Source: Pseudomonadota bacterium
Lineage (GTDB): Bacteria > Pseudomonadota > Alphaproteobacteria > RF32 > CAG-239
Assembly (NCBI GenBank): GCA_918234285.1
Contig: CAKJXZ020000020.1
Span: 1 to 64,000 of the forward strand
Length of the DNA stretch: 64,000 nucleotides
Direction of reading: 5' to 3'
Shown: positions 1 to 64,000 of the stretch, in pieces
How positions within the stretch are numbered: position 1 is the stretch's first letter
Layout of the letters: every line of letters starts with the position of its first letter
Translations under genes and position numbers: made by a program
Notes under the pieces: model-generated
Told to the model about the DNA's origin: nothing
The model's input: only the letters and a program-made list of their open reading frames with translations
Databases searched by the model: none

Positions 1-648
1 CTTCGGGCAATTATATCTTTCCATCAAATCATCATCGCAATATATACTTTTATCATCCGACATTTGAGGCAATCCGAATAAAGATAATAAGTCATTATTT
101 TTACTGCAACTAAAATCTCCGCCGACTTCTTGCGGTGCTCCTTTTAAGGTAGTAAGCTTATTACCATAGCAATCAAATTTTCCGCCGACTTTTTGCAAAG
201 ATCCCTCCAATGTGGTTAGTTTGTTATTGCGACACACAAAATATCCGCCGACATATTGCGGAGCCCCTTCAAGCGAGGTAAGTTCATTTTCCTGACAATA
301 GAATCCTCTGCCGATTTCCTGCGGTGCACCTTGCAAAGAAGTCAGATGGCTGTAATCGCACCAAAAACTTCCCTTCACCTTTTGCGGTGCGCCTTTGAGC
401 GAAGTCAGATAATTGCCGCTACAGATGAAATCCCCTTTAACCGTAACCTTCGATAAATCCGGTAGTTCGGTTAAACCAAGTTCCGCCAGCCAGACATCTC
501 CCTCAATCACAAAGCCGTCCGGCAAATCATAGAGGTTATATGTTCTGTGTTTTTGCCTGATTGGTATATATACCGAAGGGTCGAAATTTCCATCATATTT
601 CTTATTTATTATCCGGTTTTTCAGTTGTTTCAATAAATCTTTCAGCAT
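1..648 (-). CDS. Leucine-rich repeat protein (21-aa repeats), runs off the window edge; absent from the ORF track
   Basis: Manual translation from ATG at 648 gives MLKDLLKQLK...GDFICSGNYLTSLKGAPQKVKGSFWCDYSHLTSLQGAPQEIGRGFYCQENELTSLEGAPQYVGG..., open to position 1. About 6 repeats with 63-bp DNA periodicity (gccgac at 121/184/247). Confidence 0.9.
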   Translation of the reverse strand, partial: MLKDLLKQLKNRIINKKYDGNFDPSVYIPIRQKHRTYNLYDLPDGFVIEGDVWLAELGLTELPDLSKVTVKGDFICSGNYLTSLKGAPQKVKGSFWCDYSHLTSLQGAPQEIGRGFYCQENELTSLEGAPQYVGGYFVCRNNKLTTLEGSLQKVGGKFDCYGNKLTTLKGAPQEVGGDFSCSKNNDLLSLFGLPQMSDDKSIYCDDDLMERYNCPK

Positions 649-733
649 ACTCTACCGCTCCGCCATTGTCTTTATGTCTAACATAACAAAAAAATCCGCT
701 TAATGCAACAGATTTTTGACGAAAAACCGGCAT

Positions 734-767
734 AAAAAATATTCCCCGGCTTACGACGGGGAATATT
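734..767 (-). terminator. Intrinsic terminator after the ankyrin gene
   Basis: aatattccccg / cggggaatatt inverted repeat followed by a U-tract on the minus strand. Confidence 0.75.
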
Positions 768-786
768 GTTCAAGCATATTATTTCG

Positions 787-2004
787 TTATTGCAGCGAGC
801 TGTTCAAACTGCGAATAATCTGATTTTGTTTAGCTATATCAGTCGGTGTAATAACTTTGGCGCACTCATCGCTGCGTTTTTCCAAAATCTCCGGCGCAGA
901 TTGGCTAAAGAACGAATCTGACATTTGAACGATTTGATTATAGCGTGCCTCATTAATTCCGGCCGAAGCGGCAAAAAATCCGGCAGCACGGCGCATTCCG
1001 GTATTTTCACCGTTACCAAGATAACTCAGGCAATAGACGATTTCTTCATCACCGACACTAATATTGGCATTGATGTCGGATTTACGCGGTTTGAACACCG
1101 GCTTTTTGGCTACCGGTTTCGGAGCGTTTTTCTCTAACTCGGCTTTGCGGGCTTCTGCTTTAGCCTTGGCTTCTTCAGCTTCTTTTTTAGCTTTTTCGGC
1201 AGCTTCTTCGGCTTCTTTTTTGGCTTTTACCGCTGCTTCTTCTGCTTCTTTCTTAGCCTTCAACTCGGCTTCCTTAGCCTCACGCTCCGCAGCTTCGTAT
1301 TGCAACAAACGGTTGGTCAAAACTTGGTTTTGCATTTGCAACAATTTAGCGGTTTCTTGCAACTTTATATTTTGCTGTGCCAATTCTTCCTGTTGTTTTT
1401 TGGCATCAACAACCGCAGCCTTGGCTCTTTCCACCAATGCATACAGACGGGCAGTTTCCGCATCGGAAATTCCGTTAACTTCGGCCGAAACTGCTGCCGG
1501 AGCAGGAGCAGGTGTTGCTACCGGTGCTACCACAGGAGCCGGTGCCGGGGCTGGTGCTACCGCAGGAGCCGGTGTCGGTGCCGGGGCTGGTGCTACCGCA
1601 GGTGCAGGTGTCGGTGCCGGAGCTGGTGCTACCGCAGGTGCAGGTGCAGGTGTCGGTGCCGGAGCGGAAGCCTTTGCCAACGCATTATGCAAAACGGCCG
1701 CCACATCTTCAACTTTTTTCTTTTCAACGATTTTCAAAGGGGTCCATCCTTGAGCATTACTGATATTCATATCAGCGCCGTAACGCAACAGAATATCGGC
1801 CATTTCGGCATTATTCAGAGCCACGGCATAGTGCAAAGCGGAATTACCCTGTTCGTTGACGGCATTAACGTTTTCGCCGGCGTTTAATAATTTAATCACC
1901 GCCTCTTTATTGTTTTGTTTAACCCCGTCAATCAATTCCGGTAACGAAGCGTAAGCTTGCGCTGAAAACAGCATAACAAACGCAAATAATAAACTTTTTT
2001 TCAT
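787..2004 (-). CDS. Exported ankyrin-repeat protein with Pro/Ala linker, coiled coil and Cys-containing C-terminal domain
   Basis: Signal peptide MKKSLLFAF..AQAYA, SD aggag, ankyrin motifs GNSALHYAV and GWTPL, APAPTPAPAV repeats, KAKKEAEEA coiled coil. Confidence 0.85.
   Translation of the reverse strand: MKKSLLFAFVMLFSAQAYASLPELIDGVKQNNKEAVIKLLNAGENVNAVNEQGNSALHYAVALNNAEMADILLRYGADMNISNAQGWTPLKIVEKKKVEDVAAVLHNALAKASAPAPTPAPAPAVAPAPAPTPAPAVAPAPAPTPAPAVAPAPAPAPVVAPVATPAPAPAAVSAEVNGISDAETARLYALVERAKAAVVDAKKQQEELAQQNIKLQETAKLLQMQNQVLTNRLLQYEAAEREAKEAELKAKKEAEEAAVKAKKEAEEAAEKAKKEAEEAKAKAEARKAELEKNAPKPVAKKPVFKPRKSDINANISVGDEEIVYCLSYLGNGENTGMRRAAGFFAASAGINEARYNQIVQMSDSFFSQSAPEILEKRSDECAKVITPTDIAKQNQIIRSLNSSLQ
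1497..1666. repeat. Coding tandem repeat, ~36-bp unit (APAPTPAPAVAP)
   Basis: ggtgtcggtgccggRgctggtgctaccgcagg recurs 3-4 times. Confidence 0.9.
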
Positions 2005-2107
2005 ATTCTTCTCCTTTGAACACGTCAAAAACTTTTTTGATAATAATCCTTTTTATTTATTTTGCAACATATTTTAAGGCCGACTGTCAACAGCCGACCT
2101 CAAAATA

Positions 2108-3865
2108 TCAGAGTTTTAAATCAATATGCAACTCTTTGATTTGTTCTTCGGTAACCGTATTCGGTGCCTGCATCATCAAATCCTGCGCCTTACCGTTAAG
2201 CGGGAACAGGATAACGTTACGAATAATCGGTTCATCCAAAATCAACATAACCGTGCGGTCAATCCCCGGAGCACAACCGGCGTGTGGCGGAGCCCCGTAT
2301 CTGAATGCGGTTACCAAACCGCCGAATTTGTTATCAACCACACTGTGTTCGTATCCGGCAATTTCGAAAGCACGATACATAACTTCCGGACTATGGTTGC
2401 GTACGGCGCCGGAAGCCAGTTCCACCCCGTTGCAGACCAAATCGAATTGATAGGCCAAGATATCCAGCGGATTTTTGGTATTAAGCGCTTCCAAACCGCC
2501 CTGCGGCATTGAGAACGGGTTATGCGAAAATTCTACGGCGCCGGTTTCTTCATTTTCTTCATAAAACGGAAAGTCCACAATCCAACACAGCTTAATTGAT
2601 TTTTTATCAAACAAATCAAGCGCTTCGCCGATCATATTGCGAACAACACCGGCAAATTTGTTGATGACCTTTTTTGCTCCGCCCATGAAGAACACGGCAT
2701 CTCCGTCTTTAACGTCAAAGGTTTGCTTCAGTTCGGCCAATTTTTCTTCACTGAAGAACTTGGCAACACCTTTGGCACCGCCGTCGGCAAAGGCCACATA
2801 AGCCATACCGCCCATTCCCTGCTCTTTGGCATAAGCATCAAACTTATCAAAGAACGAACGCGGCTTATTGCCGGCATTCGGAGCCTTAATTGCTCTGATT
2901 TGCTCACCGTTGGCAACTTTGGCATCATATACGCCGAAACCGGAGTTATTGAAAAACGGCGTAGCATCGGCAATAATCAACGGATTGCGCAAATCCGGTT
3001 TATCACTGCCGTATTTAAGCATCGACTCACGGAACGGAATGTGCATAAACGGCGCCTGACTTACGCTTCTGCCGAAAGCAAATTCGTTAAAAATCGTACC
3101 CATCGTGTGTTCGATGACTTTCATCACATCTTCCTGAGTGGCAAAAGACATTTCCATATCGAGCTGATAAAATTCGCCCGGCGAACGATCGGCTCGCGGA
3201 TCTTCATCACGGAAACACGGAGCAATTTGGAAATAGCGGTCAAACCCCGAAACCATTAACAGCTGTTTGAACTGTTGCGGCGATTGCGGCAAAGCATAAA
3301 ATTTACCGGGATTTAAGCGTGACGGTACCAAAAAGTCGCGCGCACCTTCCGGAGAAGATGCTGTCAGAATCGGGGTTTGATATTCGTTAAACCCCTGCTC
3401 GTTCATCAAACGGCGCATCTCGGAAATCACTTTGCAACGCAACAGAATATTGCTGTGAAGCACTTCGCGTCGCAAATCCAAAAAACGATATTTCAAGCGT
3501 AATTCTTCCGGTTCGTTACATTCGCCGACAACCTGTACCGGCAACACATCGGCGGCAGAATATACAATAACTTCCTCGGCTTTGATTTCTATATCGCCGG
3601 TCGGCATATTTTTGTTAACGCTTTCACGCGCCACCACTTCGCCGATAATGCCGATAACGCTTTCAACTCTGATATCTTTAATTTTATCAAACAAATCGGA
3701 CGAGCTGTCAAAAACACATTGCGTAATGCCGTAGTGGTCTCGTAAATCGATAAAGCACAAATTGCCCAAATTACGTTTACGATGTATCCAACCGGCCAAT
3801 TTGACCGATTGACCGATATGTTCAGCCCGCAGTTCTCCGCAGGTATGAGTCCGATATTCGTTCAT
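2108..3865 (-). CDS. aspS: Aspartate--tRNA ligase
   Basis: [40 protein letters not shown] motifs. Confidence 0.98.
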
Positions 3866-3984
3866 TATTTCCTCTTTATTTATTAAAACTACTTACCTGT
3901 TCTAAAGCCAATTTATGATAAAATCAACCCTAAATTAAAAAAATATTAAGCACTGTTTGTTATTATAGCGGCGGAGGAAGAAAA

Positions 3985-5139
3985 ATGCTTTTGATTGACA
4001 ATACCGAGAAACTGAATGAGTTTTGTAAAATTTTGCAAAAACAACCGTTTATAACCGTTGATTCCGAATTTATCCGCGAACATTCGTATTATCCGAAACT
4101 ATGCCTGATACAGGTTGCTTATGACGGCGATTCGGCCATCATCGACCCGCTTTCCAAGGCCGATTTATCCGCGTTTTTTGAGGTTTTGCAAAATCCGAAT
4201 GTTGTCAAAGTGTTCCATTCCGGCAAACAAGACATTGAAATATTCTACAATTTGACCGGACAAACTCCGAAAAACGTGTTTGATACGCAAATTGCCGCCA
4301 TGGTCTGCGGCTTTGCCGAGAATATCGGCTATGGCAATCTGGTACGCGAAATTACTAATGTTGATTTGGATAAATCGCAACGTTTGACCGATTGGAGTCT
4401 GCGTCCGCTCGACGAATCGCAACTGCAATATGCTATATGCGACGTAACTTATTTGGTTGATTGCTACAAATACTTGAAAAAATATATGGAAGAACATAAT
4501 CGCACCGATTGGGCCGACGAAGAAACCTGCTGTTTGTGCGACGAAAGTGCTTATTGCATTGAGCCGGAAGAAGCCTGGCTCCGCGTAAAACACAATGCCC
4601 ACTCCCCGCAATTTTTGGCGGCGCTGAAGTATCTGGCCGAATGGCGCGAACGGCGGGCGCAAAAGTTCAACACTCCGCGTTCCGGTATTCTGAAAGATGA
4701 AGTTCTGCTCAATATTGCCAGTGCCTGTCCGAAAACGATTGATGATTTGAAACACGTACGCAATCTCAAAGGCGAAATCGCCAACGGCCGTTTGGGCGCG
4801 GAAATTATGGAAGCGCTGGATAAAGCCAGACAAAACCCGATGCCGTCCGATGTTTGCCGTGCCGACCGCAAACAAAGTTGCAATATTCCGAACCACGAAC
4901 AAAGCCTAGCGGAAATATTGAAGTTATTGTTAAAGATAAAAAGTCAGGAATCCGGAGTTATTGCCCGTTTGATTGCCACAGATGAAGATTTGCGCCACAT
5001 CATTTTGAACCAACCGGAAGATACTCATACCATGCAAGGTTGGCGCTATGAAATCTTCGGACAATTTGCCGAACAACTGTGCCGCGGTAAACTGACTATT
5101 TCTTACAATCCGAAGAAGAAGTGCATCGAATTTAAATAA
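3985..5139 (+). CDS. rnd: Ribonuclease D
   Basis: VDSEF..YYPKLCLIQ, FDTQIAA, TDWSLRPL, YA.DV (DEDD exonuclease) plus HRDC region. Confidence 0.95.
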   Translation: MLLIDNTEKLNEFCKILQKQPFITVDSEFIREHSYYPKLCLIQVAYDGDSAIIDPLSKADLSAFFEVLQNPNVVKVFHSGKQDIEIFYNLTGQTPKNVFDTQIAAMVCGFAENIGYGNLVREITNVDLDKSQRLTDWSLRPLDESQLQYAICDVTYLVDCYKYLKKYMEEHNRTDWADEETCCLCDESAYCIEPEEAWLRVKHNAHSPQFLAALKYLAEWRERRAQKFNTPRSGILKDEVLLNIASACPKTIDDLKHVRNLKGEIANGRLGAEIMEALDKARQNPMPSDVCRADRKQSCNIPNHEQSLAEILKLLLKIKSQESGVIARLIATDEDLRHIILNQPEDTHTMQGWRYEIFGQFAEQLCRGKLTISYNPKKKCIEFK

Positions 5140-5235
5140 TTATATACAAAAAATGTAAGAAATTACAGAAAACTCTTGATATAACGACGTGTTGTCTGTA
5201 TTAATTATACAGTTTAATTTTTGAGGACATAACTC

Positions 5236-6708
5236 ATGCCTTTGCTGATATTTTTCTTCGGATATATGTTTTTTGCTTCCGCAAACTGGGTAATTCGCAA
5301 ATACGGCCCCGTTACTTACGAGCAAATAATTTTCCATCTGAATATGCCGTTCAGTTCGGAAATTCGCTTGATTTTGAGTTATTTACAAAATACGGTAATG
5401 ACCGGCGCAATTATTGCTTTGGTTTTATGGATTTTGTTTTCGCAAAAATATCATTGGAAATTCAAAACCGTTGAAACCTGCCGAAATTATATATATCGGC
5501 ATCGTTGGGCCATATCGCTGTTGTGGCTCGTCTTTTGCCTAGTATATTATTTCTTCAGAATGAATGTTTGGGCGATGATTAATCATCAGCAATATAAGCG
5601 GCTGACTTCAAATTTTTACGAACAATATTATGTTTATCCGCAGCAAACGCAAATCACCTTTCCGGAAAAGCCGCGTAATTTGGTTATTGTGTTTATGGAA
5701 AGTATTGAGGCAACTTTTGCGCAGACGCCGTTACACGATTATTGGAACACCGATTTAATCCCGGAACTGCATGCTTTGGCCGACAATAATATCAACTTCA
5801 GTGACAACCCGTATATCGGCGGAGCTTACCCGATTGACGGCACACAATGGACACAGGCCGGATTGTTTGCAAAAACCTGTGGTGCACCGATTCAATTGCC
5901 GATACGCGAAGCCAACTTTTTCCAACCGAAACAGGATTTCTATCCGAATGCGTGGTGTTTGTACGATATTCTGCGTGAGCAAGGTTATAACGAAAGTTTC
6001 ATGATTGGTTCAAACGGCGAGTTCGGCGGTATGGACAGATTTGTTAAAACTCACGGCAAACAACGCTTTTTGGATACGCTATACTTTACCCGCTCCATGA
6101 GTAAACTGGCTTATAAAAAACGCCGGCAAAACATGCCGGACGAGCAGCTGTTCCCGTTGGCGAGAGAGGAACTCGAACAATTGGCCAAACAGGAAAAACC
6201 GTTTGTGTTTACGCTGATGACATTGGATACGCATTTCGGTACGCAGGATTTTTCCGACAAACTGTGTGAGCGCGCTTACGGGTCTGAAAATAACCTGCAA
6301 AACGTGGTTTCGTGTGCCAGCCGACAAATCGACAGTTTTGTGGAGTGGCTGCAACAACAGCCGTATTATGCAAATACTACCGTCGTTCTGCTCGGCGATC
6401 ATTTGATGATGAATGATGCTTTTACTCCGGAAATGGATCGTAAACCGCTGAATATTTTCATTAACTCTGCCGTACCGGCGCAAAATGCCAAAAACCGCGT
6501 ATTTACTCCGTTTGATATTTATCCGACAATTATCGAGAGTATGGGCGCGCAAATTGACGGACACCGTTTGGGACTCGGCACATCGCTGTTTTCCGCCGTA
6601 CCTACGCTGACGGAGGGAAAAATATCGTTGCAGGATATGAATATTGAAATCCGCAAATCGTCTAAAATTTATGATTGGTTGCTTTACGGCAGACAAATTG
6701 AAGAATAA
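5236..6708 (+). CDS. Phosphoglycerol transferase / LTA-synthase-family membrane protein (OpgB/MdoB-like)
   Basis: N-terminal TM helices, NLVIVFMES, WTQAG, TLDTH, LGDH sulfatase-fold motifs. Confidence 0.85.
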   Translation: MPLLIFFFGYMFFASANWVIRKYGPVTYEQIIFHLNMPFSSEIRLILSYLQNTVMTGAIIALVLWILFSQKYHWKFKTVETCRNYIYRHRWAISLLWLVFCLVYYFFRMNVWAMINHQQYKRLTSNFYEQYYVYPQQTQITFPEKPRNLVIVFMESIEATFAQTPLHDYWNTDLIPELHALADNNINFSDNPYIGGAYPIDGTQWTQAGLFAKTCGAPIQLPIREANFFQPKQDFYPNAWCLYDILREQGYNESFMIGSNGEFGGMDRFVKTHGKQRFLDTLYFTRSMSKLAYKKRRQNMPDEQLFPLAREELEQLAKQEKPFVFTLMTLDTHFGTQDFSDKLCERAYGSENNLQNVVSCASRQIDSFVEWLQQQPYYANTTVVLLGDHLMMNDAFTPEMDRKPLNIFINSAVPAQNAKNRVFTPFDIYPTIIESMGAQIDGHRLGLGTSLFSAVPTLTEGKISLQDMNIEIRKSSKIYDWLLYGRQIEE

Positions 6709-6712
6709 GGCC

Positions 6713-7543
6713 CTATCTGCGATATTCGCTTGCCGGATAACATCCCAAAATCTGGTATTCTTCCGAGAAAAATTTTAACTCAGCCAGAGCATATTGTAAG
6801 GCGCGTGAATGAACGTGTTGCTCCACCTCAATATAAAATTGTGCCGAGAAAAATTTACCGTTTATCAGATAGCTTTCGAGCTTTGAAATATTGATACCAT
6901 TGGTGGCAAATCCGCCCAAAACCTTATACAGCGCCGCCGGAATATGTTTGGTCACAAACACGATTGATGTAATGAAACGGCCACCGTCGTTTACCGGAAA
7001 CTCCTCCTCTTTTTGCATAATCAAAAAGCGTGTAGTATTGTTATTGGCATTTTCAATATTGGCTGCCAAAATATCCAATCCATAGATTTTCGCCGCCAGT
7101 TTAGAAGCAATCGCCGCTTTGGTTTTATCCTGCTCCAGCGCGATTTTTTCGCATGATTTAGCCGTATCTATACGTGAAATTGCCTTAATGCTGTGTGCCT
7201 TCAAAAATTCCGAACATTGTGCCAGTGCCTGCGGGTGCGAAGCCGCACTTTGAATATCTTCTAATTTAGCGCCTTTCACCGCCAAGAGCTGATGCTCGAT
7301 ACGCATAAAATGCTCGCCGACAATATGCAGTCCGGCTTCCGGCAATAAAAAATGCACATCGCTGACGCGACCGGCATTGGAATTTTCAACCGGTATCACC
7401 GCCTTATCGACATCGCCGTTTTTCACCAATTCCATCGCTGTTTCAAACGTATCGCACGGAATATATTCCTGCTCCGGAAACAATACACCGCACGCAATAT
7501 GCGAATAAGCGCCGGGAACGCCCTGATATGCAATTTTCATCAT
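6713..7543 (-). CDS. pheA: Prephenate dehydratase
   Basis: IAYQGVPGAYS, PVENS, SHPQALAQC, NTTRF, C-terminal ACT domain; SD aagga before ATG 7543. Confidence 0.95.
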   Translation of the reverse strand: MMKIAYQGVPGAYSHIACGVLFPEQEYIPCDTFETAMELVKNGDVDKAVIPVENSNAGRVSDVHFLLPEAGLHIVGEHFMRIEHQLLAVKGAKLEDIQSAASHPQALAQCSEFLKAHSIKAISRIDTAKSCEKIALEQDKTKAAIASKLAAKIYGLDILAANIENANNNTTRFLIMQKEEEFPVNDGGRFITSIVFVTKHIPAALYKVLGGFATNGINISKLESYLINGKFFSAQFYIEVEQHVHSRALQYALAELKFFSEEYQILGCYPASEYRR

Positions 7544-7626
7544 TGTTTTATCCTTTCTCGAATTCGCCTCAAAATAAATAAAAACCGCAAAGAAGTCAAG
7601 CAATGCCGTAAACGGTTGTTTATAAT

Positions 7627-7672
7627 AAAAAAACGAGCGTCCGTAATTTGCATACAGACGCTTGTTTTTTTT
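7627..7672 (-). terminator. Intrinsic terminator of ACP-like gene 1
   Basis: aaaaaaacgagcgtc...gacgcttgttttttt. Confidence 0.75.
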
Positions 7673-8012
7673 ATAAATTTTCCGGATCTATTTGGTATTT
7701 GTTCACGGCTTGCAGATAACTTTCCACCGTCAACCCGACACCGGTACCGAAATCTTCATCAATCTCGTCGGCGATATGCACGTTGCAATCGCGCTCAATC
7801 ATACAGATGGTTTCCCACAAATCAAGTGAATCCAGCCCCAAATCGGCATAGATTTTAGCCTTTAGCAAATCTTCATCGGACATTTGTCGGATATTGTTCA
7901 ATACCTCCAAATAGCCGTTGTTTTTGTCGCGGGCGGTGATGATGCGGTCTCCCTCAATCATTTGCTCCACCGTTTTTCTGAATTCGCGGAGCGTAATTTC
8001 TTTTTTTGCCAT
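7671..8012 (-). CDS. Divergent acyl-carrier-protein-like protein (phosphopantetheine Ser retained)
   Basis: DLGLDSLDLWE..MIE...VHIADE..LTV pattern. Confidence 0.75.
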   Translation of the reverse strand: MAKKEITLREFRKTVEQMIEGDRIITARDKNNGYLEVLNNIRQMSDEDLLKAKIYADLGLDSLDLWETICMIERDCNVHIADEIDEDFGTGVGLTVESYLQAVNKYQIDPENL

Positions 8013-8058
8013 ACAATTATAGTTTTTAAAATATCAGAATAATCACTAATTGCCTTTG

Positions 8059-8086
8059 ATTATATTTTTATATTTCGACTTGTCAA
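8059..8086 (-). promoter_or_regulatory. sigma70-type promoter of ACP-like gene 1
   Basis: TTGACA-16-TATAAT on the minus strand. Confidence 0.7.
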
Positions 8087-8198
8087 GTTCTAACCGACTA
8101 AAAAAACTGAAAAATTTGCCGCAAATTATGCGCTTGACAATATTATATAAATATGGCATAATGTGACAAAATTTTGATAACTTTATGAGGATAAAACA

Positions 8199-8870
8199 AT
8201 GTCAGAGAATGATGATGAAGCCAGAAGCAGTATGATAAAAGCTTCATGGAAGAAGAAATTGGAAGAAGCGGCTAAAACAAACAATTACGAAGAATTTGCA
8301 AAAGCTGCCAGAAATCTTTCAACAGCTGAGATGTTTCAGGTAAAAGATTCTGAAGGACGGAATGTGTTTCAGATGTCATTACATTTTGCCGAAAACGGCG
8401 ATATTACCAAAACTGCGGCCTATCAATATATAACTCAGCGCGACCCTGATTGGGAAACTTCGGAAAAGATTGCTCGTGCCGCATGGCAGTTGGATAACAA
8501 TAACTACTCCATTTTGAGTTATTTGAATGACCATACTAATGATTCCGGCGGGGTTGCCGCCACTTTGTTGGATTTGAAAAAGAATTTGGATTTGAATCCG
8601 AAGTATAGTGTTTCCAATGCTTATATGGACTATTATGACCAATTGTTGCTCGAAACACATCAGCCTTTGGCTTACGGCTACAACAGAGCCAAGAAGACGG
8701 ATAGAGACGGCGAAGAACATGAGACCGTCTCCGATGATAACGGCAACTACTACGGTGCTACCGCCGCTCGCAAAAAACGGGAGAGAGAAGAAATCGAAAA
8801 AAATGAGAAAAAATACGGCAAAGTCGGTCCGGGGGCTCCGAGAGTCAGCAGAGACGATTATATTAGGTAG
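8199..8870 (+). CDS. Hypothetical protein with possible degenerate ankyrin repeats and a basic C-terminal tail
   Basis: SD gagga; promoter TTGACA-17-CATAAT at 8134-8162; KDSEGRNVFQM and LDNNNYSILSY resemble ankyrin turns. Confidence 0.7.
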   Translation: MSENDDEARSSMIKASWKKKLEEAAKTNNYEEFAKAARNLSTAEMFQVKDSEGRNVFQMSLHFAENGDITKTAAYQYITQRDPDWETSEKIARAAWQLDNNNYSILSYLNDHTNDSGGVAATLLDLKKNLDLNPKYSVSNAYMDYYDQLLLETHQPLAYGYNRAKKTDRDGEEHETVSDDNGNYYGATAARKKREREEIEKNEKKYGKVGPGAPRVSRDDYIR

Positions 8871-8886
8871 TCCGACAAAAAATTTG

Positions 8887-8939
8887 TTGATTTTGTAACA
8901 AATTGTGCTAGTATGTTCGCATACTAGTACAATTTTTTT
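8887..8939 (+). promoter_or_regulatory. Hairpin/terminator overlapping a putative promoter of the next gene
   Basis: aaattgtgctagtatg-TTCG-catactagtacaattt plus T-tract; TTGATT-16-TAGTAT lies in its 5' arm. Confidence 0.6.
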
Positions 8940-8953
8940 ATTATTATCAATTT

Positions 8954-9445
8954 ATGGAAAAGAAAAAGCAAATCGTGGCCATTCTGCAAAAAATGCGGGA
9001 AAATGGCATCACTATCAAGGATTTGACTGATGAACTGTCACGCAATCCGGAGTTGTTACAGCAAAAGTTTGACCTTCTGTGTCTGGTCAACGGAGTTCCG
9101 CAACGTCTGCCTTTAGAAAAAGGCATGAACAAAAACCCCATCGGCATTTTTCCGTTTGCCGGCGAATGGTATCTGGAACTGGCACAGGAAGGAGGCAAGC
9201 TGCGTCATCAGGTTAACGAAAGTCGCCTGCCCGACCGCGACATCTGGCTTGAGATCTACAAGTTGCAAGATGCCCTCAATGCACAGTTGCTCATCATGGG
9301 ACAACCCCCGCTCAAAGGAATGTATTTCTCTCGCGGCGGCGGTATTAACTGGGTGATAACTTTCGACGGCAACAAGCTTGCCATGCCTGAAGAAAGCGTT
9401 TCTGCCACAACCGTTGCAAACGTGCGCTACTGCGGTATGCTCTGA
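8954..9445 (+). CDS. Hypothetical protein, probable degenerate DUF1566/C-type-lectin-like fold
   Basis: RLP..W.EIY...LN..L...G.YFS....NWVITF....VRY pattern; no SD. Confidence 0.6.
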   Translation: MEKKKQIVAILQKMRENGITIKDLTDELSRNPELLQQKFDLLCLVNGVPQRLPLEKGMNKNPIGIFPFAGEWYLELAQEGGKLRHQVNESRLPDRDIWLEIYKLQDALNAQLLIMGQPPLKGMYFSRGGGINWVITFDGNKLAMPEESVSATTVANVRYCGML

Positions 9446-9453
9446 TTCCTATT

Positions 9454-9488
9454 TTAATCCCCGTCTTTGCATAAAGGACGGGGATTAA
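9454..9488. terminator. Bidirectional terminator hairpin
   Basis: ttaatccccgtcttt...aaaggacggggattaa between convergent genes. Confidence 0.8.
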
Positions 9489-9490
9489 TG

Positions 9491-10102
9491 TTATAATAAA
9501 GAATTATTCTGCAAAAACTCAAAAATTTCTTCGGCCAGCAGTCGATGCCCTTCGGTAGAAGGATGGGTGGCATCTTGATACAGTGTTTGCAAATCACGCG
9601 CCTTCCACTTATCATAGCGGGCAAAGAACAACACGTTATATTCGGCGCAGATATCCCTGATTATCTCGTTATAGCGCACAACATCGCTGTTATATCTGGT
9701 TAAACTGGCATCCTCGGTATATTTTTCCTCAACTACCGGCAGCAAATCCGTAACCACGATTTTGGCACCGGTTGACTGCAAAAAGCTCAGCAATTTCTGC
9801 CAATACATAATGCGTACCCCTTCGGAAAAATCAAGTTGCAAATCGCTGTTTTTACGGCGGCGCAAATCGTTAATACCGATATTGACGATAATCAAATCAA
9901 ATTTACGCGAACCGACTTCATGCAGGGCGCGATTATAGGCGTCGGCAATATTGTCACCGGACTGAGCCATATTATTGAACATATATTCGCCGGCCTTTGC
10001 CCGCAACATCATTTTACCTAAACGAGCGACCCAACCTAAATCCTCGGCATCATAAAAACCGTGAGCGATACTGTCGCCGATAATTCCTATTAACTTAAGC
10101 AT
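9491..10102 (-). CDS. SGNH/GDSL hydrolase
   Basis: GDSIAHG, SGD, GIND, DATHP blocks. Confidence 0.92.
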   Translation of the reverse strand: MLKLIGIIGDSIAHGFYDAEDLGWVARLGKMMLRAKAGEYMFNNMAQSGDNIADAYNRALHEVGSRKFDLIIVNIGINDLRRRKNSDLQLDFSEGVRIMYWQKLLSFLQSTGAKIVVTDLLPVVEEKYTEDASLTRYNSDVVRYNEIIRDICAEYNVLFFARYDKWKARDLQTLYQDATHPSTEGHRLLAEEIFEFLQNNSLL

Positions 10103-10162
10103 TGTTTCTCCTTTTTTATCATTATGCCGAGTTTATAAGACATTTTCCACCGATATGCAACA

Positions 10163-10187
10163 AAAAAAGGCCGCATAAATGCGACCT
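10163..10187. repeat. 25-bp direct repeat, copy 1 (partial copy of the rpsI-type terminator)
   Basis: aaaaaaggccgcataaatgcgacct, identical to 10664-10688. Confidence 0.9.
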
Positions 10188-10222
10188 ATGTGTGCTATTG
10201 CTGTATACTTGATAATTAAATA

Positions 10223-10262
10223 AGAAAAGACGCTTATCCTCGCAGATAGGCGTCTTTTCTTT
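10223..10262 (-). terminator. Intrinsic terminator of ACP-like gene 2
   Basis: agaaaagacgcttatc...gataggcgtcttttct. Confidence 0.75.
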
Positions 10263-10273
10263 AAACACTGATT

Positions 10274-10585
10274 TTACAGTTCTTCCTGTTTCTCCGTGAG
10301 TAGCTCAAGAAATTCCTTCACCGTCAAATTCTCATCACTACCGATGGCTGCCTCAATACCGTTAATCCCGACACCGTGTAAATTCTCCATAGCATTCACG
10401 ATTTCCATAGTGCTGATAAAATCAAGACCTAATTCGGAAAAAAGTGTTGAGTTGCCGAGCTTTTCATCGGATGTTTTTTTCAACAAAGTAATGGCATCCT
10501 TGTCCAACAACTTTGTGTGATGAGATTTGATAACCTCATTCCATGCCTCGCGAAAATCGGAGACGGTAAATACATGTTTTTTCAT
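10274..10585 (-). CDS. Divergent acyl-carrier-like protein, canonical DSL motif replaced by DFI
   Basis: ELGLDFISTMEIVNAME..LTV; aligns by eye over its whole length with 7671..8012. Confidence 0.7.
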   Translation of the reverse strand: MKKHVFTVSDFREAWNEVIKSHHTKLLDKDAITLLKKTSDEKLGNSTLFSELGLDFISTMEIVNAMENLHGVGINGIEAAIGSDENLTVKEFLELLTEKQEEL

Positions 10586-10620
10586 AATTAAAAATATTTA
10601 AAAAATTAGTAACTGCGTTG

Positions 10621-10648
10621 ATTATATCATGCGCCAAATATATGTCAA
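10621..10648 (-). promoter_or_regulatory. sigma70-type promoter of ACP-like gene 2
   Basis: TTGACA-16-TATAAT with extended -10 TG. Confidence 0.7.
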
Positions 10649-10662
10649 TTAGTTTTTTGCCA

Positions 10663-10693
10663 CAAAAAAGGCCGCATAAATGCGACCTTTTTG
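10663..10693 (-). terminator. Original (displaced) rpsI terminator; contains direct-repeat copy 2
   Basis: aaaaaggtcgca-ttta-tgcggcctttttt just after a displaced ...AAA CGT TAA rpsI end. Confidence 0.75.
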
Positions 10694-10814
10694 CATTTTT
10701 CGTTCTGATTAACGTTTTGATAAAGCACTAAAGGCTTTTATTGCGTAAGATCAATATGTTACACTCTTAAAAATTCTATGTGAAGGTGCTGTTAAAGTAC
10801 TAAGAAGTGTGATT

Positions 10815-11636
10815 TTATCGTGCTAAATAATTTGCCATTTGCTTACAATGCGCTACATGATTTGATCTAGCTATTTTTACGGCTTCTTTCAGCATTTCAT
10901 TATAGTTAGGTTCATTATACATACGATATTTAAAATCTTCTTTTTCTGCCCGCTCTTTTGCTTCAATATCTTCCTTGCTGGGAATTATTTTTGCCCCAAT
11001 TTTAAATGTAGCCTTTGTTGGTTTAGAGTTATTTTCAGTTTCTTCCTCTTGGATATCTTTTAAAATAGTCCAAGCGTCCTTCCTGGCCTGTATTGATGAA
11101 AAGTTACATATTTTATCGTCTTGACCATTCATTTTATACCACATATCTCTCAAATTATATTTGGTAAGCAATACACATGAATTGTCGTTTTCTTCCGTTA
11201 CAAAAGGATTTGTAACGTCTTGTTGCTGTTTTGAATGATTAACATCAATTTTATATTCAGGTAACAACAATCCCAAAAAATCGCTCATTTCTTTACGCAT
11301 ATCTTCGCCGTGAGAGTCATGATAATAAATTGTCTTAGTTCTATTATCAACAGCCATTGCTACGGCATGCGCTCCACAAAAACATTCTCTTGAAGGTATT
11401 GTAACGTGATAAAAATTATAAGGGTTCTGAGTATCATTAAGCAACATTGTTCCCATATCAGCTAAAGTACGAACAGTAATTTTACCTTGAATAGATTGCC
11501 CCTCCATATTACTGCAATATAATCTTTTGGGGGAAATTCTATTTTGTGTAAATAAAACATTATCTAAATCTTCACTTTTTTCATTCCATGTTAAGTGAAT
11601 ATTTAATACATTTTTTTCATCGTATTTGGCGGTCAT
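10815..11636 (-). CDS. CE-clan (Ulp1/C48-like) cysteine protease
   Basis: HAVAMAVD.RTKTIYYHDS ... QQQ ... NDNSC gives His-Asp-Gln-Cys in CE-clan order; SD ggag; upstream TTGATT-17-TACACT. Confidence 0.7.
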   Translation of the reverse strand: MTAKYDEKNVLNIHLTWNEKSEDLDNVLFTQNRISPKRLYCSNMEGQSIQGKITVRTLADMGTMLLNDTQNPYNFYHVTIPSRECFCGAHAVAMAVDNRTKTIYYHDSHGEDMRKEMSDFLGLLLPEYKIDVNHSKQQQDVTNPFVTEENDNSCVLLTKYNLRDMWYKMNGQDDKICNFSSIQARKDAWTILKDIQEEETENNSKPTKATFKIGAKIIPSKEDIEAKERAEKEDFKYRMYNEPNYNEMLKEAVKIARSNHVAHCKQMANYLAR

Positions 11637-11658
11637 ATCTTAATCTCCGTAATATCGC

Positions 11659-12144
11659 TTAGATGTCTAGTGTACTATAGATTTGAGAATAAATCAATAT
11701 ATTTATAATTCTACAGATATATTTTTCGGGATTGTTCTTGTAGTAATTCTTGCGCCAAACCCAATAATCATCAATGACGCTTTCTGTAATCTCTTCAATG
11801 TTATAATCACCAAAATAAGGGAAAAAGTAGAGTCTGGCACGGCTGGTATAAAAATCCTTGCGATATTCTGACTTTTCGGCTCGGCTGAACCATTCATTGT
11901 ATATTTGCCGGAATGTCTTGGTCTTTAGGGGTAGGTTATTTATTTTCTTGAAACGCATATTGTCATAAGTATCTTCGGCGAATTTTAAGGCTTTACCGAG
12001 ATTTGGCGTTTGGCAAGACAAGATAATATAACCTTTTATGCCTTCAACACGTAAACGGCATTGAAAGTTTTTGGAGTTTGGACGTTTATAAAGCAGAATT
12101 CGCCCATCACGATAGGTGTATGTTTCGCTATAAAAATTACCCAT
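11659..12144 (-). pseudogene. Truncated tyrosine integrase (N-terminal arm/core-binding part only)
   Basis: LYKRPNSKNFQCRLR..., TFRQIYNEW, FFPYFGDYNIEEIT..IDDY; no R-H-R-Y catalytic domain; adjacent to att. Confidence 0.75.
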
Positions 12145-12159
12145 TTTTACCCTAAAAAC

Positions 12160-12222
12160 TGTGAAGATTATGTGAAAATGGTAAATTAGAATTGTCAAGG
12201 GTTATGTGAATATTATGTGAAA
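12160..12222. repeat. Putative integrase arm-type sites
   Basis: tgtgaagattatgtgaaa (12160-12177) and tgtgaatattatgtgaaa (12205-12222); tatgtgaa also at 10777-10784. Confidence 0.65.
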
Positions 12223-12223
12223 C

Positions 12224-12256
12224 AAAAAAATGGGCTGGAAAATTTTCCAACCCATT
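12224..12256 (-). terminator. Element-supplied terminator now downstream of rpsI
   Basis: aatgggttggaa-aatt-ttccagcccattttttt. Confidence 0.7.
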
Positions 12257-12285
12257 GAAATAAAACGATTTTTTGTATCGTCTGA

Positions 12286-12771
12286 TTAACGTTTCGAGAA
12301 TTGGTAAGAACGACGAGCTTTTGCTTTACCGTATTTCTTACGTTCAACCACACGGTCATCACGAGTTAAGAAGCCTGCGCTCTTCAAAGTTGCGCGCAAT
12401 TCCGGCTCGTATTCGTTCAAAGCCTTGGAAATACCGTGCTTAATAGCACCGGCCTGACCGGACAATCCGCCGCCTTTAACGGTGCAGATAACGTCGAATT
12501 CATTTTCACGATTGGTGATGGCAAACGGTTGATTGATAACCATCTTCAAAACCGGACGTGCAAAATATTCGTCAATCGACTTGTCGTTAATGGTAATGTT
12601 ACCTTTACCCGGCATAATCCATACGCGAGCAACGGCATCTTTACGTTTACCGGTAGCATAAGAACGACCTTTCTTATCTTTTACCGCCTTACGGGTTGCC
12701 TTTGGCTCTTCGGCCGCGGCTGTTGCAGCTTTAATATCCTGCAAAGATTCAATTTTCTTTCTAGCAACCAT
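12286..12771 (-). CDS. rpsI: 30S ribosomal protein S9
   Basis: [40 protein letters not shown]. Confidence 0.99.
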
Positions 12772-13241
12772 TATAATGCACTCCTTTTATTCTTAGAGTT
12801 TTGAGAAGCAAAATCCCAAACAATCGGATTTTGAGCCGTATGCGGATGTTCCGAACCGGCATATACTTTGAGCTTTGTCATCATCTGACGACCGAGCGGA
12901 TTACGCGAAATCATGCGTTCAACAGCCTTTTGAATTACGCGTTCCGGAAAACGACCGCTCAAGATTTTACCGGCTGTGGTATCTTTTACGCTGCCGATAT
13001 AACCGGTGTGCTTATAATAGTGTTTGTTAGCGAGCTTTTTGCCGGTCAATTTAACTTTGTCGGCATTGATAACAACGACATAGTCGCCGCAATCCAAGTT
13101 CGGGGTGAAATAAGGCTTATTCTTGCCGCGCAGAATCTTGGCGATTTCAGCGGAAAGACGACCTAAAATAACACCTTCGGCATCGACAACATACCATTTT
13201 CTTTCGATGTCCGACGGTTTTGTTGTATGTGTAGAAATCAT
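12771..13241 (-). CDS. rplM: 50S ribosomal protein L13
   Basis: [32 protein letters not shown]; TAATG overlap with rpsI. Confidence 0.99.
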
Positions 13242-13410
13242 TTTAATCTCTCTCAAAAGTTAATGTTAATTCGGTGTTAATATACATAAAGTTTTGCACT
13301 TGTCAACTAAAAAATTCATATTTTTTCAATATTTTATCACTAAGGTATAATAATACCTCATATTTAATTGTTTGTTTTTCAATAAAAAATAATTATTCAA
13401 CATAAAATCA

Positions 13411-13439
13411 TTGACTTATCGTCTTTTATGTGTTAGTTT
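13411..13439 (+). promoter_or_regulatory. sigma70-type promoter of orphan lipoprotein
   Basis: TTGACT-17-TAGTTT with extended TG. Confidence 0.55.
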
Positions 13440-13507
13440 GTCTGCCATGATTTAATTATGATGCTTATTTTTAGAATATAATATTACCGTTTCAAAATAT
13501 CGTATTT

Positions 13508-13978
13508 ATGAAAAAAATTCTGCTGATTTTACCGTGTATTGCGGTGATGTTCCTGTTTGTCGGTTGCTCGTGGCTGGACAGCGAACCGGTCGAACCGATG
13601 ATTCTGGGTATTACACACATTGTTAATGACCGCGGCTCGACTTATGCCGAAATCAATTCCGTGCGCTATCCGGTCGAGTATGTATTCATCGGCGAAACTC
13701 ACCCGAGATTCGGTGACGATCTTACTGTCAATCCGGCCGACGGTATGCAGGTTACTGTGGTTGAGATGACCGGTAACAACCGTGCGCACCAGGGAATTCA
13801 GTTTATGCTTGGCGAGTGGGACGAAGAACAAATCGAGCAAGCGTTCAGTCAAAACTACACCTTCGGCTTTACGGCTTTGGGTTTTACTCTGTTTTTGATT
13901 ATCGGCATAATGACTATGCTGATTATTGAAGATAAAAGGCAAACAAGAAAGTATGCCCCAAATGTAAATACCCGATAA
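13508..13978 (+). CDS. Hypothetical lipoprotein with C-terminal TM helix
   Basis: Lipobox FVGC; hydrophobic FGFTALGFTLFLIIGIMTMLII; no SD; downstream hairpin ~14001-14033. Confidence 0.75.
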   Translation: MKKILLILPCIAVMFLFVGCSWLDSEPVEPMILGITHIVNDRGSTYAEINSVRYPVEYVFIGETHPRFGDDLTVNPADGMQVTVVEMTGNNRAHQGIQFMLGEWDEEQIEQAFSQNYTFGFTALGFTLFLIIGIMTMLIIEDKRQTRKYAPNVNTR

Positions 13979-14039
13979 GTAATGGCCAAACCATCACTCC
14001 TCCTCCGAACAAAATTTCGGCGGAGGATTTTTTTATGTT

Positions 14040-14351
14040 TTAATGTTTTATAATTTCCAAACCGGAATATTCGGCCTCGACGATTCCGCCGATTATCACG
14101 GCCACATTGTTAAATCCTGCTTTTTCAAACATTTCCGCCGCTTGCGAGGCACGATTACCCGAGGCACACAAAATATTGAGTGTATCGGCACCGGTCAAAC
14201 CGTTTTCTTTAATAAACTCAATCGGCTGCAAATCGGCCAATTCACGATGAATATGCGGAATTTTCAGTGCCGCACGCCGATATTCTTCCGAAGTTCGCAC
14301 ATCTAAAATAATGGAATTGCCGTTCAGGCTGCCGGGTTTTATAAAACGCAT
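14040..14351 (-). CDS. Rhodanese-like domain protein
   Basis: ILDVRTSEEY, CASGNRA, GG motifs. Confidence 0.9.
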   Translation of the reverse strand: MRFIKPGSLNGNSIILDVRTSEEYRRAALKIPHIHRELADLQPIEFIKENGLTGADTLNILCASGNRASQAAEMFEKAGFNNVAVIIGGIVEAEYSGLEIIKH

Positions 14352-14413
14352 TTTTCCTCCTTTTTTATAAGAGATAATGCATTTTAATAAAAATTAAAGC
14401 TCATCGATGGTTG

Positions 14414-16186
14414 TTACCACGAGCGGCCGCCGCCTCCGCCGAATCCGCCGCCGGAAAATCCGCCGCCTCCGCTACTGATGGTACTGGAGCGCGAAATTCC
14501 GCCGTTTTCGATACTCGGCATCACCGCCGAATGAAAGCCGCTGGTAAAGCCGTCAAAGTTGCTGAGGTTATACGCCGGTCCGACCACCCATTCCGGCGGC
14601 GGCATCGCTATACCTTCAAAGCGCTTGATCCACACAGCGGAAATTCCTAAAACATAGGCATAAGGCAGAATCTTATAAAAGTATGACGGATTTTCTTCGA
14701 CCATTTTCTCCAAGCGCTCTTTTTCCGCCACCTCAATAAACTTTTTCAATCCCAGCAATTTGCCCTTAAGCAGACGACCTTTGATATTCGGCTTCAACAT
14801 TTCCACATAGCAAACGGTCGTAATTAATATACAAAGCAATCCGCCCACAACCTGCGTAGTATTATTCTGCGAAATATAATTCATCAGCTCGCCATAAAGC
14901 GGAATCATGAACAGCAATGCGTATATTCCCGTATATAATCGGCTCCCTAAGGTGGTATTATTTTTAAGAATTGCCTGGAAGAATATCAACAGCATAAATA
15001 CCACAACCGCCACCAAAAAGAGAGTGTCGGCAAAAATTTTATACCCCAAAACCGAAAATACGGTAAGCATTACGTTACCGACAAGGCATAAAAATACCGT
15101 TGACGGGAAAATACCGCTTATCGAAGTTTTTTCATAAAAACGACTTTTCTTTTTGTTTTTGTTGGCATCGTCGAGCAAACCGTTCCAACCGGTATAAAAC
15201 AGAGAAGATTTCTTAAGCATTTTATCCGTTACTTTACCGTCTTTATCGGCTTCGGAACTCAGTAACAACAACAGTTCTCGCTCGTCTTTATTGTCTCCCG
15301 GATACGGTTGAAAATCGGATAAGGTAAAACTCTTGCCTTTGGTGTCTATCTTCAAAAAGCCGTCGTTGGCAAGCTTGACAATCAGCGCAATCATGCCCTT
15401 TTCCGTAACCTTTTCATTCATTATCAACTCGGCATCAACACCGTTCATTTCTTCCGGAGCGCGAAAAGTTACCACCGGTGTAACATGTTCGTCTTTGCCG
15501 TACAAATACCATATTACGAAGGCTAAAAATGTACACAAAAATAACCCGAGCCACACAGCTTTCACCATTCGGTTATAAGCCGCCGTATCAAAATACCCTT
15601 TCGGCACTTCAACACGCAGAGTAATACCCTCGCCCGGTTGCAAAACGTGGCGGGTTTGCCCCCAAATCACATTATCTTTGACCGCATATTCACCCTCGCC
15701 GTTAAAACCGCGTGTACCGTATCTGCCGATAGAAAGTCCTACTTTATTTTCTTCAACCGCTCTCGGCATTATAACTCTGAAAACAACATGATGAATCGGT
15801 ACATTCCATTCGGTACCGATAAGGTTATAATAAAATTCCGATTTATTATCGATGATTTGTTGGGCATATTCAATATTGTATACTTTCGGGCCGGTAATCA
15901 ACTTATTGGCATCGCCGATTTTTATATCGACATAGCTGCCGTAATCTGCAGTAAATTGTTCATCCGCGGAAATGCCGTAAATTTTGCTGCCCGTACGCGG
16001 AATTGAGCGAATGATACCATGCGATGGAGCGGTGAAAACCACCGAGATTTTTTCTCTGACCGTAACCGTCTTATTCTGGTAAACCATCATATCAACTTCG
16101 TAATTTTCAATATAAAAATTCTCTGCTCGTGCGGCTCCGGCCACGATTATAGATACCAAAAATACAATTATCCGCCAAAACTTCAT
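14414..16186 (-). CDS. DUF2207 family membrane protein
   Basis: HGIIRSIP, YYNLIGTEW, LPYAYVLG, Gly-rich GGGFSGGGFGGGGGRSW end; SD gagga. Confidence 0.9.
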   Translation of the reverse strand: MKFWRIIVFLVSIIVAGAARAENFYIENYEVDMMVYQNKTVTVREKISVVFTAPSHGIIRSIPRTGSKIYGISADEQFTADYGSYVDIKIGDANKLITGPKVYNIEYAQQIIDNKSEFYYNLIGTEWNVPIHHVVFRVIMPRAVEENKVGLSIGRYGTRGFNGEGEYAVKDNVIWGQTRHVLQPGEGITLRVEVPKGYFDTAAYNRMVKAVWLGLFLCTFLAFVIWYLYGKDEHVTPVVTFRAPEEMNGVDAELIMNEKVTEKGMIALIVKLANDGFLKIDTKGKSFTLSDFQPYPGDNKDERELLLLLSSEADKDGKVTDKMLKKSSLFYTGWNGLLDDANKNKKKSRFYEKTSISGIFPSTVFLCLVGNVMLTVFSVLGYKIFADTLFLVAVVVFMLLIFFQAILKNNTTLGSRLYTGIYALLFMIPLYGELMNYISQNNTTQVVGGLLCILITTVCYVEMLKPNIKGRLLKGKLLGLKKFIEVAEKERLEKMVEENPSYFYKILPYAYVLGISAVWIKRFEGIAMPPPEWVVGPAYNLSNFDGFTSGFHSAVMPSIENGGISRSSTISSGGGGFSGGGFGGGGGRSW

Positions 16187-16193
16187 ACTTTCC

Positions 16194-17960
16194 TCACATA
16201 TCTTCCGCCGGTTCATCGTCGTCATATAAAGAAGATGCTTCCAAGGCCGCCGCTACTCCCGACGGGAAATTACGCATAAAATTCCTGATTTTGAAATTAT
16301 CGTTCTCCGTCCACAAAGGTATCGGAATTTCAATACCTTCAAACAGCTTCATCCATTCGCTGTTCAGTCCCAAAACATGGGCGTACGGCAAGATTTTATA
16401 AAAATAAGACGGATTATTGCGCAGTGTCTTTTCAACGCTCTCTTTGTCGGCAAATTTGATAAAGTTCTTCAAACCGAACAGTTGGCCGCGATATAATCTG
16501 CCGATGGCATTCAGCGGCGGCATTTGCAAGAAACACACCAGAGAGATGATCGTGCAACCGATGCCGATGATAATTTGTAATATATCTTCTTTTTGAATAT
16601 CCGAACTGCAACTCAAACACAGCAAACCGATGGCATACACCAAAAACAGTCCGCCGACAATCTTGGCGATTAAACTGGTCTTGCGGAAGAACTTAATACC
16701 AATAAAACCGCTTACCAACACCAGCGCGGCAATCAGTAAATATCCTTCGGACAACACATAATCACGCATTACAAACAATGTCAGCAAGAAATTGCCGATT
16801 AAGCACGCAAGCATAATGGCGCGACGCAAATATTGCGCGCCCGATTTTCGATAAAAGCGCCGCAACGTTTCCGTATTTTTAGATAAATCAAGGATTTTAT
16901 CCCATTTTTCATAAAATTTGCCGGATGATTTCATATCGGAGCTTTCGGCGACATCTTTGTCGGCAAACAACATCTGCATTATTTGTTTAACCAAGCGATT
17001 TCTTCCGGTATAATTTTTCATCTTAGTCAGCGTAAAATTCTTACCTACGGTATTTATAGTCAGATATCCCTTATTGGCCAAAGCAATAATCATTGCGGCC
17101 AATCCTTTTTCGGTTAAGTTACCGGAATGAATAATCTCTGCTTCGGCGGCATTGATACCGCGCGGCGGATTTTGCGACATAATCGCCGGAACCCGATCAT
17201 CTTGACCGTAAGCGCACCACAACAAAAACGAAATCAGCGTCAGCAGCAATAATCCGACCCAAACATACGAGGCATAATTTTTACCGTTGTTGATAAAGAA
17301 ATCGTCAGCAACATCAACTCTTATACGGAAAGTCTGCTTTGGTTTCAGATTACTCAGCGAAGTTCTGCCGATAATGCGGTCTTGTTTAAGTAAATATTCG
17401 GCTCCGTCATCAGCGCTTTTTACTTCTTTATTGTCTATAAACAGATGGATATCTTCATTTTTTACATAATCAGGCAGTTGTAATTTAAAGCGCACACTTT
17501 GCACCGGAACTTTCCACGTCGGTGGAACAATCTTAAAGTCAAAAGCATTATCATTACTGAAAATCTGGTAATTATAGCTGATTTTATATTGTCTCAACGC
17601 AGATTTCTGCTCTTCATTGGCAAAAACCTGTAACTGCAGTTGCCCCAATCCGTCATCTTCTTTATACGGAACCGACACCTGAACATCCGAAATGCGGCCG
17701 TGATATTTGGGAATAACGTGTTTTACTGCTTTAACATCAGGATTATTGAAATACACCGTAATAATTTCCTGTACATTGACATTACGTTCGGTGTCTACCG
17801 TCAGAAAAACATCGTAATTCTTGATATAATAATCGTAAAGCTCTCCAAATTTCGGCATTTCCATTGAAGAAGCGGAATTTTCTTCGGCACGGGCATTTAC
17901 ACCGACAACTAAACTCAAAATAAAAAACAGCCCCAATACTTTTTTAAAAATCGCTTTCAT
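16194..17960 (-). CDS. DUF2207 family membrane protein (paralog without Gly-rich tail)
   Basis: Shares W..YG.D, LANKGYL, GLKNFI, NPSYFYKILPYA.VLG with its neighbour. Confidence 0.85.
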   Translation of the reverse strand: MKAIFKKVLGLFFILSLVVGVNARAEENSASSMEMPKFGELYDYYIKNYDVFLTVDTERNVNVQEIITVYFNNPDVKAVKHVIPKYHGRISDVQVSVPYKEDDGLGQLQLQVFANEEQKSALRQYKISYNYQIFSNDNAFDFKIVPPTWKVPVQSVRFKLQLPDYVKNEDIHLFIDNKEVKSADDGAEYLLKQDRIIGRTSLSNLKPKQTFRIRVDVADDFFINNGKNYASYVWVGLLLLTLISFLLWCAYGQDDRVPAIMSQNPPRGINAAEAEIIHSGNLTEKGLAAMIIALANKGYLTINTVGKNFTLTKMKNYTGRNRLVKQIMQMLFADKDVAESSDMKSSGKFYEKWDKILDLSKNTETLRRFYRKSGAQYLRRAIMLACLIGNFLLTLFVMRDYVLSEGYLLIAALVLVSGFIGIKFFRKTSLIAKIVGGLFLVYAIGLLCLSCSSDIQKEDILQIIIGIGCTIISLVCFLQMPPLNAIGRLYRGQLFGLKNFIKFADKESVEKTLRNNPSYFYKILPYAHVLGLNSEWMKLFEGIEIPIPLWTENDNFKIRNFMRNFPSGVAAALEASSLYDDDEPAEDM

Positions 17961-18512
17961 TTACGCATCAACCTTTATATTTTCACGTTGTTCTGCTTCA
18001 ATTTCAAACAATTCGGCGCGTTGCATCCCGAATATTTTACCGATAAGCGAAGTCGGAAACAAATCAACAAAAGTGTTATATTCCCGCACCGTCCCGTTGT
18101 AATACTTACGGGCATCGGCAATATCGTCTTCAACCGAGCTCATCTGTTTCATTAACTGCATATAAGTTTCGTTGGCTTTCAACTCCGGATAATTTTCCGC
18201 CACAACCCAAAACCGCGACAAAGCTTGCCCTAATTGCACATTTGTATTGATTTTTTCGCCAGCGGATAAATCGCCGTAAGCTTGTGAGCGAATATCGGCA
18301 ATATCCGTAAGCACATTTTTCTCATGCTTAGTATAGCTCTTGACGGCTTCCAGCAGGTTAGGAACCAAATCCCAACGTTTTTTCAGATAAACATCCATGG
18401 TAGAAAACGCTTCCTGCATATAGTTGCGATAACAAACCCCGCGGTTGTATCCCCAAATGAGCAAAATAACGACAATGCCGAATGCAATTAAAATATAAAT
18501 TCCCAAATCCAT
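17961..18512 (-). CDS. lemA: LemA family protein
   Basis: KRWDLVPNL, ENYPELKAN, RKYYN..VREYN..FP. Confidence 0.95.
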   Translation of the reverse strand: MDLGIYILIAFGIVVILLIWGYNRGVCYRNYMQEAFSTMDVYLKKRWDLVPNLLEAVKSYTKHEKNVLTDIADIRSQAYGDLSAGEKINTNVQLGQALSRFWVVAENYPELKANETYMQLMKQMSSVEDDIADARKYYNGTVREYNTFVDLFPTSLIGKIFGMQRAELFEIEAEQRENIKVDA

Positions 18513-18661
18513 AGTTCACTCCAATCAGAGGCGATTTTACCAGAAATTACACAAATATTCAAGTTATTCTTTATACAAATTACCAGAATACTTTTATATT
18601 TTAGGTTTATTTACAACAAAAAAGCGCCGCATATTCGCAGCGCCTTTGTTTCATTAAAACT

Positions 18662-19606
18662 TTATTCTCCTTCATCGTCATGAGGAATAATATCCGGCAA
18701 GGCGCCGATTGCCTGTTTGCGTTTGAGTTTGTTAACAAACTTGATGGAGCGTTGAGCGTCCCATTTGCGCTTACCTTCCTCACTTTGATAAATAACTTTA
18801 TAAACTTCTATTGCCTGATCAAATTCGGATAATTTGGTCAAACACGATGCCAAGCCGTCGTAAAGCTTGTGCGTATAGCGCCCGTTAACAACAGCCTGTG
18901 CCTTTTTGTAGCACTTCAGAGCATCTTTAAACTTGAACATTTTTTGATATACGTAACCGATACTTATCCAGGCCTGCAAATCCGAACTGTTGATGTTCAG
19001 AATTTTGGTAAAGCACTTTAAGGCCGAATCGTTGTCCCCCATCAACTGATAGGTTACACCGATGCCGTTCCAGGCTTTTGTATTGAATTTATCGCCGGAT
19101 AAGACCTTTTTAAAGAAAGAGATTGAACGATCGTATTGTTTAAGTTTTTGCAAAGTTACGGCAATACTTAAGAGGGTTTGCGGGTGTTTGTTATCTATTT
19201 TCATAGCTTCTTCCAACACATCCAGAGCCTCTTTATAAGAGAACATGTGTTGCAAGGCTATCGCCTTACCGTTCAATGCCTCCAAAGATGTTCTGTCGTT
19301 GGCAAAAGCTTCGTCAAAACAGGTAATAGCTTCTTTGTACAAGCCGCGCATACTCAAGGTTACGCCCTTGTTATTCAAGACTTCGACCGACTTCGGATTG
19401 ATAGCCAACGCCTTATCAAAGCACGCTACCGCATCCGTATATTTACTCATTTTCTGATATGCAAAACCCTGCGAATTCAATGCTTTCCACGCACGAGGAT
19501 TTTCCGCAATAACCTCGGAAAAGCGCTCTACTGCTTCTTCATACTGACCGGAATCAAGAAGTTCCTGTCCTCTCTTATACGATGTATTTTCATTTAATTT
19601 AACCAT
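18662..19606 (-). CDS. Tetratricopeptide repeat protein
   Basis: About 8 consecutive 34-aa repeats (A.N.KG..L....Y.EA..CFD.AL). Confidence 0.9.
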   Translation of the reverse strand: MVKLNENTSYKRGQELLDSGQYEEAVERFSEVIAENPRAWKALNSQGFAYQKMSKYTDAVACFDKALAINPKSVEVLNNKGVTLSMRGLYKEAITCFDEAFANDRTSLEALNGKAIALQHMFSYKEALDVLEEAMKIDNKHPQTLLSIAVTLQKLKQYDRSISFFKKVLSGDKFNTKAWNGIGVTYQLMGDNDSALKCFTKILNINSSDLQAWISIGYVYQKMFKFKDALKCYKKAQAVVNGRYTHKLYDGLASCLTKLSEFDQAIEVYKVIYQSEEGKRKWDAQRSIKFVNKLKRKQAIGALPDIIPHDDEGE

Positions 19607-19673
19607 TTTTACCTCTTTCTTTACAGAATAATTGTATAAGGAATATCACATAAAGATAGTTATGTCAAGTTTT

Positions 19674-20600
19674 TTATAGTATCGATAACTGTTTGAAAAT
19701 AGGCACATCTGTTCTTACTTCGATATATTGACACAAAAACTTTTGACAATTCTGCCGCATTAATTCGCGTTGTTGATGGAAATATTGCTGATAATTGGTG
19801 GTAAATCCCTCCACACCGGTATCGAACACAGCCTTTTGCGTATCGTATTGCGCGGCATAGACACCGTCTTGCGGAGCTATTTCTTCCAACACATCAAAAA
19901 TATTAATGCAACATACCTGATGTTTTTTGGAAAGAATGGCGATTTTGCGGAATTTTTCGTTATCAAAATGGCTGAAATCGCTCAAAATAAACACCGTTCC
20001 CTGCCCTTTTTGATGAAACTGCAGCATTTTCAGAGCCTCGCTGAGGTCGGCATGATGTTGTTCAACCAATATTTCCTGAGTTTTTTTACTGATTTGCGTG
20101 AAGATATTCATCAAATTCTTTAAATTATTTTGTGGTCGGAAATACGTTGTATTTTCACCGTCAAACATCAACATCCCGAATCTGTCTTTATGTTTAATAG
20201 TCAGCCAGCCGATAAGTGCGGCGATTTTGGCAGCTGTTACGGACTTAAGTTCTTTACGGGTACCGAATACCATGGAAGCAGATAAATCCAGAACCACGAT
20301 AATCTCGCGGTCTTTTTCCTCATTAAAAACCTTGGTATAAGGCTCGGATTTGCGCGCGGTAACCCGCCAATCAATATCCCGTACGTCGTCTCCGAAAATA
20401 TAGGCACGCACCTCTTCAAACTCCATACCGCGACCGCGAAATGCAGACTTATTATTGCCCGAGCGTTGCGAAGTCGGCTTGTTGTGTCGATACGACATAT
20501 ACGGCAAATACTGCTGCTGGGCAATCAGTTCTTCCACGGTAACCGACAACCCCTTGTTTTCGTGAATATCGCCAGGTGTTTTTTCAGCAAATCCTATCAT
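19674..20600 (-). CDS. DUF58 domain protein (MoxR-associated)
   Basis: GRGMEFEEVRAY..GDDVRDIDWRVTAR, DLSASM, ILSDF. Confidence 0.93.
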   Translation of the reverse strand: MIGFAEKTPGDIHENKGLSVTVEELIAQQQYLPYMSYRHNKPTSQRSGNNKSAFRGRGMEFEEVRAYIFGDDVRDIDWRVTARKSEPYTKVFNEEKDREIIVVLDLSASMVFGTRKELKSVTAAKIAALIGWLTIKHKDRFGMLMFDGENTTYFRPQNNLKNLMNIFTQISKKTQEILVEQHHADLSEALKMLQFHQKGQGTVFILSDFSHFDNEKFRKIAILSKKHQVCCINIFDVLEEIAPQDGVYAAQYDTQKAVFDTGVEGFTTNYQQYFHQQRELMRQNCQKFLCQYIEVRTDVPIFKQLSIL

Positions 20601-20608
20601 ATTTTTCC

Positions 20609-21583
20609 CTAAGGCAACGGTACCAGTTTCAGTAAGCGGGCAATCACATCATCTGCCGTAATTCCGTTGGCTTGCGCCTCAAAGCTCAAAATGATACGGT
20701 GCCGCAACACATCAAACACCACGGCATGAATATCATCCGGCGTCACATAGTCGCGACCGGCCATCCAAGCGTGAATTTTTGAGCATTTATCCAAAGCAAT
20801 GGTAGCACGGGGACTGGCGCCGTAAGCCAGAGAATTCTTCAGACTGGCATCATATTTTTCCGGATGACGGGTAGCCATAACCAGCTGCACCAGATATTCT
20901 TCCATCGAGTTGCTGAATTGCACGGAAAATGCTTCACGACGAGCGTCAAAAATATCTTTCATGCTGATGGCGCAAATGTTTTCCTGTTTTTTATTATCCA
21001 ACGCATCCATTTCTTCGTCGCGTACCAAATGCAAAATCCGGCGTTCAACACCGATATCCGGTTGATCAATCCGAATATACATCAGAAAACGGTCGAGTTG
21101 CGCTTCCGGCAAATTGTAGGTTCCTTCGTGTTCAATCGGGTTTTGGGTAGCCATAACCATAAACAGACGCGGCAATTTATATTGTTTACCGCCGATACTT
21201 ACCTGGCGCTCGGCCATAGCTTCCAAAAGTGCCGATTGCACTTTGGCCGGCGCACGGTTGATTTCATCTGCTAGCACCATATTGGCAAAAATCGGGCCGG
21301 AGCGAAATTCAAAATAACCGGTGGAAGCCACATAGATTTCGCTACCGGTAATATCCGACGGCAACAAATCCGGTGTAAACTGAATACGATTGAATGTTCC
21401 CTCAATGCAATCGGAAAGTTTTTTAATAGCCTTGGTTTTAGCTAAACCCGGTGCGCCTTCCACCAATGCGTGACCGTCGGCCAGCATGGTAATAATCAGC
21501 TTTTGCAACAATTCTTCCTGTCCGATGATATTCTGTTGCATATACTGTTGTAAACCGATAATTTTTTCCCTGATTTCAGACAT
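20609..21583 (-). CDS. moxR: MoxR family AAA+ ATPase
   Basis: EGAPGLAKT, RIQFTPDLLPSD, DEINRAPAKVQSALLEAM, ATQNPIE. Confidence 0.95.
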   Translation of the reverse strand: MSEIREKIIGLQQYMQQNIIGQEELLQKLIITMLADGHALVEGAPGLAKTKAIKKLSDCIEGTFNRIQFTPDLLPSDITGSEIYVASTGYFEFRSGPIFANMVLADEINRAPAKVQSALLEAMAERQVSIGGKQYKLPRLFMVMATQNPIEHEGTYNLPEAQLDRFLMYIRIDQPDIGVERRILHLVRDEEMDALDNKKQENICAISMKDIFDARREAFSVQFSNSMEEYLVQLVMATRHPEKYDASLKNSLAYGASPRATIALDKCSKIHAWMAGRDYVTPDDIHAVVFDVLRHRIILSFEAQANGITADDVIARLLKLVPLP

Positions 21584-21700
21584 ATTGAACCTTTCAAAAA
21601 CTTGTTTGTAAAAAACAAAAACGCGTTGCATTGAAGCGATAATATTATAAATCTATATATAATTTGTTAAAAAAATAAATACAAGCAAAATTTTAAACTA

Positions 21701-24091
21701 ATGTCTGACGGAATTTTTGATTTGGATGATGACAGTGCCGCGCCGGTTTATGATAATATCAGCGCGCTCAAACGCTCTTTACCTTGGCTTGATGAACTTA
21801 ATCCCGAACAACGGTTGGCGGTAGAAACCACCGAAGGTCCGTTGTTGGTCCTTTCCGGAGCCGGCACCGGCAAAACCAAGGTTTTAACCACACGTTTGGC
21901 TTATATTCTCTCAACGCTGCCGGTACAACCGTGGAATTGTCTGGTGGTGACATTTACCAATCGTGCCGCCAACGAAATGAAAGAACGGGTGCAGAATCTT
22001 ATCGGCGATACCGCAAATTCCGTCTGGCTCGGCACTTTTCACCGCATCTGCGTCAAAATTCTGCGTGCCCATGCCGAACTGGTCGGTTTGCATGCCAATT
22101 TTACGATTTTGGGCGAAGATGATCAAAAACGCCTGATTAAACATATTTTGGAAAACGAAGGTCTGGACGAGAAGAAATATACGCCGCAAAGTTTTGTTGA
22201 CAGCATCTCTCGTCTCAAGGATAAAGGCATAACCGTGGAAAAAGCCGAACAGAGTTTCCGTTCGACCGTCCTGTTATCGATTTACAAAAAATATCAAACC
22301 AGATTATTGGAACTTAACTGTGTCGATTTCGGCGATATCCTGCTATATACGCTGACGCTGTTGATGAGCAACCCCGATATTTTGAAAATATATCAGGATA
22401 AGTTCAAATACATTATGGTTGACGAGTACCAAGATACCAATGTTACGCAATATCTGTTTTTGCGACTGTTATCGCAACAATCGCACAATTTGTGTTGTGT
22501 CGGCGATGATGACCAATCCATTTATTCGTGGCGCGGCGCCGAAATTGAAAATATAATGCGTTTTCAAAAGGATTTTGTTGATGCCAAGATTATCCGGCTC
22601 GAACGCAACTATCGTTCGACCGCCAACATTCTGACCGCGGCTTCTGCTCTTATTGCCCATAACTCCACAAGGCTCGGTAAAACCTTAAAGGTGGCGGAAA
22701 ACAGCCCGGCTACCAAATGCAGTAATGACAAAATCAAAGTGGTAAGCCTGTATAACGGTGAGGAAGAAGCCAAGTGGGTTGCCGATGAAATAGATGTATT
22801 GCACCGTGGCGGCACTCCGTATTCCGAAATGGCGGTATTGGTACGTACTGCTTTTCAAACCCGCGAATTTGAAGAACGTTTCATCTCCGAAGCCATACCT
22901 TATCAGGTCATCGGCGGGCCTAAATTTTATGAACGCGCCGAAATCCGTGATATCTTGGCCTATTTTCGCGTAATTTTGCAACCTAATGACGATTTGGCCT
23001 TCGAGCGCATTATCAACAAGCCGGCACGAGGTATCGGTGCCAAAACCGTGGAAAAACTGCAACAGGTTGCCCGCACCGGGCGAACCTCGATGTTTGCGGC
23101 AGTGCAATCGCTGTTGAATGCCGGCGGCTTAAGCGGCAAAGCTAAGGCCAATCTTGAAGATTTGGTGCAAAAATTTGCGGAGTGGCGACGCATTGTCAGC
23201 CTGGTTGACCCGGCCGATTTGGCCGAGGACGTCATTAACGATTCCGGCTATATGGATATGCTTAAAAACGACACTTCGGCCGAATCCGAAGGACGAATTG
23301 AAAACTTGCGCGAACTCATTAACGTTATGACCGACACCGAGCATTATCCGACCATGGCAGAATTTATGGAACACGTCAGCCTGGTAATGGATAACGACAG
23401 CAATCTTGATACCAATAAAGTTATGCTGATTACCTTGCATTCGGCCAAAGGATTGGAATTTGAGACGGTATTTTTGCCGGGATGGGAAGAAGCTCTGTTT
23501 CCGCACCAAAAGAGTTTGGATGAAGGCGGTGAAAATTCGCTGGAAGAAGAGCGGCGTCTGGCTTATGTTGCCCTCACCCGTGCCAAACATCGTTTGTATA
23601 TTACAACTACTCTGAACCGCCGCATTTACGGTGAATGGCGCAACAATCAGCCTTCGCGCTTTTTGAACGAAATTCCGCCGGTTTGTTTGCAACTGAATAA
23701 TCAGACCAACAACTGCTTTAACGGCAGCGGCAGCCGCTACGGCGGATACGACGACGGTTACGGACAAAGCGGATACAATAAGCGCGGCTATTCTTATAAT
23801 AAATACGGCTACGGCAAGAAAAAATCTTACAAGCAGGTGTTTTCTACCAAACCGAGCTATCAAAGTTATACCGAAGATACCGAGGAATATCCGTATTCTT
23901 ACGAGCCGACGGAATACAGTTCATATGACTATGCTGCGGGAAAATCAGCTTCCGAATACATCGGCGTACGCGTTTATCACGAAAGTTTCGGCTATGGTAA
24001 AATCGTAAAGATGTCCGGCAAAATGTGCGAGGTGGAATTTGACGATTGCGGGCGTAAAAAAATAATGAGCGAATATTTAAGCAAAGTATAG
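21701..24091 (+). CDS. uvrD: UvrD/PcrA DNA helicase
   Basis: GAGTGKT, TFTNRAA, VDEYQD, GDDDQSIY, HSAKGLEF, EERRLAYVALTRA, C-terminal Tudor-like H..FG.G. Confidence 0.96.
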   Translation: MSDGIFDLDDDSAAPVYDNISALKRSLPWLDELNPEQRLAVETTEGPLLVLSGAGTGKTKVLTTRLAYILSTLPVQPWNCLVVTFTNRAANEMKERVQNLIGDTANSVWLGTFHRICVKILRAHAELVGLHANFTILGEDDQKRLIKHILENEGLDEKKYTPQSFVDSISRLKDKGITVEKAEQSFRSTVLLSIYKKYQTRLLELNCVDFGDILLYTLTLLMSNPDILKIYQDKFKYIMVDEYQDTNVTQYLFLRLLSQQSHNLCCVGDDDQSIYSWRGAEIENIMRFQKDFVDAKIIRLERNYRSTANILTAASALIAHNSTRLGKTLKVAENSPATKCSNDKIKVVSLYNGEEEAKWVADEIDVLHRGGTPYSEMAVLVRTAFQTREFEERFISEAIPYQVIGGPKFYERAEIRDILAYFRVILQPNDDLAFERIINKPARGIGAKTVEKLQQVARTGRTSMFAAVQSLLNAGGLSGKAKANLEDLVQKFAEWRRIVSLVDPADLAEDVINDSGYMDMLKNDTSAESEGRIENLRELINVMTDTEHYPTMAEFMEHVSLVMDNDSNLDTNKVMLITLHSAKGLEFETVFLPGWEEALFPHQKSLDEGGENSLEEERRLAYVALTRAKHRLYITTTLNRRIYGEWRNNQPSRFLNEIPPVCLQLNNQTNNCFNGSGSRYGGYDDGYGQSGYNKRGYSYNKYGYGKKKSYKQVFSTKPSYQSYTEDTEEYPYSYEPTEYSSYDYAAGKSASEYIGVRVYHESFGYGKIVKMSGKMCEVEFDDCGRKKIMSEYLSKV

Positions 24092-24104
24092 AAGGAATGT
24101 TACC

Positions 24105-26201
24105 GTGGAATCAAAAACCTCATCTCAGGCGCAACTTACGATTGTCGTTTTCGTGCACAATATGGCAAAACATTTATCACGGTGTTTGCATAGCCTTTGC
24201 CGACAAACCTTAAAAGATATAAAAATCATTTGCGTAAACGACGGCTCTACCGATTCCGGGTTGCGAATTTTACGGGATTTTGCCCAAAAGGATTCCCGCA
24301 TCAGCATAATAAATCAAAAACGCAAAGGTTCCGGGTGTGCCAAAAACAGAGCGCTGAAACTGGTTAAAACTCCGTATGTTACCTTTATCAACGGCAACGA
24401 CCGTTTAGAAACCGGAGCATACAAAAAATGTCTGGGATTTTTTGCCGATAACATCGATGTTGTTTGCTTCGGCAGCAAAAAAATCTCCGCTTTGCCTTCG
24501 GAACAAGATGTCAACAATAATGCCGGCCTCAGCGGCAAAAAAGAAACCGACACCAATATTATTGAGCAAGTCGATAAGCACCTCGGAAGCAAACTGTTCA
24601 GAATCTCCGTCATAAGAGAATATAACCTCAAATTCGAACGTCTGCCTTATTACGAGGATATTTGTTTTTATCATTGCTATATGGCCGCCACCAAAAATAT
24701 TTACGTCATTCCCGATATATATTACAATTATCGTCTCGACGGCGAAAAACATAATCCGTCAGATTTATTGAAAACATCGCTGCCGATTTATAAGTTTTAT
24801 GTGCGTTATGATATTTTCAGATATTTTCACCATTTTTACTTGTCGTTGTTGAAAAATTTTTATAATTACGCACACGGCAAGCAACCGCGCGAAGCCGATA
24901 AACTTATCGAACAATTTATCCGCCGTTTCAACTTGCAACAGGTTTTCCCGAAAGATGCTTTTATTATGTCGCATTATCGCAGTCCGGTCGGGAGAAATTG
25001 TTCAAAAATTCTGTATTGCTTCCGGAAGCACCCGATTTTCGTAAAAGAAACAACACCGTTAAAAACCGCCTATTATCTGTGGGGATTGCCGCTATGGAGT
25101 ATTGGCAATACTCCGAGCCGCAGAACATTCAGATATTCGTTTATGAAGTTCCCGCTGTTTAAACACAGCTGCAAACAATATTTTACTCCGAAAAATCCTG
25201 CTTTGCCGGAGCCGATAAAACAAGATTACAAGGTTAAGGTCAGCGTGGTTGTACCGGTATACAACACGGCGGAATTTTTGGCGCAATGTTTGGAAAGTCT
25301 TTGCCGTCAGACCTTAAAAGATATAGAAATAATCTGCATCAACGACGGCTCGACCGACTCCAGCCTGCGGATACTGAAGGATTTTGCCCGCAAAGACCGC
25401 CGCATCAAGATAATAAATCAAGAAAACCAAGGTCTGTCTTGTTCGCGCAACGCCGGTATTATGCGCGCCTCCGGTGAATATATCGGATTTGTGGATTCCG
25501 ATGATATGGTGGCGGATAATTTTTACGAATGTTTATATAAACGCGCCGTTGCAACTTCGGCCGATATAGCCGCGGCCAATATTATCCGGGTGAACAACAA
25601 CGGGCAGAGTATGTTTTTGGATTATAAAAAGAATGAAACCGTCGAGTTGATACAGGATAAGTTCAGAGTTTTGAGAATTCCTGATTTCAACTATGTTTGG
25701 AATCGAATCTATGCTGCCGGTTTGTTTACGGATAAAGATGCTTATTTTCCGGAACATCTCTATTATGAAGACATAATATGGACGCCGAAGATGTTGCTTA
25801 AATCCCGCAAAATCTCCACAATAACACAAACTTGCTATTATTATCGGCAAAATGCCAACTCCATCATGTCTACCTCGAGATTTTCCGCCATAAAAACCCG
25901 GCACGCACACAATCATCTGAGATGGGAAGATGATTTTATAGAAAAATACCGTATAAACGAACAAACTGAAACCTATAAATTGTTTAATTCGCTTTATTTA
26001 TATAAAATCGCCAAAGGCAAAGATTATGAAAAGCACTATTTGTTTGGCTTTATTCCGCTTAAGTTTAAGCGTAACCGTAGGAATGTTCAAGAATTCGGCT
26101 GGTTTGGTATTCCTCTTGTTAAAATATCTTCCGCCGCCGATTGCGCCAGTCAGGAATACCGCATTTTAGGGATAAAATTCATTAAACGGCAGATAAAATA
26201 A
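24105..26201 (+). CDS. Tandem two-domain GT2 glycosyltransferase
   Basis: Two copies of SLCRQTLKDI.IIC.NDGSTDS; the second has FVDSDD; GTG start with SD aagga. Confidence 0.9.
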   Translation: MESKTSSQAQLTIVVFVHNMAKHLSRCLHSLCRQTLKDIKIICVNDGSTDSGLRILRDFAQKDSRISIINQKRKGSGCAKNRALKLVKTPYVTFINGNDRLETGAYKKCLGFFADNIDVVCFGSKKISALPSEQDVNNNAGLSGKKETDTNIIEQVDKHLGSKLFRISVIREYNLKFERLPYYEDICFYHCYMAATKNIYVIPDIYYNYRLDGEKHNPSDLLKTSLPIYKFYVRYDIFRYFHHFYLSLLKNFYNYAHGKQPREADKLIEQFIRRFNLQQVFPKDAFIMSHYRSPVGRNCSKILYCFRKHPIFVKETTPLKTAYYLWGLPLWSIGNTPSRRTFRYSFMKFPLFKHSCKQYFTPKNPALPEPIKQDYKVKVSVVVPVYNTAEFLAQCLESLCRQTLKDIEIICINDGSTDSSLRILKDFARKDRRIKIINQENQGLSCSRNAGIMRASGEYIGFVDSDDMVADNFYECLYKRAVATSADIAAANIIRVNNNGQSMFLDYKKNETVELIQDKFRVLRIPDFNYVWNRIYAAGLFTDKDAYFPEHLYYEDIIWTPKMLLKSRKISTITQTCYYYRQNANSIMSTSRFSAIKTRHAHNHLRWEDDFIEKYRINEQTETYKLFNSLYLYKIAKGKDYEKHYLFGFIPLKFKRNRRNVQEFGWFGIPLVKISSAADCASQEYRILGIKFIKRQIK

Positions 26202-26254
26202 AGAAAGCCCATCGTTACGGACGGGCTCTCTTATTAATTCAGATCCGAACCGGA

Positions 26255-26764
26255 TTAATATTCCAAATAAACCTCAACTCTGCGATTTAAGGCCTCGCCT
26301 TTGGCATTGGTTTCAACCGCTACCGGGCGATAATCGGAAAATGCCGCGCCGGACATCATCTGCGGGTCAACGCCCATTCCGGCCAAAGTGTTGGCAACTT
26401 TGAGCGTTCTTCTGGCGGAAATATCCATATTAATCGCCTCTTTACGGCTCAAAATATTGGTATTTACTTTGTGCGAAGCATGACCGGCGATTTTTACCGC
26501 GGCATTGTTGGCACGAGCCACCTGAGCAATTTGTCCCAGTTGGGTGATTTCCGTCGGGTTCAAATAATCCGAACCGTCGGCAAAATATACGATACCAGCC
26601 AAATGCAAAGTTCTGACGGGAACCGGTTGGGTAACACACGGAGGTGGCGGCGGAGGAGCAACCGGTACACGATTGCAATCCGGTCCTTCAAACAACGTGC
26701 CTTGATTGCAGCAACAACCGCCGAGCAGCAATACAAGAGCAAAAACAGAAAGTATATTCTTCAT
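26255..26764 (-). CDS. OmpA-family (peptidoglycan-binding) lipoprotein
   Basis: Lipobox LGGC, poly-Pro linker, VYFADGS..L, GHAS, NRRVEV. Confidence 0.88.
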   Translation of the reverse strand: MKNILSVFALVLLLGGCCCNQGTLFEGPDCNRVPVAPPPPPPCVTQPVPVRTLHLAGIVYFADGSDYLNPTEITQLGQIAQVARANNAAVKIAGHASHKVNTNILSRKEAINMDISARRTLKVANTLAGMGVDPQMMSGAAFSDYRPVAVETNAKGEALNRRVEVYLEY

Positions 26765-26865
26765 GGTATTCCCTTTCATTAATAAAACTTTTCTGCACGC
26801 AGTTTATCGAAAATATACAAAAAAGACAAGAGTTAAATCAATTTGCGCACAACCGCGGACGCAAA

Positions 26866-27768
26866 TTATTCCGTTACCCCGTAATTGCCGTTAACCACCA
26901 ACACCAACAATGCCAAGAAAAACATCATGGCAAAACCGGCCTTAACCGAGATGGTATCGGCAATTTTATAGTTGCGATTTAAGGCATACACAAACACCGG
27001 TGCCACCAACAACAAGGCCGTAACGTAGCCGGGATTGGGAGCAATTCTGAGCGCCATGGTTTTTGCAATAATCAGCAACGAACTGAAGCTCACCAATATA
27101 CAACCGATACGGCGAGTTTTGAGCGCTATTATCTTTTTGAAACGATTCTGCCGGTTTGTTGCCGTTTGCCGACAATAGAAAAACAGATTATATAAGCCGC
27201 TGACCAAGGTGGAAACCGTCAAATAATAAGCAAGTCCCTGCCCCAGAGAATGTGCCTGTATTGCAATATATTTAGTGATGATGCTCATCGCCGCCAAGGC
27301 AAAAACTGCCGGCAAAGTATACAGCGCGGCGGCGCGTGAAACATGACTGTCCAGCATTTGCCAATAACAATAGCTGAAACCGCATAAAATCAGCATCAAT
27401 GTGACAAATAGATTACCCTGATTTAACAAAAGTATAAATCTCTCCGGCGTTAAAAGCCACCAGCCAAAAGTAGTCAGCAAAACCGTAACCGCCATAAAAC
27501 GTGAGGTCGGACCGGCCCCAAACCTGGCTGCAGCAAAGAAAATATGCGAATCATAAATACCGATACATAATCCCTGCGCTATCAACAACAGCCAATAACA
27601 GCCGTCGTGCGGCAGCGGATAAAACAGCAGACACGGCAGAAAAATCAAACATATTCCGAAGCCGCGCCAAATTCCCAAGATATAGCCGTTGATTTTAAAA
27701 TGCTGATTAAACAGCAGATATATTGCTGTAAAAAAGCCGTATATTAAACCGTTTGCCACCCATAACAT
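26866..27768 (-). CDS. DMT/EamA-like membrane protein
   Basis: About 10 hydrophobic helices in 300 aa; APNPGYV motif. Confidence 0.7.
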   Translation of the reverse strand: MLWVANGLIYGFFTAIYLLFNQHFKINGYILGIWRGFGICLIFLPCLLFYPLPHDGCYWLLLIAQGLCIGIYDSHIFFAAARFGAGPTSRFMAVTVLLTTFGWWLLTPERFILLLNQGNLFVTLMLILCGFSYCYWQMLDSHVSRAAALYTLPAVFALAAMSIITKYIAIQAHSLGQGLAYYLTVSTLVSGLYNLFFYCRQTATNRQNRFKKIIALKTRRIGCILVSFSSLLIIAKTMALRIAPNPGYVTALLLVAPVFVYALNRNYKIADTISVKAGFAMMFFLALLVLVVNGNYGVTE

Positions 27769-27873
27769 ACACTATATTGTAGTCAGTATAACCGCTTTTT
27801 CAAGACCGGGGTCGACATAGAAAAAAACTCCCCGATAATATTCGGGGAGCTTTAATACAAAAACGATTGTTTA

Positions 27874-28350
27874 TTATTTAACCAATTCAACAACCGCATC
27901 GGTTATATCTTTACCGCCGTTAACAACGGAAGATTTGGTCAGAACCACGGTCATGCCCTTAGATTTGGCAACATCGTTGATAATGTTGTTGAGATTCTGT
28001 TCTGCCGCTTGCAAACCGGAAGCATGTGTCTTGTCAAAAGCTTCTTTCTTGGCATTGATTTCAGCCAGATATTTTTGCGACAATTCTTTCTTAGCATCTT
28101 CCTTCTTTTCGGCATTGATTTTTTCGTTGGCATCATCAGCCATTTTGCGCAGTTCCTGTAATTGCTGCTGACGATTGTTGCTCAAAGCGGCAATTTCTTT
28201 AGAGGACAACACAACACGTTGCAAATCAACAACCGCAAAAGCGGCCTTGTTGGCACAAACGGTCTTGTATGTAACCAATGAACCCAAAACAGCAGCAATA
28301 ATAGCTACCAAAAAGATTAAACCGTAATTCATTCTGTTTTCGTTAGACAT
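27874..28350 (-). CDS. OmpH/Skp family chaperone
   Basis: AVVDLQRVV, coiled coil, VAKSKG..VVL...V..GGKDITDAV. Confidence 0.85.
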   Translation of the reverse strand: MSNENRMNYGLIFLVAIIAAVLGSLVTYKTVCANKAAFAVVDLQRVVLSSKEIAALSNNRQQQLQELRKMADDANEKINAEKKEDAKKELSQKYLAEINAKKEAFDKTHASGLQAAEQNLNNIINDVAKSKGMTVVLTKSSVVNGGKDITDAVVELVK

Positions 28351-28496
28351 TATAATCTCCTTATATTTGATTTTCGTTGCTATGTTATCCATTTTTTATA
28401 TATTTTCAAGTACTTTTTGCAAAAAAATGCACATTATGATTGACCGATTACAAAAATAGGCTATGCTGAAACAGCTGTTACAACCGGAAATAAAAA

Positions 28497-29591
28497 ATGA
28501 GTGTTACCGAAGAACTTGCCATATATATTCATTGGCCTTTTTGCAAAAGCAAATGTCCTTATTGCGATTTTTATAAGGAATTGGCACGCAACGTCAATCA
28601 AGATGAGATTGTGAATGAATATATTTCCGCTTTGCGAAAATATCGTGAAATATTGCCGAAGCGCATCGTTAAATCTGTTTTCTTCGGCGGCGGCACCCCG
28701 TCGTTGATTGCACCGCAAAACATCGCCAAAATCATTGAGGAAATCAGCAAACTCTGGCCGCTGCAATCAAATGCCGAAATCAGTTTGGAAGCCAATCCCA
28801 ACACCCGCTCGGAAACATTGTTCGGAGATTTTAAAAATGCCGGCATTAATCGGCTCTCGCTCGGAGTGCAGGCCTTAAACGACGTGGATTTACGTTTTTT
28901 GGGGCGTACGCACGACTTGGCTGCGGCACGAAAATGCCTTGAAGAAGTTGTCGGGATCTTTGATAACCATTCTGCCGATTTGATTTATGCCCGTCCGCAA
29001 CAATCCCGCACCGCCTGGCAAAAAGAGTTGGAAGAAATAACTTCATACGGGTTGAAACATTTGTCATTGTATCAGCTAACCATTGAAGAAAATACGATAT
29101 TTGCCCGCAAAAATATTAAGCCGCTTGAAGACGAAAAAGCCGTTGAAATGTATGATTTTACCCGCGACTTTTTGGCCGAGCAGGGTTATCCGCAATACGA
29201 AGTATCGAATTTTGCCGCAAACAGCTGCGAATCGGTACATAATCTCACATATTGGCAAGGCGGCGACTATATCGGTATCGGTAAATCGGCACACGGACGT
29301 TTCAAAAACGATGGCAAACACATCGCCGCCGAATATCCGTTCATACACGAAGAAATTACCGCCGAAGAGCGGGCAGAAGAGCTTATTTTAATGGGGTTGC
29401 GCTTGGTGAAAGGTATTGATAAAACAATTTTCAAACAAATCTGCGGACTGGATATTAACGAGTGCATCAACCCCGACAAAGCAACAATGCTGAAGGAACT
29501 TGATTTGTTACAGGAAACACCTACGCATCTTTTTACCACCAAACGAGGCTTTTTGGTCTTAAACCAAATTATTGCGGAATTATGCTTATAA
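28497..29591 (+). CDS. hemW: Radical SAM heme chaperone HemW
   Basis: YIHWPFCKSKCPYCDF, FFGGGTPS, EANP, YEVSNFA, HNLTYW. Confidence 0.93.
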   Translation: MSVTEELAIYIHWPFCKSKCPYCDFYKELARNVNQDEIVNEYISALRKYREILPKRIVKSVFFGGGTPSLIAPQNIAKIIEEISKLWPLQSNAEISLEANPNTRSETLFGDFKNAGINRLSLGVQALNDVDLRFLGRTHDLAAARKCLEEVVGIFDNHSADLIYARPQQSRTAWQKELEEITSYGLKHLSLYQLTIEENTIFARKNIKPLEDEKAVEMYDFTRDFLAEQGYPQYEVSNFAANSCESVHNLTYWQGGDYIGIGKSAHGRFKNDGKHIAAEYPFIHEEITAEERAEELILMGLRLVKGIDKTIFKQICGLDINECINPDKATMLKELDLLQETPTHLFTTKRGFLVLNQIIAELCL

Positions 29592-29630
29592 AAAGAAAAT
29601 TCCGCCGATTATTCATCGACGGAAGTTTCT

Positions 29631-29975
29631 CTATTTCTTTACAAAACAGCTGGCAATTCCTACTACTATCACGAACAGGAGCGCGGCACAGAACCATACA
29701 CTCGCGAACGAGATAATCTTGATTAAGATAATCAGCACGAGATTTTCCGCCCTGACCACCGGGACCAAAATGGCCCAAACAATCGAAAGGAACAGGAACA
29801 AAACCACGCAAAAGCGGCAGGCAAGAGAGGTTGAACCATGCTTGAGCATAAACAGCCCTCCTCTACCTTCATGACTATCAAATGCGACACAACACGCAGT
29901 GATAATCACACACAGCAACATGACCAATAACAGTGCTAAACTGCCGGTCTGACTTAATAAACTACCTTCCATCAT
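29631..29975 (-). CDS. Hypothetical 3-TM membrane protein
   Basis: Three hydrophobic segments; own promoter TTGACA-17-TAGAAT (30005-30033); hairpin ~29594-29630; no SD. Confidence 0.65.
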   Translation of the reverse strand: MMEGSLLSQTGSLALLLVMLLCVIITACCVAFDSHEGRGGLFMLKHGSTSLACRFCVVLFLFLSIVWAILVPVVRAENLVLIILIKIISFASVWFCAALLFVIVVGIASCFVKK

Positions 29976-30049
29976 AATATATAAAATATTGGTTTTCTGA
30001 GTTTATTCTAGACAAAATGAAGGCAGTTGTCAACAAAAAAATGATTTTT

Positions 30050-30625
30050 TTAGGCGTTACCGGTTATACCGACAAAGCGGTCAAATTTAAGGCCGAGTTC
30101 GTCCAGAGAACGCTGCCATTTATCGGCATCATTAGTGCGAAACATCAGCTCTTTATTGGCATTTACCACAATCCAATCATTGTTGTAAATTTCCGTTTCC
30201 AGCTGTTTCGGCTGCCAAAACGAATAGCCGAGTGCCACCAGTTTTTCATCCGGACCGTGATCGAAGGCTATATCGGCGATAATTTCGGTGGTGGAAGAAA
30301 TGGCGATACCGTTACCGACAATGATTGTACCGTCCTTAAAATAATCGGTGGAATGCAACACCATTCCCCTGACCTGTTCGAGCGGACCGCCGGTATATAA
30401 ATTGATTTCGTTGAGTTTTTCATAACTTTGCAACGGCAACTGCATGGTTAAATCGGAAAAGGTGTATTTATCGAGCGGCTTATTGATGATTATCCCCATG
30501 GCACCGCGTTTGGTGTGCGAGCAAATATACACCACCGAGCGCCGGAATATTTCATCATCCGAGAGCGTCGGAGTTGCTACCAATAATTTGCCGTTTAGGG
30601 CATATTTCTCATCAAAATTTTCCAT
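30050..30625 (-). CDS. yqgE: YqgE/AlgH family protein
   Basis: GKLLVATP, F.RSVVYIC.H...GAMGIIINKP, GGP, GYS.W...QLE.EI. Confidence 0.92.
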   Translation of the reverse strand: MENFDEKYALNGKLLVATPTLSDDEIFRRSVVYICSHTKRGAMGIIINKPLDKYTFSDLTMQLPLQSYEKLNEINLYTGGPLEQVRGMVLHSTDYFKDGTIIVGNGIAISSTTEIIADIAFDHGPDEKLVALGYSFWQPKQLETEIYNNDWIVVNANKELMFRTNDADKWQRSLDELGLKFDRFVGITGNA

Positions 30626-30707
30626 GTTTGCACACAAGTTAAATAATCTTTTCTTTACTTTTTGAGTATATCATATTTTATTATGAATTAAAAGTTTAAA
30701 ATAAACA

Positions 30708-33380
30708 ATGAAACACCTGTTTTTTTATATAGTTTGCTTTTTGGCACTTTTCAACCGCACGGCCGGCGCTCTGGAGTCGCCGCAACTTCCCGATGACTTT
30801 GAAGGCAAACTGACACGAGAATATATTGCCAATTATATTGAAGACGACACTTACGAAACGACCTTTTTGCAAAATCTGAATATTTATTATGAAATCGGTT
30901 CGTATCTGTATCAAAAATATCCGTGGGAAGAAATAATCAAAGACGATTTTATCGAAAAGGTACGTGTATTTTTTCCCTATGACAATGAAGAACTACTGAA
31001 AAAAAAGCACAAATATTTAATCAACACTGCCTCCTTATATCAGATGGGACGCGATTTATATATTGAGATAGCCAATAAATATTTGGTTCCGCACGTTTAT
31101 CGCAAGGTGCACGATGAATCCGAATTTGACCATCCGCGCGAAGTGGCTTATATTCCAACCGCCGACGATGAATACGTTAAGGTATATAATTTCAAAAAAT
31201 TCCTCACTTACAGCAATAATTCCGACGAACTGAACGCTATTTCCGATTTCAAACGCAACAGCGAAAAAAATGACGATATTTTGACGCAGATTGACCGGAT
31301 TGTGGAAAAAGTTGATTGGAAAAAAGTCTGGCTCTACGGTACGGTATATCAAAACCCGCTGTTCTCGGAACTGGGTATCGGCGAATCGCAACACGGCGAC
31401 GGAATAAACGTGCGCCTTTTGGCGCGCAGTACCTATACCGAGGGAAAGGATACTCTCGATTACGGTATCCAGATAGTTACTCACGCTAAATATTTTGTGT
31501 TGGCCAACAACCTCGATAAAGATACCCTAAAACCGCAAATAGACTTTACCGGTTCGGAAAATGTCGCCGAGGTTGAAGTCTTGTACCCGCTGCCGCAGAA
31601 AACCAATGCTTTACCGCAAGCGCACAAATATTTCGGCAATTTTATAATCCCGTTGAAAGTAACACCGCAAAAACGCGACGAAGGTGTTACGCTTAAAACC
31701 GGTATAAATTTGACATTGTGCGATTATGAACTGAACTGCCGACCGCAAAAATTCGATTTACAACTGCACTCCGATGTAATCGGTCCGGATAAGTTCGACA
31801 ACGGTTTCGATAACCTATTTTTCAACAGTTTACGGCGGGTTCCGTTGGCGCAACAGGAGTTTTTGACATTGCAGCAATTTAACGTTGTCGATGCTCCGGA
31901 CGGCCAGCAACTCTTTTTGGAAATTGCAACATCAAAAAAAATCAAAAGCATCGAGGCATATATTGAAGATACCGAGGGATTTACGCAATTTGCGGCTCCC
32001 AATTACGTTGTGGGGGATGATAATGTTAAGATTTATTTCAAACCGTTGCAAAATGACGAGAATACCGATTTGAGCAACACCGATTACATCGTATCCCTCA
32101 ATTTAAACAACCGCATTTTTTATCGGGACAATCTGGTGCCGAATATAGCCCATACCTTGCAAAAAACGAATATTCCGACGACCGTTAAGACCGTTTTCCA
32201 TGCTCTCATAAGCGGTGTAATGCTGAACTTTTTACCGTGTTTGGCTCCGTTTATGCTGATGATCATATTAATGTTTATCCGCCTTTCCAAAAAGAAACCG
32301 GAAATGCTGCGCAAAGCAGTGATGAGCTGTGTTGAAGGATGCAGTGCCGGTTTGTTAATTGCCGCGATTATATTTATCGGCCAAAAATACACGGAACGCG
32401 ACATAATTTGGGGAATACAGTATGACCACGCGGCCCCGATGATTTTTCTGTTTCTCGGGTTCGGCACTTTATTAAAACTTTTACCGAATATACAAACTTA
32501 TATCACAGACACCGCCGCCATCAACCGACATAGGATATTTTGGGGTTGCGGAATAATCGGCGGAGTTATGTTTGTATTCAGTATTGCCCCGTATTTACCG
32601 CGACTTATGAATGTTGCCGTATCCGCTTCCGTATTGCAAGCGCTTTTGATATTGATACCGTTGATAATCGGATTAGCGACGATACCATTGTTTGTATATT
32701 ATTTGCTGACTAAACCAAACATGCGGCATTATCTGTTCAGCTGCCAGCAGGATATTACCAAGTTTATTCGCTATATTGTTTGGGCTTCACTGCTGTTTAT
32801 CTGGCTGTTCTGTGCCTTTTTATACGGTTTGTTGCATGCGCTGCTATTGGCCTTAATCATTACAGTTTGGATATTTGTGTGCGAATTGTATCAAAAGTTC
32901 CTTGATTATCTTGACGGAGCATTAGATGAAAGCATTACCGTTGAACAAATTCAAAATATCCGTCGCGGCAGTATAGTGTTTATGGGAATTATTTTCGCCC
33001 TATTCTTCGGAGGTTGTATTTATCTGACCGACCATGCCCGTTCCGCTAAAACGATAAATTCAACTTCGCCGCAAGATGTTGCGCAAATAATATCAACCCG
33101 CCAGAATAAACCTGTTCTGGTTATAGTGGGGGCCGATTGGTGTTTCAAATGCCAAATCAATCGTTGGTGGACGCTTAATCCATTGATGTTGAAGCAGTGG
33201 CAAGACCGTTATGATATGGTGGTTATTCGAGTATCGCAAACGCCGTATGTGGCACAATATATGCGCGAAAAAGAACAATATGATTTACCTTTTTATATTC
33301 TCTACACGATGAAATATCCGCAAGGAATAGTTTTAAACAGCGATATTGAAATAGAAAATATGGAATTGTTGCTGAATTAG
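30708..33380 (+). CDS. Large DsbD/ScsB-like protein-disulfide reductase homolog with N-terminal extension
   Basis: DsbD-N-like region with C....C, LNFLPC TM motif, C-terminal ADWCFKC thioredoxin. Confidence 0.75.
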   Translation: MKHLFFYIVCFLALFNRTAGALESPQLPDDFEGKLTREYIANYIEDDTYETTFLQNLNIYYEIGSYLYQKYPWEEIIKDDFIEKVRVFFPYDNEELLKKKHKYLINTASLYQMGRDLYIEIANKYLVPHVYRKVHDESEFDHPREVAYIPTADDEYVKVYNFKKFLTYSNNSDELNAISDFKRNSEKNDDILTQIDRIVEKVDWKKVWLYGTVYQNPLFSELGIGESQHGDGINVRLLARSTYTEGKDTLDYGIQIVTHAKYFVLANNLDKDTLKPQIDFTGSENVAEVEVLYPLPQKTNALPQAHKYFGNFIIPLKVTPQKRDEGVTLKTGINLTLCDYELNCRPQKFDLQLHSDVIGPDKFDNGFDNLFFNSLRRVPLAQQEFLTLQQFNVVDAPDGQQLFLEIATSKKIKSIEAYIEDTEGFTQFAAPNYVVGDDNVKIYFKPLQNDENTDLSNTDYIVSLNLNNRIFYRDNLVPNIAHTLQKTNIPTTVKTVFHALISGVMLNFLPCLAPFMLMIILMFIRLSKKKPEMLRKAVMSCVEGCSAGLLIAAIIFIGQKYTERDIIWGIQYDHAAPMIFLFLGFGTLLKLLPNIQTYITDTAAINRHRIFWGCGIIGGVMFVFSIAPYLPRLMNVAVSASVLQALLILIPLIIGLATIPLFVYYLLTKPNMRHYLFSCQQDITKFIRYIVWASLLFIWLFCAFLYGLLHALLLALIITVWIFVCELYQKFLDYLDGALDESITVEQIQNIRRGSIVFMGIIFALFFGGCIYLTDHARSAKTINSTSPQDVAQIISTRQNKPVLVIVGADWCFKCQINRWWTLNPLMLKQWQDRYDMVVIRVSQTPYVAQYMREKEQYDLPFYILYTMKYPQGIVLNSDIEIENMELLLN

Positions 33381-33452
33381 CCGCTGATAATATTGCAAAA
33401 AAGAAACGCCGATAAAATATCAGCGTTTCTTTTATAAATACAGAATATGCGA

Positions 33453-33656
33453 TTAATCTCTGTCTTCGCGGTTGATACCTTGCATTCTTTCATAAATTTC
33501 CGCTTGTCTTCTTCTTTGTTCCATAACAGACATTTTTTCTTCACCGCGGCTTATTCTGGTTTCGTTTTCCAAAGCAACTTCATCTTTAGCGACTTCAACC
33601 GTCGTTTTTTCGCGAGTATGCTTCAATGCTTCTTTAGGTGTTTGTGGTTTTACCAT
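33453..33656 (-). CDS. Small charged hypothetical protein
   Basis: SD aaggag; follows the 849-aa gene; terminator hairpin ~33398-33433 downstream. Confidence 0.75.
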   Translation of the reverse strand: MVKPQTPKEALKHTREKTTVEVAKDEVALENETRISRGEEKMSVMEQRRRQAEIYERMQGINREDRD

Positions 33657-33679
33657 TTTATTACTCCTTTTCTAAGTTA

Positions 33680-36229
33680 TTAATTATAAACATTGCCTTT
33701 ATTAGGCGTTATATTACGGACAACCGACTTATCGGATTTGGCAGGCGCGGTCTTTTCCGCCGTGTCTTTTCCCGATACGGTTGCCGTTTTCCCGGTTTGC
33801 GAATGATGTTCTTCGCCCGAATACTCACTTTCCTCGGCCGCCTGTGTCCCCGAATTCTGTTTCGGGTGGGTGCGACGATATTCCGGCAAATATACATCAT
33901 TGAATTTCTTAAAATCAAGGCGAACGTTGCCGATTTTAATGAGTTCAATCTTGTCGATACCTAAAGCGGTCAAGTCGTCGTTAATACTGTCGCAGTTACC
34001 GATGGCGGTATTACAAGCCTCACGCAATGCAATATGCGGGGCGGCTCGCGGACCATAAACCGAAGCATCGCCGTAAGATTTTTCAATCAGTTGATCACGC
34101 AAATAGAACTCGGTTTCTTTGGTTCTTAAATCGTGATTATACAAGATATTAAACAATTCTTCCATCTGCTGATTGTTAAACTTGTGTATCGGTCCGCCCA
34201 AAGCACGCACTCTGGCTTTTTCATCATTTGATAACCCTCTGATACCCGGCGCGTTCATAACATCGCCGCCGCGTTCAAGAGCGGTTTTATATACTTCAAA
34301 CGTTTTCAGCAAAGCCTTATAGGCGGCAACTTTCTTAACCGCTCCCTCATAAGGATCCTGAGTACGCAAAATTCCTTTAATCTTACTCTTAAGCACTTTG
34401 GAATATGCGTCGGTAAAGGCCGAATAACGATAGGTATTGATTAAACCGTCAATAAAGGCCTGCTCGCTTTCGCTGACGGTCTTGCCCTTTTCACGATTGT
34501 GCTTATTCATCTGTTTGGCCAAACGATATTTATACTCAGCCAAATCTTCGGCACTGAGTTTTTCCTTGGCCGCTTTCAGCATACCTTCGGCCTTGGATTT
34601 ATCAAGACCCATACCGATAGGAACAATGCCTTTTTCACCCATAGCCTTACGCCACATACCTTTTTCGTCATTCTTCGGCATTCCCGGCGGGAACGTAATC
34701 GCGGTATATCCTAAATCTTTCAACTGGCCGACGATATCTCCCAAATAACTTTCATCAATCTTTTTGTGGTTAGGGGTACGATAGGCAAAATGTAAAACGC
34801 CTTTATCGTCAACATCAATAAACAATTTAAGCGCATAAGTATATTTAACACTGCCGTCTTTGGTTTTCATGCCGTCTTTCTTGCGGTTGTCTTTATCTTC
34901 GCTGTCATAAATGATAAACTCGGTCCAGCCGCCACCGAAAAAGCCGGTACTGGTTTTCCAATAAGATAAGTTTTTCTCTTTGCTCCAGCCTTCCTGCATC
35001 ATTTTTTCAAAGAGAGCGACCGCCTTCTTTTTGGTTATTTTGTTCGGCGCCGGAGTTGCCGCGTTTTGCGTCGGTACCGATACCGATTGAGCCGCGTTGA
35101 TATTACCGTTTTCTTCGGCTGCGTGCGCATCCAGATTATCCGGAACATCGCTGTCCGGAACCGCCGCGGTTGCCACACCTCTGGCTAAACGTTGTACCTT
35201 ACCGAGGTTTTCCGGAGCTTTTTCCGCCACGGCCGTCTCATCGTCATAATCCGGATATAACGGCTCCGAAACTGCGGAAGAAACAAAATCTTCTTCCGGC
35301 AAATCATACGAGATATCATCTTTTGAAACACCTTCCGGCAGTTTGCCATCGGTAGTCAGACTGATATTCTGTAACTCTTCCTCAAGCTCTTTTTCGCGTT
35401 TCTTTTGGGCGGCATATTCTTTGGCATTAGCTTCGGCAATCTCTGCTTCTTTAGCTGCCTTAGCCTCAGTTAATGCCTGATTGATTCTTTCTCTGATGGC
35501 TGACTCGGCCAACGTACCGTCAAAATTACGGATTTCCATATCGGAAACGGAAAGACCGTGGGCTTCGCAAAAAGCAAAAATTGCTTTAAGTTTTTCATCG
35601 TCGAGATTATTCTGAGTTTCTTCATCAAACGAAAGTTGCATCTTAATCTGCGGCGGCATATTCGGCTGATTGTACTCCATCATACCGATATTGTATTCTA
35701 CGTCAGCTTCTTTATCGCTGATATGCAGAGCCAATTGTTTAACCCGCTCGTCTCTGTCGGCGCGCATTTTGAAATATTGATCTTGCGTCAGCATATCGCC
35801 GTTATCGGTAATATCCACTTCAACAAATTGTATTTCTTCGGGATTGCCGTATTTTTCGTTATTATCTTTAATGTGATACAGATGAGCAAATTCGTTACCG
35901 TATTCGTGCAGATAATCCGCATATTTTTTGACCGAATCATATCTTTTTTGCACCGGCTGACGCGAGCGATTAAGGTAGATATATTCACGACTCAGCTGTT
36001 CGGCGGAAAACCCCCTTTTATCTTCGTCTTCCTCTTTGCTGATTACATCGAGTTCCCGACGATATTCATCATACTCGTCGAGTTCTTCTTTTAATGATTC
36101 CATGGTTGTTGCAAATTTCTTTTGCAATTCCTCCTCCGAATAATCCTTCGGAAGCCGGCTGAGTCCTTTATTTTCAAGGTAAGATTGCGCAACGATTACG
36201 TCATCTTTTTCCATCTGATTTTCGGCCAT
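33680..36229 (-). CDS. Large hypothetical protein (849 aa)
   Basis: Long open frame with G-rich SD; acidic N-half, no recognisable motif. Confidence 0.85.
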   Translation of the reverse strand: MAENQMEKDDVIVAQSYLENKGLSRLPKDYSEEELQKKFATTMESLKEELDEYDEYRRELDVISKEEDEDKRGFSAEQLSREYIYLNRSRQPVQKRYDSVKKYADYLHEYGNEFAHLYHIKDNNEKYGNPEEIQFVEVDITDNGDMLTQDQYFKMRADRDERVKQLALHISDKEADVEYNIGMMEYNQPNMPPQIKMQLSFDEETQNNLDDEKLKAIFAFCEAHGLSVSDMEIRNFDGTLAESAIRERINQALTEAKAAKEAEIAEANAKEYAAQKKREKELEEELQNISLTTDGKLPEGVSKDDISYDLPEEDFVSSAVSEPLYPDYDDETAVAEKAPENLGKVQRLARGVATAAVPDSDVPDNLDAHAAEENGNINAAQSVSVPTQNAATPAPNKITKKKAVALFEKMMQEGWSKEKNLSYWKTSTGFFGGGWTEFIIYDSEDKDNRKKDGMKTKDGSVKYTYALKLFIDVDDKGVLHFAYRTPNHKKIDESYLGDIVGQLKDLGYTAITFPPGMPKNDEKGMWRKAMGEKGIVPIGMGLDKSKAEGMLKAAKEKLSAEDLAEYKYRLAKQMNKHNREKGKTVSESEQAFIDGLINTYRYSAFTDAYSKVLKSKIKGILRTQDPYEGAVKKVAAYKALLKTFEVYKTALERGGDVMNAPGIRGLSNDEKARVRALGGPIHKFNNQQMEELFNILYNHDLRTKETEFYLRDQLIEKSYGDASVYGPRAAPHIALREACNTAIGNCDSINDDLTALGIDKIELIKIGNVRLDFKKFNDVYLPEYRRTHPKQNSGTQAAEESEYSGEEHHSQTGKTATVSGKDTAEKTAPAKSDKSVVRNITPNKGNVYN

Positions 36230-36306
36230 GAATACCCCCCATTATCTTAAGTTTGCCCGTAATATAACACACTTTTTTGCAAATAGCAACAACTTTTGAC
36301 AAAAAA

Positions 36307-36849
36307 TTAACGCTTACGCAGAAATAAAACCCGAGCCAGGCCGTAAATCCGCTCATCCAGCAGTTCAAATGCCTCCGGCAGAGGAAAAAGTTCGTCTTTA
36401 CGTACCTCAACCACACAAATTGCCTGTTCGCCGAGCCAATTTTGTGCAAGTAATTGCTCCAAAGCCAGTTCCGTCAGCCCTTTAGCATACGGCGCATCCA
36501 TAAAAATCATATCATATTTCCGACGTGCCCGCGGCAAACGGGTGGCATCGGCTTTCAAAACAGCAAAGCGCTCTTTTTCTGAGGCAAACAATTTGGCATT
36601 TTTGCTGATCGGCACCGTATCAATGTCGGCAAACGTGACATAGCCGAAACCGCGCGACAATGCCTCAAAGCCGAAAGCGCCGGTGCCACAAAAAATATCC
36701 AAAAGGCTCAATTTGCCGTAATCGCCGCCGAGTTTAGAGTATAAAATATTAAAAATCGCTTCGCGCGCCCGCTCCGATGTCGGCCGTACGTCCTTGCCTT
36801 CCGGTGCCCATAACTTTTTACCGCGATATTTGCCGCCGACTATTCTCAT
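36307..36849 (-). CDS. rsmD: 16S rRNA m2G966 methyltransferase
   Basis: MRIVGGKYRG, RPTSERAREAIFN, LDIFCGTGA.G.EALSRG, DAPY. Confidence 0.95.
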   Translation of the reverse strand: MRIVGGKYRGKKLWAPEGKDVRPTSERAREAIFNILYSKLGGDYGKLSLLDIFCGTGAFGFEALSRGFGYVTFADIDTVPISKNAKLFASEKERFAVLKADATRLPRARRKYDMIFMDAPYAKGLTELALEQLLAQNWLGEQAICVVEVRKDELFPLPEAFELLDERIYGLARVLFLRKR

Positions 36850-37562
36850 AACTTATCCCCGAGTTGTTCCTTAAGCACCTTTTGCGGCACTTCTTTGACT
36901 TCGCCCTTTTGCAAACTGCCAAGCTGAAACGGCCCGTATGACAAACGAATCAGCCGAGCCACCTCGAGCCCGATTGACTTCATCAATTTGCGCACTTCGC
37001 GATTTTTTCCTTCGTTTAACGTAACCAAAAGCCAGCTGTTAGAGCCGTTTTGGCTCTCGAGTTCGATTTTAACCTTGCCGTACTGCACGCCGTCGATAAC
37101 CACTCCCTTTTCTAGTTCTGCCAATTTTTTGGGCTCGACTTTGCCGTGCACCCGTACTTTATAGCGGCGGCTCCAACCGTTGGCCGGCAACTCCAGTTTG
37201 CGCGAAAGCTCGCCGCTGTTGGTCAACAAAAGCAAACCTTCCGAGTTCAAATCGAGCCGGCCCACGCTGATAACCCGCGGCATTTCCGGCGGCAGATTAT
37301 CGAATACCGTCGGACGATTTTCCGTATCTTTGTGGGTGGTCAGCAGACCGGTCGGTTTATGATACAACCACAACCGTGTCTGCTCAATTGTCGGCAACTT
37401 TTCGCCGTCGAGCAAAATCTTTTCGTTGCCCTCAACATTAAAAGCCGGACTTTCGACGAGTTTGCCGTCAACCGTAACCCGCTTTTGCTTAATCAGCTCC
37501 TCGGCCTGTCGCCTTGAACAAACTCCGCTCCGTGCCATAAATTTTGCAATCCGTTCCGTCAT
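36846..37562 (-). CDS. rluB: rRNA pseudouridine synthase (RsuA/RluB family)
   Basis: S4 domain SRRQAE, VGRLD.NSEGLLLLTN, EGKNREVR. Confidence 0.88.
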   Translation of the reverse strand: MTERIAKFMARSGVCSRRQAEELIKQKRVTVDGKLVESPAFNVEGNEKILLDGEKLPTIEQTRLWLYHKPTGLLTTHKDTENRPTVFDNLPPEMPRVISVGRLDLNSEGLLLLTNSGELSRKLELPANGWSRRYKVRVHGKVEPKKLAELEKGVVIDGVQYGKVKIELESQNGSNSWLLVTLNEGKNREVRKLMKSIGLEVARLIRLSYGPFQLGSLQKGEVKEVPQKVLKEQLGDKL

Positions 37563-37625
37563 TTTTCTTCCTTTTTTGATAAATATGGTTTATAGTAGCA
37601 AACAAGTCTAAAAAAAGAGTGAACA

Positions 37626-38078
37626 ATGACTAACGAAGAATATATGCAAATTGCGCTCAAATTGGCACGACAGGCGGCACAAAACGACGAGGTGCCGATT
37701 GCGGCATTGGTGGTTAATCCAAGCACCGGCGAGATTATTGCCGCGGCCGCCAATGAAAGCGCGCACGGTTCTGATGCCACGGCGCATGCCGAAATTTTAG
37801 CCATTCGCCGCGCCTGCGAGAAGCTCAATACTACCCGTTTGTGGGATTTGGATATGTATGTTACGCTCGAACCGTGCACCATGTGTGCGGCGGCGATTTC
37901 TTTTGCCCGTATTCGTAATCTTTATTTCGGCGCGGCGGACGAAAAAGGCGGTGCCATCGTCAGCGGGGTTAAATTTTTTGAGGCCCCTACCTGCCACCAT
38001 CGCCCTAATGTTGTCGGCGGCATTTGTGCCGACGAATGCGGCACTCTGCTCAAAGAATTCTTCAAAGCCAAACGTTGA
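37626..38078 (+). CDS. tadA: tRNA adenosine deaminase
   Basis: EVPI, TAHAE, TLEPCTMC, FFK.KR. Confidence 0.92.
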   Translation: MTNEEYMQIALKLARQAAQNDEVPIAALVVNPSTGEIIAAAANESAHGSDATAHAEILAIRRACEKLNTTRLWDLDMYVTLEPCTMCAAAISFARIRNLYFGAADEKGGAIVSGVKFFEAPTCHHRPNVVGGICADECGTLLKEFFKAKR

Positions 38079-38090
38079 TACAGTAAAAAT

Positions 38091-38537
38091 TTATATAGCT
38101 TTGATTTTTTCAACTTCAGCGCGCGCAAGTGCATCGCAACGCTCGTTTTCGGCATGGCCGTTATGCCCTTTTACCCACACCCAGCGAATTTCGTGCTGAT
38201 TAACCAACTCATCAAGCTTTTGCCACAGGTCGATGTTTTTAACTTCCTGCTTTTTGTGTGCCGTATGCCAGCCGTTTTGTTTCCAGTTTACCATCCACTC
38301 GGTAATTCCTTTCATCACATACTGGCTGTCGGTATACAGCGAAATATTGCAGGTTTTCTTCAAAGCGCTCAGCGCCGATATTACCGCCATCAGCTCCATC
38401 CGGTTGTTGGTGGTATTTTCCTCGCCGCCGCTCAATTCTTTTTCTACGTCCTTATAGCGCAGAATCGCACCCCAACCGCCGGCTCCGGGATTACCGGAAC
38501 AAGCGCCGTCCGTAAAAATTTCCACTCGTGCCGTCAT
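38091..38537 (-). CDS. rnhA: Ribonuclease HI
   Basis: [36 protein letters not shown]. Confidence 0.97.
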
Positions 38538-39601
38538 TCGACTTCCTTCAAAAATTCGCTGAAAAATTCATTGAGCAACAAATCGGAACTGTCTTCCGAA
38601 CGCATAGCCTTCGCCACAAACGAGCGCAGATTGTTTTTTGCCCCGTAAATGCGGAAAGATTTAGGCATTGCCCCGTCGGCACCGACCACGCCGTTAATCA
38701 GCAAATCATCTTCCACAAACTCCGAAAGCACAATCTCAATATGCGCAAACTTCATAATTCCGCGCGGCGGCAAACGCAACTCCGGTTTGGTAATCAGATT
38801 AAGATGTCCTTCCAAACCGAGCATATTTGCCGTCATGTTATAATCGGAAAAGCGCACGCGGTTATATTCGCCGCCGGTGTTATCGGTGGTGCAGGTCAGA
38901 TACAACTCGCGCGCAATGGCATTACTGTCGTTGATACAATGCACATCAAAACCGATTTTAACATATTTTTGTGGCGGGGTATCGATGGTTTTCGGATACA
39001 GTATGTCTTCCTCGTCGTTTTCCACCACTTCCAAACTGCGGTTTTCCAGCTCCAGCGACACATTCGGTTGCGGACGGCGGCCGAACATTCCGGCAATAAC
39101 CGCATACGGTGCCGGCACATTGTTGGAACCGGAGCGGATATACATGGTGTTACCGATAGTGGTCATCAGCGGCGCGATTTCCGATTTAGGAATATAGGTG
39201 GCCAGATAACCGTCGCCGTTTTTATCTTCACAAATAATATGGTTGCGTACCCGGTTGTGGCTCGGAATGGTGCAGCCGGAGATGGCGCTTTCCACCCAGC
39301 TCATAAAACGATGTACGTTTCTGACCTTGACTTTAGCCTTGGCCACATCGCCGATATCAATATCGCGCGAGCATTCCACCCCCCAGACGATTACACCTCC
39401 CTCAGAGTTGCCGAAGCCGGAAATACATTTGGCTAAATTGCGCCGGTCATCGGGGCTCAAAGACCAACCGTGTTTGCCGGTGGACGAGGCCTGCTTAAAA
39501 TCCATAAACAGCTCCTCGGTTTGGCGGCTGCGAATAAACTCATCCAACGCATCTTCGCCGAAATAAATAAGCTTTTCAAAAATATCTTCAGCTCGCGACA
39601 T
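38534..39601 (-). CDS. Schlafen/AlbA_2 domain protein with beta-rich C-terminal domain
   Basis: [30 protein letters not shown]. Confidence 0.85.
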
Positions 39602-39674
39602 AGCTTGCTCCTTTGTTTGTTTGAGCGCATTATAACCGATACAATGTAAAAATACAATTAAAGAACGGCTGTTT

Positions 39675-41060
39675 TTAACAATTCATCGCATTCTTGGCAA
39701 TACCGGCCAGGGAGGTTTCTTTATAATCCTGATTTAAGCTCAGGCCGGTTTCGTACATGGTTTTAATAATACTATCCAGGCTCACGATATGCGTGCCGGT
39801 GCGTTGCAAAGCCAGACGCGCCGCATTTACTGCCTTTATTGCTCCCATGGCATTACGCTCAATGCATGGCACTTGTACCAAGCCGTTAATCGGATCACAG
39901 GTCAATCCGAGATTATGCTCCATCGCGATTTCTGCGGCGTTTTCAATTTGGGCATTATTCCCGCCGAATGCCGCCGCCAAACCGCCGGCCGCCATCGAAC
40001 AGGCAACCCCCACTTCGCCCTGACAACCGACTTCGGCGCCGGAAATGGAAGCATTGGTACGATAAAGGCTGCAAATAGCCGAGGCCGTGGCCAGAAACGT
40101 AATCGCGGCATTTTTCTTTTCGGTTTCATTACGGAATTTACCATAGCGTTCCATATAGCGCATTACCGCCGGAATCAGACCGGCTGAGCCCATAGTCGGA
40201 GCTGTAACCATTCGTCCGCCGCAAGCGTTTTCTTCCGCCACGGCAAATGCCCATATATTTATCCAATCAATCGCCGTCAGCGAGTCCGTATCATTATTAT
40301 TGAAGCGGTTTTGCAAACGCTCATACATTTCTTTGGCATGACGTTTTACTTTTAATCCGCCCGGCAAATAGCCGTCTTTTTGCATACCGATATCGATATT
40401 TTCCTGCATAATCTGTGCCAATTTCAGTATCTGTTTACTGATTGAGAACTGTTTACCCCAGATTTTTTTCTCATTTTGCAGCACCAGCTCGGCAATCGTC
40501 ATTTTATTTTGTTTGCAAATCTGCATTAATTCGGCACAAGTTTCAAATTGATACGGCACCTCATAAGGCTGACGATCAATGCGGTGTGTAATTTCATCAC
40601 GTCGGGCAATGGTGCCGCCGCCGACGGAAAAATAGGTTTCTTCAAGCAAAACTTTGCCTGACGCATCATAAGCGGTAAACATCATACCGTTCGAGTGCTC
40701 GGTTAAGCAGATTTTCTTTTCCAAAACAATATCATCATCAAACGAAAAATCTATCTCGTGCCGACCGCCGAGATTAAGTTTTCCGCTCTCTTTGATTTGC
40801 GCAATATAGTCTGTTTGCGGGTCAATATCTTCCGCCGTCAGACCGGACAAACCGTAGGCAACGGCATTGAGAGTACCGTGACCGATACCGGTCAGCGCCA
40901 ACGAGCCGTATAAATGCGTTTTAAGGCACGCAACATCTGCCAACATGTTCTGCGCCTGCAGATTGTCGGCAAAGCGCTTGGCTGCCCGCATCGGACCTAC
41001 AGTATGAGAACTCGACGGCCCGATACCGACGGAAAATATTTCAAACAGACTGTAATACAT
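39675..41060 (-). CDS. sdaA: L-serine ammonia-lyase (Fe-S)
   Basis: [46 protein letters not shown]. Confidence 0.97.
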
Positions 41061-41075
41061 TTATGTTACGACGGC

Positions 41076-41558
41076 CTAATATTGAAAATCTTTGAACACT
41101 TCTTCCATCGACTTAACAAAGTTATCATATTCTTCACGCGATACTTTGCCGTCTTTATTGGCATCCATAACGTCGATTACCGTTTGATTGGTTGCATCTT
41201 TGGTGTTGGAGCGGAACTCCCGCAGTTCTTCTTCGGATAACTTACCGTTGTGGTCGGTATCCAATACCTCGAAGTTCTTATCCAAATCAGGAGCCTTTTC
41301 AGACTGAGCCGCTGCCATTTTTGAATAAAACTCGACATATTCGGTTTTATCGACCGCGCCGTCTTTATCAGCATCAAGCAATTTGAATGTGTCGGCATTT
41401 TGCTGATCCATAGACTTGTCTTGAATTATGGCAATTTCTTCAAGCGTGATATAACCGTCGCCGTTAACGTCGGTTGCCTCAAAATCTTGCGAAGCTCTGT
41501 CGGCAAAAGCCGGAGATGCCAGCAAAACAGCGGCTAAAGTAGCAATAAAATATTTCAT
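41076..41558 (-). CDS. Exported four-EF-hand calcium-binding protein
   Basis: Signal peptide; loops DVNGDGYITLEE, DADKDGAVDKTE, DTDHNGKLSEEE, DANKDGKVSREE. Confidence 0.92.
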   Translation of the reverse strand: MKYFIATLAAVLLASPAFADRASQDFEATDVNGDGYITLEEIAIIQDKSMDQQNADTFKLLDADKDGAVDKTEYVEFYSKMAAAQSEKAPDLDKNFEVLDTDHNGKLSEEELREFRSNTKDATNQTVIDVMDANKDGKVSREEYDNFVKSMEEVFKDFQY

Positions 41559-41567
41559 TTTTCCTCC

Positions 41568-43007
41568 TTATTTATTGAGTTTATTGATGGCATTTTTAAT
41601 CCGTTGCAACGTTTCGTTTTTGCCCAAAACACACGCCAATTCGGTTGCACCGCCCGGTGTGGTTTCCTTGCCGGAAAGCGCAATCCGCACCGGATAGAGA
41701 ATCTGCCCGTTTTTCATTTCGTTTTCCTGAGCGACCGCTTTCATGGTTTCAAACAAATTTTCGTTAGTCCACTCAGTCGTATTCTCCAAAACCGGCAAAA
41801 CCAGTTGCAGAGCCTTCAAAGCAATATCCGTATCTGTTTTCATCTTTTTATTGATGTAAAGTTCGTTTGCATATTCCGGAACCTCGGCCAAAAATGCCGT
41901 TTCGGTCGGAATTTGCCCCAAAGTCTCAACCCGCGGCTGCAACACTGTGCTCAAAGCCTTAAAATCAAGAGTTTGCGGCAAATCGGCATAATACGGCAGT
42001 GCCAATTTATGAAACTCCTCGGCTGACAGATTGCGGATATAGCAACCGTTCATCCAAGTCAGTTTGGTAATGTCAAAAATTGCTGGTGATTTATTTAATC
42101 TTTCACTTGAAAAACACTTTTCAAGTTCTTGAAGTGAAAAGATTTCTCTCTCGTCTCCCGGATTCCATCCGAGCAACGCGATATAGTTTAATATTGCCTC
42201 CGGTAAATAACCTTTGGCCACTAAATCTTGGAACGATGCATCACCGTTGCGTTTGCTGAGTTTATGTTGAGCATCCTTCATTACCGGCGGGACATGAACA
42301 TAAACCGGCGGCGTCCAGCCGAAAGCCTCGTAAATCAAATTATATTTCGGGGTTGAAGAAATATACTCGTTGCCGCGCACCACGTGGGTTATCTGCATTA
42401 AATGGTCGTCGATGACATTGGCAAAGTTATAAGTCGGCAAACCGTCACTCTTAAGCAAAACTCCCTCATCCAGTTCGTCATAATCAATTTCAATATCGCC
42501 GTAAACCACGTCGTGAAAAATCGACGTACCCTTCTTATTAATGTTCTGGCGCACCACGAACGGTTCGCCGGCATCAATACGAGCCTTAGCCTCTTCCAAC
42601 GGAATATGCTTGCACGGATCTTTGAGTTTGATATGTGCTTCCGGAGTATCCTCATCCGCATCCTTATCTTCTTCTTTTTGTGCGCAAAAACAATAGTGTG
42701 CACCACCAAGTTCAACCAATTTATGAGCATATTCCGCATATAACGGTTTACGTTCCGATTGCACATACGGTCCGTAATTACCGCCGATATCCGGCCCTTC
42801 GTCCCAATCCATACCGACGCGTTTCAAAGTTTTGTAAATAATGTCGGTAGCGCCTTCAACATAGCGCTTTTGGTCGGTATCTTCTATACGTAAAATAAAA
42901 TCTCCGCCGTCTGATTTGGCGATTAAGTACTCATAAAGCGCTGTGCGCAAATTACCGATATGCATATATCCGGTCGGGCTCGGCGCAAATCTGGTTCTGG
43001 TTTTCAT
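41568..43007 (-). CDS. gltX: Glutamate--tRNA ligase
   Basis: RFAPSPTG.MHIGN, LRIEDTD, KLSKR. Confidence 0.98.
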   Translation of the reverse strand: MKTRTRFAPSPTGYMHIGNLRTALYEYLIAKSDGGDFILRIEDTDQKRYVEGATDIIYKTLKRVGMDWDEGPDIGGNYGPYVQSERKPLYAEYAHKLVELGGAHYCFCAQKEEDKDADEDTPEAHIKLKDPCKHIPLEEAKARIDAGEPFVVRQNINKKGTSIFHDVVYGDIEIDYDELDEGVLLKSDGLPTYNFANVIDDHLMQITHVVRGNEYISSTPKYNLIYEAFGWTPPVYVHVPPVMKDAQHKLSKRNGDASFQDLVAKGYLPEAILNYIALLGWNPGDEREIFSLQELEKCFSSERLNKSPAIFDITKLTWMNGCYIRNLSAEEFHKLALPYYADLPQTLDFKALSTVLQPRVETLGQIPTETAFLAEVPEYANELYINKKMKTDTDIALKALQLVLPVLENTTEWTNENLFETMKAVAQENEMKNGQILYPVRIALSGKETTPGGATELACVLGKNETLQRIKNAINKLNK

Positions 43008-43195
43008 TTTATCTTCCTTATATTATCAAAATTCAGCTGCTAATCAGAATAAAACAAAAAATAAGGAATGCAAGCAAAAAAAATAACGATTTCCGAAAAT
43101 AGATATTGACAAAAACTAAAAAATAAATATAGATTTAATTATGATTTATATTATTGATTTAGACCCCGTTGAAAAGGCAGCGGTTATGTTTGTGT

Positions 43196-43624
43196 ATGGT
43201 ACCATTAGTAACGGAATTTTACGGAACAGTTGTCGGAAGGCATCCGTTCATTTCAGTCAATGAAAGTGGCGACAGATATCAGGAAGCCGAGATGTTTGAT
43301 GTGGATATCGATTCATACAAGCCTATTTCCTATGCTCCGCTTTCAGGGCAGAAAAAAAGTGATGTGGTTATACCCCATGAGGCCAGAGTTCAGTTTAGTA
43401 TCAATACTTTTGAACCTGGGTATGACTATGCCGAAATCGAAAAGACCTTAAACAGTCTTACCGTTGGCACGAAAATTGCTTTCCAGGTGAGAGGTTGCGA
43501 GGAGGTTGATCCTATCAATGAAAGTGTCGGCTTTACGGTCATTTCTATCAATGTTATCGGCAACGAGAGGAAAGATTTGGGTGATTATCTCTTCTCTTTC
43601 CATAAGAATCAGGGCTATCTTTAA
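43196..43624 (+). CDS. Hypothetical protein, possible OB fold (start uncertain)
   Basis: Open frame between TTGACA (43106) and a 15-bp inverted-repeat terminator; F.GTV...L.VG.KI.F.V pattern. Confidence 0.65.
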   Translation: MVPLVTEFYGTVVGRHPFISVNESGDRYQEAEMFDVDIDSYKPISYAPLSGQKKSDVVIPHEARVQFSINTFEPGYDYAEIEKTLNSLTVGTKIAFQVRGCEEVDPINESVGFTVISINVIGNERKDLGDYLFSFHKNQGYL

Positions 43625-43645
43625 GCTGTTTCCGAATTTTTAATA

Positions 43646-43683
43646 AAAAGTACGACCGATTAGCAGTCGGTCGTACTTTTTTT
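43646..43683. terminator. Bidirectional terminator
   Basis: aaaaagtacgaccga...tcggtcgtacttttt. Confidence 0.85.
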
Positions 43684-43693
43684 GTATCAGCTT

Positions 43694-44362
43694 TTACGCT
43701 TGAATCAGCTGACACATGGCTCCAACCAAATTTTGTGCCCCCTGACAGACATCGGTCATATTGGTGGCAAGCATATAGGCCGGAGTGGTACAAATGCGAT
43801 TTTCGCGATCGACACAAACATCGGTAACCCCTACTTCTTCATGCACCACACCGAGCTCTTCCAATTTTTCGGCAGTTGTTCCGCCCGCTCCTAAAGTAAA
43901 GTGAATTTTCTTGTCGGCCAAAGCCATTGCCACCATGGCAGGTGCAATACACATAGCGCCGATAACCAGCTTTTTATCATAACATTCACGAATAACGTTA
44001 TAAATACCGCGATTAATGTCACAATCCGTACCTTTGGCGGCGAAATCGCACCAATTGGTGACGGCGCCCAAGCCGCCCGGAAAGATTATCCCGTCGAAAT
44101 CTTCGGCCTTAAATTCATTCAAATCCAAAATATTGCCGCGGGCAATACGGGCTGATTCAACCAAAACGTTACGTGTTTCCGGCATCGGTTCGTTATTAAG
44201 ATGATTAATTACCGCCGCCTGTCTGATATTAGGGGCAAAACATTGATAGGTGCACCCCATATTTTCTACACACAATAACGCAAATACAGCCTCATGAATC
44301 TCTGAACCGTCGGCGCGACCGCAACCGGAAAGAACTACGGCAAAATGTGGATTTTTGTTCAT
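43694..44362 (-). CDS. elbB: ElbB/ES1 (DJ-1 superfamily) glyoxalase
   Basis: LSGCG..DGSEIHE, RNVLVESARIARG, PGG.GA, MCIAP, TTPAYM. Confidence 0.93.
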   Translation of the reverse strand: MNKNPHFAVVLSGCGRADGSEIHEAVFALLCVENMGCTYQCFAPNIRQAAVINHLNNEPMPETRNVLVESARIARGNILDLNEFKAEDFDGIIFPGGLGAVTNWCDFAAKGTDCDINRGIYNVIRECYDKKLVIGAMCIAPAMVAMALADKKIHFTLGAGGTTAEKLEELGVVHEEVGVTDVCVDRENRICTTPAYMLATNMTDVCQGAQNLVGAMCQLIQA

Positions 44363-44456
44363 TTACATACTCCTTTTTTAATATTTCTGTTGATTTATCC
44401 TAATCAGACAATATAATGCTGTCAAATCAATTTTTTTAGAGCGGAGGAATATTTTC

Positions 44457-45719
44457 ATGGATGTAAATTTATCGACGTTAAATAACGGTTTACGCATTGT
44501 TTCGGTGGAAAGACCGCAAACAGAAACCGTTTCGGTCGGAATTTGGATCAATACCGGAAGTGCTTGCGAAAAGCCGGAAAATAATGGAATTTCACACTTT
44601 TTGGAGCATATGGTGTTTAAAGGCACACAAAAGCGCACCGCCTTGCAAATTTCCGAAGATATCGAAAATGTCGGAGGCAGTACCAATGCCTATACCTCAC
44701 GTGAATTTACGGTTTTTTATGCCAAAATGCTCAAAAACGATTTGGAATTGGCACTCGATGTTTTGGCCGATATGATTATGGCTCCGAGTTTTGCCGAAGA
44801 CGAGTTAGTTAAAGAACGCGAAGTTGTGGTGCAGGAAATCAAACAAACCAATGACGACCCTAATGATATTGTGTTTGATTATTTTCAGGAAACCGCCTTT
44901 CAAAATCAGGCTCTCGGCCGCAGTATTCTCGGACCGGCCGAAAAAGTCCGCTCATTTGGTGCCGCAACCTTGCGCGACTATATGAAACATAACTATGCCG
45001 CGGAAAATATCATTGTTTGTGCCGTCGGCAACTTAAAACACGACGAGTTGGTAAAAATGACCGCGGCCAGAATGTCAGAATTACAACCGCACACCGATTT
45101 TGTGAAAGATAAGCAGATTTATACCGGCGGTTCGTTTATCAAAAAGCGCGATATAGAACAAGCTCAGGTTTTACTGGGCTTTGAGGGGACGGATTATTAC
45201 AGTGACAAACGTTATCCTGTTTCCATTATGTCCACTATTTTGGGCGGCAATATGTCGTCACGTCTGTTTCAGGAAATCAGAGAAAAACGCGGTTTGGTTT
45301 ACAGTGTTTATTCCTATAACAACAACCATTTCCAAAGCGGTTTGTTCGGGATTTATGCCGGTTTGGAAGCCGACGAAATCAAAAATTATATTCCGGTGGT
45401 AGCCGATGAAGTCAAGCGTATTGTCAACGAACCGGTCAGCGATGTTGAATTGAACCGCGTAAAGGTGCAATTTAAGGCCGGAATGCTGATGGCGCTCGAG
45501 AGTTCGTCGTCGACGGCGGAGGTAGTGGCAAGACGCTATATGTTGCACAACCGTTTTGTTTCTATGGAAGAAATCATTGATATCATTGAAGGAATAAGCA
45601 AAGACGACGTGATGGCGGCGGCGCAACAAATCTTCAGCAGCCCGATGACATATACCTTGCTCGGCAATTTGCAGAAGTATCCTGATTTTGAGCAAGTGCA
45701 AAAATATTTTAAATTGTGA
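44457..45719 (+). CDS. M16 family (pitrilysin/MPP-like) zinc peptidase
   Basis: HFLEHMVFKGT, NAYTSRE, SSRLFQEIREKRGLVY. Confidence 0.95.
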   Translation: MDVNLSTLNNGLRIVSVERPQTETVSVGIWINTGSACEKPENNGISHFLEHMVFKGTQKRTALQISEDIENVGGSTNAYTSREFTVFYAKMLKNDLELALDVLADMIMAPSFAEDELVKEREVVVQEIKQTNDDPNDIVFDYFQETAFQNQALGRSILGPAEKVRSFGAATLRDYMKHNYAAENIIVCAVGNLKHDELVKMTAARMSELQPHTDFVKDKQIYTGGSFIKKRDIEQAQVLLGFEGTDYYSDKRYPVSIMSTILGGNMSSRLFQEIREKRGLVYSVYSYNNNHFQSGLFGIYAGLEADEIKNYIPVVADEVKRIVNEPVSDVELNRVKVQFKAGMLMALESSSSTAEVVARRYMLHNRFVSMEEIIDIIEGISKDDVMAAAQQIFSSPMTYTLLGNLQKYPDFEQVQKYFKL

Positions 45720-45737
45720 TTTTTGCCAAAAAAATTA

Positions 45738-45766
45738 TTGACAAATATAATCCGTTTATGTATAAT
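45738..45766 (+). promoter_or_regulatory. Consensus sigma70 promoter
   Basis: TTGACA-17-TATAAT. Confidence 0.8.
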
Positions 45767-45800
45767 GCAACACAATACATTATATTTACGCAATATTATC

Positions 45801-45929
45801 TATCGTGTTGTATCTTAACGGACTGTTTAAAACCAGCTTAAGTGCAAATATCTCGGCTTCTGTTCAATTCCGACCTTATTGCAAATAAGGAACGGTATAA
45901 ATTGCGCCCGTTTTTATGCAAACACGATA
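45801..45929 (+). ncRNA. Candidate rod-shaped structured RNA or 5' leader
   Basis: Nested in-register helices tatcgtgtt/aacacgata, aacgg/ccgtt, acc/ggt, ctta/taag, tgcaa/ttgca, tcgg/ccga. Confidence 0.5.
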
Positions 45930-45950
45930 CAAAACAAAAGTGAGGGAAAA

Positions 45951-47339
45951 GTGAGATACATTACAGAAGATAAACTTAAGGGAGATATTTATTCGTATCG
46001 CCGCTTAAAAACCAGAAGATTTTCTCAAGAGAAATATTACAAAAGCGAGGAAATCTCCGAACGTGCCGATTCGGTATTATCGCAATATGCTGACGGTTCG
46101 CTTGATGTCCGCGATGATACCAAAAAGGCTATGGCTCAATATATTGATACGTTTGCCGGCGATGGCAAACGCCGTGAGGATTTGCTTGATAAATTGCAAA
46201 GCAGTTCGCTTTTTGATGTCAGACAATATTTGGTTGACAGTAAGCGTACATATTGGGAAAGGCTGTTTAATACCAATCAGAATCGCGCAAAGCGTATTAC
46301 GGTTGCCGGTTTAAATCGCCGGATTCGCGCTTATAACCGCCTTAACAGCAAATTGGCTAAGGGGTGGTATCATAAGGAAAAAGATTATACGAAACAATGC
46401 ATTCTGGAAAGTGAAGCCGAACGTTATGCTTCTGATTTTCTGAACGGCAAATTGGATGTTGCGCGCGACGAAGTTCCGACCTTAAAAGAGTATTTTCAGA
46501 CCTTCAAAAGCTCCAACAGTTCCGACAACATTCTTAACGCGGTGCAAAAAATACGTGAAACCCAGCTTGAAGACTTTACCGAATCAAAGCCTTCCCGTTG
46601 GCAGGTATTCAAACAATCGGTTAAAAATAAATGGAACGGTATGGTTGACGGATTGAAAAACCGCTTTAAGCCGAAACGTGCCGTTGTAATTAAAATGAAT
46701 CGCCGCAATTGGGCTGATGTTGCGATTGTTTCTGCAGTTTTTGCTCTGGCCGGTATCTCTTTATTCAAATCCGACTCCGTGGCTAAGGATACGCGAAGCA
46801 CACCTGATACGGAAGTTAAGAAAACTGCCGAACCTAAACAGCAAGATACTTCCGTTAAAACCGATGCTTTTGTTAAAACCGATGCTTTTGTTCAAGCCGA
46901 ACAAGAATTGACTAACGAACAAAAGATATGGAAGAATTTTTATAATACTAAGAGCGAAATTCAGGCAGCCGATGCCGGTATCAATCTTCAAGATTTGTAT
47001 GAGAAAGTTGCCGAGCAACAAAAAGCCGGTATTTTCGTTATGCCGGAGAATGCCAGCGTTGAGCGTTTTGTATATACGCACCTGATGTATAAGGCTTACG
47101 GTCTTAGTTCACCGATGGATGCAGTCATTGAAGGACAACATAAGCTGACGGCCTATCAACAGTTGGCTATAAACGAAGCTATTAAAACAGCAGGGAAAAA
47201 TGGCACCGGTGTTAAAAAACTGGCCGCTTCTTACAGACATAAACTCGGTAAACACAGCGCTTATGACCGCGCTTCAAAAGATTTGCAGCAAAAGTTCGTA
47301 ACAAACTTGCATGCGGTAAGAAACTTGCATCAGCACTGA
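45951..47339 (+). CDS. Hypothetical single-pass membrane protein
   Basis: GTG start with SD gaggg; internal repeat (G.LDV..D......Y..TF twice); TM VAIVSAVFALAGISLF; terminator ~47350-47395. Confidence 0.8.
   Translation: MRYITEDKLKGDIYSYRRLKTRRFSQEKYYKSEEISERADSVLSQYADGSLDVRDDTKKAMAQYIDTFAGDGKRREDLLDKLQSSSLFDVRQYLVDSKRTYWERLFNTNQNRAKRITVAGLNRRIRAYNRLNSKLAKGWYHKEKDYTKQCILESEAERYASDFLNGKLDVARDEVPTLKEYFQTFKSSNSSDNILNAVQKIRETQLEDFTESKPSRWQVFKQSVKNKWNGMVDGLKNRFKPKRAVVIKMNRRNWADVAIVSAVFALAGISLFKSDSVAKDTRSTPDTEVKKTAEPKQQDTSVKTDAFVKTDAFVQAEQELTNEQKIWKNFYNTKSEIQAADAGINLQDLYEKVAEQQKAGIFVMPENASVERFVYTHLMYKAYGLSSPMDAVIEGQHKLTAYQQLAINEAIKTAGKNGTGVKKLAASYRHKLGKHSAYDRASKDLQQKFVTNLHAVRNLHQH
46854..46889 (+). 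repeat. 18-bp in-frame tandem duplication (VKTDAF x2)
   Basis: gttaaaaccgatgctttt x2. Confidence 0.9.
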
Positions 47340-47490
47340 GCCGAAGCATAAACAACAAAAAAAGGAGCAAGAAATTGCTTCTTTTTTTGTTGTTTATATA
47401 TAACTTATGGAATATGACCATAAAACACTTTACAATCAAAATAAATTTTATATAATCAGTATGTTTTATGGTTTTATTAGGAATTTATCA

Positions 47491-48138
47491 ATGCAGAAAA
47501 GCCAGCAGACAGGCCGTTCAATGATAGAAATGTTAGGCGTATTGGCGATTATAGGCGTACTTTCCGTCGGCGGTCTGGCCGGATATTCCAAAGCCATGTT
47601 CAAATATAAAATGAATCGTACAGTAAGCCAAATTTCACAAACCGTTGCACGCATTCGTCTGGCATTCATCGGGCAAAACGACTATAGCGGAATGGGAGAT
47701 GAATCCAATGTAAACTCCGTTATGGTTAAGGCTAATATCATTCCTCCGGAGTATATAGCACGCGATCCCAAAGGCAATATAATCATGCCGTATATTTTCA
47801 AGAATCCGTTCAAAGGAAATTTCAGAATACGTAGTATGGATAAAACTGTAGAAGGCGATAAAGAGGCCTTTGCCATCAGTTATGATTTTATTCCGAAACC
47901 AGCTTGCATCGAGCTTGCCACCATACCGTGGGATGCAACAAATGACACCGGATATATCGGTGTGATTATTAATATTCCGACACCATTGGAATTTCGAGAA
48001 AATAACTGTGCTCAAACTCCGATTAATCGGATAGGTTCAGCCATCCATTGTGCAAAAAACGGCGTCATGCTTAAAGAAGCTGCCGCACACGCCTGTACCA
48101 AAAACAAGAACAACTATCTCGAATTCGTATTTTACTGA
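47491..48138 (+). CDS. Type IV pilin / T2SS pseudopilin-like protein
   Basis: Prepilin-like QQTG|RSMIEMLGVLAIIGVLSVGG; NPF.G and P..ACI.LA (PilS-like); C-terminal Cys residues. Confidence 0.85.
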   Translation: MQKSQQTGRSMIEMLGVLAIIGVLSVGGLAGYSKAMFKYKMNRTVSQISQTVARIRLAFIGQNDYSGMGDESNVNSVMVKANIIPPEYIARDPKGNIIMPYIFKNPFKGNFRIRSMDKTVEGDKEAFAISYDFIPKPACIELATIPWDATNDTGYIGVIINIPTPLEFRENNCAQTPINRIGSAIHCAKNGVMLKEAAAHACTKNKNNYLEFVFY

Positions 48139-48266
48139 CATTTACCCGGATTTAATCTCGAAAAAAAACATCAAACAATTTCGATAATTTTCGGTCGTCA
48201 AAAATAAATATCGCTAATCTTTTATTTATCTTTTGGGATTATTATATTGCCATTAAGGGGTATATA

Positions 48267-50012
48267 ATGAAACGTAAAATATGTCTGGCTTTTGCTGTTT
48301 TATGCGGGTTATTCAGTCTTTCGACCGCACAGGCCGATGATGCCGTTAAAAGCACGGAAAACACCACCATTCACCTTTATCATAACGGTGAAAATAAGGT
48401 ATTGGCCGAGTTTATTATGCAGCCGGATTGGCATATTTCTTGGAGCAACCCGGGCGATGTAGGACAACCTACCGAGGTAACGGCAGTTAATTCAGCAGTT
48501 GAGATTACGGACCAATCAATACCGGTTGCTCGTACCATCTATGATGTTATGCACGAGTATTTGTATGAGAATAAGGCCTATTATGCCTTACAGGTCGATA
48601 ATCTCGATAAAGCGGAAATAACCTTTAGTTTTGTAGAATGCAACGATGTTTGCAAACCGGAAACTCTGACTTTCAAATTAGCGGAAATTGCGGCTTCTCC
48701 CAGCTTGCAGTGGTTGGAAATGCAACAACGGGCAGAAGCAACTTTTCCGCAAAAAATAACCTTGACCAGCCCGCTCAGTGAAAACCGTCTGCAACTGGAT
48801 ATGGATGCACAAACGCCGCTTTATTTTGCTCCGACTCAAAAAGATATTATTGATGAAATGAGTATCGAAACGGAACCGAATGCCGACGGTATCAGTGTTA
48901 AGTGGCATTCGGATAAACCGCAGCAACTCAGACAGGCTCTGATTATTACACCGGATAATGCCTACCTGGCAGATATTGAATATAAAAATACGCTGACCGA
49001 TACTCTTTTTTATATGATTATTCTGGCCTTTATCGGAGGTATTATTCTCAATGCCATGCCTTGCGTATTTCCAATCTTGAGCCTGAAAATATTTACGCTT
49101 TTGCAAAAGCCGCAAAATGGGATAACACCGTATAAAAATGCCATTTTCTATACCGTCGGGGTATTACTGTCATTTATTGTTTTGGCGCTGATTATGCTGT
49201 GGCTGAAGACAGAGGGTAACAATATAGGTTGGGGATTTCAGCTGCAATCGCCGTGGTTTGTCGGTATTATGGCGGCAGTGTTTTTGCTGTTGTTTTTGTT
49301 TATGGCTGATATTCTGCATTTTCCGAATTTTGCCGGCAACACCATTCATCGCCTGTCGGGCTTTAACGAATTCACCACCGGATTTTTTGCGGTATTGATA
49401 GCCAGCCCGTGTGCCGGGCCGTTTATGGGTGCGGCCATCGGATATGCCTTTATGCGCACCAACGCCGAAGTTATGGCGATTTTTACCGCATTGGCGCTCG
49501 GTTATGCCCTGCCCTATGCTTTAATAGAGATGTTTCCGCAGGCTTTGCACCGAATTTTGCCGAGGCCGGGAGCATGGATGCAGAAAATAAAAATCATTCT
49601 TTCGATTCCGATTTTGCTGACGGCGATCTGGCTCGGCTCAATCTGGTATACGCAAATCAAGACAGATACTTATACTGCCGATACCACCGAACTTGATTGG
49701 CAACCGTTCGATGCCGAAAAAATTGCCGAATTGAATGCCGCCGGACACAACATTTTCGTGGATTTTACCGCCGATTGGTGTCTGACATGTCAATTTAATG
49801 AAAGATTTATTTTAAAAAGCCAAAGTTTTAAAGAATTTGTGCAGGAAAATGATGTAGCTCTGTTTGTTGCCGATTTAACCGAACACCAGGAAGATTTGGG
49901 TATTGCGCTGTCCTCTTACGGCCGCGATGCTATTCCGCTGTACGTTTATTATCATCAGGGCAACTATCGGATTTTACCGCTGTTTTTCAGAATAAGCTCA
50001 TTAAAACAATAA
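48267..50012 (+). CDS. dsbD: DsbD/ScsB family protein-disulfide reductase
   Basis: WHISWSNPGD.G, C...C, NAMPCVFP, ASPCAGP, FTADWCLTC. Confidence 0.88.
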   Translation: MKRKICLAFAVLCGLFSLSTAQADDAVKSTENTTIHLYHNGENKVLAEFIMQPDWHISWSNPGDVGQPTEVTAVNSAVEITDQSIPVARTIYDVMHEYLYENKAYYALQVDNLDKAEITFSFVECNDVCKPETLTFKLAEIAASPSLQWLEMQQRAEATFPQKITLTSPLSENRLQLDMDAQTPLYFAPTQKDIIDEMSIETEPNADGISVKWHSDKPQQLRQALIITPDNAYLADIEYKNTLTDTLFYMIILAFIGGIILNAMPCVFPILSLKIFTLLQKPQNGITPYKNAIFYTVGVLLSFIVLALIMLWLKTEGNNIGWGFQLQSPWFVGIMAAVFLLLFLFMADILHFPNFAGNTIHRLSGFNEFTTGFFAVLIASPCAGPFMGAAIGYAFMRTNAEVMAIFTALALGYALPYALIEMFPQALHRILPRPGAWMQKIKIILSIPILLTAIWLGSIWYTQIKTDTYTADTTELDWQPFDAEKIAELNAAGHNIFVDFTADWCLTCQFNERFILKSQSFKEFVQENDVALFVADLTEHQEDLGIALSSYGRDAIPLYVYYHQGNYRILPLFFRISSLKQ

Positions 50013-50034
50013 TCATAACTTGAAAGGAAAAAAC

Positions 50035-50580
50035 ATGAAAAAACTTTTACTTGCCTGTATGGCGCTTTTCTTAGCCTCTTTCAACACTTCCGCGCAAGAG
50101 GTAAATCCGGAAGATGTTATCGTGCTTAAGCTTAAAGACGGTGATGTTTATATCCAGACTTTCCCGGATGTTGCTCCCAACCACGTGGCCCGCATTAAGG
50201 AATTGGTGCGCCAGGGCTTTTACGATGGTTTGAAATTCCATCGCGTGATTGAGGGATTTATGGCGCAAACCGGCGACCCGCGCGGTAACGGTACCGGTGG
50301 CAGCGGTCAAAAACTCAAGGCCGAATTTAACAACAAACACCACGGCCGCGGTACGGTTTCCATGGCTCGAGCTTCCGATCCGGATTCTGCCGACAGCCAA
50401 TTTTTCATCTGCTTTAAGGATGCGGGTTTTCTGGATGGACAATATACCGTTTGGGGACAGGTTATTAAAGGAATGGAATTTGTGGATAACATCAAACGCG
50501 GCAACCCGGCAGCCAACGGCACGGTTATCGAGCCGGACGTGATTGTTTCGATGAAAGTTCTGGCAGATATACAAAAATAG
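50035..50580 (+). CDS. Periplasmic cyclophilin-type peptidyl-prolyl isomerase
   Basis: Signal peptide; FYDGLKFHRVIEGFMAQTGDP, SMAR, SQFFI. Confidence 0.95.
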   Translation: MKKLLLACMALFLASFNTSAQEVNPEDVIVLKLKDGDVYIQTFPDVAPNHVARIKELVRQGFYDGLKFHRVIEGFMAQTGDPRGNGTGGSGQKLKAEFNNKHHGRGTVSMARASDPDSADSQFFICFKDAGFLDGQYTVWGQVIKGMEFVDNIKRGNPAANGTVIEPDVIVSMKVLADIQK

Positions 50581-50629
50581 CTGTCGAATTCAAGCAAAAT
50601 TTAAGGCTCTCCGCGGAGAGCCTTTTTTG

Positions 50630-52018
50630 TTAATCAAAAAACGACATAATCAACAATAGCCCCAATCCGAGCGGAGCGATGTAGCGCAACGTTACCAAAA
50701 AGTAACGGGTAAAGCTGCTAGAAACGTGTGCACTGCGGCGAATGTTATGGATAATCGGTTTCATCGCCTTATAGCCCACAAACAGCGCCATCGTCAGCGA
50801 TACAATCGTTGCCGTATATGTCGAGGCCAGCCAATCGGCAAACGTGAACAAATCGCGTCCGAAAATCTTCCAATTTAACAGGCCGGAAAATGAGGCTGTC
50901 ACCGCCGTAAAGCCCAAACCGGCCAGAAACACCACGCATAAGCAAGCGGCAAAGCGCGAAATATTCAGCTTATCGATAAATAAATTGGTCAACATTTCAA
51001 ACAACGATACGGTTGAAGTAACCGTTGCCAACATCAGCAGCAAATAAAAAGTCAAGGCCCAGAAATGCCCGCCGTTTAATTGTTGAAACACCAAAGGCAG
51101 ACTAATAAAGGTTAACCCCGGGCCGGAACCGGCGGAGAGCCCCGCCGAAAAAATTGCCGGTATAATAATCACCGCGCTTAAAAGCGCTGCCAACGTATCA
51201 AAAAATTCAATACTGCGCACGGATTTAAACAAATTCTCCCGCGGCGAAAAATAAGAACCGTAAACCAGTAAAACCCCAAATCCGAGCGACAGCGAAATAA
51301 AGGCCTGTCCCAATGCGGCGGTAAAAGTTTTAAATAGCGGAGTCCAACGAAAACCATCGGCCGTAAAGCCCAAGTGAGTTTTATCAAGCGTCAGCAGGAA
51401 ATCAATCCCCTTCTCCGCTCCGTTTAAAGTCAGCGCCCGCACACTCAGCAAAATAAAAATCACAAACAGAATCGGCATCAGATAAAGTCCGGTTTTCTCA
51501 ATTCCCTTGCGCACGCCGCCGATAACGATAACCGCCGTAGCCAACAAAAAGATTAAGCCGTTACTGTATTGAATCGTAAAGTTTTGTGTCAGCGATTGAA
51601 ATTCATTTTCAAGATTATCCTGGGTTATCAGCAACAGTTTGCCGCTTACCGCCTCAAGAAAATAATATAATACCCAACTGGCCACCAAAAAATAGAACGA
51701 CAGGCACAAAAACACGCCGAATGCAGAAACCCATCCGCCGAAAAACGACCAAAGTTTCAGGTGTTTCATCCCAATTTGCTCGCCGATAAGCTTATAAGAA
51801 TCAACGCAGTTGCTTTTGGCGGTACGACCGATAGAAATCTCCGCAACCATCAGCGGATTGCAAATCAAGAGCAAAATCAGCAGATATACCAAAATAAAAC
51901 TCAAGCCGCCATGTTGCCCGCATAAATACGGAAAGCGCCAAATATTTCCCAAACCGATGGCCGAACCGGCCGCAGTGAGAATAAAGCCCCATTTACCGGA
52001 GAAATTTTCTTTTTTCAT
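50630..52018 (-). CDS. Sodium-dependent transporter (NSS/SNF family)
   Basis: GSAIGLGNIWRFPY, GIEK, QAF.SLSLG, GPGL.F. Confidence 0.95.
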   Translation of the reverse strand: MKKENFSGKWGFILTAAGSAIGLGNIWRFPYLCGQHGGLSFILVYLLILLLICNPLMVAEISIGRTAKSNCVDSYKLIGEQIGMKHLKLWSFFGGWVSAFGVFLCLSFYFLVASWVLYYFLEAVSGKLLLITQDNLENEFQSLTQNFTIQYSNGLIFLLATAVIVIGGVRKGIEKTGLYLMPILFVIFILLSVRALTLNGAEKGIDFLLTLDKTHLGFTADGFRWTPLFKTFTAALGQAFISLSLGFGVLLVYGSYFSPRENLFKSVRSIEFFDTLAALLSAVIIIPAIFSAGLSAGSGPGLTFISLPLVFQQLNGGHFWALTFYLLLMLATVTSTVSLFEMLTNLFIDKLNISRFAACLCVVFLAGLGFTAVTASFSGLLNWKIFGRDLFTFADWLASTYTATIVSLTMALFVGYKAMKPIIHNIRRSAHVSSSFTRYFLVTLRYIAPLGLGLLLIMSFFD

Positions 52019-52118
52019 TGTAATTTTTTTCATCAAATTGTTAATTTTGGTGCTTTTTAGCATAATTATATAAAAAAATCAAGATGTTCCTGTGATATTC
52101 CCAAATCAGCAAAAAACA

Positions 52119-52147
52119 TTGACAAACATAATGCAATCTCTTACACT
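52119..52147 (+). promoter_or_regulatory. sigma70-type promoter of the C26-family gene
   Basis: TTGACA-17-TACACT. Confidence 0.7.
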
Positions 52148-52202
52148 CGGGGCACAAAGCTAATATTTATAACTATTATTAATCACTCAATTCTTTTTAT
52201 TT

Positions 52203-53048
52203 ATGGATTGCTATTATTTAACGTATGCGTCTGATATTAAGGCGTTTGTGATCAACGACATGATCAGTAGAGAATGCAACAAGCAGGCACAATTCGGGTT
52301 AAGTCCGCGTACTTACCAACGTTTCGGCCGCAAGTTACCGCTTGAAAATGCCCCGATTGTAGGCTTTTTGCTGGGGCGCGACGGCGATTGCTATGCAGCC
52401 GGTTGGAATTACGTTATGGCCATGATTGATGCCGGTTTTGAAGTTCGTTTTCTGACCTACGAGCATTGTGAGACTCAGCTTGAGGCTTGCCAATGTCTGA
52501 TTCTTCCCGGCGGTTTGTTTACTTCTCCCGAAGCTTTCTATACCGACCGGCGAGATGAGGTAGAATTCCCGTCGCTCCGCAGCCAGGCTTACATTACCTG
52601 TATCCGCACCGCACTGAAACGGCAGATACCGATTTTGGGGATATGTACCGGAGCACAGATGGTGGCGGGCGAGTTCGGTATGAAGCTGTATCGCAGCTTT
52701 GATTATATCGAGACACCGATTACCCACTACACCGACGCGGCCGAGGCTCATCGCCTCAACATCTTCACGAACACACCGTTGGAGCGGATGTTCGGCGGAA
52801 ACAATCTGTTCTTCGTCAATTCCCGACATCAGGAATTACTTGCTCCGATTAAGGTGCAACGCGAGATTCTGGGTAAGGAGCAGCTTCCGCTCGATATTTA
52901 TGCCGAAGCCAACGACGGCACGCCTGAAGCTTGGGGCTCGGAAGAAAAGCGCATTTTGTGCGTACAGTGGCACCCGGAGGATATGTATGCCGCCGGCTCG
53001 ACTCCGATGCTGAAAGTATTTCTGTGGCTGCGCGATGCAATAGGCTGA
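52203..53048 (+). CDS. Peptidase C26 / gamma-glutamyl hydrolase-like class I glutamine amidotransferase
   Basis: LILPGG, PILGIC.G.Q, VNS.HQ, VQWHPE (Cys-His-Glu intact); no SD. Confidence 0.88.
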   Translation: MDCYYLTYASDIKAFVINDMISRECNKQAQFGLSPRTYQRFGRKLPLENAPIVGFLLGRDGDCYAAGWNYVMAMIDAGFEVRFLTYEHCETQLEACQCLILPGGLFTSPEAFYTDRRDEVEFPSLRSQAYITCIRTALKRQIPILGICTGAQMVAGEFGMKLYRSFDYIETPITHYTDAAEAHRLNIFTNTPLERMFGGNNLFFVNSRHQELLAPIKVQREILGKEQLPLDIYAEANDGTPEAWGSEEKRILCVQWHPEDMYAAGSTPMLKVFLWLRDAIG

Positions 53049-53052
53049 ACCG

Positions 53053-53096
53053 ATAAAAAAAACGCTTAAGAGTAAAATCTTAAGCGTTTTTTTTAT
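53053..53096. terminator. Bidirectional terminator
   Basis: ataaaaaaaacgcttaaga...tcttaagcgttttttttat perfect inverted repeat. Confidence 0.88.
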
Positions 53097-53572
53097 TATC
53101 TTTCGGCGGTGCGATAATGGCTGCGGGTAATGGCCATGGCCAAGGCATCGGACGAATCGTTGTTTTTAGGCTGACATCCCGGAAGTAAAATCTTCACCAT
53201 GGTCTCCACCTGCGTTTTCTCGGCACGCCCTACCCCGACCAGTGCTTTTTTAACTTTAGTCGGATCAAATTCATACAGCGGCAAATGATTATGCCCCACA
53301 GCCAAAATTACCACACCGCGTGCCATACTCAGTTTGAGTGAAGTTTCCGGATTCTTATTCAAGAAAGTCTTTTCAATCGCCGCCTCCTGCGGTTGATATC
53401 CAATAATCACATCATTAAGAGTTTTAAAAATAATTTCCAACCTATCCTCAATCGGCATTTTCGGGTCGGTAGGAATAAAACCGTCCGCAATATATTGCAG
53501 ACGGTTTCCGTTCACATCAATCACACCCCAGCCGGTCGAGGTCAAACTCGGATCTAAGCCTAAGATGCGCAT
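53096..53572 (-). CDS. ruvC: Holliday junction resolvase
   Basis: ILGLDP..TGWG, AIE, ARG, VKKA.VG.GRAEK.QV, DALAMA. Confidence 0.96.
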   Translation of the reverse strand: MRILGLDPSLTSTGWGVIDVNGNRLQYIADGFIPTDPKMPIEDRLEIIFKTLNDVIIGYQPQEAAIEKTFLNKNPETSLKLSMARGVVILAVGHNHLPLYEFDPTKVKKALVGVGRAEKTQVETMVKILLPGCQPKNNDSSDALAMAITRSHYRTAER

Positions 53573-53576
53573 ATTT

Positions 53577-54335
53577 TTATTCTTCTCCGGCGAGCGCGTT
53601 CATCACATCTTCAGAGATTTCCGCATTGTGATAAACGTGTTGCACGTCTTCGTCATCTTCGAGCGCGTCGATAAAGTCCAAAAACTTGCGCGCGGTTTCA
53701 ATGTCGGTAATATCAACTTTTACCATCGGTTTCCAATCCAAACGCGAAGCCGACGGAGTGCCGTATTTGGCTTCAAGAGCTGAGGTTACCGCCGACAAAT
53801 CATCCGGCAAAGTTTCAATTTCGTGATTTTCTTCATCGGTTACCACTTCATTGGCACCTGCTTCCAGAGCCGCTTCAAACATTTCGTCGGCACTGGCAAC
53901 GCTGACCGGATATTGGATATAGCCGATACGCTCAAAGTTAAACAATACCGAACCGCTTTCACCCATCTGACCGCCGCGCTTGCCGAAAATCGTCCGAACA
54001 TTACCGGCCGTACGGTTTTTATTATCGGTCAAGGCCTCAACAATAACCGAAACTTTATTCGGCGAAAAACCTTCGTAGCGCATAGATACGAAATCGGCAC
54101 CGCCGGCAACCGTGGTTGCTTTGGCAATGGCACGTTCGATATTATCTTTCGGCATACTTTCGGCACGAGCGGCCTGAATAGCCAAGCGTAAACGCGGGTT
54201 TTTATCAGGTTCCGGCAGACCGCTCTTGGCGGCAACGGTAATTTCGCGTGCGAGCTTGGCAAATACGCGCGCTTTTTTGGCGTCTTGAGCGCCCTTGCGA
54301 TACATAATGTTTTTAAATTGCGAGTGTCCTGACAT
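53577..54335 (-). CDS. yebC: YebC/PmpR family protein
   Basis: MSGHSQFKNI, NPRLR, YEG, TDNKNRT, LEDDEDVQ.VY.N. Confidence 0.96.
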   Translation of the reverse strand: MSGHSQFKNIMYRKGAQDAKKARVFAKLAREITVAAKSGLPEPDKNPRLRLAIQAARAESMPKDNIERAIAKATTVAGGADFVSMRYEGFSPNKVSVIVEALTDNKNRTAGNVRTIFGKRGGQMGESGSVLFNFERIGYIQYPVSVASADEMFEAALEAGANEVVTDEENHEIETLPDDLSAVTSALEAKYGTPSASRLDWKPMVKVDITDIETARKFLDFIDALEDDEDVQHVYHNAEISEDVMNALAGEE

Positions 54336-54426
54336 TTTTATCTCCTAAATTCAATCGTCTGTTATGCGCTTTTATAACTTATTTGTTGGTATTTTTTCAA
54401 GTTTTTTTTGCAAAAAAATACACATT

Positions 54427-55308
54427 TTATTGATTATCTTCAACCAACTCGGTGGCTGCCAACAAAAATGCCGGTGTATTGCGTCCGAAAGTATGGTATC
54501 TTTTCACCAAATTCAGAGCCTCGGCATCTTTACCGCTTTCGCGGCGCGGCGTAACTTTCTTAGGTTCGGATTTTGTTTCTTTGTGAGCCTTTTCTTTTTT
54601 TGGCTCTGTCTGTTCTTTCGGTGCCGGTTTTTCTTCTTTAGGTGCAGCCTTGTCATCGGTTGCAACGGTCGCGGCTACGGTTTCTTCAATCTCCGCTCCT
54701 TGTCCCTTATCTTTGTTAATTTTTATTTCTTCAGGTGTTTGCAGAATTTTATCAAGCAGCGTTTGGGTTTCTTTGGAACGACGGTTGGTATAAACAATAT
54801 TCTGCTTTTCCGACGGCAGGACCGCCAAAACTTTTTCCAACTGTTCCAGTTGATGCGTTTTTTTAATCAGATTAATATCATCAACCACCAAAACATCGGT
54901 TTGCGACAAGTCGATTTTATCTTCATCCAGCAAGTCGGAGAGAAGTTTCGGCGATGCAATAACCACATTGGCTTCATCATCGATATTTTCTTCGACATCG
55001 TCAACATTGCCGGCCGTAATTTCGTGGTATTTGTTAAACACGGCGAATCTGTCGGAAACGGTAACCGAAGCCTGCGCGCCCGAAGTAATAATCAAAATAT
55101 TATGCGCTTTTTTATCGGCAATAATATCAATCAGCGGCAACACATACGAATAAGTTTTGCCACAACCGGCCGGAGCAATCGTAAACACGTCTTTGCCATG
55201 CAAAATCGACGGTATAACATCGGCTTGGACCGTTGTCGGCGTGATAATTCCGGCTTCCGTAACGGCTTGTATTGTTTTTTCGGATAATCCCAATTCTTTA
55301 AAATCCAT
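54427..55308 (-). CDS. Degenerate single-domain DEAD-box helicase homolog
   Basis: FKELGL, PTTVQ, APAGCGKT; VVDDIN in place of DEAD; no second RecA domain; SD gagg. Confidence 0.8.
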   Translation of the reverse strand: MDFKELGLSEKTIQAVTEAGIITPTTVQADVIPSILHGKDVFTIAPAGCGKTYSYVLPLIDIIADKKAHNILIITSGAQASVTVSDRFAVFNKYHEITAGNVDDVEENIDDEANVVIASPKLLSDLLDEDKIDLSQTDVLVVDDINLIKKTHQLEQLEKVLAVLPSEKQNIVYTNRRSKETQTLLDKILQTPEEIKINKDKGQGAEIEETVAATVATDDKAAPKEEKPAPKEQTEPKKEKAHKETKSEPKKVTPRRESGKDAEALNLVKRYHTFGRNTPAFLLAATELVEDNQ

Positions 55309-55318
55309 TTTTAACCTC

Positions 55319-57184
55319 TTATACTTCCGGTAGTGAAACTTTGGTCTGCTTTTCCGGCGGAACCGGAGAATACTCCGAGCGATTAAGCGACTTTCCGGCA
55401 ATAACATCTTTGATTTCATCGCCGGAGAGCGTTTCATACTCAATCAGAGCTTGCGCCAATGTTTCGAGTTCTTTGTCATATTTTTTCAAAATTTCCGTAG
55501 CTTGTGCGTGTGCCTCGGTCAAAAGACGTTTGATTTCGGCATCTACCAAGCGTGCAGTTTCTTCACTCATATTTTTGTTTTGCGTAACGGCACGGCCCAA
55601 AAACACTTCATTGGAATTTTCGGCATACAAAACCGGCCCCAGCAAATCACTCATACCCCATTCGGTAACCATGGAGCGAGCCAAGTTTGTTGCTGCCGAA
55701 ATATCGGCCGAAGCGCCGGATGTAACTTTATCATAACCAAACTTCAACTCCTCGCTGGCACGGCCGCCCATACATATCACCAAACGCGATAACATTTTGG
55801 CGCGAGTGTACGAATATTGGTCTTTTTCCGGCAACTGTTGCACCATACCGAGAGCACGTCCCCGCGGAATAATCGTCGCCTTGTGAATAGGATCGGTTTC
55901 CGGAACGTGCAACGAGCAAATGGCGTGACCGGCTTCGTGATAAGCCGTCAGTTTCTTTTCTTCTTCATCCATCGCCATTGATTTGCGTTCGTTGCCCATC
56001 AACACTTTATCTTTGGCATTATCAAAGTCTTGCGCCGTCACCTTGCGTTTGTTGCGACGCGCCGCCAAAAGAGCCGCTTCGTTAACCAAATTGGCCAAAT
56101 CGGCACCGGAAAACCCCGGAGTACCGCGAGCAATTACCGATAAATCCACATCTTTAGCCAGCGGAACTTTGCGTGCATGAACATGAAGAATAGCTTCACG
56201 CCCTTTAATATCCGGATTGCTGACCACAACCTGACGGTCAAAACGCCCCGGTCGCAACAACGCCGGATCCAACACATCGGGACGGTTGGTGGCTGCAATC
56301 AGAATAACGTTTTCATTCGGTTCAAAGCCGTCCATTTCCACCAACAGTTGATTAAGTGTTTGCTCACGCTCGTCGTTACCGCCGCCCAAACCGGCACCGC
56401 GATGACGCCCGACCGCATCAATCTCGTCAATAAACAAAATACAAGGCGCATTTTTCTTTGCCTGTTCAAACATATCGCGTACGCGCGAAGCGCCGACACC
56501 GACAAACATTTCCACAAAATCGGAGCCGGAAATCGAGAAAAACGGCACATCGGCCTCGCCGGCAACCGCCTTGGCCAGCAAGGTTTTACCGGTTCCCGGA
56601 GGGCCCACCAACAACACCCCCTTCGGAATTTTTCCGCCCAAACGCTGAAACTTAATCGGGTCTTTCAAAAAGTCGATTATTTCTTCCAATTCCTGCTTGG
56701 ATTCATCGGCGCCGGCCACATCTGCAAACGTAACTTTTTTATTGTTTTCTATCAATCTGGCGCGTGATTTGCCGAAACTTAAGGCCTTGTTGTTACCGGC
56801 ACTGGCCTGGCGCATAAAGAACACCCACACACCGACCAAAATCAGCATCGGAAGCCATGAAATCACCACGCTCCAAAAAGTTTCGGTCGACGTATCTTGC
56901 GGCTTTGCCTCAACTTTGACATTGTTTTCCAACAGCGTATCCACCGTGGTCGGGCTGTACGGCGCATAGGTCGTAAACTTTTTGCCATCCGTGGTCATAC
57001 CGGATATTTCCGCTCCGCTGATGGAAACGTTGGTAACCCGTTTTTCCTTGACATTATCCATAAAATCAGAAAACAACACGTTTTCGGTGTTGGCCGTCAT
57101 CGTTCGCTTTTCCGCCATACTGAAAAACGCCGTCAGGCAAATAAGAACCAAAATCCAAATAAAAGCGCTTTTACCAAACTTCAT
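55319..57184 (-). CDS. ftsH: ATP-dependent zinc metalloprotease FtsH
   Basis: Two TM helices, [37 protein letters not shown]. Confidence 0.99.
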
Positions 57185-57345
57185 ATAACCATCCCAAACA
57201 AAATAAAAACTCTCATATAAGTAGTCTCAATTACGCGTATATTAAGGGGCTTTTTTTCAAAAAACAAGCATTTTCGCCGACTTAATAACTTTTGTAATAA
57301 AAAATCAAACGCCCGTCTTTTATGACAGGGCGTTTGTTTCTACAC

Positions 57346-57681
57346 TTAATCGGCTAAATGTCTGGCATATTCCTTGGCATCAACAACCGCGGTATTATGC
57401 TCAACCAGCCCGATACTGTACGAGAGTTCGCCGGCGGAATCTTCATTGACGTAGATTGACATCCTATCGCCTTTGAAGATGCTTTTTGCGTTGTTCAAAC
57501 CGCGCATTTCGCGTGCGCTCAGCATAAAACGCATACACCTCGGCTTCTCCAATTTTTCATTCTTCCCGTCGGGAAGTTTCTGTTCTTCGGTTACATTCAA
57601 ATACAGAATGCCCGTTTCGTCTTCGCCGTCAGGTACAAAGTAGAGCGTATCCACCGTACCGACAAATTTCACTTTTTTCAT
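57346..57681 (-). CDS. Hypothetical protein, SSB-like OB fold suspected
   Basis: KVKFVGTV...LNVTEE..DG..E...FKGDRMSIYV; no SD; terminator ~57306-57336. Confidence 0.7.
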   Translation of the reverse strand: MKKVKFVGTVDTLYFVPDGEDETGILYLNVTEEQKLPDGKNEKLEKPRCMRFMLSAREMRGLNNAKSIFKGDRMSIYVNEDSAGELSYSIGLVEHNTAVVDAKEYARHLAD

Positions 57682-57704
57682 AAAATAATAACACTAAAAT
57701 TTCA

Positions 57705-58616
57705 TCAGATAAACAGGCGCAACAGTCCCCACAGGTTCAAGTGCGCCGTCAAAAATTCATAACACTTCGGCATGTTTTTGTTGAACTTGGCCGCCTTAAT
57801 GATTTGCTTTTGTTTTACGGCATCGCCCTCGTAATACTTCCACAAACCTTCCCAATCGACTTTTTCCGGATAACCGGTCAAAAATCCATGGTAAAGACTG
57901 TGATGTTTTACAAACACCTCAAACCGTTTGTTTTCTAAAAGCTTATCATAGCAGATCTCATGATAAAGCTCTTCATCCAAGCCTTTTTGCAGGCAATAGT
58001 CGATGATTTCGTTTTTGGGCAACAAACCGCAGGCATCTCCGAGGCTTAAGAGCCACAGTGCCATACCGTTGTCAATCACATACTTCCAGCCGTCTTCCGA
58101 ATAGAGTAATACGCCGGGACGTTTCTGTTGCAACATCAGCGGTGCGTATTTAGCAAAGTCGCGTCGCAGCAAGGCAATGCACGCTTCAGGATAATCCATC
58201 CAGTTATCTTTTTCCAAGAATTCCGGAGCATTTTGTGCCACCAAATCGAATTTATGGCGCTGACACAGGGTTTCCCACAATTTCAGCTGTGCACATTCCT
58301 CATCGGTCGGCCAATCATTCGGCAACTTGTCCTGATAATGCGGTAAAACATCGGCCAGTTCCGCAACGGTAAAATAGCTTTGCATCCATTGAATAACCGG
58401 CGGCGTGTACTTTGTGACCAATGTCAGTACCTCTTTGATTGCGTCATCGGAGTAATCGAAAAAAGCCATTGTTGTCAGCATATCCGCTGTTAACGGCATT
58501 TTGCTTTGCACCAATTGCCTAAAGCGCCCGATTTCATGATGTTCCAAACAATACCATGCCAATTTCTCGTTCTGCTCGGCAGAAGTGAATGGCATAATCC
58601 TTTTGAAATTCTCCAT
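57705..58616 (-). CDS. Hypothetical helical protein
   Basis: Open frame after promoter TTGACT-17-TAGAAT (58653-58681); no SD. Confidence 0.8.
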   Translation of the reverse strand: MENFKRIMPFTSAEQNEKLAWYCLEHHEIGRFRQLVQSKMPLTADMLTTMAFFDYSDDAIKEVLTLVTKYTPPVIQWMQSYFTVAELADVLPHYQDKLPNDWPTDEECAQLKLWETLCQRHKFDLVAQNAPEFLEKDNWMDYPEACIALLRRDFAKYAPLMLQQKRPGVLLYSEDGWKYVIDNGMALWLLSLGDACGLLPKNEIIDYCLQKGLDEELYHEICYDKLLENKRFEVFVKHHSLYHGFLTGYPEKVDWEGLWKYYEGDAVKQKQIIKAAKFNKNMPKCYEFLTAHLNLWGLLRLFI

Positions 58617-58763
58617 AATCAATAATTTTTAAATTATAAAACATTGGGCAGAATTCTAGTATAAAAACCTCGGTAAGTCAAGCGGAAATACGGTTAGTTT
58701 ATTATATAAACGAAAACGGCCGCCACCGATACCGGTAACGGCCGTATTTTACTGATTAGCGAA

Positions 58764-59360
58764 TTATTTCAGTTTTGCCTTCAAATCGGCAATCAAACCG
58801 TCAATTCCGTTCGGCGATTTCTGAATATACGACGTATATTCGCTGCGCGATGTCTGCGCCAGGCTGACGTTCTCGATAATGATATCGACAATGCGCATAT
58901 TGCCGTTGGTTTCCTTAACCCGCCACTTTACCGAGGCCGGTTTTCCTTCTTGCATCGGCACTTGCGAGTTGACAAACACTTGATCCGGCGACTTGGAATT
59001 CTCCGTACCCAAAAATTCAAAATGCTTACCTTTGAAATCGTTAAAGCGTTCCGACCAGGTTTGTACGTTCAGCTTGCGATATACATCGATAAACTCGTCG
59101 CGTTGTTTCTGAGTAGCCGTACGCCAATAACGTCCGAGCACAAACTTGCCGATAAAATCCAAATCCAAATCCTGATTGAACAGCTTGGTAAAGCGTGCCC
59201 GCTTTTCGCTTTCCGATATATTCGAATTAACCAGTTCTTCAATACCCTGTTTGGTGACATCTTTAATAAACTGTTCGGCCTTGGCAGCATTGACGGCGGC
59301 GTTTGCCTCTGCTCCAAACATAAATAAACCGGCAAATAAAAATGCAAATAATTTTTTCAT
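58764..59360 (-). CDS. mlaC: MlaC/Ttg2D phospholipid-binding protein
   Basis: Signal peptide; FVLGRYWR.AT..QR.EF, IVDI.IENVSL. Confidence 0.92.
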   Translation of the reverse strand: MKKLFAFLFAGLFMFGAEANAAVNAAKAEQFIKDVTKQGIEELVNSNISESEKRARFTKLFNQDLDLDFIGKFVLGRYWRTATQKQRDEFIDVYRKLNVQTWSERFNDFKGKHFEFLGTENSKSPDQVFVNSQVPMQEGKPASVKWRVKETNGNMRIVDIIIENVSLAQTSRSEYTSYIQKSPNGIDGLIADLKAKLK

Positions 59361-59381
59361 TTTAAATTCCTTTCAAGTAAA

Positions 59382-60158
59382 TTATTCATCATCCATGTCG
59401 TCAAAATCAAAATCATAACCGGCATCTTCCGCCGAAACTTCTTTTTTGCCGCAAACCCCGATTTTAAGGCGATTCTGAATGTACGCCGATTTGATGGTGC
59501 TGTACGGGTCAACCGAATTGGCGGTTAAGTTATCCAAAAATTCGATATTTGCCTCGCGCAGACTGACAAAACCGAGGGCACTGATGCCGTAATAAAACGA
59601 ATAACGCTCCCAATCTTCGCCAAACGAAGAATAGCGGCCTACCCAATAGACCGGGTGGGTATAAGCATCGGCCACCATACTCGCGGTAGCACGCGGAGTA
59701 CTCGGTCCGAACAGCGGCAATATAAAGAACGGTCCGTCCGGTACGCACCAGGCGGCAAGCGTCCGGTCAAAGTCGGTCGGATTCTTGGAGATTCCCCAGC
59801 CGGAAGCCACATCAAAAGTACCGAGTAAACCGATGGTTGAATTTATCAAAAAGCGCCCCATTGATTTTCCGGAATCAAGCAAATCTCCCTGTAACGTGTG
59901 ATTTACCACAGAAATCGGTTCTTTCATGTTTTCAAAGAAGTTTCGCACGCGTTCGCGAACAAAGTCATTTGTAACGGCGCGGTAACCCTTTGCCACCGGC
60001 TTAATCACAAAATAATCGGCCGTGGCATTAACCGCAAACATGGCACGGTTATAGCTTTCCAACGCGCCTTCATCGTCTTCTTCTTCAGCTTTAACCGGTG
60101 CGGCAAGCAATGTTACCAAACAGGTTGTATAACTTAAAATTCTAAATATCTTCTTCAT
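59382..60158 (-). CDS. mlaA: MlaA/VacJ family protein
   Basis: LESYNRAMF, RFLINSTIG.LG.FDVA, GP..ILPLFGPST.R, DPY. Confidence 0.92.
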   Translation of the reverse strand: MKKIFRILSYTTCLVTLLAAPVKAEEEDDEGALESYNRAMFAVNATADYFVIKPVAKGYRAVTNDFVRERVRNFFENMKEPISVVNHTLQGDLLDSGKSMGRFLINSTIGLLGTFDVASGWGISKNPTDFDRTLAAWCVPDGPFFILPLFGPSTPRATASMVADAYTHPVYWVGRYSSFGEDWERYSFYYGISALGFVSLREANIEFLDNLTANSVDPYSTIKSAYIQNRLKIGVCGKKEVSAEDAGYDFDFDDMDDE

Positions 60159-60249
60159 TTTTTTATTCCCTGACAACATAATATATAAACGAACGAACAA
60201 TAAATCAATCAAAAAATTTAACTTGATGGTATGTATAATTTCCGAGCAT

Positions 60250-60306
60250 AAAAAAATCCTCCGGAAAACTATAAACGGAGGATTATAAAAAAGGCAACGC
60301 TTTGCC
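60250..60306 (-). terminator. Tandem terminators ending the candidate ncRNA
   Basis: aaggcaa-agcg-ttgcctttttt followed by aatcctccg...cggaggattttttt. Confidence 0.75.
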
Positions 60307-60525
60307 TTTGCCAATAACTAAAGACTTTTGATATTGTAAATCGAACCCGATGAAGGTATCAGCCGACAGCCTCACCGAGCAATGTGCGCCGATTTCACAA
60401 TCGACGGACATATTACGTAATTACTAACCTGTCACAAACGAACGGGATCGTTTGCCGATGTAAAACGTTTCACAACGCCCTACATCGAATTGTTTAACTA
60501 TAATATCATAATAATCTAAAACATG
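60285..60525 (-). ncRNA. Candidate novel multi-branch structured ncRNA
   Basis: Own promoter and terminator; five internal hairpins, four abutting and two with GUGA tetraloops; closing stem tgatatt/aatatca; G-U pairs favour the minus strand. Confidence 0.7.
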
Positions 60526-60530
60526 GTTTC

Positions 60531-60559
60531 TGTATAGCATTATGCAACTGAAATGTCAA
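60531..60559 (-). promoter_or_regulatory. Promoter of the candidate ncRNA
   Basis: TTGACA-17-TATACA with extended TG. Confidence 0.7.
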
Positions 60560-60573
60560 TACGGTTCTGACGT

Positions 60574-60616
60574 AAAAAAAATACCCCTATCCGCTTCCAC
60601 GGACAAGGGGTATTTT
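60574..60616 (-). terminator. Terminator of the YdcF-like gene
   Basis: aaaatacccct...aggggtatttt with U-tract on the minus strand. Confidence 0.8.
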
Positions 60617-61476
60617 CAGATTCGGGCAATCCAATCGAAAATTTTTTGTTCATAATCGGCTTCAACATCCTTGCGGTGTTTCAGCACATTGAAAAATAAT
60701 TTTCCATATTGCCTCGGTGCCATAAACGGACTGCGGGCAACGCGCAACGGATACTTCTCGGACAGACGCATACCGGCCTGTATAACACGCTTGGGAATCA
60801 TCCTGTCAAAGTCCGCAATACAACGACCGGCGTAACGTTCGGTACCGACTCGGTCATATAGAGCGGCAGCTTCCGATAGCAGCGGTAATCCGTCGGCAAG
60901 AGCCATACCGTTGTAGAGCTGACACACTTCCTTTATATCCTCGCCCGGAACGTAATAATATGCGTTCAGGCTTCCGATTTCCGGAAACTGCTGCGGTAAA
61001 AATTCCACAGTGCGCTCCAAAAGTTTGCTTAACCGTTGAGTAACGCAGAAAATGAGCGGACAATCTGATGAGAACCTCCAAGTCAGATAGTCGGCGATTT
61101 CCTTGAGGTTATCGTTGATGTTGTTGCTTTTATCCAACACCGTAGCCTGAAAATTGCCCAGTCGCAAAGCCGTCATACGCAACTTTGCTCCCTCGCTGAC
61201 CATAGTACCGTCATCCAGCCGGTTAAGGTGCTTGGAAAGCGGTCCGTAACCTCCTACACAAAGTACATTCGGATATTTTCCGAATTGCCGTTTAGCCTGT
61301 TTGGCAATGGCAGCGGCATAATAAGCCGACACCGGATCATCACCGATTGCCACCACAAAACGCGGCTCAATCAACAATCTGCCTGATCTGTCCAAACAGT
61401 CAGTCTCCTGGCGGAAAAACTCAAAAACGGTTTGAGCATCCTGCCAATCCTGATTTCTGAAATCTATTTTTTTCAT
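60616..61476 (-). CDS. Divergent YdcF/DUF218-like protein
   Basis: VGGYG...SEG......A..LG....LDKS.N..DN pattern; IP..V..A...L; no SD. Confidence 0.65.
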   Translation of the reverse strand: MKKIDFRNQDWQDAQTVFEFFRQETDCLDRSGRLLIEPRFVVAIGDDPVSAYYAAAIAKQAKRQFGKYPNVLCVGGYGPLSKHLNRLDDGTMVSEGAKLRMTALRLGNFQATVLDKSNNINDNLKEIADYLTWRFSSDCPLIFCVTQRLSKLLERTVEFLPQQFPEIGSLNAYYYVPGEDIKEVCQLYNGMALADGLPLLSEAAALYDRVGTERYAGRCIADFDRMIPKRVIQAGMRLSEKYPLRVARSPFMAPRQYGKLFFNVLKHRKDVEADYEQKIFDWIARI

Positions 61477-61562
61477 ATCTAAAAAATTTGAATAATAATA
61501 CTTTTGAAACTCTGCATCTTTACCGCCCTAAGGCTTAAATGTTCGCAAATCTTGCCCGGATA

Positions 61563-62912
61563 TTATTGATACTCCGTCCGAGAATGACGTGCGGCGGTAT
61601 TTTGATATTGTTTTTTACCCTTTGTTGCCTTTTTATCGGCCGCGGCATTATTTTGCCCCTGCACGTGTCCTCTGGTTTGTTCCATTTTCTGCTTATTGAC
61701 TTCCGCGGCTTCTTTGGCGGCCATATAATCGTAATAATCCGGCGCCAGATGGAAATACACATCATATTTAGGCATAACCATAACCTCGGAAACGCGATGT
61801 CTGATATCATGGCGACGACCGTGCGCTTTGCCCGGGAAAGTAAATTCCCTCGCCGATTTTATGAAATCATCGTGTTGCGATTTTAAAACCTCTTCCACCG
61901 TCAGATTCGGATTACCGTTGACCATCTGCTCGGCTACTTTATGCCAATCTGCCAGGCGCTGTTGCGTATTCTCAATGATTTCCTCGCGGTTTTGCGCAAT
62001 AATCTCGCTGATTTCTATCTGATGCCGCGGTGCTACTTTAGTCAGCAGTTGTTTATTTTCCGGTGTCAGATAATCATAAACATTCAAATCAAAAACTCTG
62101 CCGGCGGAATCGCACACCTGAATGGTAAAGGCCGCTTCAATAGCGCGGCGATAGTTTTCTTCTTTGATTTTTGCCGGAATACCGGAAGTATCCGACATTG
62201 AATGAACCGTCTGCATAAGTTGTTTGGTATAACTGTCCGATGTTGTCATCATGGAATATGTGTGGGCAAAAACATTGTTTACCATCAAGGTTAACAGTCT
62301 TTCTCTGTCCTTTTGTTTGTCGGAAGTATATCTGTACAGCCAACCTTTTTGCAACAGATTACCAAAGTCAAAATTGGCATCGTGCAACAAACCGACAATA
62401 CTGTCCGCCTCCGCACTTTTATTCATTTCGTACATGGTTTGATATAAATAAGCGTTGAATTCAACGGCAATACCCAAACTGTATCCGTGTTTCGGAGAAA
62501 CCTTACCGAACGGCATTCCGTACAGATTGGAATATCTGCTGTGTGTACCTTCGTGCACATCCACCGATACCGGTGTACCGCTGTGCGGTTGATTTTCAAC
62601 TCCGGCAAAATGATATTTTATGGTGATATTGTCATCAAAGTCATAATAAGCCACGTTGCCGGTATAAGTTCCTTTCTTTACCTTGTCAATGATGGCAGAA
62701 TTGTAAACCGTATCAACCTGATAGTATAATTTGGTGTCGACATACTGGTAATTGATATATTCCTGCGGTACCGAGACTACGTTTTCGGCCGGAGCCGGAG
62801 AATTGTCCGCCGTGACGTTCTGCGCCTTACTTTCTCCCGAAAGCCAAAAACCTCCGGCAGTAATGGCGGCAATTTTAAAATAACGATTTAATTTATCAAA
62901 CCAGTTTGTCAT
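61563..62912 (-). CDS. Hypothetical exported/anchored protein with HEXXH motif
   Basis: SD aagga before MTNWF; hydrophobic N-terminus ending SKA-Q; VHEGTH...E.NAY. Confidence 0.75.
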   Translation of the reverse strand: MTNWFDKLNRYFKIAAITAGGFWLSGESKAQNVTADNSPAPAENVVSVPQEYINYQYVDTKLYYQVDTVYNSAIIDKVKKGTYTGNVAYYDFDDNITIKYHFAGVENQPHSGTPVSVDVHEGTHSRYSNLYGMPFGKVSPKHGYSLGIAVEFNAYLYQTMYEMNKSAEADSIVGLLHDANFDFGNLLQKGWLYRYTSDKQKDRERLLTLMVNNVFAHTYSMMTTSDSYTKQLMQTVHSMSDTSGIPAKIKEENYRRAIEAAFTIQVCDSAGRVFDLNVYDYLTPENKQLLTKVAPRHQIEISEIIAQNREEIIENTQQRLADWHKVAEQMVNGNPNLTVEEVLKSQHDDFIKSAREFTFPGKAHGRRHDIRHRVSEVMVMPKYDVYFHLAPDYYDYMAAKEAAEVNKQKMEQTRGHVQGQNNAAADKKATKGKKQYQNTAARHSRTEYQ

Positions 62913-63021
62913 TTTAATCCTTTTCGGTTGCAGTATATTCCCTTTTTGTCCACAAGTCAAGTCCTTTGCAAAACAGATGCGAAAAAAAATCGCCGACTTA
63001 CACCGGCAATTTTTCTTTATT

Positions 63022-63291
63022 TTACTGTATATTTTGATAATTGGAGTTAAAAATCTCAATGTACGACGGCGGATTTTCCGCAACGGTTCTGCCGTCAGGC
63101 GGTGTTTCTCCGGCCGCTTTGAATACGGCATCGGCAAATTCTTTCTTGGCTAAATAAATCAAAAACAGCGGTCGCTCCAGCTTGAGCTTACCCATAACTT
63201 CTTCCAAAGCCTCAAAACTTTCATAAATCGTACCGGCAAACATCAAACTGTCTTCCAGTCTGACATATTCATTATCTTGTATTTTTCGCAT
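63022..63291 (-). CDS. Small hypothetical protein
   Basis: SD gaggg before ATG 63291. Confidence 0.65.
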   Translation of the reverse strand: MRKIQDNEYVRLEDSLMFAGTIYESFEALEEVMGKLKLERPLFLIYLAKKEFADAVFKAAGETPPDGRTVAENPPSYIEIFNSNYQNIQ

Positions 63292-63396
63292 TTTTCCCTC
63301 GCCTACAATAATTAAACAAGATAAAAAATAACCGTCGCCGTGCTGATTATAAATATGGCTCATCGGCTATATTGAAAGCCGAATCTGCGGTAATTC

Positions 63397-63585
63397 TCAC
63401 ATTAAATCATATTTTTTTTGCCGTTTTTTTTGCAACCTGATACCGTTTTGCGGAAAAAAATATATATGGCGATTCCAGCCCTCAACCACTTCACTGATGA
63501 TGCGATCGTCCACCACGAACTCCGCCGGTGCATGTTTTTGCGTCATATCATAAAGCAATATGTTGGCGATACTTTGTTTTGGCAT
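63397..63585 (-). CDS. Small hypothetical protein (possibly a remnant)
   Basis: SD gggag before MPKQ; 3' part rich in homopolymer tracts. Confidence 0.45.
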   Translation of the reverse strand: MPKQSIANILLYDMTQKHAPAEFVVDDRIISEVVEGWNRHIYFFPQNGIRLQKKRQKKYDLM

Positions 63586-63690
63586 TCTGTTATCTCCCAT
63601 TCGAGCAAAAAATATTCCCCTTTTAGCGCAATAAAAGAGGAATATATACTAAAGTCTATATTAATAAGTCAAAAAAAACGTTGACGCGAT

Positions 63691-64000
63691 TTAAAAGAAC
63701 CATCCCGATTTAGTATATTTTTTAATCAGGCTTTCCATTTCCGGCGTTTTGGCATATTCGATAACTTTTTTGCCTTCATTATCTTTCAGACGTCCGTCAG
63801 CACCGTTTTGCAGCAACATTTCCACCACATCCGGGTCTTCGTTCAGGGCAACGGCATACATCAGCGCACTGCGGCCCTTGTTATCAACCGCATTGATATC
63901 GGCACCGTAACGCAACAGCATTTTAATTACTTTCGGCGACACGTCAACCCGGCATACATTCATCAAAAGTGTGCGTCCCTTGGTGTCGCGGGCGTTGATA
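63691..64000 (-). CDS. Ankyrin-repeat protein, 5' end outside the window
   Basis: INARDTKGRTLLM, GADINAVDNKGRSALMYA, GAD..LKDNEGK. Confidence 0.9.
   Translation of the reverse strand, partial: INARDTKGRTLLMNVCRVDVSPKVIKMLLRYGADINAVDNKGRSALMYAVALNEDPDVVEMLLQNGADGRLKDNEGKKVIEYAKTPEMESLIKKYTKSGWFF

What the first reader, a model, noticed from the sequence alone, without database searches (positions are those of the whole stretch)
60285..60559. Stand-alone, highly structured ~230-nt ncRNA that matches no family I recognise
Seen in the sequence (minus strand): a TTGACA-17-TATACA promoter, followed by four hairpins that abut with zero-nt linkers. These are 60456-60487 (14 bp including 3 G-U, loop GUGA), 60434-60455, 60407-60433 (weak) and 60387-60406 (8 bp, loop GUGA). 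A fifth hairpin lies at 60345-60380. All are enclosed by a long-range stem (60498-60517 with 60322-60339: agatt..tgatatt / aatatca..agtct) and followed by two terminators. Both GNRA loops sit in the same UUGUGAAA context. The upstream gene has its own terminator and mlaA has its own promoter, so this is unlikely to be a UTR. The RNase P, SRP, tmRNA and T-box signatures I know are absent. Inference: a new structured RNA class, possibly a protein-binding scaffold or ribozyme, or the RNA partner of an unlinked enzyme such as a reverse transcriptase (the terminal inverted repeat recalls retron a1/a2).
Basis: partly seen in the sequence, partly recalled or inferred. Interest (0 to 1): 0.8.

Follow-up and report, generated by a model that had tools for sequence, protein, structure and literature searches.

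The report
New multi-hairpin small RNA family
The flagged stretch is a real, separately transcribed, strongly folded small RNA gene, one of at least four related copies in this gut or rumen bacterium, and it belongs to a previously uncatalogued small-RNA family found in only ten closely related species.

Summary
A TTGACA-17-TATACA promoter, abutting hairpins, two UUGUGAAA loops and a terminator lie between an unknown 286-aa gene and mlaA. The fold beats all 200 shuffles (z -5.0). No Rfam 15 family matches.

It is not a one-off. Covariance models found relatives at 16 loci (E<1e-3) in 10 of the 50 genomes of the genus. Those ten are the closest relatives by MlaA score. None was found in 138 genomes of 22 other genera of the family, or in 150 other genomes of the class.

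This genome holds at least four paralogs. Hairpins H1, H4, H5 and H6 are 91-96% paired across five orthologs and show compensatory changes. The long-range closing stem is weakly supported, and H2 and H3 are lineage-specific.

The family hallmark is a hairpin with a C.C mismatch, 4 bp and a G-start tetraloop (18 of 19 members).

Two paralogs carry an 18-nt stretch identical to the seed of Bacteroides FopS sRNAs, at a sub-threshold score.

Best reading: a modular, multicopy trans-acting sRNA with an Hfq-type 3' end. The ribozyme, riboswitch, retron and coding readings are not supported. Its function is inferred, not shown.

The parts
60554..60559 (-). -35 box TTGACA of the sRNA promoter
   Evidence: Read. 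The identical box is present in the G001 and G066 orthologs. TTGAC(A/T)-N16/17-TAnnn(T/A) lies upstream of 14 of 17 family members.
60531..60536 (-). -10 box TATACA, 17 nt after the -35 box
   Evidence: Read. Conserved in G001. The scan does not list it because its rule needs T at position 6.
60250..60524 (-). Predicted transcript, about 275 nt. The 5' end is inferred from the -10 box and the 3' end from the terminator U-tract.
   Evidence: An RNA-library contig of run X7 covers 60310-60473 at 100% identity. No transcript ends were mapped.
60489..60500 (-). Conserved linear motif UAGUUAAACAAU (core UUAAACA). It is a candidate seed, and also the 5' strand of the alternative closing stem P1.
   Evidence: UUAAACA occurs in 10 of 19 family members, against 0.034 expected per 300 nt. 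P1 is 80% paired.
60456..60487 (-). Hairpin H1: 14 bp, loop GUGA in a UUGUGAAA context
   Evidence: 95.7% paired in 5 orthologs, with 4 pairs changed on both sides. The loop stays GNRA (GUGA or GGGA).
60434..60455 (-). Hairpin H2: 8 bp, a lineage-specific insertion
   Evidence: Present only in G000 and G001. It is a gap in G066, G035 and G007 (67.9% paired).
60412..60433 (-). Variable H3 region, containing the palindrome AUUACGUAAU
   Evidence: Not conserved beyond G001.
60382..60411 (-). Hairpin H4 (core 60387-60406, 8 bp, loop GUGA) with a 4-bp extension (60408-60411 with 60382-60385)
   Evidence: 93.3% paired in 5 orthologs, with 5 of 12 pairs changed on both sides. The loop is GUGA or GCGA.
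60345..60380 (-). Hairpin H5, the family hallmark. The apical module at 60354-60371 reads GGC-UGUC-GGCU-GAUA-CC: two G-C/G-U pairs, a C.C mismatch, 4 bp and a tetraloop.
   Evidence: 14 pairs. 89.7% paired in 9 members, with 9 pairs changed on both sides. The C.C module is present in 18 of 19 members.
60310..60344 (-). H5-H6 linker (UUCGAUUUACAAUAUCAAAAGUCUUUAGUUAUUGG). In paralogs b and c, this same position carries the FopS-like seed.
   Evidence: GUAUCAAAAGU is conserved only in G000, G001 and G066.
60293..60306 (-). Hairpin H6: GGCAA-AGCG-UUGCC, with a conserved AGCG loop.
   Evidence: Scan hit at 60309-60290. 90.7% paired, with 5 of 6 pairs changed on both sides in 9 members. G035 and G007 have no T-run after it.
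60250..60283 (-). Intrinsic terminator: 8-bp stem AUCCUCCG/CGGAGGAU, a 12-nt loop and a U7 tract (60256-60250). A U-rich spacer at 60284-60292 precedes it.
   Evidence: Read. An equivalent GAUCCCC-type terminator is present in all members.
60180..60236 (-). mlaA's own promoter block (-35 TTGATT 60208-60203, -10 TATATT 60185-60180, plus an upstream ACATACC element). It is not part of the RNA.
   Evidence: Scan. The block is also conserved in species without the RNA upstream of mlaA (L009, L011, L013).

Best explanation
The locus is an independent gene for a structured small RNA of about 275 nt. It belongs to a multicopy, fast-diversifying sRNA family confined to one subclade of an uncultured gut or rumen alphaproteobacterial genus.

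Shown:
- Each copy is its own transcription unit, with a sigma-70-type promoter, an RNA body and an intrinsic terminator.
- Each body is built from interchangeable hairpin modules capped by GNRA-type tetraloops.
- The conserved 3' half consists of H5 (a C.C mismatch four pairs below the loop), a variable single-stranded linker, H6 (AGCG loop), a U-rich spacer and a terminator with a U7 tail.

Inferred mechanism:
- The RNA acts in trans as a riboregulator.
- The invariant hairpins H5 and H6 and the 3' end serve as a protein and stability platform. Hfq is the only classical chaperone found.
- The variable single-stranded segments are seeds that pair with mRNAs near start codons.
- In this copy the candidate seed is UAGUUAAACAAU. 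In paralogs b and c it is a stretch identical to the Bacteroides FopS seed.
- Paralogs with different seeds would then give different target sets on one common scaffold.
For: Independence:
- It has its own promoter and terminator.
- mlaA keeps a separate, conserved promoter.
- Paralogs sit at unrelated loci: C14 in tandem and C12.

Real structure:
- z = -5.04 against shuffles.
- In MAFFT alignments not fitted to any structure, H5 and H6 are 90% paired, against 33-49% with slid partners. 14 of 20 pairs changed on both sides, and 0 of 500 shuffles reach the observed values.
- Across 5 orthologs H1 is 95.7%, H4 93.3%, H5 91.4% and H6 95.8% paired.

Family:
- 16 loci at E<1e-3 in 10 of 50 genus genomes.
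- 18 of 19 members carry the C.C module.
- Each RNA has 2-4 GNRA-capped 4-bp hairpins, against 0.22 expected per 300 nt.

Modularity rather than a fixed fold:
- H2 and H3 are present only in the closest species.
- A 5' UGUC-GNGA-GAUA hairpin is present in G035 and G007 but not in this copy.

Seed idea:
- Members split into a UUAAACA class (10 of 19) and a UUUUUCAU or UUCAUACGAG class.
- Paralog b matches positions 1-18 of the FopS consensus exactly.
- In G066 the genome-wide best FopS hit is the b-type paralog, at E 0.0015.
- FopS is shown to repress translation by pairing at start codons (PMC11697453, passages read).

3' end:
- The terminator has 7 T. Terminators of Hfq-binding sRNA genes have seven or more (PMC5558911, abstract seen in the listing).
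- Hfq is present in 50 of 50 genus genomes.

Expression hint:
- In RNA-library run X7, a 164-nt contig at 100% identity lies wholly inside the RNA. Nothing was laid on the flanking genes.
Against: - No target was identified. 10-mer complementarity to start regions, and genes starting ATGTTTAA, gave only chance-level lists.
- The alternative stem P1 would partly sequester the candidate seed of this copy.
- The H5-H6 linker of this copy is conserved only in the three closest species.
- This copy itself has no FopS-like sequence. The FopS resemblance of paralogs b and c is below Rfam's threshold (24.5-34.5 bits against 56). In G035, G007 and G062 the best FopS hits are not at the family loci.
- The FopS partner type, an RRM_1 protein, is absent from all 10 RNA-bearing genomes.
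- Hfq is universal in the genus, so its presence does not single out this family.
- At 275 nt with five or six hairpins, the RNA is large and more structured than typical Hfq sRNAs.
- Expression rests on one assembled contig in one RNA library. That contig could be DNA carry-over.
Confidence: 0.5

Rival explanations
1. It is a protein-binding (sponge or scaffold) RNA. The repeated, sequence-conserved hairpins (UU-GUGA-AA, GUC-GNGA-GAU and the C.C module) are binding sites for one RNA-binding protein. The RNA would work by titrating or assembling that protein, as CsrB and RsmZ do with CsrA, and not by base pairing.
For: - There are several copies of similar GNRA-capped hairpins per RNA. Their number varies between members (2-4) while hairpin identity is kept.
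- The loops and closing pairs are conserved in sequence while the stems covary.
- The C.C mismatch is kept in 18 of 19 members.
- No convincing mRNA target was found.
Against: - No candidate protein co-occurs with the family. RRM_1 is absent, ProQ was not found, and Hfq is universal.
- No neighbouring gene is shared between loci.
- The most conserved linear elements are single-stranded motifs that contain an anti-start-codon CAU, and paralogs b and c carry a known pairing seed.
Confidence: 0.27
2. It is a cis-acting leader or attenuator that controls the downstream mlaA-mlaC operon by conditional termination.
For: - In 6 of the 10 species (G000, G001, G066, G035, G007, G005) a family member lies directly upstream of mlaA on the same strand.
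- The layout of a structured domain followed by a terminator resembles a riboswitch.
Against: - mlaA has its own promoter block, conserved also where no RNA lies upstream.
- In G008, G003, G036 and G062 the RNA is elsewhere. Paralogs b, c and d sit next to unrelated genes.
- The architecture is not fixed.
- There are two successive hairpins and a U7 tail.
Confidence: 0.05
3. It is a globular catalytic or ligand-binding RNA (a ribozyme or orphan riboswitch-like aptamer) enclosed by a terminal stem.
For: - High folding z-score.
- GNRA loops could make tertiary contacts.
- A long-range stem appears in the centroid fold.
Against: - The closing stem is only 58-80% paired across orthologs.
- Hairpins are gained and lost between close species.
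- No multi-helix junction or core is conserved.
- Only local hairpins are conserved.
Confidence: 0.04
4. It is a relic of a mobile or repeated element, or a retron-type RNA partner of an unlinked reverse transcriptase.
For: - The family is multicopy in the genome, sometimes in tandem.
- There is a weak terminal inverted repeat.
Against: - Paralogs are highly diverged, while orthologs stay syntenic across species.
- Each copy has its own promoter and terminator.
- Compensatory changes show selection on the RNA structure.
- blastn found no match in 50,697 phage or 72,556 plasmid records.
- RVT_1 is present in only 2 of the 10 RNA-bearing genomes and is not adjacent.
Confidence: 0.03
5. It encodes a small protein, from the 42-codon ORF at 60283-60411.
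For: An ATG-started 42-codon frame is open in this genome.
Against: - The frame is cut to 25 codons in G001, whose MlaA is 98% identical to this genome's.
- One search lists no equivalent ORF of 25 or more codons for G007a or G066a. By eye, the G066a frame runs on through the terminator.
- G035 uses other frames.
- There is no Shine-Dalgarno sequence upstream (AGTAATTACGTAAT).
- The substitutions are compensatory for stems.
Confidence: 0.02

Closest known systems
FopS / GibS sRNAs of Bacteroides thetaiotaomicron (Rfam RF04319, RF04182; PMC11697453)
   Same: - Both are multicopy paralogous sRNA families of a gut bacterium, in which each copy has its own promoter and intrinsic terminator.
- Paralogs b and c of this family carry GUGUUUUUCAUGGUAUUA, identical to positions 1-18 of the FopS consensus. 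That stretch is the seed that pairs at start codons. A similar linker and then a terminator follow it.
   Different: - The flagged copy has no FopS-like sequence.
- Scores are 24.5-34.5 bits against a threshold of 56.
- FopS RNAs are 65-70 nt, with the seed at the very 5' end. Here the seed-like stretch is internal to an RNA of about 300 nt, behind a multi-hairpin domain.
- The promoters are TTGACA-type, not the Bacteroides type.
- The FopS partner RbpB is an RRM_1 protein. None was found in the 10 genomes.
- The organisms belong to different phyla.
Cuckoo RNA family of Alphaproteobacteria (PMC4615179, abstract read)
   Same: - Both are alphaproteobacterial and multicopy.
- Both consist of a variable number of adjacent hairpins, each carrying the same loop motif, with highly variable stems.
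- Such families are hard to capture with a single covariance model.
   Different: - Cuckoo loops carry CCUCCUCCC (9 nt). Here the loops are 4-nt GNRA-type tetraloops, too short to act as seeds.
- The sequence read has no CCUCCUCCC loop.
- One search returned no matching Rfam family of any kind.
Hfq-dependent sRNAs with a hairpin, U-rich spacer and terminator 3' module (for example SgrS and RyhB). PMC5558911 was seen as an abstract in the listing. The 'double-hairpin module' description is recalled, not read.
   Same: - H6, then a U-rich spacer, then a terminator hairpin and a tail of 7 U.
- The genome encodes Hfq.
   Different: - This RNA is much longer and more structured.
- Hfq binding was not tested.
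- In G035 and G007 the spacer after H6 is not U-rich.
CsrB / RsmZ-type protein-titrating sRNAs (comparison recalled from general knowledge)
   Same: - Repeated similar hairpins on one RNA.
- Several paralogs per genome.
- The number of modules varies.
   Different: - The loops are GNRA, not GGA.
- No CsrA-type partner was identified. I did not search for CsrA.

Membership tests
Any Rfam 15 family | Score at or above the family's gathering threshold | tested here: not met
   There were 0 matches at gathering score in the whole 64-kb window. In E-value mode on 60100-60700 the best hits had E of 0.21 or higher and 24 bits or fewer, all far below threshold.
FopS (RF04319) | Covariance-model score of 56 bits or more | tested here: not met
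   The flagged copy has no hit even at E<=10. Paralogs b and c score 32.0 and 33.8 bits. The G066 and G001 paralogs score 34.5 and 24.5 bits.
FopS (RF04319) | Single-stranded seed (R1') at the 5' end, followed directly by a terminator, in a 65-70 nt RNA (PMC11697453) | tested here: not met
   The seed-like 18-mer of paralogs b and c lies about 200 nt into an RNA of about 300 nt, between H5 and H6. The flagged copy lacks it.
FopS (RF04319) | Partner protein RbpB of the RRM_1 type in the genome | tested here: not met
   PF00076 was found in 0 of the 10 RNA-bearing genomes, and in 1 of 50 in the genus (G025). The control rings in B. thetaiotaomicron.
Hfq-dependent trans-acting sRNA (a kind, not a sequence family) | Intrinsic terminator with 7 or more U at the 3' end | tested here: met
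   The stem at 60283-60256 is followed by U7 ending at 60250. The criterion comes from the PMC5558911 abstract.
Hfq-dependent trans-acting sRNA (a kind, not a sequence family) | Hfq encoded by the organism | tested here: met
   PF17209 scores 84.7 bits at G000:C14:48101-48283. It is present in 50 of 50 genus genomes.
Hfq-dependent trans-acting sRNA (a kind, not a sequence family) | A seed that pairs with defined mRNA targets, and physical Hfq binding | tested here: inconclusive
   The conserved linear motif UUAAACA is present, but no outstanding complementary start region was found. Hfq binding cannot be tested with these tools.
Cuckoo RNA family | Two to four adjacent hairpins, each with loop motif CCUCCUCCC | tested here: not met
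   Adjacent hairpins are present, but their loops are GUGA, GUGA and GGCU. There is no CCUCCUCCC loop.
Retron ncRNA (msr/msd) | A reverse transcriptase gene adjacent to, or at least co-occurring with, the RNA | tested here: not met
   The neighbours are a 286-aa ORF with no family and MlaA. RVT_1 is present in only G000 and G062 among the 10 RNA-bearing genomes.
Riboswitch / cis-regulatory leader | A fixed aptamer architecture consistently upstream of the regulated gene, with no separate promoter for that gene | tested here: not met
   mlaA has a separate conserved promoter. Members lie at unrelated loci. The architecture is variable.
6S RNA (RF00013) | The genome's 6S RNA is this locus | tested here: not met
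   A 6S RNA above threshold (63.5 bits) lies elsewhere, at G000:C30:94741-94897.

The most novel reading that the evidence does not exclude
The family may be a seed-swapping riboregulator platform. One conserved scaffold, defined by the C.C-mismatch/GNRA hairpin H5 and the AGCG hairpin H6, would be recognised by a still unknown RNA-binding protein. Onto that scaffold, different single-stranded seeds have been grafted in different paralogs. One of those seeds is identical over 18 nt to the FopS/GibS seed of Bacteroidota. That identity would mean either transfer of a riboregulator module between phyla that share the gut, or strict convergence on the same start-codon target sequence.
Probability: 0.18. 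Interest if true: 0.65.

Novelty: new variant of a known kind. Interest (0 to 1): 0.4.

Why it matters
- It adds a covariation-supported sRNA family, absent from Rfam 15, in an uncultured gut or rumen alphaproteobacterial lineage for which I know of no described riboregulator. My two topic searches found none.
- It is a clear example of modular sRNA evolution. Hairpin modules and the 3' end are conserved, while single-stranded segments and hairpin number change between paralogs and close species.
- If the sub-threshold identity of two paralogs to the Bacteroides FopS seed is real, it raises a testable question. Are sRNA seeds exchanged, or convergently selected, between unrelated members of one microbiome?
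- The distribution is narrow (10 species) and no function is shown, so the general impact is moderate.

Tried and rejected
- **Plain DNA search.** A search with the locus in 61 relatives found only G001 and a 31-nt piece in G035. Covariance models were needed.
- **Wider searches with model R2.**
  - 0 of 150 other genomes of the class had a match.
  - In the family draw, 1 of 150 other genomes matched, and it was G066. That leaves 0 of 138 genomes in 22 other genera.
  - Both runs used stricter filters and scored only 20 candidates per genome, so weak relatives could be missed.
- **Pattern scans.**
  - The genome-contig scan gave 103 stretches, of which 80 were listed. Only 3 loci (L073, L094, L117) matched model R1. 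The other 77 listed loci had no R1 match and I take them as chance; many are titled as high-GC lineages. 23 stretches were never shown to me.
  - The metagenome-contig scan gave 7 stretches and 0 R2 matches.
- **Weak R2 hits (E 0.002-0.1) in G067, G029, G069, G034, G025, G018, G006, G068, G070, G071 and G000:C3.**
  - I inspected seven of them.
  - They are terminator-like hairpins or coding-like sequence and were not counted.
  - G067 has related hairpins and may be a distant relative.
- **Read laying.**
  - DNA runs X5 and X6 gave only short contigs. Uncovered parts mean nothing.
  - X7 shows presence in an RNA library, not transcript ends or strand.
- **Target searches.**
  - FopS-like seed against start regions: 3 sites for the 12-mer, one of which is the antisense of the sRNA itself.
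  - All 10-mers of this RNA against start regions: a long chance-level list.
  - Genes starting ATGTTTAA with a Shine-Dalgarno sequence: 9, with no common theme.
  - A duplex-energy scan timed out.
- **Neighbouring genes of paralogs and of the G008 and G003 copies.** No shared family was found. A GpsA-like gene lies next to b and c. The others had no Pfam hit, or only hits below the cut-off.
- **Whole-genome scan for the C.C module with a loose pattern.** It gave 105 mostly spurious sites. A tighter pattern recovered a, b and c and revealed d.
- **11-nt tetraloop receptor.** I considered UAUGG/CCUAAG-like pieces by eye in G035 and G007. They were not convincing and I dropped the idea.
- **Not used.** Structure prediction, complex prediction, protein homology searches and the protein atlas, because no protein is at issue.
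- **Supplements.** Supplementary data of PMC11697453 (the FopS target lists) could not be seen.
Full report
**1. What is at the coordinates**

The region is a 457-nt gap, all on the minus strand. It lies between a 286-aa ORF with no Pfam family (60616-61476) and mlaA (59382-60158, PF04333, E 2e-62). mlaC follows mlaA.

- TTGACA (60559-60554), a 17-nt spacer and TATACA (60536-60531).
- H1 at 60487-60456, H2 at 60455-60434, H4 at 60406-60387 and H5 at 60380-60345.
- Two GUGA loops in a UUGUGAAA context.
- A hairpin plus T-run at 60309-60290, and a second one at 60283-60256 followed by U7.

The fold of 60285-60535 is -78.7 kcal/mol, against -57.4 +/- 4.2 for 200 shuffles (z -5.04, none as good).

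Rfam 15 gives nothing at gathering score in the whole window. In E-value mode it gives only noise, with E of 0.21 or higher.

**2. It is a separate gene, not a leader**

mlaA was found in 48 of 50 genomes of the genus. Directly upstream of it, a block with ACATACC, TTTTTTGATTGATTTATTG and TATATATT is conserved. This holds even in species where the preceding gene ends right at the block and no RNA is present (L009, L011, L013). So mlaA has its own promoter at 60208-60180. The RNA, with its own promoter and terminator, is inserted upstream of that block.

**3. Relatives**

- Plain DNA search found only one close ortholog, at 82% identity.
- nhmmer on the regions upstream of mlaA added G066 and G035.
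- Model R1, built from three orthologs, found G007, G008, G005 (two tandem copies) and G003. It also found a second locus in this genome.
- Model R2 covers the conserved 3' half and was built from 9 sequences. I ran it on all 50 genus genomes. It gave 16 loci at E<1e-3 in 10 genomes:
  - G000: 3 loci.
  - G001, G066, G035 and G007: 2 loci each.
  - G003, G005, G008, G036 and G062: 1 locus each.
- Besides G000, these are exactly the nine genomes with the best MlaA matches. The family therefore marks one subclade.
- R2 found nothing in 138 genomes of 22 other genera of the family, or in 150 other genomes of the class. Both runs used strict filters.
- A pattern scan of the named genome collection gave 103 stretches, of which 80 were listed. 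Only 3 loci matched R1. All three are titled as uncultured Alphaproteobacteria or proteobacterium MAGs.
- A scan of JGI metagenomes gave 7 stretches, none of them real.
- blastn found no match in phage or plasmid collections.

**4. Paralogs**

This genome has at least four members:
- **a**: the finding, on C20.
- **b and c**: in tandem on C14, with R2 hits at 4572-4716 and 4897-5041.
- **d**: on C12, at about 61430-61745 on the minus strand. A motif scan found it. It lacks H6 and shares its terminator with G005b.

Other points:
- G005 and G062 also carry tandem copies.
- A TTGAC(A/T)-N16/17-TAnnn(T/A) promoter precedes 14 of 17 members examined.
- The loci share no neighbouring gene.

**5. Structure evidence**

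On a MAFFT alignment of 9 members (A6, not fitted to any structure), H5 and H6 together have 20 pairs:
- 90% of cells are paired, against 33-49% when partners are slid.
- 14 pairs changed on both sides.
- 0 of 500 shuffles reach the observed values.

On a MAFFT alignment of the five a-type orthologs (A7):

| Helix | Cells paired | Pairs changed on both sides |
|---|---|---|
| H1 | 95.7% | 4 |
| H4 with its 4-bp extension | 93.3% | 5 |
| H5 | 91.4% | 3 |
| H6 | 95.8% | 1 |
| H2 | 67.9% | 1 |
| Alternative P1 (60500-60493 with 60322-60315) | 80% | 1 |

- H2 is a gap in three of the five orthologs.
- A model-fitted alignment of 10 members gives 90.9% paired for 67 pairs, but such an alignment leans towards the model's structure.
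- The local hairpins are therefore real and under selection. A closing stem is not established.

**6. Family hallmarks**

- H5 carries an apical module: two G-C/G-U pairs, a C.C mismatch, 4 bp, then a tetraloop that starts with G. Examples are GGC-UGUC-GGCA-GAUA-CC, GGC-AGUU-GUGA-AACU-CC and GAC-AAUU-GCGA-AAUU-CUC. 18 of 19 members have it under a strict test. G007a deviates.
- H6 keeps the loop AGCG while its stem changes between GCAA/UUGC and GUAU/AUAC.
- Each RNA holds 2-4 GNRA-capped hairpins of at least 4 bp. The genome background is 0.22 per 300 nt.
- Hairpin content differs between close relatives. G035 and G007 have a 5' UGUC-GUGA-GA(C/U)A hairpin that this copy lacks. H2 and H3 occur only in G000 and G001.
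- This is modular evolution, not a fixed tertiary core.

**7. An unexpected link**

In E-value mode, Rfam's FopS model (RF04319, a family of paralogous sRNAs of Bacteroides) hits the 3' parts of paralogs b and c. The scores are 32.0 and 33.8 bits, against a threshold of 56, with E 0.009 and 0.004 on 801 nt.

- In b, GUGUUUUUCAUGGUAUUA is identical to consensus positions 1-18.
- In G066 and G001 the genome-wide best FopS hit is the b-type paralog (34.5 bits, E 0.0015; and 24.5 bits, E 0.125). In G035, G007 and G062 it is not.

According to the passages of PMC11697453 that I read:
- FopS RNAs are 65-70 nt.
- They have a single-stranded 5' seed and a terminator.
- They repress susC mRNAs by pairing at the start codon.
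- The RRM protein RbpB binds them.

Here the seed-like stretch lies between H5 and H6 of a much longer RNA. No RRM_1 protein exists in the 10 genomes. The flagged copy has no such stretch.

Family members split by linear motif:
- UUAAACA occurs in 10 of 19, including this copy at 60496-60490. Background is 0.034 per 300 nt.
- UUUUUCAU(G/A)G or UUCAUACGAG occurs in the others.

The two 'CAU' motif types contain the complement of AUG. So does the UUAAACAU form that most UUAAACA members carry. This copy reads UUAAACAAU and lacks it.

**8. What it most likely does**

Shown:
- It is an independent gene.
- Its hairpins are under selection.
- It belongs to a multicopy family.
- It has an Hfq-style 3' end: hairpin, U-rich spacer, terminator and U7.
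- Hfq is present in 50 of 50 genus genomes. ProQ was not found in G000.

Inferred:
- It acts as a trans-acting riboregulator.
- The conserved hairpins are a protein and stability platform.
- The variable single-stranded segments are seeds.

I could not find targets. A protein-titrating role therefore remains a serious rival.

Expression rests on one 164-nt contig at 100% identity (60310-60473) in a bovine metatranscriptome library, run X7. Nothing was laid on the flanking genes. This is a hint only.

**9. Rejected readings**

- **6S RNA.** A 6S RNA above threshold lies elsewhere.
- **Retron or RT partner.** RVT_1 occurs in only 2 of the 10 genomes.
- **Coding.** The ORF is truncated or absent in orthologs and has no Shine-Dalgarno sequence.
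- **Cis-leader.** See sections 2 and 4.
- **Mobile relic.** Orthologs are syntenic, paralogs are diverged, and there are no phage or plasmid matches.

**10. Novelty and score**

- No Rfam family matches.
- Full-text searches for FopS, for cuckoo or multicopy sRNAs in Alphaproteobacteria, and for rumen, Alphaproteobacteria and GNRA found no description of such an RNA.
- The kind of system is known: a multicopy, modular sRNA. The closest analogues are the cuckoo RNAs, with adjacent hairpins that share one loop motif (abstract read), and FopS.
- The modules are new, and the distribution is narrow.
- Interest 0.4.

Noticed in passing
G000:C14:~4440-4716 and ~4760-5041 (+), held as loci L047, L168 and L173: Two tandem paralogs (b and c) of the same sRNA family, each with its own TTGACA promoter. 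Both end in AAAGUAUAGCGAUACUUU followed by a GAUCCCCGCGG terminator.
   Followed up: partly
L168:1549-1652 and 1875-1973 (paralogs b and c): A sub-threshold Rfam hit to Bacteroides FopS (32-34 bits against 56). The 18-nt stretch GUGUUUUUCAUGGUAUUA in b is identical to the FopS seed consensus, although this organism is labelled an alphaproteobacterium.
   Followed up: partly
G000:C12:~61430-61745 (-), locus L190: A fourth paralog (d), found by motif scan. It has the 5' UGUC-GAGA-GACA hairpin and the C.C module but no H6. Its terminator is the same as that of the second tandem copy in G005.
   Followed up: partly
window 60180-60236 (-): The mlaA promoter block (ACATACC, then TTTTTTGATTGATTTATTG, then TATATATT) is conserved across many species of the genus, far beyond the usual -35 and -10 boxes. 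This suggests an added regulatory site.
   Followed up: no
G000:C3:15165-15363 (-), locus L174, and G029:C12:1251-1449, locus L162: About 460 nt are nearly identical between two species whose MlaA proteins are only 67% identical. This is probably a shared mobile or phage-derived segment. It ends in a hairpin GAGAAAAGGUGUCGGCAGGCACUUUUUCUC.
   Followed up: no
G035:C83:14226-14344 (-) and G007:C23:17327-17495 (+): In these two species a c-type family member lies about 2.3 kb beyond mlaA, while an a-type member lies upstream of mlaA. The mla gene cluster is therefore flanked by family members.
   Followed up: no
G000:C27:9733-10341 (-), locus L194: A single reverse-transcriptase (RVT_1) gene with a 366-aa open frame. 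Its type (retron, group II intron or DGR) was not determined. It is not linked to the sRNA.
   Followed up: no
window 60412-60421 (-): A perfect 10-nt palindrome, AUUACGUAAU, in the variable H3 region. It is conserved in G001 only.
   Followed up: no
window 60616-61476 (-) and 61563-63137 (-): The 286-aa and 524-aa ORFs upstream of the RNA match no Pfam family.
   Followed up: no
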